The notes beneath the pieces were generated by a model, which worked only from the letters and a program-made list of their open reading frames with translations, ran no database searches and was not told where the DNA came from. From Podarcis vaucheri (lineage: Eukaryota), in NCBI GenBank assembly GCA_965113315.1, contig OZ220372.1: a DNA stretch of 64,000 bases, one strand, 5' to 3'. Shown here in pieces: positions 1 through 64,000 of this stretch. Position 1 is the first letter of the stretch. Each line of letters begins with the position of its first letter. A program made the position numbers and the translations under genes.

Positions 1-576
1 AATATGTTGCCTTCATAAAATCATAGGAATTTCAATGGTCATCTAGTCAAATCTGCTGCCACAGCATCCCAGAAAGGTCACCATCCAGCTTCTGCATGAA
101 AACCTCAAATGAAAGTTGATCCTTCCAGGGTGGCTTGTTCCATTGCCGAACACCTCATACAATCAGAAAACTCTTTCCAATATTTACTCAAAACCCTCTT
201 TCTTGTAAGTTGAAACTGTTGGTGTAAATTCTACTATCTTGAGCAACAGAAGGCAAGTTTGCTGCATCCCCCATGTGGCAGTCCTTCAAATATTTGAAAA
301 CAGCCTCTTTGTTGCCTCTTTTAAATATATACAACTGCTTCCACCTTCCTTGTAGAACTTGGCCTGTCACCCACCACCACCATCCCCAAAGGACATTTTA
401 TCCTGCTTGCATCTCCAAGTAGGTCTGGGAGGGATCCCTGCGTGAAATCCTGGAGAGCCACTGCCAGGCAGTGTTGTCAGAATTTATCTAGATAGACCAA
501 ATGATCTGACTCAATATAAGTCAGTGTCTTCTGCCCTGTGTTCTTCCTTTTCAAGAGGATGTTTCTGACCACTGTT

Positions 577-912
577 AGGTAAAGGACCCCTGACCATTAG
601 GTCCAGTCGTGACCGACTCTGGGGTTACGGAGCTCATCTCACTTTATTGGCCGAGGGAGCTTCTGAGTCATGTGGCCAGCATGACTAAGCCGCTTCTGGC
701 AAACCAGAGCAGTGCATGGAAATGCCGTTTACCTTCCCGCCGGAGTGGTACCTATTTATCTACTTGCACTTTGGCGTGCTTTCAAACTGCTAGGTTGGCA
801 GGAGCAGGGACTGAGCAATGGGAGCTCACCCCGTCGTGGGGATTCGAACCGCGACGTTCTGATTGGCAAGTCCTGGGCTCTGTGGTTTAATGCACAGCGC
901 CGCCCACGTCCC
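577..912 (-). mobile_element. Sauria SINE, near full length
   Basis: Reverse complement of the tRNA-derived head (GGTTCGAATCC B-box), the core GTGCAAGTAGATAAATAGGTACC, and the CCTTTACCT tail. Confidence 0.85.
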
Positions 913-927
913 GTAATAAAGCAGTAA

Positions 928-1030
928 TTGGCCCAAAGTCACATCCAGTGAGCTTCATGGCTGAGGGGGGATTTGAACCCTGGTCTCTTCCAGGTCTTAG
1001 TCCAACACTCTAACCATTACACCACACTGA
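928..1030 (-). mobile_element. MIR/CORE-like tRNA SINE fragment
   Basis: ggatttgaaccc...ctctaaccattacaccacactg is a reversed tRNA-like head. Confidence 0.6.
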
Positions 1031-1287
1031 CCACTGAATAAAAGGACCATTTGCTCTCAACAGGAACACTCTGCTTCCATCTGCTTCAAATAATCTTTGG
1101 CTAATTAAACAATATATTGCCTTTTAAACTGGGGGGGGGGGGTTGTCACTGTTTTTGTTTGTTATTATGGTAAGTATTTTTGTGTTTTCATTTGTAAACT
1201 GCCCTGTGACTTTCAAATGAAGGGTTGTACAGAAATGTAATAAATCATCATCATCTTTGCTTGACTGAGTAAACTGAAACATACATG

Positions 1288-1502
1288 CAGTGGTACCTCT
1301 GGTTAAGAACTTAATTCGTTCTGGTGGTCCGTTCTTAATCTGAAACTGTTCTTAACCTGAGGTACCAGTTTAGCTAATGGGGCCTCCTCCTGTTGCTGCA
1401 CAATTTCTGTTCTCATCCTGAACCAAAGTTCTTAACTCTAGGTACTATGTCTGGGTTAGCGGAGTCTGTAACCTGAAGCATCTGCAACCCGAGGTACCAC
1501 TG
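1288..1502. mobile_element. Tc1/mariner (Tigger-like) MITE, family A
   Basis: TIRs CAGTGGTACCTC...GAGGTACCACTG with TA on the right flank. Internal sequence is shared with five other copies in the window. Confidence 0.85.
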
Positions 1503-3650
1503 TACTAGAAATGTAAGGATGCTTAGAACTCCTGCCTAAACTTCACTGAAGTCATTTAGATGAATGGGACTTTTTAATATACAAGCATGTTAGAATAGGA
1601 TGAAAAATCAGAGATAAAATATGGATGGCACTCATGTAACTCTGTGGGGCTTAAAAAACTATTTCTTGGATAGTTGTTGATAATTTCAAATGTATTTCTA
1701 TGGACATTCATGTGGAGTTATGAGATGTCTATTGAGTTCCCCAGAATTGGAAACAATGGGCCTCACAACACTTCTGTGGATTACAAATGAGTGCATTATG
1801 AGTACTTGCATGTACCAAACCACAAGGACTAGCTGGCACTATTTGTTCAAAAGTAGCAGAGCCAGGAACAAAAAGAAAAAGGAAAATCTATTTCCAAGCT
1901 TACTGTTCTATATACCAATTAAAACTTTGATGGACAGATCCTACTTAGGGCAAGATTTTACTTAGGTTTGAAAAGGCAGCAACTACTCACGGAAATGATT
2001 CCTATCTCATCACAACTTTTCAGATTTACAAAACATCCGTTTTCCATCTCTCTTGGCAGCCTTTAAATTATCAGACACAGATCTCTACCAGGAGCAAGCT
2101 GTAGACAATTGTCCTCTGGTTCCAGTACTGTAGTGCAAGAAAGGGTGCCTTTGTTTACTTTCCAGATTTTGCCCTTTGTTATTGTGCCAAGACTTACCCT
2201 CCACCCCTACCTCATGGTTCAACAAGAACGTGATAGAACCACAGCAGATTTTGGGGCTAACACTAATTTTTGAGGAAAACAAAGACTGCAGTCCCCAATG
2301 CCATCCCACAAAACTCTCCCAAAAACTTCTGAAAATGTGTCACTTGTTTGTAATTTAATTGGAAAGGAATATATCCAAGTGTAGGCCTCTGAAACTTTCT
2401 GCATATATCTGCCCACCACCATCGCAGCTCACTGTAGAGTTTTCTAAATTAGCTTCTTACACTGCAATTCTATGCATATTTGCTCAGAAGGAAATCCTAC
2501 ATAGCTTTTGCAATCTAAAGCAGCTATCATTTTCTAACATTAACAGAAAACTCATGAACAAATCATTGTTCTCAAACACAGAGACATGCTCATTTATTTT
2601 TGCCTGCACTTGTGAATGATAACCACTGATAATATACTGATAGAGGCAGAGATATATTATTGCAGATTATTGGCCTTATCATGGAATGTGACCACAGTCC
2701 TAAAGAGGCCAAGGCACACAAATGTAAATAAAACCAATTAATACATACGGGTTTGGGGGCGGGGAGAGAACACAGAATTCACTTGGGGGGGGGGGCTATG
2801 CAACATAGTTTTTAAATAAAATAAAATAGAAAACATCCCAATAGAACTTAAATCGGAATTACAGAAACAAGGAGGACACAATGCAGTTCAACAATAGGCA
2901 CTTTAGCTATTCCATCTCAAGTTCAAGGTCACTGTAATTGCCAAAGCAACAGAAAAAATATCATGTTCGCTCCAAGGAAACTTACACTTAAGATGTAAAG
3001 CCACACCAGCAGTTAAAAATAATTACACAATTCTGGAACATGCAATTTTCTCTTTAGAGTATTGGAAAGAACATGTAGAAGCAAGTGTGGCTATTGGGGG
3101 TAGGGGGACGGATAGGAGCACTTGAAATATGAGGGAGGGGAACATGAAGTTCTGCCCTTGTTAGGACAGACTAGGCTATTCAAAACGAACCAACTCTTAT
3201 CCCCAGTAAAAAAATGGTAACAGAAATTTAAATGATGAATTAGGAATCATAGATCCCAAACTCTGCGCTCAGAACAGATTAAAACCCAAAAAAATAAAAA
3301 AGCAAACCCATCATCCAGCCCGCCAAACACAACAAACTTCTCATTACAGTACAAAACTTACACTGAAAAGCGAGCGTAGCCTGCTGAGAAGCGAGAGTGG
3401 ATTCCTGAGAGCGTTCAGGCAAATGTTGGGCAAAGTTTAGGTGGGACACGAACAAAAACATGAGCCGCCCCCTTCAATGGACGAGCGAGTCCCCGCTGTT
3501 TGCAGCCAGCGCGCAGAAACTTATCAGCTTCCAGATAAAGGGCGCTGTAACGTTTGCGTTTAGTTCCCACTCCTAGCCAGGACGTATTCATCCCACCCTG
3601 GAATTTTCTCTGGCATTCTTTCACACGTTCAGTTTGCAGGAGGAAATGAA

Positions 3651-3701
3651 GTAGTAGTAGTAGTAGTAGTAGTGGTAGTAGTAGTAGTAGTAGTAGTAGT
3701 A
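3651..3701. repeat. (TAG)n microsatellite in RASSF9 intron 1
   Basis: Direct reading. Confidence 0.95.
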
Positions 3702-3985
3702 ACGTCGTGCTCCAGTATCCGAGTGCTTACACGCACCTTTTTATAAAGGGGGAGGGGAGGGATAAGAGTGGGGTGGAATTTTCCTATTGAAAAGCCATGG
3801 TTGGAGAAGCCAACTCATAGGCAGGGGGAAAGTGCCAAAAGGGGGAGAAAGAGACACAGACCCGTCTTGAGTTTATATAGGCACCTTCCCCCGGAGAGTT
3901 AATCTTCGGATGACCGTCTTGTAAGCGAAAGCTCGGCTGTGTGTGAATCAAACAGGTACAAGAGAATCTCCAAACAACTCCTTAC

Positions 3986-4032
3986 CTATTTTTGTGCCGG
4001 GTCTTTAAGAGATTCCTTCCAAAAGGAGCCAT
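3986..4032 (-). CDS. RASSF9: RASSF9 coding exon 1; the large exon 2 lies outside the window to the left
   Basis: Minus strand reads ATG GCT CCT TTT GGA AGG AAT CTC TTA AAG ACC CGG CAC AAA AAT AG|gtaag = MAPFGRNLLKTRHKN(R). This matches the vertebrate RASSF9 N-terminus. The 47-nt exon has a canonical donor and is divergent from NTS, as in the known synteny. Confidence 0.93.
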
Positions 4033-4450
4033 GGTAGGTCCCAAAGGCAGGAGGAGAACATCAAACAGGTCCCAGAAGAAAGCTCTGGCTGGCTGGCTGG
4101 CTGGCGCGTTGCTGTCTCGCTGGCGTTCCTGCTGCTGCTGCTACTCCAGCTTGTTAATAGTCACCCAGCGTCGAAGTTGTGCAACCCGTTGCTAACTTTG
4201 AACTCCTGCCTCCTTGTTTGTTGCTGCTGCTCTTCTGGAGCCCTGCCCAGCAGCCGCGATCTTGAAGGAGGCGTTTAGGAACAGGCGGGAGGAGGGGATG
4301 GGTGTCGAGAGAGGAAGGGCGAAACCCGAGGTGGAAGGGGGAATAGGAGCGATGGCGAGGGGGAGCAATGCTGCTAAACTTTCCGAGCTGCTAACTTAAA
4401 AAGAAAGAAAGCAGGATCAGTAAAACCAGAGTGTTTGGGAGCACGGGGCA
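4033..4450 (-). promoter_or_regulatory. RASSF9 5'UTR and proximal promoter (CpG-enriched)
   Basis: GC/CpG-enriched sequence immediately upstream of the RASSF9 ATG. CpG enrichment continues into intron 1 (about 3260-3960). The TSS cannot be placed from sequence. Confidence 0.5.
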
Positions 4451-4544
4451 GAGGGGGTTTAACAAAGCAAAACGGAAAGCCAACTTTTTGTTTTGTTTTG
4501 TTGGGGGTGAGCAAGCAAGGTGGAGAGCATCAGAACACTAAAGG

Positions 4545-4687
4545 ATAGAATAATAGAATTGTAGAGTTGCAAAGGACCCCAATGGTCATCTAGTCCAACC
4601 CCCTGCAAGGCAGGAATCGTTTGCCCAATACGAGACTTGAACCAATGACACTGAGATTAAGAATCTCATGCTCTACTGACTGAACTA
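4545..4687 (-). mobile_element. tRNA-Lys(CTT)-derived SINE with CR1-type tail
   Basis: The reverse complement of 4622-4687 is a decayed tRNA-Lys-CTT (TAGTTCAGTCAGTAGAGCATGAGATTCTTAATCTCAG...). It is joined to a CR1 3' end (GGGTTGGACTAGATGACC...ATTCTA). Confidence 0.7.
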
Positions 4688-4730
4688 CCAGATAGGATTC
4701 CACTGGCTCCATCAATTTAGCATTGCCCTA

Positions 4731-4979
4731 CAGTGGTACCTCTGGTTGCGAACGGGATCCGTTCTGGAGCCCCGTTCGCAACATGAGCAGAACGCAACTC
4801 GCGTCTCTGTGTGCTGGTCGTGATTTGCCGCTTCTGCGCATGCGCGCAATGTCATTTTGCGCGTCTGCGCATGCGCAAGCAGTGGAACCTGGAAGTAACC
4901 CTTTCCGGTACTTCCGGTCGCCGCGGGACGTATCCTGAAAGAACATAACATGAAGCGGACGTAACAAGAGGTATGACTG
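4731..4979. mobile_element. Tigger-like MITE, family B (GC-rich interior)
   Basis: TA|CAGTGGTACCTC...GAGGTATGACTG|TA, with internal CTGCGCATGCGC repeats. Confidence 0.8.
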
Positions 4980-5818
4980 TATTTTGAAAAGAAAAAAATG
5001 AGGATGCTAGGACACTATGATGGCCATTAAAAGCAAATACATGCAATTTGTCTCAAATTTTACCCCTGAAGAAGAGGACACATCTTGGAAAAAGAGGACA
5101 CATGAACATATCTCTGCCTCCCCAGAGAAGATCACCTGCCACCAACTCTGTAAAGACCTTCCAAAGCCTTTAAAATAGTCTAGTCTTCTAAGTTTTTAAT
5201 TCTGTCTTAAATTGTGGTTCTGTTTTATTTTTATTTTTGCTGGAGTTTGTTTGTTCTATATGTGGACTTTTGGGGAGAGGAATTTTTTTTGCTCTTGGTT
5301 TTTTGTATAACTCTTGTAAGCAGACAGAAATAGAAGGGAAGATTTCTCCATGAGAGAGGGGAGAGTGGATTTGTGGAAGTATCTGTACCTTGAACACAGT
5401 GCGGTGGGAAAGATATTTCAAGCAAGTTAGGATGCAATTCTGACTCTCCCCGAGAATAAGGCACATTACATTCAATAGGACCTCCTTCTAGATATGATTA
5501 GTACTGCAGCCTGGGAGTAGCATCAGACATTAATAGAAATAATAGGAGTGGGAATGGGGAAACGTGTATGCTCTTGGAATGGTTACAGCATATATTTTCT
5601 TTCCCTGGGGAAGGTATAAGAGAAGAGTCCTGACTTTGAAAGTTAATTATATACTTGAATACAGGAAACATGGTTCATTCACCCTTCCTGTAGTGCTGGA
5701 TTTATGTATAGGCTAAGAAGGCTGAAGACTAGGGCCTCTAAATCTAGGGGGCTCACCAGCCCTCCCACTCCCCAGCGGGCAGTCTCCCGTCTCCCAAAAT
5801 TGCAAATCCAAGACTTCA

Positions 5819-5936
5819 TACAGGTAGGTAGCCAGCCATGTTGGTCTGCCCTAGTCAAAACAAAATAAAAAAATTCCTTCCAGTAGCACCTTAGAGACCA
5901 GCTAAGTTTGTTATTGTTATGAGCTTTTGTGTGCAT
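5819..5936. mobile_element. Penelope-like element terminal fragment
   Basis: Motif ccttccagtagcaccttagagaccagctaagttt is shared with about 21000-21460, and its first part with 18776-18841. Confidence 0.6.
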
Positions 5937-6088
5937 GGAGTGGCTTGCCGGTTCCTGCTCCAGGTGGATCACGTTTAGGCAAAACTCTCCACTATGACCT
6001 GTCCGTCTTGGGTGGCCCTGCACGACATAGCTCATAGCTTCTCTGAGTTATTCAAGCCCCTTTGCCACGACAAGGCAGTGATCCATGA
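5936..6088 (-). mobile_element. BovB/RTE LINE fragment
   Basis: Reverse complement reads ATGGATCACTGCCTTGTC...GGGCCACCCAAGACGGACAGGTCATAGTGGAGAG...GGCAAGCCACTCC, characteristic of BovB. Confidence 0.7.
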
Positions 6089-8623
6089 TATTACTAAAGT
6101 GCAAAGTTACTTTTAAGGCCCCTTCCAGTGCCTCCTGAGAAACATGAGAGCCTTGTGTTTGTATTTCTTGTACTGCCACAACAACATAGCAATGTAGCAT
6201 CTCTCCATGCCAGCACTTCCCAAGCATCATGGGGGTCAACACTAGTGTGGGAGGCAGGCGCATTGCTGGATCTTCCCACGTAGCCTGGTACTTTCAACAT
6301 GACAGCAGTGGAATGACAAAGAAAGGACACTCCTGCAGCTCCTATGCATGCTATTCAAGTATTTATCAAGTATATATGATTTTTTTTTCATTCCATCAAA
6401 CACTTGTAACCAACTATTCATTTGAAAAGCTCTAAGAACAGCTTACAAATCAACAAAAATTAAGACAATCTAAAAAGACAAATCACAAAAGGAAAATGGA
6501 TGGTGAGGGAAGAGGAAAACAAACTCAAATATCAAATTATTGATGTTTTCAACGACCAATTTGAATGAAAACTAACTGTTCACAGTTAAAAACAAAACAG
6601 GCCTTGTCAACCCCTGAGAAAAATTAAACAAAACATGATGACTGTACCTTACTGGACTGGTAGTGTGGCAACCATTTTTCATTTTTCACAGTGCCCCAGA
6701 TCTAATGTTATTACAGAACATTGCACAGAAGAATGACGGTTGACACAAAAATATTTAGAGAGCATTTGGCAAAATGTCTGCAGGTTGTTTGCTTATTTTT
6801 GGAGGTGGGTAGTGAGAAAAAGATGAATTTTATTTTTTTTTAAAAAAAAAAAACTCCCCCAAGAAATTTCAAGTCAGCTCTAAATGCAATGTAAACATTT
6901 ATGGCATGAAAATATGGACACACAAAACTCCCAAGTCAGCTTTGTGGCACAAATCTAAAGTACCCCTGAACAAGAAAGTCATCTTTCCCTCTGAGGACAG
7001 GTGTCAAAAAAGCAGGCAACCAGCTGTGTATTATGCATCCAGCCTATACAGGATCTCACCGTTATCCCCATCAACTCTAGGGGAGATGACAGCAGATTGA
7101 CAGAAACTGAAATTACCTGTGAGAGGCAGTGTGGAAATGAGATATAGAGGACAAATGAACAGGTGTAAAAACCCATCAAATGAGGGTGTGGTGCATCTTC
7201 TTTAATCATTTTTACACATCACAGACATAAAGAGTTAGAAGGCAGCTTTGATAATTTTGGGTATGTTTTACTATTTTATCTCTTATGCTTTGTTGGTATT
7301 ATTATTCTTTCTGACACTTTAACAGAGTCCTATAGTGCAGGTACTGTGCAAAAAGCTTTAAATGAGAATCCCAATTCTTTTCTCCTGTTACTCTCTCATT
7401 GAAGGAATGGGGAGGGCCATGAGGCACATTCTGCCTTTTTAACATTATGGGCTGCTTTGCTCACTGACAAGTGAAAAAAAATGAAAAATAATAATAACAT
7501 AATTTGCATGAAGATAATAACTTGGAAGTCAATTGTGATGCTCTAACAACAGCCTATATTTTCCTCCTCTCACCTCCCCCATATAGAAGGAAGAGTTTTC
7601 CTTGTCAAATTTTTGTAAATTTGTGAAGCAGCCATGAATGATGGCAAAAAAATGAGAGCCAGCATCATTCCTCATGCTGCTATAGTGGCTATCTCAATCA
7701 GCTTATCTAGTTCAGCATTTCATTTTTTAAAAAAATGTGTCCTTGTTTTTTTAAGGTTTTCTTGGATATAGAGGTGTGATAGCTCCATACTGTCCTTTTC
7801 TAAAGTTTTTGCTGCTGATTTCTTTCACAAATGCATTTGTTTTTAATGGTTGGACTTATCCATGAATGTTTTGAATAGGGGAAGGGCATGCTCTACGCCA
7901 GTCCCTAAACCATGGTCTGGCACCTCATTTTGTAGTTTTTCATCATATGCTGAAGATACGTAAGCAGAGCCTGCAGGATAAGGCCCCCAGCCCATCTATC
8001 ATCATCATCTTCATCGATAATATACCACCCTATACCTGCAAGTCTCAGGGCACTTCACAGAATAAAATAAAAATATAAACCACAAAATACATAATCAAAA
8101 TAAAAACAACAACCCAATACCCCCCCAAACCCCACATTTTAAAAGGTTATCTAGTTGAGCATCCTGGAACTGGCACAATACCAGCAACTGGTATTCAGAA
8201 GCACCTAATTACTTTGACCTTTGACCCCAGAGAGAGATATTTCTAGGAATCACCATATTTTCTTGATAGTTTGTTTGTTTCTATTGAAATTAGTAGGGTA
8301 GCGTTAAGCTGTTGTGACCTGCTCTGGGACCTCATGATGAAGGGTGAGTAAAAAAAAATTAGGAAGGAAGTTAGTATTTTGATGCAGAGAAAGGAAGAAG
8401 TTGAGTGACTAGGGAAATAGGGAGCTGTTGTTTGCATGAAGAGGTTCATTGTGTAATTGTGGCAAATAATGAAATAAAAGAATGATGCCTAGTATTGTAG
8501 CTGCACTGAACAATGTTGAAACTCATTCCATGGATTACCTATTATCAGCTGGTTTGGGAATACCCTACATACTTTCAGTTAATCCCATGGCACTAAACTG
8601 TGACTACAAAAAGAAGAGACAGT

Positions 8624-8675
8624 GGAGAGGAGAGGAGAGGAGAGGAGAGGAAAAGAAAAGAAAAGAAAAGAAAAG
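8624..8675. repeat. (GGAGA)n(AAAAG)n compound microsatellite
   Basis: Direct reading. Confidence 0.9.
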
Positions 8676-9274
8676 AAGCAAATAAATCCCCTAAACTTGG
8701 CAATTGCACAGCTGTCCTTGTTTCATATCTCCATAGAAAGCTTTCTACTGATACCTCAAAACTGGGGTTTAATTCAACCGGAGGGAATTTCCGCACCATT
8801 CAATGGTGACAAATATTTCTCAACCACCTGAAATGCCTGCCAGTCTTTTCTTGGCACAGAAACCTCATTCCGCAGCTGGGAATTTCTCCAATACACATTA
8901 ACTTACTTTCCCCTCCCTTTCCCCTCTTTCTTTGTCTGACTTACAATATTATAGGCAGATTGTTTCAACAGGCAGTTTTACATTATGGTCCTAGGTTTCT
9001 CTTATTACAAAGATAAAAGGTAACATTATGACAGCTACGGCTTATCTGACATTTGTACAATTAGCCAATTACTACTGCAGAACAGAAAGTGGTGTAGTGT
9101 GGTGTCTAAGAAGCTGCACTACAAATGAGGAAATCTGTGATCTCAATCTCGTTCCTGACATAAATACCCAAAGTAGTCTTAACCAAGCTCTCAGGTTGGA
9201 GTAAAACCTGTGTTGGGACCACGGTACAGTCAATCCATTTAACGCATGTCCAGCTCAAGATTTCTAGCTTTTGA

Positions 9275-9470
9275 AAGAGGGCTGTGGCCCAGAATCAGAG
9301 CATATGCTTTGCATGTAGAAGGTCTCAGGTTCAATCCCTGGCATCTCCAGGCAGGGCTGGGAATGTAGCCTGTCCAATACCCTGAATAACTGCTGCCAGT
9401 CAGTGTGGACAATACTGAACTAGATGGACCAATGGGTTTTTTTAAACTTAAGATAAGACAGCTTCCTATG
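9275..9470 (+). mobile_element. tRNA-Ala-derived SINE; related copies at about 410-530, 41700-42030 (minus) and 52375-52560
   Basis: AGAGCATATGCTTTGCATGTAGAAGGTCTCAGGTTCAATCCCTGGCATCTCCA head followed by a shared body. Confidence 0.7.
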
Positions 9471-10382
9471 GGCCCTTCTGGATGTCAATATATTGTGCAT
9501 TCACGATAATTTGCAGTCATGATAGTACTGGGGTGGTTTGATGTGTTCAAGACTATTTGCACCTGCAAAAGTTTCAGAGAGGACATACTGCTTTCATTCC
9601 CAGTCAGTGCATGCCCTGTTCAGCTTCCTGCTGAAATCCTGTAATTTTTAATACCACAAACATTCCAGGAGTTTGGGTCTCGCTTTTGTTGTGCAATAGT
9701 GCAAGAGTGCCCCTCCAGATGACAATGGGGCAGTAACTTTGGGGAAAGGATCACAGAACAAGGAATAAAGTGGAGTGGTGTGTGGACTTTCAGTGTAAAT
9801 CCACCACGAATGTGGGAGACGCCCCAGGCATTAGGCAGGGTGAGGCCACTGCTTCAGGTGGCAGAAGCACACACACACCCCCCGGAGTGGGCACGCCCAC
9901 AGGTGCCCTGCCATCAACACCAGTTGGGGTGTGATTATGTCCATTTGGGAGAGATGTCACTCCAAATGGTTGTGATCTTGCCCAACATTTGTACTGATGG
10001 CGGTGCCGCTTCTGTAATTCAGCAAAAACTGTGAAATTGATACTGAGCACAGAAGTCCACAACTTGAGCAGCTCATATATTGCCCTGTGGATCCACTCAA
10101 GTATTTCAGTTATTCAATGGAACAATTCTAGCTAACTGCCATGAATAATCTCCTTTAGGTTCAAAAGAAGAGAGGAGAGTAAAACCATTTGTATTTGGGT
10201 ATTGCAAAGCAAGAATGCTTATGCCCAGGAGATTTACAAACAAAGGTCGGAATATTCCAGCTCTGAGCCCATCCCACTTGATCAGCAGTGCCAGAGGCTC
10301 AAAGCCATGGCATATTAATGGATATGCCAATCACAAAAGGTTGCCTCTTTTGCTCTTAAACTTCGTGTCCGAGCCACACGTA

Positions 10383-10623
10383 CAGTGGTACCTCAGGTTA
10401 CAAATGCTTCGGGTTACAAACACTTCAGGTTACAAACTCCACTAACCTGGAAGTAGTACCTCAGGTTGAGAATTTTGCCCCAGGATGAGAACAGAAATCA
10501 CATGCTGGTGGTGCGGCGACAGCAGGAGGTCTCATTAGCAAAAGTGCTCCTGAGGTTAAGAACGGTTTTGGGTTAAGAATGGACCTCCAGAACGAATTAA
10601 GTTCATAACCCAAGTTACCACTG
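10383..10623. mobile_element. Tigger-like MITE, family A
   Basis: TA|CAGTGGTACCTC...AGTTACCACTG|TA. Confidence 0.85.
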
Positions 10624-11025
10624 TATAGGGTATTTCCAAGGCTGGGAAGTATACTTAGAAGTCAACTCCAGTGGTCAAAGCCAAAGAAGCAAAAAGAAAA
10701 GAAAGGAAATTTAAACTTCAAAGAGTGAGTCTGGAATATTTAAAATGGCACAAAAATGAGGAGATAGTTCATAGTTTTAGAGTAGTTGCTGCAGCAGCAC
10801 TAAGTTAAGCAGGTGGCAACCCAATGGGAACAATGTGTAAAACAGAGTTGCAAATGTAATAAACCACCACCACCACCACCACAACTATTATTGCTATTGT
10901 TGCATGCCACCTCTATCTTAGCAGTGTGAGATTCCAGGAGTTCCAGGCACTTACCCAGGGTACATCTTTCCTTCAGAATGAGGGACAGTGAAGTCTTTAG
11001 GATATATGGTTTAATTACACATATA

Positions 11026-11283
11026 CCGTATTTTTCGCTCTATAAGACGCACCAGACCATAAGACGCACCTAGTTTTGGAGGAGGAAAACAAGAAAAAAA
11101 ATATTCTGAATCCCAGAAGCCAGAACAGCAAGAGGGATCGCTGCGCAGCGAAAGCAGCGATCCCTCTTGCTGTTCTGGCTTCTGGGATAGCTGCACAGCC
11201 TGCATTCGCTCCATAAGACGCACACACATTTCCCCTTACTTTTTAGGAGGGAAAAAGTGAGTCTTATAGAGCAAAAAATAAGG
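11026..11283. mobile_element. Tc1/mariner-superfamily (pogo/Tc2-like) MITE with internal hairpin
   Basis: TA|CCGTATTTTTCGCTCTATAAGAC...GTCTTATAGAGCAAAAAATAAGG|TA. Confidence 0.8.
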
Positions 11284-12153
11284 TATACAACTTGAGCCTA
11301 TGATGGAGAGGGTTACAGCATTAACACCCCAAGAGGGTCTCCCACAGCCACAGCCTTGGATTCCCATACCTGAGAGGATCTGTAGGGATAGAGGTGTTCT
11401 TTCAAATGTTTGGTACCTTGTTTGCCTTGGATTGGGCCCAGAAGTGAACTGGTAACCAGTCCACATGTTCTAAATGGAACCCAGTTCTGCAGCTGGTGGT
11501 TATGAGAGTTGGAGTTCAAAATATCTGCAGGGCACCACAGAGTCAGAAGAATGTGCTTAGGGCCCTCAAACTGCAAGTTGGTGATGCCTGTTGTAGGTGC
11601 CACCTCCTGACTCAGGGTTCCTATGCTTCTGATAGTTGTCTGACAGGAAGTTTTTTTTTTTACTAAGTATATATTTTGCCATTACAGTGCTCCAGGATGT
11701 CTCTTCCATCTAGCGATTATAGGTACAGAAAACCCTTTAAGGCCAGGTGTTGACAGCCCTGTGAGACTATTATGACGACTGAACTTTCTTTGAAATATAC
11801 ACCTAGTTCTCTCCTCGACCGGATGTTTGTTTTTATTTCTTGTTTGTATAAAATATTTATATACCACTCTTTACCAAAATTGGTTCCAGGACATTCAACA
11901 AAATTAAAATGATGATAAAAGTATCATAATAAGGCAATTAGCAAATAAAAGTGGCGGTTGAGGTTTTAAATGTGTGAAATAAATAAAGAATTACCTAAAT
12001 GAATCTTGAGAAATCTGGTTGATTCCCAACCACCAAACTGCTGACCATACTGGAAGCGTTTCAAATATAACCAATCCATAAACAGCGCCTCTGTGAGGAT
12101 AATTCAACATTCATGGTGGTAAACACTTTGACAAGAGCTATAAAATCTGTAAT

Positions 12154-12230
12154 GAATTGGACTCTTTTCATATAGTTTCAGGGCTAAAGGCAAATTATAA
12201 GAAGTCTGAAATGTTCTGCTTTCATGTGCC
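12154..12230 (+). pseudogene. Decayed L1/Tx1-like reverse transcriptase fragment
   Basis: Translates to ELDSFHIVSGLKANYKKSEMFC, resembling the F..SGLK.N..KS RT motif. Confidence 0.45.
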
Positions 12231-12311
12231 TGCTTTAGAGCAAAGACAAGCCTCGGCTCATTTGGATCCTATGTTTCACCGTGAGGAAATACGTCATTTA
12301 CATAAATACAT

Positions 12312-12447
12312 TTTTTTGTAGCCACAAACATGAAAAACAAACCTGTTTGAAATTCACCAGAAATCATTTAGATTACTTGAGAACTATTTAAATGATTTCT
12401 GGTGAATTTCAAACAGGTTTGTTTTTCATGTTTGTGGCTACAAAAAA
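12312..12447. repeat. Perfect inverted repeat, 59-bp arms with 18-nt spacer
   Basis: 12312-12370 is the exact reverse complement of 12389-12447. Confidence 0.95.
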
Positions 12448-15400
12448 TGTTCTGCCCATCCATGCTTGTTCCCCACATTACCAGTATGGATTCCAGGAAA
12501 AGTAATTAGCAACTTGGCAAAGGAAACTTTGGGCCATTGTTTTTGTGAACATAAGGGAGGCGTGGGAGATCTGAGGAAGAGCGCTTGGAGCGGGCCCAAG
12601 CGCCTCTCATTGGTCAGTTGGGCCAGACCCGGGGAACACCTGTCTGAAGCCTGCTGGGATTGGCCAGTTGCCAGCAGCTGGATGATCTGGCCTGCCATTT
12701 GTCAGATCACTGGCCTGGCCTGTGGCCTGGTTGCAATACCACCACCACAGAAGATAAGCAGACTTAATAAATGAATGGTGCGAATGCAATCTAACAGTAT
12801 AATTATATGTATGTGTACTCAGAAGTGAGCCCCATTTAGTACAGTAGGACTTACTCTGGGTACATTTATATAGGATTGCAGCCTGAAGGAGCAATCCCTT
12901 CTCAACAGGCAGGTGGGTTTTGCGAGCCTGATGATAGCACACTGCAGACTGACAATGGTTATTTCAATAAGTAGCAAGAGACATGTACTTTCATCTGTGC
13001 ACACATGCTAATTATTTTGTTTGCAGCATGCCATATTTGCAAAGAACCAGACTGATTTAGTTTGATGACTGTTATTATGTATGGTTATAACCTGGTATAA
13101 CTTACTATTAAAGCAGAGGCAAAATATGCCTGTCTCTTTATCAGTTGATATGCGGAGTCTGTATATAAAAATTAGTTCACAGTGTTTCATAGAGTTCCCA
13201 GCAAACCAGAGACAGAAGGCTGTGGTCACTGGTGAGAATTTGTGATCTGTCCAATCTGTTACTGTCTGTTTCAAACAGGCCGGGGCATCTCCCCTGTCAA
13301 TCTGACATTGTACAATATATCCACTTATGGGTATTTGAAGGATCTGAATCTTTCCCCAACTAGGTAAGGAATCAAAACCAGGCCACAAGACTATGATCAC
13401 ATTGAAATTAAGCCTTATTACATTTTTTTAAAATCATTGTCTTATTTTCAGACTGCACTCCTATAAATATACACACCAGGGAGTAAATGCTGTTGGACAC
13501 AGTGAGACTTACTTACGACTCAGCATGCATAGGAATTGTACTGTAAAAACAGCAGAGTTAATAGATCTAATCAAAAGCATTCAAGAAATGGCATGTGGAT
13601 GCCATGACTAATCACCCTTCCCAACTTACAAGTCATGAAACAATAAATCATAATTTTGCAAAAATGTTATTTAGCAAACAACTCTAAATTTTCAGTGGTT
13701 TCCAAACAAGTATTAATCAATTACTGGATGAATCATTTGGGAGATGTGTGATACTGCTTTGAAAACAAAACAACAATCCCTAACATGATGAAAGTAAAGC
13801 TCTGATCTTCAGACTGTCCTGCCAAAGCAAATCTTACTCATTTCTGGCAGTGCCAGGTATTTTGACTTCCCAAGCAAAAGGATTTCTGGATGTTCCAGCT
13901 TCCTCCCACTTCAACCAGCCCTCTGGACTTTGCAGTACCAACGATATCATTGTGAGCTTTGCCTAATTGCTTGTGCATTTTCCTTTCCCACCAAATAACT
14001 TTGAGATTCTGGAGTGCAGCATTCATGTCCTGCTCTAGCTGCTTAGTACCACCATCATGCCATCTTCTCTTGCTTCTACAGGTGTCCCCATTCTTAACCA
14101 GCTGAGATTCAGGGCTTACCTAGATGGAAGCTTTCTCAATGGATGGTTTGGACCAGGCCCTGCTTGCAGGCGTCTAGTTGAGAATAGGATGATGGACTAG
14201 GTGGGCACTCTCCTGATCTAGCAGTGCTGTTCTTATGAATGCAAAGCTGGAAGTGAATGAAAGGCACTTCTGAAAATCCTTTGGGTCCCTTCAACCTCCT
14301 GATTCGCTACAGGAGAGATGTACCAACTACCTTATTCTAATTGTGCCAGAAAGCCTGCTTACCATTTTGACAAGTGGCAACAATTGAGGCCTGATGGGAT
14401 CACAAAGCAGGGTGGGTGGGGGTGGAGGCATCCTTGGCTCTCGTGTGACTGCTGGATAATGTGTTTCCTCCATTGGCTGCATGAGAGGCCCGTAAAGGAA
14501 AAATATTTTTTTGGCCAATTGCAGGCCACCTGTAAATTTGAAAGGCCTAATCACATGCCAGTTTGGGGCAAGTCACTCAAGGTGGACCTGAATGAAGCCT
14601 TTCCTTGTCTGGCTTCAAACAAGTTTGCCTGCTATCCATAAAAACTGATTGTGCTTGCACCGGGCAGTGCAGTCAGCAAATGGATGTCCCTTATCCTACC
14701 CAAATTCTGGCCCTTCTTGAAGGAAACGAGCAGTTTGTTTGAAAGTATTTGCTATAGAATTACTGGGTCACCATATTCAGTGCCATGGAGGAATTTCCCT
14801 GCAGACAAAATTGGGCTTGCCTGCAATAGTCACAACTTGCTAGCAGAAAAAGGCATTGGGTTGGATCCTCAGTCTTCTTAAGTAGGTGGGTTGTAACCCC
14901 ACCCCCATTTCCTCCGTCTGTGTATCAGGTACCAAATTAAAAGGGTACAGGGGGAAGATTCTGTCCAGTACTCAGACAGGGGCTATCAGGTCATAGAACT
15001 CCCCAAAATGGCATCCTCGAGAGATTGCCCATACATGGTGCTCATCATAGGGTGATCCAAAAACCCAGGATCAACCCTGTAGCAAACAAGCTGGTTGATT
15101 CAGGATACACACCCAATGACTTTGCCAAACATACTGACATCTGTGATCAATAAAGTTGTCACCAATTTGATTCCATTATATTAGTCCTGTTGTTATACAA
15201 CCCAGCCCACTGCGCCTGGGAACACAATTGCTGATTTGGCTCCATCTTTCGAGATCCCATTTTGTCATCTAGACTAGCAAAGATCTGTTTGGGCATTGTC
15301 GTCAGAAAGTCTATGTAGTTTGCTGGCAAGTAGCATGTCTGAGCTCTTCACCCCCGCCCACTGCCCCCCACCTTGCCAAAAGAACACTGTGCGACTCCAC

Positions 15401-15753
15401 TGAGTTTCCAGCCAATTAAGATGCTCAGGCTCACACATGTCTGCATTTGTGTAGCAACAAGAGTTCTGCTTGAATCAGAAATGTGTGCTTATGCATCTGG
15501 ATGGGATTGTAGCTATACCTGTGATTTTACTGGCAGCTTTTGAGGCTGACAGATTGGGGAAGGCGTGATTACAGCCAGCATAGGGAGCAGCAATGGATGG
15601 CATTGTGGGGCATTGCTGTTCACCTGTAGGGCATGATTGAAATTTCATGTTTCATCCTTGCAATTAGAGAAGATCAAGGCCACTGTATGGTTGGTTTGTA
15701 TTATCATGACCTCTTCAGGTCAAACCTTTGAATATGCCCAAGATAAATTGATG

Positions 15754-15979
15754 CAGTGATGGAGCTTCATGCTCCGGCACTGGGGGGCGGAGAGCAGGCG
15801 GGGACGGGGCTGACGAGCATCCTGGGGGTGCGACACGCCACCTGCAGGGGTGTGGTGCACGCTGCCTGTGGGGACGTGGCACCCAACGCGGGGGGGGGGA
15901 GCAGCCATGATGGCACCATGCCGGGATCGTGCTGCCGGGGGCGGTGCGCTCCCTCCACACTCCTCTTCCTCCACCAGTG
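15754..15979. mobile_element. GC-rich non-autonomous hAT element
   Basis: 8-bp TSD AATTGATG at 15746-15753 and 15980-15987. Imperfect TIRs CAGTGATGGAG / CTCCACCAGTG. Confidence 0.75.
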
Positions 15980-17348
15980 AATTGATGCAAAATCTTTGCA
16001 CTTAAAAATGCATGGACCAAAGTTGAAAGCTCAAAATGCAGAACACTGTAGCAGAGGTACCATTGATGAATTAGATCTAACAGCTTACAGCACAATCTTA
16101 ACCATATCTACTCAGAAGTAAAGCCGATTGACTTCATTGAGACATTCTCTCAGATAAGTGGATTTAAAATTGCAGCCATAGCTGTTCATGAGTTGCACTG
16201 GCTAGCTATGATCAAATTACAACAAACCCCATTATGTTTGCATAATTTTTCCCCAGTCAGTGTGATTCATAGACCACCTTACCTAGGACAGAGTTGTGGG
16301 TATGGTGAAGCAACATTTTAGCCAGATGGGTATGTTTCCTCAGTGAGAGGGATTGGTGAAACACTCTATTTCAATTTCTCTGCTTTGTTCACCACCACTG
16401 ATCAACCAAGCAGGCACATTGCAGCTTCCTGAGAACTTGTGGTTGCCAAGTGCACTGCTCCTTTCACAAGTAATGTATTTCCAAAGTGCTTGCTGCCACC
16501 ATACAGACACCAGTAAATACCTACTGAGTGCAGTATTACTAGCACTGGTTCTACAGCAGGACTCAAAGCTTTATTAGGACTGCACTGTTGTCTATGGATT
16601 CCAAATTCACAGCTGATTCAACTGATATTTTTATTGTTGTTTATTTGCTTCTTTCACAGGCTGCTTCCTTATATGTCACACGCAACCTTGTACTTTAGAT
16701 CAAGCAGGCAGTACACTTGATCTTAGCCTTGCTTTCTCCATCTGTCAAGCCATCAAGTGAGGTACAGGCTGAAGATGCACAGCTGAGGGAGCATGTGGCT
16801 TGTGGAGCATGTGGCTTGTGAATGCCTCCAGAGGCATTTATTTACTCTCTTCATTACAAAACATGCATATTGCTCCTTATAGGCATCATGAGAACTAATC
16901 ACTGAATATTGCCATACTGTTTGGCATAGACTGCTCTTATAAATGTGTAGCAGGGGTCACAAGTGTGTCATCTGCAGGTACCTCTGTGTTCACCAACATC
17001 CACTCCTTAAATACCCTGTTAACTCTGGCTCAATGGTACTCCTGGGTAAGCATGCAAAGCATTGCAGCCTTTTTATAATCCGCACCAGTCTATCAGACAA
17101 AGATTAACACCACCGGAGCTCTTGTCTTCAAAGATTTGCACCCTGTCCCCCTAAGAAAACCTCTTCATGAAAATTCACCAGCATTTTAGTGCCAATTTCT
17201 CATTATATACACGTTTGTATGCAATTTTCCAACTCACACATTCTTGCAAATGATTTCCCCCATTATAATTCATTTTCCCAACATAATGTACTAATATATG
17301 CATTTATTGGTGCACATTACTCTCCTATACGCATTTTTGTACACATTA

Positions 17349-17574
17349 CAGTGGTACTTTGGGTTACAGATGCTTCAGGTTACAGACTCCGCTAACCCAG
17401 AAATAGTACCTCGGGTTAAGAACTTCGCTTCAGGATGAGAACAGAAATTGGGCGGCGGTGGTGCAGCAGCAGTGGGAGGCCCCATTAGCTAAAGTGGTGC
17501 TTCAGGTTAAGAACAGTTTCAGGTTAAGAACGGACCTCCAGAACGAATTAAGTTCTTAAACCAAGGTATCACTG
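17349..17574. mobile_element. Tigger-like MITE, family A, nested in an AT-rich repeat (about 17150-17725; related copies at about 36500-36920, 54530-54930 and 60305-60760)
   Basis: TA|CAGTGGTAC...GGTATCACTG|TA. Confidence 0.85.
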
Positions 17575-18249
17575 TATTTGGCTAGACAACTGCAGTGCAA
17601 AATTCAGAGAAATGTGAATTTCAATGGATGGTTGTGCTTCAGCTAATATATTGTTTTAGAATATGAGACTTATGAGGTGGGTTCACCTTTAAATGTGAAC
17701 TGAATCAAATTTCTCCCTCATCCCTAGGAGAAAACAGTAAGAACAAGCAGCCTCACACTTTGCTCTTTAAATTTCTTCCCATTTCAAACATTATTGGTCA
17801 CAATTCAGTTTTGTTTGGGAGAAAATGAAACTGCGACCTGGATCAATAGTGCCAGACCACTTCCAGACTGTTAAAAATATAGCAAGGACAGACTGTGCAT
17901 TTTGAGGGAAATGCAAAGGCGCAGAAGACTTTGGGTATCAAAACACTCTTGTCTGCTAAGGTGCCAAATTTGAGATAAAAATAGAGGAGAAAGCCAAAGG
18001 CTATTAGCTGGAACGGAAATGCATAATAGACTGAATCATGAATTGTTCTGGGACACAACCTCAAGAGCATGCGTGGTCCTTTTTGGACCCAATCATTTGC
18101 CTACTTAAACCAGAGAGAGAGAAAAGTCATCCCATTGTTTAAAATGGCATGATCTTGTAGATGGTGCCAGAGTATGCAGCATTAGTCCTCTAGGGGATAT
18201 AGTTGATTCCCTTTATGAAATTGCCATGTTGATTCTCATTGTATGCTAA

Positions 18250-18594
18250 AGGGAAAGGGACCCCTGACAATTAAGTCCACCCGCATATGACCCGCAGTGC
18301 TCACCTTGCTTTACAGGCCGAGGGAGCTGGAGTTTGTCCGCTTCCGCAGACAGTTTTTCCGGATCATGTGGCTAAGCATGGTGAAACCAGAACAGCACAC
18401 AGAAACGTCGTTTAGCTTCCCGCCAGAGCGGTACCTATTTATCTACTTGCACTGGCATGCTTTTGAACTGCTAGGTTGGTGCTGTGGGTTAAACCACTAT
18501 GCTGCTTGGGCTTGCTGATCGAAAGGTCAGCGGTTCGGATCTCCACAATGGGGTGAGCTCCCGTTGTTTGGTCCCATCTCCTGCCAACCTAGCA
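18250..18594 (-). mobile_element. Sauria SINE with inverted 5' segment
   Basis: The 3' part is on the minus strand (18250-18479) and the 5' part on the plus strand (18481-18594). TSD is CATTGTATGCTAA. Confidence 0.85.
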
Positions 18595-19161
18595 TTGTAT
18601 GCTAATGAATGTTAATTATTAAATCAAACACTGTCAGAACAGGATTTTATTTATTTCATTTGTTTTTAAAACTCTCTAGTCTTCAGTGAGGAAATGAAGT
18701 ATGGGAGGAGGCTTAAGCAACCCAGAACTGTTGAAATGAGGCTGCTATTTTAGACTCACTTACTTGGGAGTAAGTTACAGATAGGTAGCCGTGTTGGTCT
18801 GCCATAGTCAAAATAAAAAAAAATTCCTTCCAGTAGCACCTACTGGGAGTAGCACCTATTGGGAGGAAGTCACATTGAACTCAGTAGGACTAAGTAGATA
18901 TGTGCATCATTGTTCTGAGCTTAGGTCCACATCAAGGGAAGGGATAGTGACTTGCTATGGTGGTGCAATTTCTTTGTCATGGGTATTGATGGTGCACTAT
19001 AAATTATAAATAATACTAGTACATCTAATGAGGATGGTGTAAGTTATCAGCAACTCTTTTGACAAATCAGGTGATCTTTCTTTCCTGGTAACCCATTATG
19101 CATAACAGGTTGTAAAATTAATCCCTCACCTTTTGCTTTCAGATTGCATTGAAGCCCATAT

Positions 19162-19216
19162 CATACCTGCCAACATTTCTCCAATGAAAACAGGGACATC
19201 CTATTTAGTAGTAGTA

Positions 19217-19263
<47 letters not shown>

Positions 19264-19537
19264 TTTACTATTTAGACCCTGCCCATCTAACTCAGTTGCC
19301 CCAGCCACTCTGGGCAGCTTCCAATATATCTAAATACATAACAAGACATTAAACATAAAAAACCCTATACAGGGCTGCCTTCAGATGGCTTGGGTGGTGG
19401 ATACCCTCCAACATTTCTTCAATGAAAACAGGGACATCCTAAGGAAAAGCGGGACATTCTAGGATCAAATCAGAAACCAGGATGGCTTCTGTAAATCTGG
19501 GACGGTCCCTGGAAAATAGGGACACTTGGAGGGTCTG
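19162..19537. mobile_element. hAT-like MITE with a duplicated left end enclosing (TAA)n and an L2-type tail
   Basis: Termini CATACCTGCCAA / TTGGAGGGTCTG. A 34-bp direct repeat lies at 19170-19203 and 19408-19441. GGGAC subterminal motifs are present. Confidence 0.6.
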
Positions 19538-19554
19538 TCATATGCACTGTCAAG

Positions 19555-19590
<36 letters not shown>

Positions 19591-20212
19591 GCCCCCATTT
19601 GTGTGTTCATCTTGCACCCAGCTGGCATTGCCAGCTGATGATATCCCACTCTACACCCCATGCCAGAAAATGACTTTTCTTTCTGCAATGTTTTGTCACG
19701 ACTGCCTATTTTCTTTTTGCCTTTTTTGAAAAGAACATTATCTACTTAGCAGCAAAACGACTACCTTCCAAAAATAAAACAAAACTATAAAACTGCTTGA
19801 AGGGGTGTGTTTCCTGATGTTAAGAGTAAGCAGGTCTCTCTCACAGCATGTTTCTCTTCAATACCCTTAGGCCTGGCTGCAATCTGAAACAGATATACTG
19901 GAGAGTAAAATGGGGCTTCCTTCTGAATAGACATGCAGAGAATTGCACTCTAAGACTGTGTATACACCATGCATTCAAAACACCCCTCTTAAGAAATCAT
20001 GGAAACTGTAGATTTCCCCTTTCAGAGCTTAAATTTGAAAGACCCTTAGGAAATTACAGTTCTGAGGTTTCTTAGGAAATATTTTTAAGATGTTCTTTAA
20101 ATGTATGCTGCAAACTTCCCAAATCTCTGTCCTGTCTTCAGGAAGTAGAGTCTTGAGGGTGGGGTGGTGATGGAGGAATTACATTTGAAATCAATATTCT
20201 ATTCAAGTTTTA

Positions 20213-20306
20213 GGCTGTAATTCTAACCACACTTACCTGGGAGTAAGCCCAGTTGAATACGTATAATGGGACTTGCTTCTGAGTATGCATGACTCAGATT
20301 GCAGGC
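20213..20306. repeat. Ancient ~90-bp palindromic MITE-like repeat (possibly PIF/Harbinger); decayed copies near 5430, 12785, 13455, 16095, 19875, 20895, 26650, 33345 and 36930
   Basis: Recurring GGCTGCAATCC...GGGAGTAAG...ACTTACTTCTGAGTA...GATTGCAGCC pattern. Confidence 0.55.
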
Positions 20307-20989
20307 TACAGCATCATGTTCTTTTCCTATACCTGTTTATCCTCATCTTCACCATTAATGAAATCCATGTTTCATTTCTTGCTGAGTAATCATGTCCATT
20401 GCAGCATGCACTCCAAGCCAAGTACGGTAAGTTACGGCAGAAAATGCAAACAAACAAACTTGAGAAATGTTTCACAAGCATGCCTTACACAGTCAATGTT
20501 CTACCACACACTGAAGTCACCACTTGTCGTGTTGGTTTGTACAATAAGCTCAATGGAGCAAGGTGTATTTTGACCACATGGTGGTTAGAGTTTTTCTCAT
20601 ACTTCCACTATGCCCCCTAATGGAAAAAAGGTAGATAGATGAATAAACTTGACTTATTATGCCAACCATGGCCAAGTGTATATTCATTTCATTCATCTTC
20701 TGGGCCTACCTAATAATATCCTGTGCAATGTTCATATTAAATCATTCAATAATTCTTTACAAGCTTAGTTTTTGATTGTTTTTTTCCCTCCTGAAGTATG
20801 AAGTTTGCATATTTTGATGTGCAACAGATTATGTTGAAAGAAACAAAGTCACATATATGTTTGTAAATCAATTTTTTAAAATTAAATATCAGCAAGGGTG
20901 CAGTCCTACGCATACTTGCTTGTGAATAGCCCCCTTCAACTTACTGGGGTTTCTTCTGGATAGACATGAAAAGTTAACTGGACCACATA

Positions 20990-21460
20990 TCGAAACAAAC
21001 AAACAAACAAACAAAAATCCTTCCAGTAGCACCTTAGAGACCAGCTAAGTTTGTTCTTGGTACGAGCTTTTGTGTGCATGCACGCTTCTTCAGATACACT
21101 GAAAGAGAAGTCACCAGACCCTTATACAGTGGTACATCTGGTTACGTACTTAATTTGTTCCGGAGGTCCGTTCTTAACCTGAAACTGTTCTTAACCTGAA
21201 GCACCACTTTAGCTAATGGGGCCTCCCGCTGCTGCTGTGCTGCTGCTGCACGATTTCTGTTCTCATCCTGAAGCAAAGTTCTTAACCCGAGGTAATATTT
21301 CTGGGTTAGCGGAGTCTGTAACCTGAAGCGTATGTAACCCGAGGTACCACTGTATATAGTGAGAGGGTGGGAAGGGGTATTACTCAGACATGTGGTGGGA
21401 ATGGGTGATTAGCTGATAGGTGTGGTAAACCAGTTGACGACTGTAAACGACTGCAATATG
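20990..21460. mobile_element. Penelope-like element end, interrupted by a Tigger MITE
   Basis: gtagcaccttagagacc motif plus a hammerhead-like core on the minus strand (21060-21097). Confidence 0.6.
21127..21352. mobile_element. Tigger-like MITE, family A
   Basis: TA|CAGTGGTAC...GAGGTACCACTG|TA. Confidence 0.85.
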
Positions 21461-21704
21461 TCGATTGTATTCTTGTTCCCCTCCATCAAATACGTAAAAT
21501 GATAACATTTTGAATACATTACCAGTGTATCCATCTTGGAATCTTTGATGAGATACATTTAAATATTATTGCACCTCATTGGGGACTGGGCCATTGATCC
21601 AGAAGAACGCTGCTGGATCAGGCCAATGGCCCATCTAGACCACCATCCTGTTCACACAGGGGCCAGCCAGTTGCCTGTGGGGATAAGCATTTAAAAGAAT
21701 AGTA

Positions 21705-21737
<33 letters not shown>

Positions 21738-21945
21738 TTAAGGCCGCAATGCTTCAGAATACCAGTTGCTGGAAATCAGCAGAGGGGAAGAGGGCTCTTG
21801 TGTTCAGGTTTTGCTTGAGGGATCCCCACAGGCAACTGGCCGGCCACTGTGTGAACAGTTTCCTGGACTAGAAGGGTCATTGGCTTGATTCAGGAGGCTC
21901 TTCTCATGTTCGTAGGTTCAATGATCCAATTCCCAATGCGGCACA

Positions 21946-21989
<44 letters not shown>

Positions 21990-22139
21990 GTAATAATGAT
22001 GCTGGTACATCATACCTACCGGATAACTGTGTCACTACTTATATCGTCTAAGTTGCATAGGACATATGCATCACAGTTCGACTTTCTTGTTATTGTTGTT
22101 CCTCTTATCGCCCGATGCCTCCCGGTGTCCCTCTCCCTC

Positions 22140-22305
22140 TCTCTGCGTCAAGAAGCGCGGAGCGCAATTAACGAAGCGCGTCAGTTTCACTCCGGAGAAG
22201 GGGAGGGAGGCGAGGAAGGAGGAGCGGGCGAGTGGGTGGGTGGGTGTTTCATTAAAAGACAGTGGCTGTTATGCGTTTATGACATCAGCCCCCTCGCTTA
22301 TATAC
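22140..22305 (+). promoter_or_regulatory. NTS promoter: CRE/AP-1-like elements and TATA box
   Basis: TGACATCA at 22280-22287, the proximal CRE/AP-1-like motif known from mammalian NT/N promoters, lies about 10 bp before TTATATA at 22298-22304. TGCGTCA at 22144-22150 and CGTCA at 22179-22183 lie upstream. Confidence 0.75.
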
Positions 22306-22524
22306 TTAGGGAATGACCCAGAGCTACCTTTATGGTCCAGACCTTCTGAAATCAGCTCAAGGCAGTAGGAAAGCCGAAAGACCTCTCAACTCTCTCTCTC
22401 CCTCTCTCTCTTTCTGTCTTTCCCGTGCGTTTCCCTCCCTCTCTCCGCGTGTGTGTCTCCCTCTCTCGCTCACACAGCTTGTCCTTTTCTTTGTACGGAC
22501 TTTACTTTCTAGAGGGAAAGAAGC

Positions 22525-22594
22525 ATGGCAAAACTGAGGGTGCAGCTAGTGTGCGCGATGCTCTTGGCGCTCGCCTCCTGGAGCCTGTGCTCAG
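22525..22594 (+). CDS. NTS: NTS exon 1 (signal peptide)
   Basis: MAKLRVQLVCAMLLALASWSLCS + G|gtaagt. Hydrophobic signal peptide resembling the pro-neurotensin N-terminus, with a phase-1 donor. Confidence 0.95.
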
Positions 22595-23443
22595 GTAAGT
22601 CCCGTTACTGCAGCCTCTCTCTGCAGGGCGAACGGCAAGGGGCGCCTCTTTTCGGGCTTGCCTCCCTCTCTGGCGAGGAGGAGGACGCGGGGCGATTTTA
22701 TGCTAAGCTGGGAGAGCCGCATGCAGGGGAGTCTGCGTTGCGAAATGCCTAGTCAATTGTGAAATACTTGGCCAGTTTCAAAGATTGGGCGCTGTGGTGG
22801 AGCCTCTCTCAGGAGGTGTCTAAACTCGGAGATTTATTGCAGTGTGCGTGTGCGCGCAAGACTAACATACAACTTTCAAGGGAGCGTGTGCGTGTGATTG
22901 CCAACGCGCGCGCGCTTTTCCTCTCTGCATCTGCTAAAAAAACGGACCAAATGTACCAAAATAGTTCACTATAAGCTATCTTGATACAGTTGGTCCCATC
23001 GAGGAAGATTCATTCTAGGACTCTGAAAACTGATGAACCACACCTGAAACCGACTGAAAAATTCCTATGGCTTTATCCAGTCTTGGATAGGCTTGCCGTG
23101 CGCTCAGTTCTACACATGGAGAAAGAAGGTGATTCTAGATCAAAACCTTTCAGTGAAAGGTATATCAAGACCCTTTAATGTGAAACAAACAATAGATCAA
23201 TTTTGAAGACAGGCAGCTGGGCTCTGGTCCTCAGGTCTACTATAAGTTTGCTGGCTAGTTTTAGGGCAGGTCACCTTTTTAACCTGTAATTCAGTTCTTT
23301 TTTGGTAAAATATAATGAGGAAAGTAATCTATCTCATAGGCTGTTGTGAGAACGAGGGTGCTTTCAGATGGACACTTAATATTGTTAATGGGTTGTTCAA
23401 ATATAAAAGGGTTATTGTCAACAGGTGGTGCACATATATGTGT

Positions 23444-23482
<39 letters not shown>

Positions 23483-25464
23483 GCTATTTTTCTTGAAAAA
23501 GAGGTTCACTATGAAAACCTCCCTCGTTCTCTTAAAATGGCAATGGCACCCACCTTAGAGGTGCCAGAACTGAGTTCCCTGCATTTTCCCCAGAAAAAGC
23601 AACCTCTTGATTAAGTGAGGTGGAGGTCGAATTGGGCTGGCATTTTGATGCCTTGACATCTTATGGATGCTGTGAAAAGCATGCATACCCAGGGCACACC
23701 CATCCATAATCAACTCCTATCTGAAAGCACCCTGAATAGGATAAGAATGTATGGTTACTTGATTTGGCTCATAAGGTGAGGAATGGCTGCAAGGCAAAAG
23801 AGAAGGTTCTTTCTGAATCTTTGGGCAAGATTTCCTGAAAGGGCAAACTGCATCTTTCCAGTCTGTCCATAGCTGAAACTCATCAATGACACGGTTGATT
23901 TCACATGAATTTAAAGGATCAGAAATAACTTTTCTCAATGAAAATGCGGGTTTAAATAAATGTAGCAGCAGATCACCATAAAGAAATAAAGAAAACATAG
24001 GGATATTTAATGCAAATATACTGCTTTAAATAAACTCTCCTCACCTCCCAAGAATTATCTTTTAGTAACTTGTACTTTGGAATATCATTTCCCATAATGA
24101 AAAAAGCTGCAGTGTGCATAATGCAAAATAGTCTGATATTCCTATGATACACAGAGAGATATAAACTAGGGTAAACCAAGTTCAAATCAAATGTACATGT
24201 GTTTCATGACTATTCATGAAATATTTCATGGAGTAAAGATGTATTTTGTGTTCAGCTGCTTCATGTAGAGTTCAAAACTCTATGATACATGGTTCAAGAC
24301 TAGAGCAAAAGTATTCCCAATCTCATTTAAAATGCTTATGCCTTAAACCTTTGTATCTTTATGTGGATGTAGTGAAGTAGCAACCCAGAATCCAGTGCAG
24401 TTACAGTGAAGGAATTCTTTTTTTAAATCAGTGAGGTTTAAAGTTAAACAGCACTTCAATTTTTGTGTCATGCTGAACCCAATGAATCTTACTTTCAAAA
24501 ACAGTGTTTAGGGGAGCACCTAACAGCTCTCTCCCTTTTTAAAATCAGTTTTTATCTCCCTTTTTATCAGTATATTGCATTTTCCTACCAAAAGAAATGT
24601 TAAAAGTACATAAACCATTGTTTAAGGGCTTTACAGATATTGGGTACTATAATAGCCCAGTTGATAACATGGATACTTTGATATAAACTGTTCTCATCCC
24701 AGTGTCAGAAACAGAGCTTTCTCAACTTTTTAATTTTTTAAAATAAATTCTCTGTTACCAGTTGTGCTGTTAAGTGTTAAGAAAGTTGTTGTAGAAAAGT
24801 GGCATTTAGATCTACTTAAAACAGCAGGAGCTGTTTTCTTCAATGGCACAGCACTTCTCTTTTGCAAATGTTCTATTGCAATCCGCTGTTATTATAAAGC
24901 CAAGGGAACACTTATGCAAATATTCCATATTTCCATTTGAGAACATTGCTTTCCTTGTACTTGATCATCTCAAGCATAATCTAGTGATAAGTACTTTTAA
25001 ATCCCACTGGATTCCAATGGGAAGTGCAAGCACTTGCCAGAAAGCTTTCATTAAAACCAGTGCAGTGCCTTAAGTTTGACAGAATCATACCAGTGATATC
25101 CATAGACAGTCCATAGAACATTGAATGATTGCCATAGAACTCACTGAGCTTTTAATCTGAATACTCAGATTTACATATTTATAGTTAGAACTGGACAACA
25201 AATAAAGTGGAACACAGCAGGGTAGCAAATACTACTACCATTCATCTCTTTAACCCTTAGGACATGATATGTCAAGTATGACATGAGGTTGAAGGTGACT
25301 CTAAGTTTCAAAATCTGATTGTGATTTCATGGAATTAAAACAGGATGCTTTTCATACAGATTATAGTAGCAGTTCTCAAGTGTAACTATCATTTTCAGTT
25401 GTCATTAGCATCATTATTCTAATGTGCACATCTCTGAGTTGTTTTCACTTATTCTGGAGATATA

Positions 25465-25690
25465 CAGTGGTATCTCAGGTTACATACGCTTCAGGTTACA
25501 GCCTCCGCTAGCCCAGAAATATTACCTTGGGTTAAGAACTTTGCTTCAGGATGAGAACAGAAATTGCGCGGCGGTGGCACGGCAGCAGCAGGAGGCCCCA
25601 TTAGCTAAAGTGGTGCTTCAGGTTAAGAACAGTTTCAGGTTAAGAATGGACCTCCAGAACGGATTAAGTACGTAACCAGAGGTACCACTG
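25465..25690. mobile_element. Tigger-like MITE, family A (NTS intron 1)
   Basis: TA|CAGTGGTATCTC...GAGGTACCACTG|TA. Confidence 0.85.
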
Positions 25691-25843
25691 TATGCGCATA
25701 GTATTACTTTTGCCTAGATAGATATTTTCCCAGATCTTCCACAGTTCACCCATATTTTTTTTTGAAGGATTGTTTTTCCTTACAGGAAGATGCACACTAA
25801 TACGATTTCTTAAATTCACTCACATGCCTATATACCCACATGT

Positions 25844-26096
25844 GAGAGCCAGTGGGGTGTAGTGGTTAAGAGTGGTAGACTTGTAATCTGGTGAACTGGG
25901 TTCGCTTCCCCGCTCCTCCACATGCAGCTGCTGTGTGACCTTGGGCTAGTCACATTTCTCTGAAGTCTCTCAGCCTCACACACCTCACAGAGTGTTTGTT
26001 GTGGGGGAGGAAGGGAAAGGAGATTGTTAGCCGCTTTGAGACTCCTTAGGTTGATGATAAAGCAGGATATCAAATCCAAACTCCTCCTCCTCCTCC
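25844..26096 (+). mobile_element. tRNA/CORE-type squamate SINE (Squam3-like)
   Basis: A box GTGTAGTGGTTAAGAG, B box GGGTTCGCTTCCCC, core TGTGACCTTGGGCTAGTCAC and a simple-repeat tail. Confidence 0.7.
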
Positions 26097-27460
26097 CTAC
26101 CCCAATGTTCTTTGTTATTATACACCAAGTTGTCCAGATTCCTTCACTACAAAGAACTGCCTACTTTGGGCAGCATTCTTTCAGCAATATCGTTTCTCAT
26201 ATGATTTGTATTGCAATCTAGCTCCATTAGAGATGATGAAAAAAATGTTGATTTTAAGCAGATGTGGCTTGCACCTATAAGTTGGCATCTGTCTGCCACT
26301 TATAATTTATACCATAGACCTATTAATAACACTATGCTGAAGATACTGTGTTCATTGTGTGAACTTAATACTGTAATAGATATGATCAACAGATTATTCT
26401 GTTTAAATTTTACTAGGTTAAATCACTATAAGTATTATTGGGTGGTTCCAACCAAGTCATTAGTTTTAATAAGTCCATTTCATTGTTGTTGTCAGCTACT
26501 GGTGCCCTTGGAAAAACCCTGTGGCAACATAATACCCCTTAAGTAGCTACATACATGTTTGTATATCTTGGCCCCCAATCCTAGTTATGACTTAAAACAG
26601 TTAATGATTAAATTTTATTGCTATCAATGGCACAGTGATCTTGATCTTATTCATATTTATTTAGAGAGAAGTCCCAGTACTTTCAATGAAACTCAATCTC
26701 AATAATTGTGCATAGGGTTGCAGCCTTAGCCACAGCAAACCACAGCTGCATTGGGGCCAAATGAACTTAGTTGCTCTTCTCCTTCCTCTCTTGGAATGCA
26801 ATAAATTTTCCCCTGCAATTCAGTGTTGAAATAAATTACTTCTTATTCATGGATCGGTCCTCCAGACTTATCCTTCCCTTGGGGAAAAAGGGAGGAAAGA
26901 ACTTCAAGACTTGCTAGCATGCTAGTATAGCAGTCACCTATTTTAGCAGAAAACTCTAAACCCCATTGGAACCATAAATCTCTTACTGTTCTAGTCACGT
27001 GGATCCATACATACAAACTCACTGAATATGGAATGTTTATTGTGAAAAGTGTCCTTTCTGCCAAAAAAAGGTTCAACGCTATTTGACCTCTTGGATTTAA
27101 ATATTTTCAGGATGTGCCTCTGGGTAAATGTAGTAGGAACTTAAAATAATTAAGTCATTAAACCTACCCCCCATCCCAAAGAATCAATGGGTTCTGAGCT
27201 CTAAAATGGTGGTGGAGCCCTAAAAAGTTGCAGTGGACCAATAATAAGCTGCTTTCATGACTGAGCTGCACTTTTCCAGAGAGAGACTACATAAATCAGG
27301 GAATGTGTATTAAAGAACAAACCACTTGCCAAGCATTTATTTTAGCCAGTGCTTAACCCTAAAATCCCTTTAAAGGATATTCCTAAATCCTATGTGTTGA
27401 AACTGAAATGCTAGTGATTTATAATGAAATAGCAAACATATGTTTCTGATTAACTCACAG

Positions 27461-27522
27461 ATTCAGAAGAGGAAATGAAAGCCTTAGAAGCTGATTTATT
27501 GACCAATATGTATACATCAAAG
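27461..27522 (+). CDS. NTS: NTS exon 2
   Basis: cacag|AT TCA GAA GAG ... TCA AAG|gtaat = (D)SEEEMKALEADLLTNMYTSK. 62 nt, phase-compatible with exons 1 and 3. Confidence 0.96.
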
Positions 27523-28432
27523 GTAATGTTTTTCCCCTTTTTGCCACAGAATGCATGAATTCTCAAACATATTTGTTTTAGCATACAATCATAAAACCAC
27601 AGTTTTACAATATTCTATACAAGGTATTGTGCAAAAATTCTCTTCAATTTCAAAGACAGTAGAAAACCAAAATGTATGGGTGAAGGGATAGTGAAAAATT
27701 GATGTTTTCTCAGCTGAACTGTTGATACATGTACTGAACAGCCAGCATGGAATTATGGCCTGAGATACATTTATTTGAGGAAGATATATTCCTGGGCAGA
27801 ATATACCTGATGAAAGTTAAGGTAACATAAAATCAAATAATCATGTAACTTTTGAAAAGGTGTGCAATTAGCATATCAAGCCAGTGAAAATCCATCCCAA
27901 GAACTGCTAGTTTTATCCATTTTTAGTGAACCACAAATTGACAGAAAAATTACTTCCATGGCATGAAATCAGTGAATGATGGTTCCTTCATTTTGAGGAT
28001 ATTGTATCCTTCATGTTTGGTCTCAAATGGATGGCCTCAGGATCCCACAGGTGACATATCAAAATGTGGAACATATGGTTTGACAGGCAGGTAGCCAAAG
28101 AAAGGGTACCCAAGTAATATCTCCTTAACGTAAGTGAATAGTTAATGCTTTGCCATCGAAAGATTTATTGCACAGGTTAAAAGCAGGATCTTTGAGACAC
28201 AAATGGTTATCCCCCCACTCCAAAAGAAAACTTAATCAAAATTTTAATCTAAATTTTGGCAAGCTATAGTCAGTATTACCATTTTCCAAGTCTTTCACCT
28301 GAAATCCATATGATCAGGACCTTTGTCTTTGCTGGATCAGATGATTGCAGTCTTGTGGCCTTGGCAGAAATAGCATTTGTGCTGCTATTACTAATTGCTC
28401 TAAAAGGGTTCTCTAATATAATTGGGGGGGAG

Positions 28433-28434
<2 letters not shown>

Positions 28435-28506
<72 letters not shown>
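28435..28506. repeat. (CT)n(CA)n microsatellite; other CA/GT tracts near 19556, 21708, 23446 and 48071
   Basis: Direct reading. Confidence 0.95.
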
Positions 28507-28509
<3 letters not shown>

Positions 28510-30379
28510 CCACAGGGTTGTGTTTTGTTAGGATGATGCCTCAACAAAATACTTTTTCTTTGTTAAACTGGGTGATACCTTGCAGAAAAATTTAGACTAA
28601 TCCTTACTGGCATCAAAAGGCAATATACACTCTCACCTATGGCTAAGAGAGTCTTCACACTGAAGTGAAGCATAGAAGATGGGAGCCTGTGGTCCTCCAA
28701 ATGTTTTTAGACTAGAACTCCCATCATGTCTTATTATTGGTGATGTTGGTTGTGATTGACATTAGTTGGAGGCCACAGGCTCCCCAGCTCAGTTATACAT
28801 GGTTGCAGAGGCATTAGCAGCTGCCCTAAATTGCCAGGAAAAAGTATAAAACAGAAAGAAAACATGAATATTTATATATGGGGAAGGGGAGACAACCAAA
28901 GAACCTTTCTGACACAAAAATGAGCAAATTGGCTTCAATAAAAAGAGATGCAAATGCAAACTGAAGTTGTGTGGACCCATAAAGACAAGCAGATTTATTG
29001 TGGCATAAACTTCCATGGGCGGCTCTAGTCATTAAGCCAAGTCTTCAAGGTGACTCATGACTTTTTGTCTGCGTTTGCTACAGCAGACTAACTCAGCTAA
29101 CCCCCTTTCGGATTTATAACAAAGGGAATTGCTGGCACGTTTTAATTTAGATATTTGAAAGTGGAATGACAAATACATCATTACTTCTGATGTACATGCT
29201 TTTTCCTTCCCTGGGCCACCACCGCCTACTGTCACCTCAAACAGGTTTTTGAAGGCCAAATTCTCCAAAGCCTGTTGAACATAAATGATTGTGGGCTGAA
29301 CTCTGGCACTCTGGCAACTATGGATCTAACAATCTACCAACAGCTATCTGAAATAGCAATCATCTAATTCCCCACCCTCTTTTACTCTGATAAAATACAT
29401 GGATAGCACATCGGTAAAGCATACCAGAGGATGGCATTAATGAGATAAACCTTTTCTTCTGGTTTGTGTGATATCCTTTGGGATGAATTATCATGGCTAG
29501 GTTCACAACCCATCCAATGGCCTCAAACTGAACAGCATAAAGGGATGAAGAGAAATAAACATGAAAGAAAACTGAGTGCTACAACTGAGCGACAAAGTAT
29601 CCAACTGCCATGCTGCCTCAATTTTGAACATTTTAAAAAAATAATTCAGAAATCTTAAATTTATTTCTGGCAGGGTGCATGCACTTTCGTGAATGCTTTA
29701 TTTCTTTTTCTTTTTTCCTCTTTTTTAAATTAGTGTTCTCCTGTGATGAAACAATTCCCTGGACAGGGTTTTTCTCTTGTTTTGAAAGCCAGATCTCTTG
29801 CATGCATCATTCAGCAAATTGCTCCACAACTCTTGAAAACTTCACACCCTGATTCTCTTTAGGGCTTCTTCAGATGATGTGTTTATTGAGCCTTCATCCC
29901 AGTTTGCTAGTGCAAAGCATATGCAGAGGTTAAATTATGGTCTCCCATTCAGAGCTTTCATCCTGCTTTGTGTGTGGGGTGTTCATATGTCATTTCATTA
30001 CTCATTAATTCATCACACACTGTCCAGTGCAATTCATTTTTGCTCTTCTAACTTCAAAAAGTGGTTTGGTTATTATTAATATTTTTAAAAAAGGTTTTGT
30101 TGAGCAACATAGCCCATTCAATCCACTTCAATTGAGGAAGCCTAAATCTCTGAATCCTTCCCACAAAATAGTTACTTTCTGGAGGCACCATTATTTTTCA
30201 TTCATTCATTTTCATGGGGAGCCTGCTTGTCCCTCCAGATGTTGTTGGGCTCCAACTCCTATCAGCCATAGAAAGAAGGTCGAAGGATCAAGGACAATAG
30301 GAGTTCTAGACCAGTAATCTGGAGGGCAATAAACCCATAAGAATAGCCTGCTGGAGCAAGACAATGATCCTGCAAGGCC

Positions 30380-31162
30380 TCTCCTCTTCCCAGAGGGGAG
30401 GGGTTGTGAGTGGGAGCAGCTTCCTGCAGCAGCAGGGAGGCGTATTTGGTTCCCTGTTTCTGATGTGCCCTGCTGCCGCGACAAAGCCCTTCAGCCGGCC
30501 AATAGGGCTGGCTGGTGGGTGGGGTTAGCTGCATTTAAGCAGCCGTGGCAGCACTCTGTCCCCAGTCTATTCCTGCTTGCATCTCCCGCCCTCTTTCCCT
30601 TTAGATCAGTTTCCTCTGTGTATTGACCTTGCTATGGACTTCGGTTGGTTGCCTTGGTTGCCCAAAGGACCTGGTAGGACTTTTTTATCCATTTAGCAAA
30701 TTGGCACCAGCCTCTTGGTTTTTTCGCCTACCTCATAGCAACTTGTCACAACTTTCTGGTATTTGTGGTTAGGCATTGGAATATGTGTGTATTGTGTTGG
30801 AGGATTGGGCATGCCCATCATCTACCCCTCCTCTTTTGGGTATTCCATTAAAGGAATCCGGCAGTCGTGGATCCTGTCAGATGCCCTGCTGGTGGCTAGG
30901 GCCATGGCACAACCCCCGGTGACATCATGGGGAAGCTTCCAGTTGTATTTGCATCAACAAGCTCCTCCCACTGGTTGTTAACCCTGAAATGACTCCCTGC
31001 TGAGCGGGGTGGAGTCATGTATTGCTGTTTTATCCAATGCCTAAGCCAATACTACTCACATGATGTAACCAATGTGGCCTTATTTTGCCCATTAACCAAA
31101 AATAATGTGTCTTTGTTTCTTATTATAATCCTATGCGGGTGGCAGGTCTTCGACTCACAACC
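30380..31162 (+). mobile_element. LTR-like or DIRS/Ngaro-like terminal-repeat remnant inserted into a CR1 fragment
   Basis: Bounded by the inverted GGTTGTGAGT / ACTCACAACC. Contains CCAAT and TTTAAG boxes. The GCCTAAGCCAA...TGTGGCC motif is shared with 38720-38780 (minus). Confidence 0.45.
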
Positions 31163-31640
31163 TGTCCTCGCAGTGGCCAGCCAGCTGCCTGTGGGAAACC
31201 AGTGAGCAAAATAAGACCACAGAAGCATGCTCCTGCCCCATGGTTTCCAGCAACTGGTATCTGGAAGCATTGTTGCTGCCAGCTGTGGAGGTAGAGCATG
31301 CAAGCATGGCTAGTAGCCACTGATAGTCCACGAATTTGTCTCGTTCTCTTTTAATGCCATCAAAGTTGGTGGCCATTGCTGCCTTCTAGGGGAGTGAGTT
31401 CAATAACTTGACTAGGCGCTGCATGAAGATGTAGTTGCTTTTATTTCTCCTGAATTTTCTAACATTCAACTTCGTTGGATTTCCACACATTCTAGTGTTA
31501 CGGAAGAGGGACAAAAGCTTTCCTCTAGTCACTTTCTCCATACCAAGCATAATTTTATAAACTTCGTTCATGTTGCCTCTTGCTTGCTTTTTTCTCTGAA
31601 CTAAAAAGTCACAAATGCTGCAGTCTTTCTTCCCCTTTGG
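31160..31640 (-). mobile_element. CR1 LINE 3' fragment; related tails near 7965, 14100, 21600, 21800, 42895, 45715, 48470 and 59345
   Basis: ORF 31386-31571 EVYKIMLGMEKV...TRMCGNPTKL...QRLVKLLNSLP matches the CR1 ORF2 C-terminus. Confidence 0.75.
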
Positions 31641-32484
31641 TTACCATTTTGGTTACCCATCCTTGCTTTGTATCATCAAAGTCAGCAGCTGTTGCCTTAA
31701 GAGTGCTTACCTGAGGATTCAGGGTTGTATCCAGCTAAGCAGATACAGCAAGCCCACTGGAAGTAATGAATCCATTATCATTATCATCATATCCAATAAC
31801 TTCAATCTGTCAGTTCTGCATGGAACAAGCACTGGATACAAACCCCCTGCAAAACAGAGATATATATGAGTACCTTAATAATTGTTCATGTTCATGCTCA
31901 ATAAAAAAATATCATTTAGATGAAATCCTAAACATCTTTCAGAAGACCAGGCTTTGCCACTTTTTTGTTTTGTTTCCTGGAACCATCTGTTATTGCATCC
32001 CGGTAATTAAGTTGTCAAACGATCCTGCAAGGCTTGGACAGGTTCAGTTCCAAAGTAACCTTGCTTCAAAATGTCTTTCTTAATTAATTAAAATTGTCAC
32101 TTCATGGGTAAAAGAAATTCAGGGAGGTCTTGACTGCAATTTCAAAACAAAACTTTGATAAATTTAATATTGGTGGGATGAAAAGGCTCAGTTTGTAGGA
32201 TGTGTAGATCACAGAGTGGGTGCAGTCAGGCTGTCAGAAGCCATGGATCATTTTAGAGGGGATCATTGTCTTAAAAGAGGCACTACTGGATCTTAGAAAG
32301 AATCCTGAATATGTGGATTTAATCACATAATGTATTTCAGTTTTCCATTGTGGATATTGTGATGACAAAAATAATAGATTAAATAAACATAAGCTTTTTG
32401 TGATACTATATAGAAAACACACTCATTTATGTCTGCTAGCAAGTTTCAATCCTTCATCCTACAAATGAAGGGACAAAGGAAGAT

Positions 32485-32610
32485 ATGGGAAACCTGTGGT
32501 CCTCTAGAAGTTGTTGGATTCCAACTTCCGTCAGTCCTGGCCACCATGGCCCAAGGTCAGGGATAATGAGAGCTTAGCAGCATCCAGAGGGCCACATATA
32601 CACCATCCCT
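32485..32610. mobile_element. Short hAT-type MITE; copies near 28675, 30215, 37820, 46230 and 57120
   Basis: Palindromic GGGAAACCTGTGGTCCTCTAGA...CATCCAGAGGGCCACA pattern recurring in the window. Confidence 0.55.
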
Positions 32611-33946
32611 AATTTATATGTACAAAGAAAAGAAATTCTGAATGTTAGAAGGAAGCTTTCCACTTTGAAAAATCTCTTAAGGCTCTCTTGAATTGTCACT
32701 TATCCAACAGCACAGATGTAACAAGGTTTATTTTAACTGGCAAAATAGCAGAAGTCTGGGGAAATGTTTTGCATTTGGAGCCAACAATTCAGTGTCTGTA
32801 CATCCATGGTGGAAAATTGCTCGATAGAATGAAAGTACTCTAGAGAGAGAATTGTATCTTTTTTCAAACTAATTAACAAAATTAGTTACAAAGTGTTAAT
32901 GAGCCGACAAAAAAACCTTCCCACTGTAGTAAAAGTGAAGTGTTTTGATGTTAACACACTTTCCTCATTTGCATTCTTAAATGCAAGGAACATTGTTTAG
33001 GTAAGCAGTGAAGGTGAGACTGACTAAAACAGAAAATCTGGTGATCCGTAATCGAAATGTCATGCCCAAAGCGGAAGAGGTGGCTCATGTGTGAGTGATG
33101 GAACTTAGAAGTTCTCCAGATAAAATGCATCCAGTATTAAAACAGCCAAAGTTTACTTGAGTTACTTAAGGGATTCATCTCTATTTACAAAGCACAAAGA
33201 CTTTGTAAATAATGTCCAAACCAACCTTAGAGCTATCAGGATCCAGGTAACATTTTTAAGAAGCATCAGTGGAAATATAGATATTCAAGATATGATTAAA
33301 AGTTAAGGACACTGGATTGTAACCATTTCATTTCTACTCAAATTACACCTATGAAAATCTATATCCATTCACTTCAATAGGTTGACTCTGAGTATGACTG
33401 GCATTGAATACAACCATAAGCTCAGATCACTCAAAGACTGAGCAATGACAGTTGGGAGTGGACAGGCCTAGGAGGTAGATATTTGATTAACTGCCCATGA
33501 CTGGGTTGGGAAGATGAACCCTATAATTTTTGTTCATGTATGCTATCACTAGCATGCCATCATTTTGGCCCAGATGGTGAGCTTAACAAGCTGCCAGAAT
33601 CTAGAGCTTTGTGAGTATCACTGTGACTCTCAGAATCAAGGGAAATGAAATTCTGATATGCTGAGAAGCATCTCTAACCTTGTGTCAGCTTGCAGCCTGA
33701 ATGACAGCTGCTGAATCTGCGCTATATAGGCAGGGTGGATGGCAGGACAGAATAGCAGACAAAACCTAATCCTCACAGTTAAACCTTCAGCCTCCTGTGA
33801 CATATGAAGCACTTCTTAGCATACAGGAACAACAGCTATATGGAAGCCTGAGAGCACATTCAAAAACATTATTCTGTTATTCAAGTGGCACTATCTACTG
33901 ATAACAGGCAAGAACATCTGACATGCTGTGTCTGTTGATCTTTCAG

Positions 33947-34171
33947 ATAAACAAGGCAAAGCCTCCTCAGTGGAAAATGACCCTTCTAAATATCTGTGAC
34001 CTCATCAGCAACATAAACAACCAGGAAGAGGATGTGGGTGATGTTGAAGAAGAAGACCTCCTGTCAAGAAGACAGTTTCCCTCTACCCTTGATGGCTCTA
34101 GTTTGGAAGCATTGTTGACGTTGTACCAGCTTCAGAAAGTCTGCCACAGCAGAACCTTTCAGCACTGGGAG
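33947..34171 (+). CDS. NTS: NTS exon 3
   Basis: tttcag|INKAKPPQWKMTLLNICDLISNINNQ...LEALLTLYQLQKVCHSRTFQHWE|gtaagt. 225 nt, phase 0. Confidence 0.96.
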
Positions 34172-34279
34172 GTAAGTCAAATCATGCTGGGAACCCAAGT
34201 TTTGCTTTACTTTGATCATATTACTATGAAAAAAATTTTTTTATTCATACAGTGCACAGATGAAATCATTTGTGTGTTT

Positions 34280-34755
34280 TTTAATGTTAAACAACAACTG
34301 ATGAACTCCTTTTACCGGTCCACAATAGAAAGTGTCATTTCATATTGTATCACAGTGTGGTATGCTGGCCTGACAGCCACAGACAGAAAGTCTTTACAGA
34401 GGGTGGTGAATAAAGCACATGGTATCATGGGCTGTCCCCTGAGTCCGCTAGATGACATTGCAAGGGATTGTTGCCTTAGGAGAGTGAGAAAAATTCTCAG
34501 GGATGACTCACACCCCAGCCATCACCTCTTTAATCTTCTACCCTTGGGCAGGAGATATAGAAGTATAATCAGTCGTACCAACAGGCTAAAAAATAGCTTC
34601 TATCTGTGGACTGTTAGGCTGTTGAACGAAAAATAACATAGTGAAATTGACTAGCGAGGTGGTGTGTTGTTCAATAAGAGATTGAATGTTTTGTGGGGAA
34701 GGCTCGGTTAATTTCATTGTACACAGGCTGTACAATGACAATAAAGGTATTATTA
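34280..34755 (+). mobile_element. Rex1/Babar LINE 3' end (C-terminal ORF, 3' stem-loop and tail)
   Basis: FYRSTIESVISYCITVWY...LQRVVNKA...SHPSHHLFNLLPLGRRYRS...RLKNSFY is a typical Rex/Babar C-terminus. Hairpin TCATTGTACA-caggc-TGTACAATGA is followed by CAATAAAG and (TAT)n. Confidence 0.85.
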
Positions 34756-34759
34756 TGGT

Positions 34760-34829
34760 GTTTCCTGCTTGGCAGGGGGTTGGACTCGATGGCCCTTGTG
34801 GTCTGTTCCAACTCTATGATTCTATGATT
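34760..34829 (+). mobile_element. CR1 3' tail
   Basis: GGGGGTTGGACTCGATGG...TTCCAACTCTATGATTCTATGATT. Confidence 0.7.
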
Positions 34830-35665
34830 ATTCTTTTCCAGTTAGCAAGGTATTGAATGAAGACCGCCCATAGTTTAACAGGTCTTCAGGCTGGTATTTT
34901 TATTCCTTGATTAGGAATGTCATAGATTTATTCCTAAATGATGAAGGAAATTGTATTGGACCCAGTCTTGCCCTTAAACCTCAGAGTCTGACTTCTGAAG
35001 CACAGTATGCTAAGTAATACTTTAAATGACAAAGCATTAAAAAAGTACAAAGTCCCATCTCCTTGACTACTGCAAATCCCCAACTAGTTCCCATACATCT
35101 AGAAATAGATGGAAAGAGTTCAAAAGGAGAGGGAGTGCAGGTAACATCCAGTCAGTCTTTATTTCTGCACGCAATACTTTTCTGATCCTTAGGACACGAA
35201 GGGTATTATTTTATTATTATTCATTTCACTTCTATACAGCTTTCTATTTTTAAGGGGGGAGGGAATCTCAAAGCAGTTTACAAGACATTAAAACATCAAA
35301 TAAAACAATCCAGAATAAAACATTCAAATATTGGAAGTAAGTCAAATATAAATTATACATTTGAAACAAGACAATTAACAGGAAACTAAAATATTTTCTT
35401 AAATATTTCAAATGATTTCTCCAGTTGGAGTTGGGGGGGGGATCCCTATTGGGTAATGGGAGTTGTTGGGGAAAGCTGGTGTAATTGTTTACTCATGTTG
35501 ACAATTCTATAGTAATTGATTAGCTCATATTACACGGTATTAACTTTAGGCAGCATAGATGATAGATGATAGATAGATGATAGATAGATATGATTCAGAT
35601 GTGCTCCTCTCACCAAAAATCCATAGGAAAACAATGATTCCATATTATCTTGTTATTACCAACAG

Positions 35666-35812
35666 TTACTTCAGCAAGATGTTTATGACCCTGAAAATGC
35701 AAGCCAAGATAAAGATCTGATGAAGAGGAAAACTCCTTACATTCTGAAACGGCAACTGCACGTCAACAAAGCCCGACGACCATACATACTGAAGAGGAGT
35801 TCATATTACTGA
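35666..35812 (+). CDS. NTS: NTS exon 4, encoding neuromedin N (KTPYIL, 35729-35746) and neurotensin (QLHVNKARRPYIL, 35753-35791)
   Basis: aacag|LLQQDVYDPENASQDKDLM-KR-KTPYIL-KR-QLHVNKARRPYIL-KR-SSYY*. Both peptides are flanked by dibasic convertase sites. Confidence 0.97.
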   Translation, partial: LLQQDVYDPENASQDKDLMKRKTPYILKRQLHVNKARRPYILKRSSYY

Positions 35813-35997
35813 CTCAGCAGTTAAAGTAGTGTTTATTTAGTTTCTAAGTAACTGTGCTTTATGGTTACCTTATTTCAACCTTAAATCTTATTTGTGTGGA
35901 AAATAGATTATGGAAAGTGACTGTGTCTTTCTTGCCACTGTTGTTTCTTGGTTGTGATTTTTTCCTACTTAAAATTCATTGGAATAATACATTTGAA

Positions 35998-36256
35998 AAT
36001 AAATCTAGTTTCTAAGCATTATGCATTGTACACCACTGAGAATTTTGAAGAGTTGGCAACATTGTTTACTCTGTGATACACAATCCTTTCAGCAAGTAGA
36101 AGAGCATAGTTGTATAAAGCCTTTCAAGGATATTTCATAATTCAAGCCATGTTGAATTATCCATAGTTATTACACAAGTAAATTGCAATATAAAACATTT
36201 TGACATTCATGATGATGAGTTATTCCATCAGTTACTATAGAATGCTTATTAATAAA
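35998..36256 (+). terminator. Candidate NTS polyadenylation signals (AATAAA at 35998-36003 and 36251-36256)
   Basis: Two AATAAA hexamers downstream of the stop codon. Mammalian NTS is known to use two poly(A) sites. Confidence 0.55.
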
Positions 36257-38889
36257 TTCATAACACCCAAATGCATTTTTATTGTCCATTCTAGCTCAAA
36301 CTGATTCAGAAAATGAAGGACAAAGCCCATATAAATTATATACACCTTAAACCCCAGACAAATCAGGGGGATTGACAGCACAATCCTATGTTCAGAAGTA
36401 AATCCCATTCTATCCATTGGGGCTGGATGCAAAGGATTGGAGTCTTTATGACACAGTAAAAGCTCCAATCCTTTACTCATTTTCTTGGGGGCAGAGACAG
36501 AAATAGCTGTCAATTTCAGTTCTATCCATTTCTCATTTTCCCCCCAATCTAAAATTCAGTTCTCCACATTTCTGCACCAATTTCCATTTTCTGTCTCTAA
36601 AAAAATCCTCATGAAATTTTATCAGCATTTTTTGTATGAATGTCTCAGAAATGTATGTATGCAGTTCTAACTAACCTACACAGTGTTGTAAGTAATTTAT
36701 CCTAATATAATGCATTTTGTATGAAATAGCCTCATCTTTAGGCACACTTTCCCCTAATATATACCTTAGAGAAATATTATTTGGTCAGAGAACTGCATCA
36801 CATAATTCAGATACATGCACATTTCAAAGGATAGCTGTGCTTTTGTTCTCATATTGTTTCAGAAAGTGTGGACTCTGATAGATTTGGCTTTCAATTAGAA
36901 TTGAATTTTCTTCCCCAGCCCCACTTTGGAGTAAGTGCCATTGAACTCAGTGTGACTTACTTCTGCAATGACATGCCTTGGATTGTACTGTGAATTTATA
37001 AGGAGCACTTAACTGTCTTAGGATCACTATTTCTTATGCACTAGAACCCAGTGGACACAGTTTGGAAATGAAATATTGTCAACTGGTTTGGAGAGCAAAA
37101 AGTATGGGGCTGGGCTTGATTTCTTAACTGGAAGCTACACTGATTGCTTTGATATGGAAATTGATAGGGTAGGTTATAAAGTGCTTCAGGTGCTCCATTT
37201 TACTGAACTCGTATGGCTAGGATATGATAGGATATGATTTTAAGTTATAGAGAACTCTTCATCAGGCATGAAGTGAATATTCACTTCATGAAGTGAAAGA
37301 AGAGTGAAACTGGATGTGAAACTTCCTGCAAAGTGGGAAGAGTACAAAGGTTCACTAATGTGGGAGAACTCAAGGGCAAATCCTTACTCAGTCTTTAAGC
37401 TCATTAGGTATCGTCGAACCAGTTGCTATCATTCAGCTTAACCTACCCTCACAGAGGGTATAGAATACAAATTTCATACTGATAATGTATTTTTTTTTAA
37501 TATAAAAACACATTTTAAGCAAATGAAAGGTGCTAAAATGTTTTCAAAAATCTAATGAGACTCATACATTCACTAAAATTGGATTATACTTAGAATTCCT
37601 GAAAGCAGAACTATCACCAGACCATATGCCAAGATAAAGTAAGCACTTTTAATACCACACTGATCAATCAAAGCATCAGTATCGGACTGATAACAGCTCT
37701 GCATGTTCTCAGGCTGTGGTTCCTCTCACCATCTGCTGCCTTTCAAGTGGAGATACCAGCACTGGAACCTGGGAATTTCTTCGTGAAAAACACATTATTT
37801 TCACCAAGCTATGAATGAGAGATGGGGAATCAATGGTCCTGCTAGACTACCACTCCCATCTTAACTGGCCATGTTGACTGGGGCTGATGAGAGCTGGAGC
37901 CCACCACCATCTGGAAGGTCACAGGTTCTCACTCCTTCCATGAGCCCTTCCCAGCTCAAAATATAAGACCTTTTGAACTGCAGGTCTTTGTATTTTGAAT
38001 ACCCTCCCTACAAATTTACCCCATCACTAGCCCTTATTAGTGCAGGTTCTGAAGGTTCCAAAAAGGTTGGAAAGCCAGTGAAACAATATAGGCAGAAAAC
38101 AAATGGTAGATAACGTAAAGGAAATCCCAGTGGCACAGGGAAGCAGCAAGTAGAAATAATGATGGATACAAGAGTGAATGGATGCTTGTGTTACATACAT
38201 GCCCACTGAAAGTGAGAGATAAAATGAAGTCCATTGGGAATTGGACTGGAAAGAAGGAAGATGTAATATCACAATGCTACCAAAGCCTTCACAATTGGTC
38301 TGTGAGTTCCTTTCTTATTTCATGCTGGTAGGATATCATAAGCATAGGAGCTTTAAGATTAGGATTGTCAAGAGACACTGCAATATTTATTTTATTTACA
38401 AAAAAACATATGCCATTATTTCATAAATAAATCTCAAATAATCAAAAATAATACATAAAGCCACACAATACAACAATATAAAAGGTTAAGATAAGAAAGC
38501 AATTTACTATCGTGGAAATATGTATTTTTAGTTACCTGCTGAGGCATGGGAGAATAGAAGAGTTTTGAGCAGGCATATAAAATACGAAATAGAAGGTACA
38601 TGACATCTTAATGACTTCCACCAATAAAACCAAGATTTTAGTTTGATATTGCATGACCAGGCCATGACAGCCCCAGCCCCCAGGGATCATAAGAAAGGAA
38701 TAAACACTCTGACGTGTTATGGAATTAAAATTAGGCCACAACTTTATTAAACTTCCGAATGAAGACCTTGGCTTAGGCTGTGGGCATGTATCCCTCCCAG
38801 TCCCCCAGCTGGGGGAACAGGGGCACATCAGGGTAAATTTAACAGAACCACCTTTACCATTGGGGCATTGTAAAGATCCCAAGATCTCC

Positions 38890-39850
38890 TTCAACAATTT
38901 TGCATTTTATTTTTTTTGCAGATAAAGTCACTCAGATTTGGAAGGAGGTCGACACCACCGTGGGAGCAGGGTCGGGATGGGAGAGTGCTAGAGCCCTGTC
39001 TGGTCGAGTTGCATGGAATCAATTTCAATCCGTTACCCCCGAGGATGTGGACAGGCTGCTTGGATGCATGAAACCAACTGTCTCCTTGATCCTTGCCCAT
39101 CCTGGCTAATAAAAGCAAGCCAGGAAGAGCTGGGCGATGGGCCCTGCGGGGTGGTGAATGCTTCCCACTGTGAGGGAGTGTTCCCAGACCTGCTGAAAGA
39201 GGCAGTCATTAAACCGCTTCTTAAAAAAAAACTTTAGACCTAGCCAGTATGGCCAACTATTGCCCAGTCTCAAATCTTCCATTCTTGGGCAAGGTGATTG
39301 AGTGGGTGGTTGCTGAACAACTCCAGGCATGCCTGGAGGATGTGGACCATTTGGATCCCTTCCAATTCAGGCCTCATCATGGGACTGATGATCTCCGGCT
39401 GGCTAGGGACAAAAGTGAGAGCTATTTCCTAGTTTTGCTGGATCTCTCAGCGGCTTTTGATACAATCGACCATAACATCCTTCTGGACCGTCTAGAGGAG
39501 CTGGGAGCTGGGGGCACTGTTATACAGTGGTTCCGCTCCTTCCTCCTGGGCCATGTCCAGAAAGTGGTGGTGGAGGATGAGTGTTCAGACCCCTGGGCCC
39601 TCACTTGTGTGGTGCCTCAGGGTTCCATCCTCTCCCTCATGATTTTTAATATCTACATGAAGCCACTGGGCGACATCATCAGGGAGTTTGGGCTGAGTGT
39701 CCACCAATATGCGGATGATACCCAGCTCTACCTATCTTTTAAATCGGAACCAGTGAAGGCAGTAAAGTCCTGTGTGAGTGCCTAGAGGCAGTTGGAGGAT
39801 GGATGGCGGCTAATGGATTGAGGTTGAATCCTGACAAGACAAAAGTCCTG
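38890..39850 (+). mobile_element. L2 LINE reverse transcriptase fragment (frameshifted, with internal deletions)
   Basis: Motifs NYCPVSNLPFLGKVIE, LLDLSAAFDTIDH, VPQGSILS and YADDTQLY, followed by LRLNPDKT. Confidence 0.9.
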
Positions 39851-40914
39851 TTCTATGCAGCCTACAGTATGTTTAAAACACCTTATCCCCCAATGACTCT
39901 TGCAAACTTCACAGAGCTACAATTCCTAGGACACTTAAGAAATTAATGTTCCTGGAATTTATTTATTTTTTTTTTTTGGGGGGGGAGGTTGTGTGCTTTA
40001 AATAGTTTTAAATGTATGGTGTTGTATGCAGCCAAAATCAAAACAACTCCCTGACTTGCCTCTGAGCTGCTTGCTTAGAATAAATTTACATCTCAGCAGG
40101 CAACAATTTAACACTGCACTTTCACTCTTCAGATTTTCATAGGGAAATTTACTCCCTCTGGTCAGAGTTCTACTATGCCTCAGTATCTTTTGCTGTAGTT
40201 CTATTAGTTTCCCCCCTCAGCAAATGATAGAGGACTTTACAGTTCTGTGAGCACATGTTGAAGCTCAAACCAAACCCTTACACTGAACAGAAAGCAGTGA
40301 GTAACCTCACAGACCCATCCTCTATGGATCTCTAATCCTCTTAAAAGCTATCTAAGTTGGTGAATATCATCACATCTTGTACTAATGAATTTTGTAAGTT
40401 AATAATAGTGTGTGAAGAGTCACTTACTTTTGCCTGTCCTGAACCTACTGTCCTCCATTCTCTCTGAATTATAATAGAATGAGAGAGGGAGGTGAAAATG
40501 TTACCAAGTCAACTTTCGCCATGAGATGCATCATTTGCAGAACAGAGCTGAGAGGAAGACAGACTGAAGATGCAATGCTATGGAATTTAAATCAACCACA
40601 ACTTTATTACAAAGCCCTAAAAAAGCTATTATAAACAGTGTGTTACAGGGTAGGTGAGCTTATTTCATTTCCTTTGTGAATCGGCATCTGTCACTTGATA
40701 ACAGAAGACCCAAATTCTATCATTTAAATGTCACTCAGTTTTAAATGTTCTGTGACTACTTTAGAGGAATTTTCTACTTTCGACCAGAGTAATGTGGGGT
40801 GTGTGAATTGTTCTTACTTCTTCTGTCGGTCTAACTCTAAATAAAAACTCAACACTTAAGAGAGTTTATGTCAAAGCTGGCATGCATTCTGAAAACCTGG
40901 GCTGCCTATACGTA

Positions 40915-41156
40915 CAGTGGTACCTCGGGTTATATACACTTCAGGTTACATACGCTTCAGGTTACAGACTCCGCTAACCCAGAAATAGTACTTCAGGTTA
41001 AGAACTTTGCTTCAGGATGAGAGCAGAAATCGTGCTCCGGCAGCGCGGTGGCAGCGGGAGGCCCCATTAGCTAAAGTGGTGCTTCAGGTTAAGAACAGTT
41101 TCAGGTTAAGAACGGACCTCCGGAACAAATTAAGTACTTAACCTGAGGTACCACTG
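40915..41156. mobile_element. Tigger-like MITE, family A
   Basis: TA|CAGTGGTACCTC...GAGGTACCACTG|TA. Confidence 0.88.
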
Positions 41157-43811
41157 TATATGTTTGGCTAGCCACTAGATTTTCAGTCCTTTCCCTTATG
41201 GGCTAAAGATTCCTTCCTGATTGGACTCCAGGTCTGATTGGATATGCTTTCAATCAGAACTGGGGTCCAATCAGGAAGGACTGGTTAGCTGGGAGATCAT
41301 AAAAGCCCACGTCAAGGAAAAGTGAATTTCACAAGCTCTAAAATTCTTCTTCAGCTATAATTAAAATTAAAACTGGAGATGAATTCCAGGTTTCCACCCA
41401 CACGTCCCCACTAGCTTTAATTACCTGGAATTCCACCTGGAATTGACTTATTTTGCAAGTAGAAGGAGCCACAATAGAAGATGGAGAACAGAGAGGTGAG
41501 AAGGATTTCCTCTTTCCATCCTATTTGCTCCCTTATTGTGATGGGTTAGGCAAAGTGCATCAGGGTACAAAGCCCAGGAGCTATGGAAGATGCTGTTCTC
41601 CTAAGGATTGCTGCAGTGTGGGACTCCCACTGCATGATAAAATAAATTATGACCCCTTGAGATAAGATAAAATAGGCTAAGTGCAGAGCAAGGTCTCATG
41701 AGAATGAATTTCTTTCCTAACTTCTGAAGATCCCAAGACTTTGGGTCAGAACTGAGTTAGACCATCTATCTCCATCATTGACAACACTGATTGACAACGG
41801 TTCTCCAGCGATCCGAACAAGGATATTCCCAACTCTACCAGGAAATGCCAAGGATGGGAACTTAGGAAACTTCCATATGCTTGGTTCATCTAGCTCAATA
41901 TTGTCTACACTGACTGGCAGAGGCATTTCAGGGTTTCAGGCAGGGTTTTCGCACAGCCCTATCTGGAGGTGCCAGGGATTGATCTTTGGCAAGCAAAGTG
42001 AATACTCTACCACTGAGTTATGGCCCTTTCTCAAACTTTGAAGAACATATCTCCATTTCTAAATGAGCGGAGATGGGAAATGCAACTGATTTGTTTTAGC
42101 CGTGACAAATCATTTTGCAGATAACGGGATTTAATCAACATCTTCCGTGGGCCATTCTGAGGACCAGTATAAGTGACGACACACCAAGCAGTAAAGCTCA
42201 TCTGAACTATTTCCCTACAGAAAGCTATGCTCACTGTGCCCAGGAAAGTCCAATTTGTTCTCTTTTGTTCAGACGTGGTTCAGCTATGCTTGAGTGAGTC
42301 CTGTGAGTCAATGACTAAATTTCACCTTGTAATAAATATTCGTACCCATCAAAACCGTGGGACAGAATGAAAGATGAGCAAAAGAAAACAGCAAAATGTA
42401 TCTAAATAGAGTTTTGTGCACTTCAAAGGCACAGCATAACATCACTGCACATAACTATGAGAACTTTACCCCTCACAGAACTACTTTTCTGAGCACTCTA
42501 CAGGTCCCATGATTCTTTGGAAAATCTGCTTTAAATGTGTTTTAAAGGTATGGTGTGTACACAGCAGTTATGTTCTTATGACATTGTACCTCATATTTTA
42601 GGGAACTCTAATCACTCAGGGCAGCAGTTCTTTGTAGAAATGAATATACTCAGTTTCATAGTGACGTGAATTGAATAACTAAGCATTAAAAAAAAAGCTT
42701 CCACATTGATTACCAATAAAATTAAGTGAATATTCCATTTTGAGATGAAATTTTAGAGGCCAAAACAAAATGATTTATTTGTATTCATGTCATTTTTTTT
42801 ATGTTATAGCATCATCTGGTGGATATTTCTAGGAACAACTATTTAACGAAATAAAACTGTTGTGGCTCCGAGGGGGAGAAGTGGATGCATAAAAACATAA
42901 TAGGACTCCTGCTGGATGAGACCACAAGGCATATCAAGTTCAGCATTCTGTTTTCATAGAGGCCAACCAGATGAAAACTCAATCCTTGCAACCAGAACCT
43001 GAACTGGAAACAGAAAGCACCATTTTGGAGGACTGACTGGTATGACTGGCAGTTCCTGGTATGACAAAAAGACTACCAAAAAACCTCTCTGCCTAAGTCA
43101 ATGCAGATATGTTTATTTATTGCTGTACATGTGCAGTTGATGGTCATCCCCACATTTCTTTTTTGTGCAGTTGTCAGCCTGCCAGGTCTCTTGGGACAGT
43201 TTTTTTCAGTTATGGTGCATCTCACAAATGAATAGGGCATGTAAAGAAGGAAACTACAGTTGACCATAAACTACAGCTCAGTTTGTTTTAGTTTTATTTA
43301 CTACTGTAAGGTAAATAAGATGGACATTACTTAAGTCCACTAATTTTGGTAGGATATCATCAAATAAAATGCCATCTGCTGAACTTCTGGTGTTAACAAT
43401 TTCTGTCAGTACCAATTAAAATCAAAGTAAGTACTCCATTTTGATTGTTTTAATATTGTTTTCTAAATTAATTTATTAGATTTCTTCACCAAAAGCTCCC
43501 AGGGCAGATTGCAACAATATAATATACAATTATAAAAACAGAACAGTTACAATTAGGAAAAAAATCCAGTAAAACTATCCAGCTAGAACAGCACAGCACA
43601 GCTTCAAGAAAAGGGGTGCTTCCACTAAACAAGGGTCAGGGCAAAGAGGTGTAACTTCAGCATATGGTGAAAGCTATACAAAAAAGATGCTAGTCTAACC
43701 CCCATGGGGATGGAACTCCACACGTTAGGAGCTGCCACAAGGAAAGCTTTGACCAGGCCACCATTCCCCACACTTTGAGAATGGTGGAGCTACAATGTGA
43801 GCCCCCTCTGC

Positions 43812-44750
43812 CAGTGGCGTAGCGTGGGGGGTGCCAGGGGTGCCAGCTGCACCGGGCGCAACATTTTGGGGGGCGCGTTTGGCCGGCCCCCCTCAAGGAA
43901 GCGGGAACCTCTCCAAGGCACAGCGCGCTGTTGGTAGAGGAAAAAAGCCGAGCAGCAGCAGCAGCAAAGTCGGGAGGAGGAGGAGGTGGAGCGAGCCTGC
44001 TAAGAATTCCTCGCAGCTGGCCATCCAACCTCCAGCGAAGGAGGGCCCCGCTCCACCTTCCGAGGGAGCCTGCTAGGACCCCCGGCTCCCTGCAGGTGGC
44101 TCACAACCCCCGCTAGCCCGGCCGGGGCTCGGGGAGGATGGGAGCCGCCTGCTGGGCTGGCACAGCTGCGTGTGAAGGCGCGGAGGGAGGCGCTCCCAGG
44201 GCTGCCGGCGGCCTTTCCCCGCACGCGAAGGAGCAAGGGCGGTGGCGGCGGCGAGGCTGCGCAACAGCCGCTGCGTGAGAACGAGCCCTTGCCCAGCCCG
44301 GGGGACGATCCGGAGGCCCTCGCCGAGCGCGTCGCGTGTAGCCAGCCTGCCAGCCTGCCTGCCAGGGTGGAGCAAAGCGGCGGAGTGGGTAGAGGTTGCC
44401 CTTCTTTGCACGCAACCCCCCCCCCCCGCGTCACGCCTTAAATCCACCCTCCCACAAACTAGGAGCGAGCAGCTGAGAGGGAACAGCTGAGAGCCACCAG
44501 CAGCTTTTTCTGAAAATGCCCTTTTAAAAAAAAAATCCTAACATTTATAAACCGCTTGACAGCTACAAAAGCGGTTTGCCAAGAGAATAAAACTGCCAGG
44601 AAGCAGTGGTGTAGCGTGGGGGGGTGCAGGGGGGCCGGCCGCACCGGGCGCAACATCTGGGGGTTAGGGTTAGGGGGCGCAAATCCACGGGTTAGGGGGC
44701 GCAAATTACTTGCCTTGCCCCGGGTGCTGACAAGCCACGCTACGCCACTG
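43812..44750. mobile_element. Non-autonomous composite hAT element with GC-rich cargo
   Basis: Perfect 16-bp TIRs CAGTGGCGTAGCGTGG / CCACGCTACGCCACTG. 8-bp TSD CCCTCTGC at 43804-43811 and 44751-44758. An extra left end begins at 44604. Confidence 0.9.
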
Positions 44751-44903
44751 CCCTCTGCCGATCATAACCCACCAGATGGTCTGTAGACATCTAAGCAGCT
44801 TTGCAGTTATTTGGGAGACCTAAGTTGTTCAGGGTTTTAATCACTAATGTGAGAACTCTGAATTGGGTCTCCTAATGAACTAGCAATGGGTGCAGCTGTT
44901 TTA

Positions 44904-44905
<2 letters not shown>

Positions 44906-44973
<68 letters not shown>
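44906..44973. repeat. (TG)n(AG)n microsatellite
   Basis: Direct reading. Confidence 0.95.
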
Positions 44974-44976
<3 letters not shown>

Positions 44977-47900
44977 GCTCTAAATGGAATCTTGGCCAGT
45001 AGTCTGGCTGCGGTATTTTGGACTAGTTGAATATTCTGAATCATCCTCAACAACGGCCCCATACAGTTTTCAAGTTAGCAGAGCAGGAAGTAGAGTGGTC
45101 ATTCATATCACAGATGGCATATATTTCGATCAATCCACACTATGGAAGCAAGCTAAGCAACCCTGGATGCTTGTGTTATGTACTCAGGGTTAACCTTTGT
45201 GCATTTTGCATTCAAGAACTGAAAAGCATAAAAAGAGCTTCAAAACAGGAATTTGTGCTATGTCAATTCAGGGAATTCATGGCATTTGAAGTGTGTTGTG
45301 TAACTTAAGGCAGCCACATCAAAACGTTAGGAAAGATCAGCAAGTAAAGTAAAAGAAAGGTCTGAACTATTTCTGCAGCAAGCAAGAATCCAAGTGGCCA
45401 CTAGGTGCTACTCCTACTCCAAATATCCAGTGGAAAATACAAATACAAATCAAGAAGCAGCACTCTGTGAATATGAATTATATGTTCATTTGCAAACAAG
45501 CTATTTATTCATTTTGTTTTATACTGGCAATCACTACACCTTTCAGCAAATTCCCCATAATGGAAACAATTAAGCATAAAGAATAGTGTGATTTCTTAGG
45601 GTCACTTCTTGCTATCTTTGGGCAAATATCTGACGGCTTATTTACCTTTCTAGACCTATATTTTTGTGAGCCTCCATTTCTGTAGACTTGTGGCAAATTA
45701 AAAATATAAGAGCCACGCTGCATCAGACCAAAGGGCCATCTATTTCAGCATCTTGTTCTCTCAGTGGCCAACCAAATGCATACCCATCAACTGCCCTGAT
45801 TTGACCAGGACACCTCAGAATTATAGAAGTCATTCCAACTTCTGATTGGTTCCCAAGTGTGCTCAGTATGCTGACAAAACTTTGGGAGTGGGGCCCTGAA
45901 AGAAGTGTAACCTGATTTTCTTCTGCAGCATGTTGGAGGGTATGCAAATGTCCATGGGAAGCCTGCAAGCAGATTTTGAATGTAATAGCATCCTCCCCAC
46001 TTGTGAATCTTAGCAACTGGTGTTCAGAGGAATATGTGCCATATGAAGGTTTACTTTCCTTTTTTTGTCCTGTATCTTCCAACATACAGCTTCAGTGGAT
46101 GTCCTCAAGTTCTAGTGCTATGAGAGAGGAAGAAAACTTTCTGCTGGGAGATAATTGATACTGGCTGGTTCTTCATGCCAGAATAATGTGAAGACTGGTA
46201 CTAACTGGTACATTCACAGAAAGCTTAAGTCAAGGATGGGGAACGTGTAGCCCACCAGATATTGTCAGACTCCAACACTCAACCCGCTAAGCCAATATGA
46301 TAATTGATAAGGGGTTATGTAAATTGTAGTTCAGGAAATCTAGAGGACCATAGGTTCCTTATCTATGGGATGATGGCTAAGTATCCATGTTGGGGGGGGG
46401 TGTAATTCCAGTCATTTCTCTTGACATGGCGTTTCTTACATACCCTTGGGTAGTTCCATCACACACACAAGAGTTATTTTTATTTGATCTGTAAAAATGG
46501 CATAGATTACTTTTCAAACAAAATGCTTCCCAATGTGATTTTACAAAATAGAACCATAATACAACTTTAAAATCAAGTTAGAAACAGACATTTCTTTATA
46601 GTGCAAAACTTTACAAAAACCAGCACGAACGAACATAACCATGCAAACAAACGAAACTAAAGCAAAACCCAGATATAGCACAAAGTAGCCATTAAAAGCA
46701 GCAACTAAAATATAGATTTTGAAGGCCTGCTTAAACGTGTTAATGGGTAGAGCATCCCCAACTCCATGTAGAATTGAGTTCTTTTACTATGGAGTTACTG
46801 CCAGAACCACTAGAACTGAATAGCAATGAGCCTTGGGTCAAATTAGGGCATATATTTTCTTCCAGTGAAAGCTTAGCTTTTTAATATATTTGCATAAGGA
46901 TTCTGTCTAAGGATTAGGAATGTGTTCTTAATTCCACATTTCCTAGATTCTCAGAAATGGAACTGATGTGTCATCATCATCATCATTATCATCCTAAGGC
47001 TGGTTCAAGCATCTTCCATTGCTCAGCACCGGATTTAGGGTGGTATGGCCACAGGGTGCCAAACTAAAGCGGTGCAAAATTGAGTCGATCCATAATTGAG
47101 AAGTTCCATTTGGGGGCACCAAAATTTGGACTTGGTCAGGGCACCATATTAGGAAAGATTGCCTAAGTCTGCCCCTCCATTGCTTAGGTTGTGACCCCAT
47201 ACATTGTGGGTTGGGAACCTCAGGTCCTGGAGCCAAGTCTAGGCTTCTCTATTTTACCCCCAGAATTCTCCCTAGACTACAGTCCTCACCAGCCCTGTTT
47301 ACTGCCTCATCAAGTGCTTTTTGTCAGACAGGGGATTGGTATTTGAGCTGTCATGATGACTCCTGCTTTGATGTGAGTGAGGGTTGCAGAACCCTCTGAC
47401 TTTTGTGTGCTAAAGGATAGCCTACTGAATGAAGGTGAGAGTTGCATCCATTGATCTGCCCATTTGTTGTTGCCTCTTTGACCTCACACACCTTTGCCTC
47501 TTGTCCTGCCCACCAACAGCATGAAGGTTTGCTGATGAGGGAATGTGGTCTTCAGATGAAAACATTTTCCCCACTCCTTCCATGCACTTAACTGTCAAGC
47601 ACAGCAATATTGGGGAAAGTGCCTTGATGTGATGATATGCATGATCACATCCAGATTATATTTTAGTGGTGTGTGTGTGCATATGTTCCCTTTAGATATT
47701 TTCAATCACTGGCATATATTGGAGTAGGCAATGGGAATACATGTTCGTATCCATGTGTACCGTATGCCATGTTAATAGAGCCAGTGCTATGCATTATTTC
47801 ACAGACACCCAAAGAATCCGACCCTGTCTTTGTAATCTTTGAGATAAATGCTGATTTGTCTATGGCTCTCTGAACCTTTTTTAAAAAAAATAACAGCCAT

Positions 47901-48069
47901 GATCAAGAACAAAGAGGAAGAGGGGAAGACAATGACACCCCAAATCTATATGGAAACTGAAGACATAAATGAAGACGTAAATATTTTTCTTGCTCTTATC
48001 TGGTCTAAAGGAGAAATGAAACTGTGTTGGACTCTGATATCATGAAATGAGAGTTTTAAAAAGGAGAGG

Positions 48070-48106
<37 letters not shown>

Positions 48107-51100
48107 CACTTTATCACCATGGAAGCTGCAAAATCACACTTTTCAAGACAGATCTCTGTGCCATATGGAAGGACGGCTCTGTTTCACAACAAACAGAAAA
48201 CAAATAAACAGTTACTTAAGATGTCAAACAATTTTACTAATTGTTTTAGCTGTCCCTGCTGTTCCTTGTTTCACAGTTACAGTAAAGAATGGAAGATTAG
48301 CACATAGGTTAGGGAGGAGCAGCCATAGTTGTAGATATGTACTTTGCATGTAGATTCAGTCCCTGTTACTTCTTCATTTACTGACAGACATATATAATCC
48401 ATATTTTTTCAGCCCCTTTTCCTAAGACCTGGTCTAGATTTGCCATGCAATGAAGAAAATGTAAAAAGAACATAGAAGAGCTGCTGGATCAGGACAAAGG
48501 CCCGTCTTGTTCAGCATCCTGCTCTCACAATGAAAACGCAGGTGCCTAAGGGAAGCTTCTGAACAGGATCTGAGTGCATCAGCACTCTTCCTCACTCATG
48601 CTCATCAGAAACCAGTAATTCCGTGGCCTACACCTTCTTCTGTTGGAGGCAGCAAACAGACATTGTGACTAGCAGCCATTGATAACTTAATTTCCCATGT
48701 ATTTGTCTAATCCCCCCTCAGTAAAATACTGAGGTTCTAGAGTGAATTCTACAACAAGTTGGGATGCTGTTAAAAAGTTTCCCTGACCACCATTTTACTG
48801 CCACCACAATGTTCAATATCTTGCATCATTCCAAGGTACAGTAGTGGGCACTGGCCACCACCAAAAGAAGGAAACAAGCAGAGAATAATTGGCGAGAATT
48901 CTGCAAACTTTGTATTCTTCCAAGTCTTTAATTCTGGTCATATTTTTATGTGCATTTTAGATCTTGACATTAATTCCCCGCCCCCATTCCTGGTTCTCAA
49001 GCTATTATCTACACTAATCTCATGCTGCTTGTTTGTTTTGGTGTTTTGTTTTGTTTGTTTTTAAAAGCTGTGTTGTTTTACTTTATGTTGGGCTCTGACT
49101 CTTTAAGGAAGACAATGTTGTGATTGTTTTATTTAATTGCATTTGTGTGTTTCACTGCTAAATTGTCAACTGCCCAGGGTACCTTGGTTGTCTGGTCTAG
49201 AAATTTAAATCAATCAATGAGTGATTTATTTTTTTAAATTGCCTTGGCCAAGTCTTTGCCCATTAAGTCAAGACATGTGCCTTGGCATGTGGCTGGATGC
49301 CAGAAAGAAAATAACATTGCTGGCGAAATTCAGCTATGTTCTGCAAGTGGTTTTACAAACTGAGATTCTATTTTTGTGAGATGTTGCTTTCGGTCAACAA
49401 ATAATACACCATTGATTATGCCCCGCCATCTACATTGCATTTTCTTTGCACTGAAATGAGTGGGATGGGATAATGTAATGATAACATACTTTACACAATT
49501 TACATAATTATTTATGTAAATTATATAATTTCACCACAGCAGGCAGTGAGATGAATGGCAGAAGATGAACTGCAGAGTGGCAGAAACAGTATTGCATGTG
49601 TTGAATACAGGCAAACAGAAGAGTATGGTTTCTTAAGGCCCTACACACAAATTGTACTCTCATTTTGTTGTAGAGCAAGGGTGCATACACTTTGTATGCA
49701 CAACTACTTCCTCAGCTGAGCTGCCTTTTCTCCCCACTGGCTTGATGAGGAAAGCAACATTCACAGCTCTGAGTGACTCTTCACTTTCTGAACATAGCAG
49801 CTCTACTTGCCCAGGGCATGGCTTTGTAAAACTGGACACATTATGGTAATTGATAGAGGAAGCAAAGGTGAAGGCAAGTGCTGTCTGAGCAGCCATCTTT
49901 TTCTTAGAGGGGTAAATAGAATAATGGTGCTTCTGGCAGAAAGGAGCATTGCTCAGGCTTGCAATAGGTCAAAAGAAAGGGTTCAGTTCTTCAAAGAATA
50001 TATAGCTACCTGATCTAGTAGCCTGGCAACCATTTATTTTTTAAGCCCCTGTCTACATGTGCATACACGTTTCCTTACCTGATAATTTCCACATTTTATG
50101 TGATCGTTCACACAATGTAAAAGTTACTTTGGAAAAGCTAGAAAAATTAGTGCTCATTTCAGTCTTATGTGCTTCTCCAAATTGCAAGCCCACGAACACA
50201 GCTTGCAAGTCCACAGACACAAAAAATCACAATAGGTTGTTTTTTTTCCTGTTGTATTTTCATGCAATGAAATTGCTGATGAATATTTCAGCCAGTCTTC
50301 TGGCATAAATTGCTCTTTTGGTTTGTTGTTTTTATTTGGGTTATTAATTTGTATGCATTGCAACAACTAATAGTTTGAAAAAGCTGCCTTTGAATCAAGA
50401 TTCAGTCATTTATGGAATATTAACAGAACAAATTTAAGATGTAGTTCCATTGTTTCTAGAGTCTGCATCTTTGGAATTCTATCACATTTTATCTTATTGT
50501 ACACCACTTTGAAGGGTTCTGGTTTTGATGTGGTTTATAAATCTTTAAAACAACAACAACCTGTACTTCCCCCCACTGATAATTCTGTTAGCTGTCCTTT
50601 TAGTTGAAGGTGTAAATTAGAAATCATGTAAATGAATAAGTAAAATCTATTTGATGTCGTTGTTAACCCTTCAAAACAGTGTATAAGATATTTTTGAAAC
50701 TCTATCCAACAATAAGCAATGTGGGCATTTTATGATCCAAAGGAAATATCTGTCTAGTAATAATAACAGTATTGCACTCAAGCATAGAATGGACAATGCT
50801 CTAATTTGTTTCATACCATTTGCAAGCAGAACTTGTCCAGCTGGCAGCACCCTCCTTAATGCAAAATGTCATTCATATTTAACCCTATTCCCCCCCCCCA
50901 ATCTTGGATCAATACTGCACCAGAATTTTTGACAACTGATATGAATTAATTTCAATAGACACAATAGTTGTCATACCCCTGTTTGTACTCAGAAGAAATG
51001 GACACTGCTTCAGCATTTGACGGGAAGCAGCAAATATAGAAAATTATAGCCAGCTTCCCAAATAACACAGTATATGATTTCCCACACAAGCTAATAAATA

Positions 51101-54100
51101 ACTGCCATTTATGGTTTAAATGCATTGACAAAATTGTTTCAAGCATGGGACATTTAGTTCACTGTGTGACTGTAAACTCACTCAATTACACATGACTTTG
51201 ATTAAATGGACTTATTACATCTTGGTATGTTGTGTACTGCTTGTGCCAATGTGGGATGTGTTCGGAATATGTGGTGTGTACACACAGAGAGACTCATGTT
51301 GCATTTCTAAGACTATTTTCCTTTATTTTCCACATATTTAGTCTTCTCTGATCAGGTTCCTTCATCACCAATATGGGCAATGAGACAAAAAAGAATGGCA
51401 GTATGTTTAAGAATTATGTCTAGCCATAAAATTAGCCAGTTACTATAGAAGGTAATTTTAAAAATAGTTAGCCTTTTATGTATATTTAGATGTGTGTTGA
51501 TTTAAACTTAGTGGCTATTTTTTAATTTAGAGAAATTGCAGGCGCATTTGAACTTGAGCCTCCAGAAGGTATTTAAAATGCCTTGTTTGACCACAGATTA
51601 GAGAGGTGGATGGTTGTGAAGGAATTTGAGAAATCAAACAGAGATTCTTCTCTTTGGGAAAGAGAAGCCTTCTGGAGTGCTGTAGTGCTACTCACTAGAC
51701 CATTTATTTAGTGGGACATTGTGCTTTTAAAAGGCCTTTGCCAAACCACCCACAAAAGTTAGCAGGATTTATGAGAAGAAAGCTATGAGGTTCCTACCTC
51801 TTGGAGCCACGTGAATAATCTACCCTTGTGAAACAGCCTTACAGGTACATACAGTGCTGTGTTTGATTTCTTTTCCTGTTGGCATGTTTGCTCAGGACAG
51901 GCATTCTTCCCACTAAATGTTGTTGGGTTTTTTTTACCAACTTTATGCAAATGACACCAACACATTTGCAAGCACAGATGACCATAACATTCCTGGGAGT
52001 ATTGGTACAAGCATCTATTGTGTTTGCTTTAATGGGCTGAGGATTGGGAAGCGAATTGAACTCAAAAAATGAAATTTTCATCCAGAGAGGAACAAGCCAA
52101 CCAGAAAATATATCTCCAGATTTGAAAATTGTTTATGCCATAAAGTTTATGGAGAATAATCTTTGCAGGGTGAATAGGTCTATTCAGATGTTACTTATTG
52201 AACAGAAATTGGTGAAGGGGTTGACATACAGCAGTTATATTGTCTGGTCATCTCATGTAAAATAGCTAAACTGTGTGGTGTGCCCAGATTCTGATGGCAT
52301 CCTGCAGCCCTGCTTTCTGCAGTTGAGCTATGGGTCATGTACATAGGTTGCAGTCAATAGCACAATGAAATACAATGGGTCATAGCACAGAGGGAGAGCA
52401 AGTGATTTGTATGCAGAAGGGTCCAGGATCAATCCCTGCCATCATTTCCCAGCCTTAGCCTTTGATCTCAAATCCCTGAGAGCCATTGCTAGGCATTGTG
52501 GGCAATATAGAGCAAAGGGACCAGTGTCCTGACTTAATATATTGCAGCTCCAATGCTATCCTAAATTAGATAAAATATAGCTAGCTGCCTTTGTCTCCTG
52601 GGTTTTAAAATAAATGTTAAAATAAATCATTTTACTGCAGTTTCAGATAACCGGTCCTCACCCCACCACCCCAATAACTGCTGGTGTTTCAGTCAATAGG
52701 CAATGATAATACGGTGGAACTGGTGTGTCTGAGAAGGCCAACAGGCAGTGGTCTCCTCCACAACCTCTATTTATTGCACCAGTTAGATTTTTTTGCTTCC
52801 TTCCCCTTGAGTAGCAGCTGATTGCAGAACCATTATTCGTTAGATCCCTTTTGACATGAGCTGCATCCTTTAGAACCAATACACAGAGCATATATAAATG
52901 ACATGAGTTGCTGACTTTCTGTGTGAGTGGGGCACAGATGCAAGTGAATAAATAAGGTTTATGCCCGAGTTAGGTGCCCAAAAGATAAAGGGGATAATAT
53001 ACAAGGAATGTCTGGCTAATAATTAAATGGTTGCAGTCTTCAAACATCCAGACCCTTTCTGGTGCATCTTATTGAAGATTGGATTTTGTAAACTGGTGGT
53101 GTTCTTATGCTCAGTTCAGAGACTGTTCAGAACTAGCAAAGTGTTGCTGTAATAGTTTCTTCTCCCTGGTTCTGGGAAGCAGAATCACTATATTGTCATT
53201 TGTTCAGGTAGGACTACGCACATTTTGAGACGTATACCTGGATTTTACTCTAGCATATATTTTTCTAATTTGGCCTCATTGATATTTTGCCTTTTTGTTG
53301 TCTACTAGGGGTTTACTAGGGGTCTTAGTAGACGACAAGCTTAACATGAGTCAACAGTGGGATGCAGCAGCAAAAGAAATTAGTGCTCTTGGGGTCTCTT
53401 CCAACTCTTCAATTCTATGATTCTATGGACACATGGGCATATTGCAGAAATGTGTTAGAATGTGTGTAGGGCAGGGGTCAGAGCCTGCCACTGAGATGAT
53501 GCCCTCAACCTTAAGTTCTATGAACACATGACACCCCAGTCCCCACCTTTAAGAGGGCTTCATTCTTTTTTAATTCCTTCTGCCAGGGAAGGACCATTCG
53601 CACCCTCCCTTGGCAGTGTTCCAGGCACAGCCTATGCACCTGCACCCACAGCTCAACTTGTGGAAATCCTGTACACATTCTAGTTTCACCATAATAGAAA
53701 CAAGGAAGACTTAACTTTCAAGTAATGAAGACAGTCTTCCATTCTGTCAGTTAAATCAATATTAGAATGGAAGTTATTTACTGTTGCTTCCATAGAGATT
53801 TATCACTGCTGCTGTCACAATTGACATCACTTGTCATGATGAAGACCACCTCCAGCACCGGGCTCAGAAATGCCAATTTCACAGTTCATGCACAGTGACA
53901 ACTGCTTCAAGCTCAATAAAATGAAATATTGCTGCAGTTTGGTGTTTTGTTTTGTTTTTTTAAAAAATGTCGGATGTACTTATCTTTGAAAGATAACTCA
54001 AAAACAGTCAGGGAGAGGAATATGGACTAATTTTTAAAGTGTCTTCCATCCATACTATCCCAACGGCCGATTAACTTGAGCCAAATTTTCTCACACAGAA

Positions 54101-57100
54101 CTTCTGTAAATGCAGGGTTTCTTCGGGGATGTCTTCATCTGTGCACTGGGAATGCATATGCAGAGCGGCTCAGCAAGCCAGGAGAAAAAGTGGAATGCCA
54201 TCGCTAGATCAAGGGGGGAAAGAATGTTAAGGGCATCAGAAGAGGTGCTGTTAAAGGGATGCCCAGAGAGCCTGACCTCTCTGAGTCTTTTATGCACCAG
54301 CCTCAGATCTCTTCCCTCTTCTCTGCTTTTTTGGGAATTGAAAAATAATGTTTTACTTTGCTTTCAGGTCAGCTGGGCATGCTGCAGAAGTGCAGTGCCA
54401 GTGAGACTGCAGCCTCCACCCGCACCTTAATTTCCACAGAGGCACTCTACACATTTATGCAGATTTGTCCTATGAGCTGGTGCCTTTAATATCTAGCAAT
54501 GCCCCTGAGCATGAAACAGAATGATGGAATGGGGAGAAATTCAATTCACTTTCCATTTAAAAGTGAACCTACCTAACTTACACTTTCTCTAACAATACAC
54601 AATATACTTCTCCCAGTTTTGCAATGCAATATCCAGCAAAGTCATATGTACAATGAAGCATATAAGGTTTTTAAAAAATGCTTTAAAATGCATATATTAG
54701 AGAAAGCAACATACATAACTCATCATACTGTATTAGGAAAAAAATGTTTTGTGAAAATGTGTATTAGGCAAAATAGCATACAAAAAACTATATATTAGGA
54801 GAAATTTGTTGATGAATTTTCATGAGGTTATCATCACTATCATCATTGTCAAAGGTGAATATGTGGAGAACTGAATTTACGATTGGGAAAATGAGAATCT
54901 GAAACCAAAATCGGCAGATTCACACATCCCTAGAGGAGAACACCAGCAAACAGTGAAGGGATTCAAATTCAAGGATGCAAGGCAGAGCTAGGCAAAGTCA
55001 AGAGATGAGAGAGCAAGCAGGTTTGAGCCACATTCTGAAAGACTGTAGCTTATTAGAAGTTTCTTTTAATAGGGTTGCTGTGAGGCTGGAGCCTGGAATT
55101 AGGAAACTCAAGAGGTCTCAGGTGAGCTTTCCAAATCTGTTAAAAGTAAATACACAAGATTGTAGCCAGAGATGTAGCAACAACATTTCATTTTTAGTAC
55201 CAAACTACTAGATATTATGTCATTCTGTCTCCTTGTTGTATGCCCTAGATCGTCCATGGAAAAGCACATGAATTTATATTGGGAGGAGGGTAAGAAACTA
55301 CAAATGAAATTTTTATGAAGTAGTGTTGGAAAGTATAAATATGCTTCTTGTTTCTCATTTTCAATGAACCTTCTACAATTATCAAGATAAAAGCATTCCT
55401 AGTGGAATATAGAACCATCATAATTTGACAGCAACTGTACATTTTTTACACTATCAGCCTAGAACACTTATTCATTTCTTCAAACATAAATGAAAAATGA
55501 AGATGATGTTTAGTTGCAGTTTCTGTTATCTCTTGCTCCTGTTTATATTATTAATTTATTATCTGTATATTATTGGCAGTATTAATGTACTGCTATAATA
55601 AGAAATAAAAAAAAATAAAAATCTGTAAAACAAAACAAAAGCAAAACAAGGTACACCTTACATGCATTAAAGCTGCAAGCGGTCAGGGGGAAGGGGACCC
55701 TCATGAGGGGAACTGCAATGAGGACCGAAGATTTAAAAGTAGTGTTTTAAAAGTGTGACTGTATTTTTCAACTGTATCTCCAAAGCAAAACTGTTATAGT
55801 GAGCAAGAGTTTTCTATCATGCTTTGCACCAGCATGTCCCACCCTGATGCATGCCATATATTTTTGAACTCCCACCATCCCCAGGCTGCATGGCCAATGG
55901 TCAGATATCTGTTTATTACTTAGAAAAGTATTGATGTACTGCCATCTCATGTAAAAAAAACAAGGCAGTGTACAACAAAATGCACAAATACAATAAAACA
56001 TAACGTACCATCAAAACAATACAAAAGAATCATTAACAAAATTTAACCTGACTTTTGGCATAAAATAGAGAATGTGCCTGCAAAAATCTCCCCTGGAAGA
56101 GCATTCCATAGCATGAGACAGGCAACACTAAATGCATGACCTGGTTGAGGACACTTGGGCCTCTGTAACAACTAAGAGTTCTCCTCCGGGTGTTCTCAGT
56201 GATCAAGCTGGAATATAAGGGCTGGACCTAAACTGTTAATATGAGAACCTTGAACCTGGATTGGTAGCCTGCTGGCAGCCAGTACAGGTGATTTAGAAAG
56301 GGGTTGTACGCTGTCTGCCATTTCTTCCTATGAGAAGTCTAACTGCTGCATTCTACCCTAGCTGGAGCTTCTGGAGGAGGTCCAAGGGTAGCCCCACACA
56401 GAGCACATTGCAGTAATCCAGTCTTGAGGTCAGCAGTGCACTGACTACCATGGCTAGGCTATCTCCATCCAGAGGACGCTGTAGCTGGCATGCCACGTGA
56501 AGCTGATAAGAAGGACGATGCACATTTTAGTCCAAGTCACCTAGAAGGCACCAGGTTGGGGACACCTGCTTTATTGGGCGGGTGTGTGTGCGCAAAGTTG
56601 ACTTATTCATAATGATCAAATCAACCACAAAAATAACAAAAAACTCACACCGGGGGAAACAGCAGTGAATGACAGATTTCTAATTTAAAAAAAAACTGCA
56701 AAGGAAAAGCTGATCTGGATGGCTGGGGAAATGATTGGAAATATCTCACATGGTAATACAGCAAAGGCATTGTATGAAAAAGAGCTCCTTGTCATAAACC
56801 CACCTACTGATAGGTCTTCCATTGACAAGAAGAGCAAAGGGGAAAAGACTCACTGAACTGAAATGGAGCTGTGCAATAGTAGTCTCTTTTGTTGTTCTTA
56901 CTGGCTACAATGCATAGCACTACAGGAATCCTCTGTGCTCACAGAACTCGGTAGATCACTTTAGTAGTTCACTTTAGTAGCACACTTTATCATGACCCGG
57001 CCCCAAGGCTGGGATGGCCTTCTTTCCTACAGCTGTCTTTGCCCCTCTTATATTGCAGCCCCCAATAACTTTGACTTAGTAGCTCTTAGGGTTGGAGCTC

Positions 57101-58090
57101 CATATGCACATCAAATCCTATAGGGAACCTATGGCCCTCCATCTGCATTGGCCATGCATGCTGGGGCTAATAGGAGTTGGAGTTCAGCAACATCTGGAGG
57201 GCAAAGGTTCTCCACATCTTCCTTGTAGGTTACAGAATTGTCTGCGTTTCTGCAGCTGTCACATATCTAAGCCTCCTCTGTGCTGAATATGAAGACCAAA
57301 AAGAACCCTAAAGTATAATACGATGGATAATGCAAAACAGAAAGGCTACTCCCGTAATTCAAACTGAATACTGGGGAATGAACCTAAAGATAAAATTGAA
57401 TTGGTGCATCATTTCAATATAATGAATCACGGTAGGACCATACATGGTGACTGAGATCAAGACTAGTTTACAGAACTTGAGGTGAACAGAATGAGCATTA
57501 CAGATTTATAGCAGAGCATGTATTTTCATTTTAAATAAGTTGCAAAGGGTATCAACACTACTTTCATACAGTAGAGATTACCACCTTCATTAACAGGAGA
57601 TCTGTCACCAAAACTTTCTTCAAAACAAAACAAACCACCAACCACTGTACAAACACAAACCACCATTACATTTTTAATTTATATGTGGATACGATGGAGT
57701 CAAATTCTTTTGACAATATACTGGCACAGGCCTACAAAACCTTTAAATAATGAAACAGCACTTGCTTTGTTTAGTACATCAGATTTTCCCCCAGAGGGGA
57801 GATGAAAACAACAGAGAAGAGGATTTGGAGCTTGAGAGATGAACAAGAACTTGTTTGCACTTCCTAAAAAAATTCAAACATTCCATCAAACTAGTAGTTG
57901 TATATTGCCTGACTGAACTAGTAAAAACTAGATTGCTTTTGTTTGTTTTATGATTTCCCAGATTGACAATGTCTTTAGTAAAAATCAGGTTGGGTGGAGT
58001 CATTTAGGGAGTGGCACCATTTTTGGGATTCAAGCGATGGGGCCAGCTTCCCTTATAAGGAAGGGGGAAACCTACTGTGGTACATTTGCC

Positions 58091-59247
58091 TTATTGACTT
58101 GGGCTCTGTGAAGTCCATATGCTAATGCTCCGAATGATCAACCATTCCTTTTGGCTTTTGGTAACAAGTATTCTCATACAGTTAATATCAAAAAGAACTT
58201 TGTGCTCCACATTTGTAATTTCAAAGTTTCCATTTTTAAACTCCCCTAGCCGCAAGAAAGTAGTACATTGCCTCCCTTTTTTGCCACCAACAATTTTTTC
58301 CCCAACTTCCAGAGCCCCATGATGCAAGATATCATTTTGCCGGTCTTCTGTCCCAGTGACAACTTTAATTCTGCTAATTTTAATAGGTTTTTCAAAGACG
58401 ATCATATAGAAATCTCCAGTCGAGGGAGCTTTGCCCCAGAAGTACTCGTCGACACTACTATATGCCTTGCTTGCCTCGTAGTTTTCAAATACATTCATGT
58501 TAGTGTGCAGGTTGGCAGGTGGGTTATCAGGAAGGTCAAATGAATCCTCTTCAAAGTCATCATCTTTCAATTTATTCTCAGCACCCTTGTAGGATGAATA
58601 ATATCCCATATGCTGGAAGAGAGATGGTTTGAAACGTATCACATCCTTTTGAGCCAACAGCCCACGGAAATGTATCAGCAGCCAGTCACAAGGCATCTCC
58701 TGGTAGAACATCAGCAAGAAATGAGCCAGGCGAGGGAGATCATGGGAATGGTACAACTTCCCAATGTAGCCCAACTTTGAAAATTCTAACGTCACCCAGT
58801 ATGTTCCTTCTCGTGAGGTTATGACTTTCTTAACAACAGTCAAGAAGTTTTTTGCACACCGAACATCATCTTCTAGCATCACATAATAATCAGAAAGGTT
58901 AGCACAAAAGTTAAGCAAGAAAGCATAATCTACATTTTGCTTGGAACGAAATTTCACTCGGTCCTCTGGGTCATTATAATTTCTCTTAAGGCCATCCAAT
59001 ACAGGATAGTATTCTTCAGGCGTATGGATCACCATTAATCTCCCAGCAATCACATGATGGGCAAATTTCTGTGAAATATCCTGAACCATCCCATCACACC
59101 AGGATGAATCAAACTCGGCCAGGTGGACCACTACTGCAATTTCCTTCAGCTCTTCATAACTTGACTGCTCAAAGATGGACTTGATTGTCTCCAGCAAATA
59201 ATTCCCCTTTTTCCTTTTGACAGAGGACAGTCCAATAGTAAGATATC
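58091..59247 (-). CDS. MGAT4C: MGAT4C last coding exon (GT54 N-acetylglucosaminyltransferase catalytic and C-terminal domains)
   Basis: ttttcag|GA TAT CTT ACT ATT GGA... = (R)[25 protein letters not shown]...MLEDDV...WTSQSPSQ*. Contains the 368-aa ORF in the track and the EDD motif. Confidence 0.97.
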
Positions 59248-59264
59248 CTGAAAAGGAGAAGCAA

Positions 59265-59316
<52 letters not shown>
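59265..59316. repeat. (AAT)n microsatellite next to the MGAT4C last-exon acceptor
   Basis: Direct reading. Confidence 0.95.
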
Positions 59317-61037
59317 TTTAAAAATAGAGACTACAAATATTGTCAGAACATGGGAACATAAAGAAGGGCCTACTGGATCAGGCTGATAGCCCATCTAGTC
59401 CGGCATTCTGTTTTCAAAGTGGCCCACCAGCTGCCTGTGGGAAACCTACAAGCAGGCTCCAAGCACCACAGCACCCTCTCCTCTTATGGTTTCCAACAGC
59501 TGGTATTCAGAATCATTACTTCCTCCAGCTGTGGAGTCAGAGCATAGCCATCATGACTGGTCTCACCTTTTATCTCTACAAGATAAAAGCAGAGTTGCTG
59601 TTTTATTCAAAATAAGTTACCTGAATCACAAAGGCCATGGGAAATATATGGCCAACAGGCCTTTTGCCTTTCTCCCCTTTTAGATAGCAGATCCCACCCC
59701 AATATCACATCATAAATGGCTTTTGAAACTACCTAGTTTTGTGTGTCTGGTGGGTGGGTGGGAGAGATTTTTTTTTTTACAAAGTAAAAGCTCTCCTGAA
59801 TGCATATAATTGTGAATATTTTTGATTGCTTTAAGGATAATATATATTGGCTAATCTTGATACCTTTTCTCCAGAAAGATGTATTGGGAGCACATAGAGG
59901 CTATTGCATTAAACATCAGTTGTTAACTGCAGGAAGTAGTGTGAGATGTGAACTAAAAAGCCAGGAGGCATGTGTACAAAGATGCTGGCAGGAAAACAAT
60001 ATATTTACAATATTAATGCTATACACTCTGTTTGGGGAATGGGAATTTTAACGTTATGGCTCACAAACTGTTTACAATTCCATCCATTAGGGAATAAATG
60101 GCAAATTAATGTCTCCCCTCCCCCTTTTGTACTTAAAAAGGAAATAAAGCAAGGACTCTGATCCAGTCATACTCATGCATTTTAAATTGTATTGGTGTCA
60201 GTGGGAGAATTAAGCTCTGCTGAAGTCTTCACTGTTTAACTCAATGCTCCTGAAATATTCTGAACCATAGCTAGATAAATAGATTTTAAAAATAGCTTAA
60301 AAAATAGATTTTGGGTTGGTCGGAGAAAATTGATCCATATTCATTTTGTATGGGTATTCAAAGACTAAAAAAACAGGCATTTTCTGAAACAACGTGTGAA
60401 CCAGAACACAGCTATCCTTTGAAATTGTGCTGTTCTGAATTTTGCAATGCAGTTCTCACCCCATGTAGCGTGTACAAAAATGTAAATACAATGGTAAAGT
60501 GTGCATATAGATACATATATTAGTGAAAATAATGTACAAAAACACATCACATTAGGGAAAAAGCACTTTGCAAAAATGTGTATATTATGGAAAAATGCAT
60601 ATAAAATGTGCATAGTAAGAGAAATTCACATCAAACAAATGTTGAATTAATTTCTCATGAGGTGTTTAAAAATAAATAAATCACAAACTGGTGTAGACAT
60701 GTGGAGAACTGACCTAAAGGAAAAATGAGAAACTGAAATTGACATATTTGCTCATCACTAACACCACCTAAGTATCAATTCTATGCCCTTCCTAAAACTG
60801 TGCCACAACTTAGGGGGTTATGAAGCCTCTTCCTTTTCGTGTTCATGCACTCTGCACATATGACATACACATTCTGTGGGAAAGTAAAGTTTATCAATTG
60901 AATACTGAGTTAAAGCTTCTTTCTTCCAACTCTACTAAGCAGCAACATCCAACTTGCAGTTTTTTCTCTGCTTGCTGCAATTAGGTCAGATAAAAATCTT
61001 GCTTTACTTAATGAAATCGAAATGTTCAGATACTTAC

Positions 61038-61185
61038 TTTTTCTTAGCAAAGGTGTGCCAGCCAGATAGCGGTAGGAAACATTTATTGATCCTGAGAAAT
61101 TGGACAGATCTTTAAATGTGTGAACGTATCGCTCTGAGTTTAATTGATGTGTGGCTGTTTCTCTGATTAACTGTTTGTCTCCATC
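61038..61185 (-). CDS. MGAT4C: MGAT4C penultimate coding exon
   Basis: ctag|[49 protein letters not shown]+A|gtaagt. 148 nt, phase-compatible with the last exon. No ATG/TM exon was found in the window. Confidence 0.95.
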
Positions 61186-64000
61186 CTAGCAGTTGGTAGA
61201 GAAACAGAAAAAAGCAAGACATTCACAATTCAGAAGCTAGTGTGAGGAATGGGGAGGGGTTTAGGGACGAAAACACATCCTTACACTGCAAATATATGTA
61301 GATTAGTCCCTATTAGCCTGGTTATAAGCATGTGCAGGTGGTTTCAGGTAGAATCAAGCATTATCATTTGCATCAAAAACAGTATACATCCAACTTGATA
61401 GGGGATAGAGAAATGTATTCAGATATGTGATTCTGAATCTGCACTGTCAATATGTGCATATATTACTTGCTAAACTGGAGGATTAATGTACAGGATGTGG
61501 ATCAGGAACACAATGTATGTGTTTGGATAATCATATATTGGTTTATTAAACTGAAATATAAATACATTTTTTGTTATTTCAGACACTTTATTATTTTTTG
61601 GCAAACAATTTGGGAAGGCTTCCAATTAACTACATTTCCCCATTTCTTCCAAATTCAGAAGCAATGATTAATAGCTTCAGAGAAAGTTGGGATGTTCAGT
61701 CAACGTCATAGCAGAGTTTAACATCTTGGCTTGTTGAAAAGTTGTTAACTATACTGTCCTCATTTGGATGAAATAGGAAACATTGCTTAATTAGAGGTTG
61801 GCTAAAACCAAGGAAGAATAAAGGGGCTGTGCTGAATACACAGTCAGAAGGTTAATTTGTATCTCTGCTTATCAAGCTGAGATATAAGATCATCCAAAAT
61901 TTAATAAAAGATAACAATATTTTGGGGGGGGAGGGGGAGCAGAATTAAATTCCATTGACAGTCAGATAGATAGACAGCTTGTTAAACATTGATGTTGTTT
62001 AAGATGTCCGGGGAGATTAATAACTTTCCCATTTTTATTTGAATATAATGATTTTATATATTAGAATTATTTTCCCATGGAACATGAGTTCTGCCCATGA
62101 AGTACAGATCCTAAACACACCTTTGAAACAAGAAAACAATGTGTTTCCAAAAAAACAAATCCAGACTGTAGGAAAGGTACTGCTGTACATTTCAGAACTA
62201 CCTCCCATGCAAGTGTCTTCTTCAATACACCTCAAAGCCATGCTTCATGTATGTATATTGTAGCCATCTCTCTCAAGAGATGTGAAAACCGCTTGGTTGT
62301 AGCATCTCAAAGGAGGTTCTGCACTGAAATGTTGATTTTCCTTCTTTGTTCCATGGCAACCTCAATGCACATTTTAGGCAGTGTTGGTTAAGGCAGACTA
62401 CTAGACACATGGAATGCATTCTGAATAAGGCATGGAAACCCAAAAAGCTCTGTGTCTCTATTTGTTGTATAATACTTTTGAAAAAGCTTCAAAAGTCCTC
62501 TCTTTTTTTGGAGGGAACAGTGCTGGTTTCAGATTTTACATTGACTTTGGCAGCAGTGTTGCCTCTGCCCATTGAGAACCAGCCCTGCCATTAGGAAGAA
62601 AGAAGTGACTGCATTGGCCAGCAGATTTTGGCTGTCATGAAATGGCAGCCAACATTGTTGTTGTTGCTACAGAGAGGGATATTCTGCCTCAGGTGCCAAA
62701 ATAACCTAGCTGGCTTTGAATACTATGCTCCATGACTTGGGCACTATATGTTGTTATGTCTCAGGCAGGAACATGCCAACACTGTGCCCATTGGCTTTTC
62801 TCTCCCCCTAGGAATGAATCCATGCCACCTCCCAGAGGGAGAGGGCAAGGCATACAGAAAATACTTCTCCTTCACCTCAAACTTTTTATTTACTTAGAGA
62901 GGGTAGGTGAAAAGGTAGCAACACCAAGGAGGTGGAGCAACAGAAGACTCTAGGTTGAGGGGTCATCCCTGGACAATGTGCCTTGGCAATGACCCAACCG
63001 TGCCAACCCCTGACACCATCTTCCCTGGAATTCTTATCTTACCATTTCCCCCTTGGATAACTGAGCATCTTTATCATTGCTCCCACCACATTGACATAAG
63101 TATTCAGAGGGCTAAGGATTTAACTGATCCATGGAATCTGTATAATTCTTTTTCTCATGAATTTGAATTTATGAGAAAGGAAGCTCTCAAAAATGTATGT
63201 AGCTTTCTCATTAGTCTTTCTTATTATGAGGGACACATAAAATATATCAGATAGTCCAGGAAGAAGAAGAACAACAAAAGTGACAAGTTCCAACACCCTA
63301 ATATATAGGATAAACTCAGATGTAACATGAAACCATGGTCTGTTTAGCTAAAACTGTGGTTTGTTTTAACATTTGAGCTTCAGTCTACTCACAAGCTGTG
63401 GTTTGTTTGGCACTGACAAAGCAGGATCTGCAACCATGGTCTTAAGTTGTACCATATATATATTAACAAAAACCACAAAGTGTCTCTAGATCATAGCTTG
63501 TCTGAAAGTTCAGACCATGATGTGTGAACTTAACTATGGTGAGTACAAAACATTACTTCTCATTATGTCTAATCTCAGACACTGAATGAACCATAAAATC
63601 TCGAAAGAACTAGAAAAACAGAGCAGAGGATCAGCAATGAGATGTGCCAAATTTGTTTTGAAAGATACAATGGAGGGAAAACACATTTTATTATAAAGAA
63701 GTCAAATAAAGCACAAAACATCATGCCATCTGGGAAGTTCACAAAAAGATCGAAAGACAAGCAAAACAGAAACAGCACAAACCACAATAAATAAAAAATC
63801 CCAGATATGTAACTGTGGGATTTTGAAGCAATTAGCAAACCAAAGGAGGCATCAGCCAGATTGACAGAAAATATGGTATAAGCCACATCACATCTAATCA
63901 CAAATTAGGGGTTGTTAATAAATAAAATCCCGCCTACAATCTTAATGCAGATGGTGCCACAAAAAGAAGCCATATATCAAAAGCTGAGCAGAATATAAAT

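Follow-up and report, generated by a model that had tools for sequence, protein, structure and literature searches.

How did a short transposon of Podarcis vaucheri come to carry several hundred base pairs of CpG-island-like DNA, and what was that DNA where it came from? Both questions are raised by positions 43812–44750 of the window, the whole 64,000-nt stretch of contig OZ220372.1 that was analysed. These 939 bp are bracketed by the 8-bp TSD CCCTCTGC (43804–43811 and 44751–44758, plus strand) and begin and end with TIRs of 16 nt (43812–43827 and 44735–44750) that are 100% complementary. A second left end lies inside the element at 44604 (71 nt, 80% identity to the outer left end), and 44604–44750 (plus strand) is in itself a full MITE of 147 bp, which belongs to the same hAT family and provides the right end of the composite. 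Free copies of this MITE with their own TSDs were found at C28:76742649–76742795 and 76760731–76760899, and over its last 70 bp it shares 97% identity with the right end of a transposase-bearing element. The outer type of left end (43812–43875, plus strand), consisting of the 16-bp TIR and subterminal sequence, likewise occurs on transposase-bearing copies (C28:28737343 and C41:18461269). Its first 32 nt have 1468 exact matches in the genome searched (G000), and one 28-nt left end of the MITE type has 5166, compared with 0 for a control; the MITE may already bear a name in Repbase or Dfam.

CpG islands are usually defined by a GC content >0.55, a CpG observed/expected ratio >0.65 and a length >500 bp. 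The interior between the two left ends (43875–44603) exceeds all three values, with 729 bp, GC 0.64 and a ratio of 0.70, whereas the 2-kb flanks have GC 0.39–0.40 and a ratio of 0.18. It includes short (AGC)n, (GGA)n and (GCCT)n tracts, and GC-rich open frames are present within the element. An NTS exon (Pfam Pro-NT_NN) lies at 33905–34636, with the last coding exon of the gene ending near 35830, ∼8 kb before the element; on the other side, the last exon of an MGAT4-family gene (58094–59317, minus strand) has its stop ∼13 kb away. Judged from these coding exons, the element sits between the 3′ ends of the two genes. The original prediction, made from the letters of the window, had thus been right about the perfect TIRs and the TSD around 939 bp, the repeated left end that makes 44604–44750 a full MITE, the CpG-rich interior with its (GCA)n, (GGA)n and (GCCT)n tracts in CpG-depleted flanks, and the position between NTS and what it had called MGAT4C.

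Using the interior as a genome query, we found at least eight full-length copies at seven insertion sites (40 of 170 candidates scored). The three ends recur in all eight, each with an 8-bp TSD, and as these TSDs comprise seven different 8-mers, the arrangement is an element and not a chance one. Two copies, L007 and L008, represent a single insertion duplicated within a 3.6-kb unit of a satellite-like array. Pairwise identity among seven copies was 97.6–99.8%. A search for the empty insertion site in relatives, proposed at the outset, had a positive outcome: in three of four public runs (X1, X5 and X7, from organisms A, C and D) contigs bridged the window site without the element, and for run X3 no piece bridging it was listed. 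Judged from these identities and empty sites, the family is young. Contigs over the cargo reached ∼22 times the flank depth in organism A, 32 times in B, 19 times in C and ∼1–2 times in E; depth is not copy number, and these values are only consistent with amplification in organisms A–C and none in E. Organism D (run X7) yielded no contig over the cargo core, which proves nothing because the filter can leave holes. One copy (L007:1423–2417) belongs to a subfamily with a 46-bp duplication in its left part; the duplication, together with a donor-type base, recurs in organisms B and C, so this subfamily may be an older form.

When the genome was searched with the Pfam model of the hAT dimerisation domain (150 of 369 candidates scored), at least two loci beside family members were identified. 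The first, C28:28732418–28737343 (L120:3918–8843), has the same TIRs, the TSD CTACCAGC and DUF4371 and Dimer_Tnp_hAT domains in an ORF that is split into two pieces; the second, on C41 (L121/L122), is interrupted by insertions. Both are broken in this assembly. With its 8-bp TSD, its short TIRs and a hAT transposase with the same TIRs in the genome, the window element is a non-autonomous hAT; from the domain layout of the transposase, the family may resemble the Tip100/Zaphod subgroup.

The interior proved to consist of two pieces. The smaller one, cargo 1 (43876–44003, plus strand), is a CpG-island piece antisense to a GAS2-family gene and accounts for the (GCA)n and (GGA)n tracts. It is common to many sister elements. 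Querying the genome with the longer interior of one such sister returned at least 16 strong matches (40 of 151 candidates scored), 15 of them with the family TIRs and one, L072, without. This TIR-less parent (G000:C38, ∼24,342,870), 92% identical over element positions 65–180, is part of a 1.5-kb CpG island ∼9 kb upstream of the first coding exon that we found for the GAS2-family gene, an exon that encodes a CH domain and matches GAS2 in the PDB (E 4.5e-24). Cargo 1 is taken to be inherited from a longer sister element. SH3BGRL, at first suggested for this parent by a motif, was dropped, as the exon has a CH domain and matches GAS2.

The larger piece, cargo 2 (44001–44602, plus strand), derives from a different locus. 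All nine scored matches to its 519-bp core (at least nine candidates) were accounted for by the eight copies and one TIR-less locus, L009 (G000:C28:76752951–76753534), which aligns with 14 mismatches and three gaps. L009 is a CpG island in the spacer between a CYP1A1-like gene on the minus strand and a CYP1A2-like gene on the plus strand: among large flanking P450 exons, that on the minus strand had CYP1A1 as its best human match (E 4e-103), and that on the plus strand had CYP1A2 (E 8e-97), with CYP1A1 nearly equal. An EDC3-like gene adjoins the pair. The locus examined contained no family TIR, the nearest free MITEs being 7 and 10 kb away, and neither a TIR nor a footprint was detected at the donor in G000. 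The first ∼75 bp of cargo 2 are the truncated 3′ relic of a high-copy LINE, presumably CR1, that belongs to the donor; the 5′ junction cuts this relic, its upstream continuation is found in the donor only, and 11 of 65 repeat hits span the junction point by at least 15 bases on each side. In organism E, contigs run across the two junctions in the donor arrangement, with a depth close to that of the flanks. As there is a single TIR-less match, as the LINE relic continues upstream in it and as organism E has the donor form, the direction of capture is from donor to element. A 21-bp segment present in the copies and in the organism E contigs is missing from the G000 donor.

Some further features of the CYP1A region were noted along the way. 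A TATA-like TTAAATA in the donor was considered as a promoter sign and discarded for want of support. No RNA record covering the donor was listed. In two raw RNA runs of organism E (∼12% read), depth was zero over L009 1561–1800, and it was 1–2 over 1801–2040 in run X23 only, too few reads in either case to judge transcription. The region around G000:C28:76738045 (L034, minus strand) has TATAAA, CCAAT and CACGTG within about 50 bp and is likely the proximal promoter of the CYP1A1-like gene. Also in the spacer is a stretch that resembles an endogenous retrovirus and has long frames of pol- and env-like type (G000:C28:76763000–76771000, L037), and an LTR-retroelement-like stretch lies within the CYP1A2-like gene (L038/L039).

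The comparison of the interior with the rest of the genome thus returned two TIR-less parents, each kilobases from the nearest coding exons found; together with the distinct TSDs of the copies, they bear out the proposal that host CpG-island DNA had been captured and moved as a unit. The proposed patchwork of promoters or 5′UTRs is a patchwork, of two pieces, the larger of which turned out to be the CYP1A spacer island, something that the letters alone could not show. The converse reading had been named in advance as the one to refute capture: an autonomous hAT would have supplied the interior from its 5′ or subterminal part, and elements would have left the TIR-less matches behind as fragments. 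Indeed, both transposase-bearing copies align collinearly in their left part with 43812–44003 (88–92% identity), and this includes all of 43876–44003; that part, however, is itself captured host DNA. Cargo 2 has no match in the transposase-bearing copies, a further locus (L128) joins a 64-bp left end straight to the transposase leader, and both parents continue into host sequence, the one as the 1.5-kb GAS2-family island and the other as the LINE relic across the junction. We therefore regard an autonomous origin of the interior as very improbable. In the transposase-bearing copies, the GAS2-family island is present and an inner right TIR directly precedes the leader; set against the plain join in L128, this indicates that they are composites as well. 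It is possible that the captured island lends the transposase a borrowed promoter. Within the captured CpG-island DNA before the leader, these copies also have an expanded 22-bp repeat with CACGTG.

The likely route is indicated by sister composites. Within one TSD pair, L016:391–1691 brings together a complete smaller element, a MITE and 703 bp of host DNA; this host DNA matches the TIR-less locus L050, beginning at the base next to one TIR and extending as far as the following TIR. A second sister, family C (L043:304–2172; at least eight copies of ∼1.9 kb), has ∼1.4 kb of cargo from L077; of nine long matches three were examined, two of which were elements and the third this parent. L077 retains a MITE flanked on either side by CTCAGCCT, and the 6 kb examined contained no outer left end. 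Taken together, L016 and L077 indicate that inner MITEs are real insertions in the donor, the right ends of which were later used by an upstream left end. Among members of family C, L041 has a further, 370-bp LTR-like insert. Other sisters (L015, L018, L023, L060, L068 and L069) have a 60-bp palindromic repeat, expanding and contracting, inside a nested TA-flanked element that ends in CAGTGGT/CACCACTG and is possibly, by our assumption, Tc1/mariner-like.

Overall, we consider it probable that the window element belongs to a young, multicopy non-autonomous hAT family with two host CpG-island pieces, the larger of which comes from the CYP1A spacer and is likely an AhR-responsive enhancer, and that two neighbouring insertions were probably moved as one. 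An element already bearing the GAS2-family island would have inserted upstream of a cluster of predicted AhR response elements (XREs) in the spacer, and a MITE just downstream of it, in an allele since lost. A deletion at a TAA microhomology would then have removed the right end of the first element, and transposase acting in trans could have mobilized the whole by using its outer left end together with the MITE's right end. The resulting copies would have spread and become, for the most part, silent as enhancers, probably through germ-line methylation. Fusion of neighbours followed by internal deletion is favoured here because the cargo ends at TIRs in the sisters and because a donor retains a TSD-flanked MITE.

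At the 5′ junction of cargo 2, the 3-nt TAA microhomology (44001–44003) fits fusion and template switching alike. At the 3′ side, the cargo stops one base before the inner TIR, and this base is G in the element and A in the donor. Fusion needs one substitution here, whereas a template switch onto a parent ending in AG needs none. By template switching (gap filling or FoSTeST), repair of a break in a parent that already had three ends would have used 600 bp of the CYP1A spacer as a template in trans, then switched back to the parent immediately ahead of the inner MITE, and the donor would never have received an insertion. The donor without TIR or footprint is in line with this, as neither G000 nor the pieces listed for X1 and X8 show a MITE or an outer end there. 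So are the position of the TAA within a longer imperfect match and the non-donor G, which is the last base of the family C and family B interiors, and this mechanism is the one favoured for multicopy animal Pack-TIRs in the available text of PMC8277862. On the other hand, the return point must land within 1–2 bases of the inner TIR, and template switching predicts neither sister junctions exactly at TIRs nor a donor with a TSD-flanked MITE. We hold it to be unlikely and prefer the fusion of neighbouring insertions.

What the larger cargo did in its original place is suggested by its motifs. Six GCGTG cores, predicted AhR response elements, lie within 272 bp of cargo 2 (44168–44436), at 44168, 44273 and 44334 on the plus strand and at 44222–44226, 44409–44413 and 44432–44436 on the minus strand. 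Three of the six extend to the full XRE consensus TNGCGTG (PMC4013641). Only 1.05 cores were expected from dinucleotide shuffles, and six were reached in none of 3000 shuffles of the window copy and in two of 3000 of the donor. The captured piece is the densest 500-bp GCGTG window in 100 kb around the two CYP1A genes. Among 99 CpG-rich control windows, chosen without cargo copies and with TIR cores masked, not one had as many as six cores or two TNGCGTG; repeat copies were included, and the windows are not independent. GCGTG ranked first among the 260 five-mers seen, a rank that would fail a blind 512-word correction, the motif having been chosen after seeing the locus. All six cores are kept in seven of the eight copies. 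Because of these six cores and their being the densest cluster in 100 kb, the donor island is likely a distal AhR (dioxin-response) enhancer, to judge by sequence. As a separate observation, the family TIR itself holds TAGCGTG, a match to the XRE consensus (43821–43826, 44613–44618 and 44736–44742), which gives thousands of MITE copies two predicted XRE sites apiece; this match is probably due to chance.

The setting resembles that in mammals, where EDC3 adjoins the CYP1A pair in the human gene order, as the EDC3-like gene does here. Human CYP1A1 and CYP1A2 share a regulatory region with several XREs (PMC8954692), and, as described for the mammalian region (PMC4013641, PMC8954692), we found a head-to-head CYP1A pair with several GCGTG/TNGCGTG sites in a CpG-rich stretch. 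The likeness is one of motif and gene layout: the mouse cluster is within 1.4 kb of the promoter (PMC4013641), compared with ∼15 kb from the inferred CYP1A1-like TATA box here, where single strong cores lie closer. This distance, the CpG decay in the copies described below and the report that most open-chromatin DREs are unbound by AhR (PMC10682972) speak for another reading, in which the capture is real and cargo 2 is an ordinary GC-rich intergenic patch, with a GCGTG cluster that arose by chance and a family that is regulatory junk with no AhR link; such a patch would be compatible with fusion and with template switching. The density of the six cores in the 100 kb around the CYP1A genes and the 99 CpG-rich controls argue against an ordinary patch, as does the donor, which retains its CpGs and occurs in organism E. 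This leaves it rather unlikely, and an AhR-responsive island remains our preferred reading of the donor.

Relative to the family majority of seven copies, we counted 14 transitions at 146 CpG bases and 8 at 470 other C/G positions, a 5.6-fold excess (p = 7e-5). In the window copy, CpG transitions make up four of the five substitutions; between copy L002 and the donor, they account for 0 of 14 differences. Germ-line methylation is thus probable for the copies and improbable for the donor. The youngest copies, L002 and L004, have lost no CpG, and silencing cannot be judged there. In human cells, methylation of XRE enhancer sites is associated with reduced CYP1A1 expression (PMC5226494), and as every GCGTG core contains a CpG, most copies are likely silent as enhancers. 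The idea of a portable CpG island in the original prediction is weakened by this excess of CpG transitions, which is of the kind expected in methylated DNA. In the most far-reaching reading, the transposon would have taken an intact CYP1A dioxin-response enhancer and would be scattering working copies of it (at seven sites here, perhaps 20–30 and species-specific in relatives) that bring genes under AhR control, with a transposase gene driven by a captured CpG-island promoter; we regard this as quite unlikely.

The Pack-TIR features examined (PMC8277862) are found in this family, namely TIR-less parents (L009 and L072), non-TE host cargo and distinct TSDs at seven sites. The available text of that survey describes four multicopy cases in 100 animal genomes (frog and alligator), for which template switching was proposed; one of them, Pack-hAT-N8_XT, has 291 bp of the CAPSL 5′UTR and three copies. 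Like these, the window family combines hAT ends, a TIR-less parent on another contig, distinct TSDs, GC-rich cargo and microhomology at one breakpoint. Unlike the cases described there, it has at least eight copies in G000, apparent amplification in three other organisms, a two-locus serial capture, a retained inner MITE, sisters that point to the fusion of neighbours, and a cargo that is a distal motif cluster instead of a UTR. In plant Pack-TYPE elements (Pack-CACTA and Pack-hAT), neighbouring insertions and the DNA between them move jointly after loss of the inner TIRs (PMC8903248). The proposed joint movement of neighbours and serial acquisition are shared with that system (PMC8903248); unlike what its available text describes, our case concerns a vertebrate and non-coding cargo, one inner end (the left end of the MITE) is kept, and family C has an intermediate in the form of a donor with a MITE. 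By the Pack-TYPE junction criterion, L016 and family C have their junctions at the TIRs, and the 3′ junction of the window family is one base off.

Multicopy Pack-TIRs are rare in vertebrates, and, in the available text of PMC8277862, their origin was deduced without intermediates. Here one genome offers the parents and an intermediate, along with sister composites and the gene for a matching transposase; this makes the capture route directly testable, and our data suggest that the fused-neighbour model from plants apparently also runs in a vertebrate. The cargo differs, too, from motifs native to a transposon in that it is a whole predicted response-element cluster from a known inducible locus. 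In Alu/SINE elements, AhR sites are part of the retroelement's own sequence; unlike them, a DNA transposon here took a whole host cluster of predicted sites from the CYP1A locus. What the two have in common is a mobile element that spreads AhR sites, Alu/SINE elements being bound by AhR (PMC4889919). A literature search largely confined to main texts outside subscription journals turned up neither this family nor a Pack element with an XRE cluster. The window insertion, filled here and empty in related samples, offers a natural test of enhancer transport and of the speed of shut-off by methylation.

Finally, we scanned the neighbourhoods of the other copies, covering 100 of the 688 open frames of at least 60 aa in 12 flanking 10-kb stretches. 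Pfam-type hits were limited to LINE-type, ANF_receptor and EML, and this shallow scan showed no copy adjoining a promoter. L005 has ANF_receptor exons on either side, from one receptor gene or a cluster of them, and L006 lies 5–7 kb from exons for an EML beta-propeller. A frame in L088:7822–8634 has a weak Pfam match to COX17 (E 2e-7) and is more likely a Cys-rich repeat than a gene.
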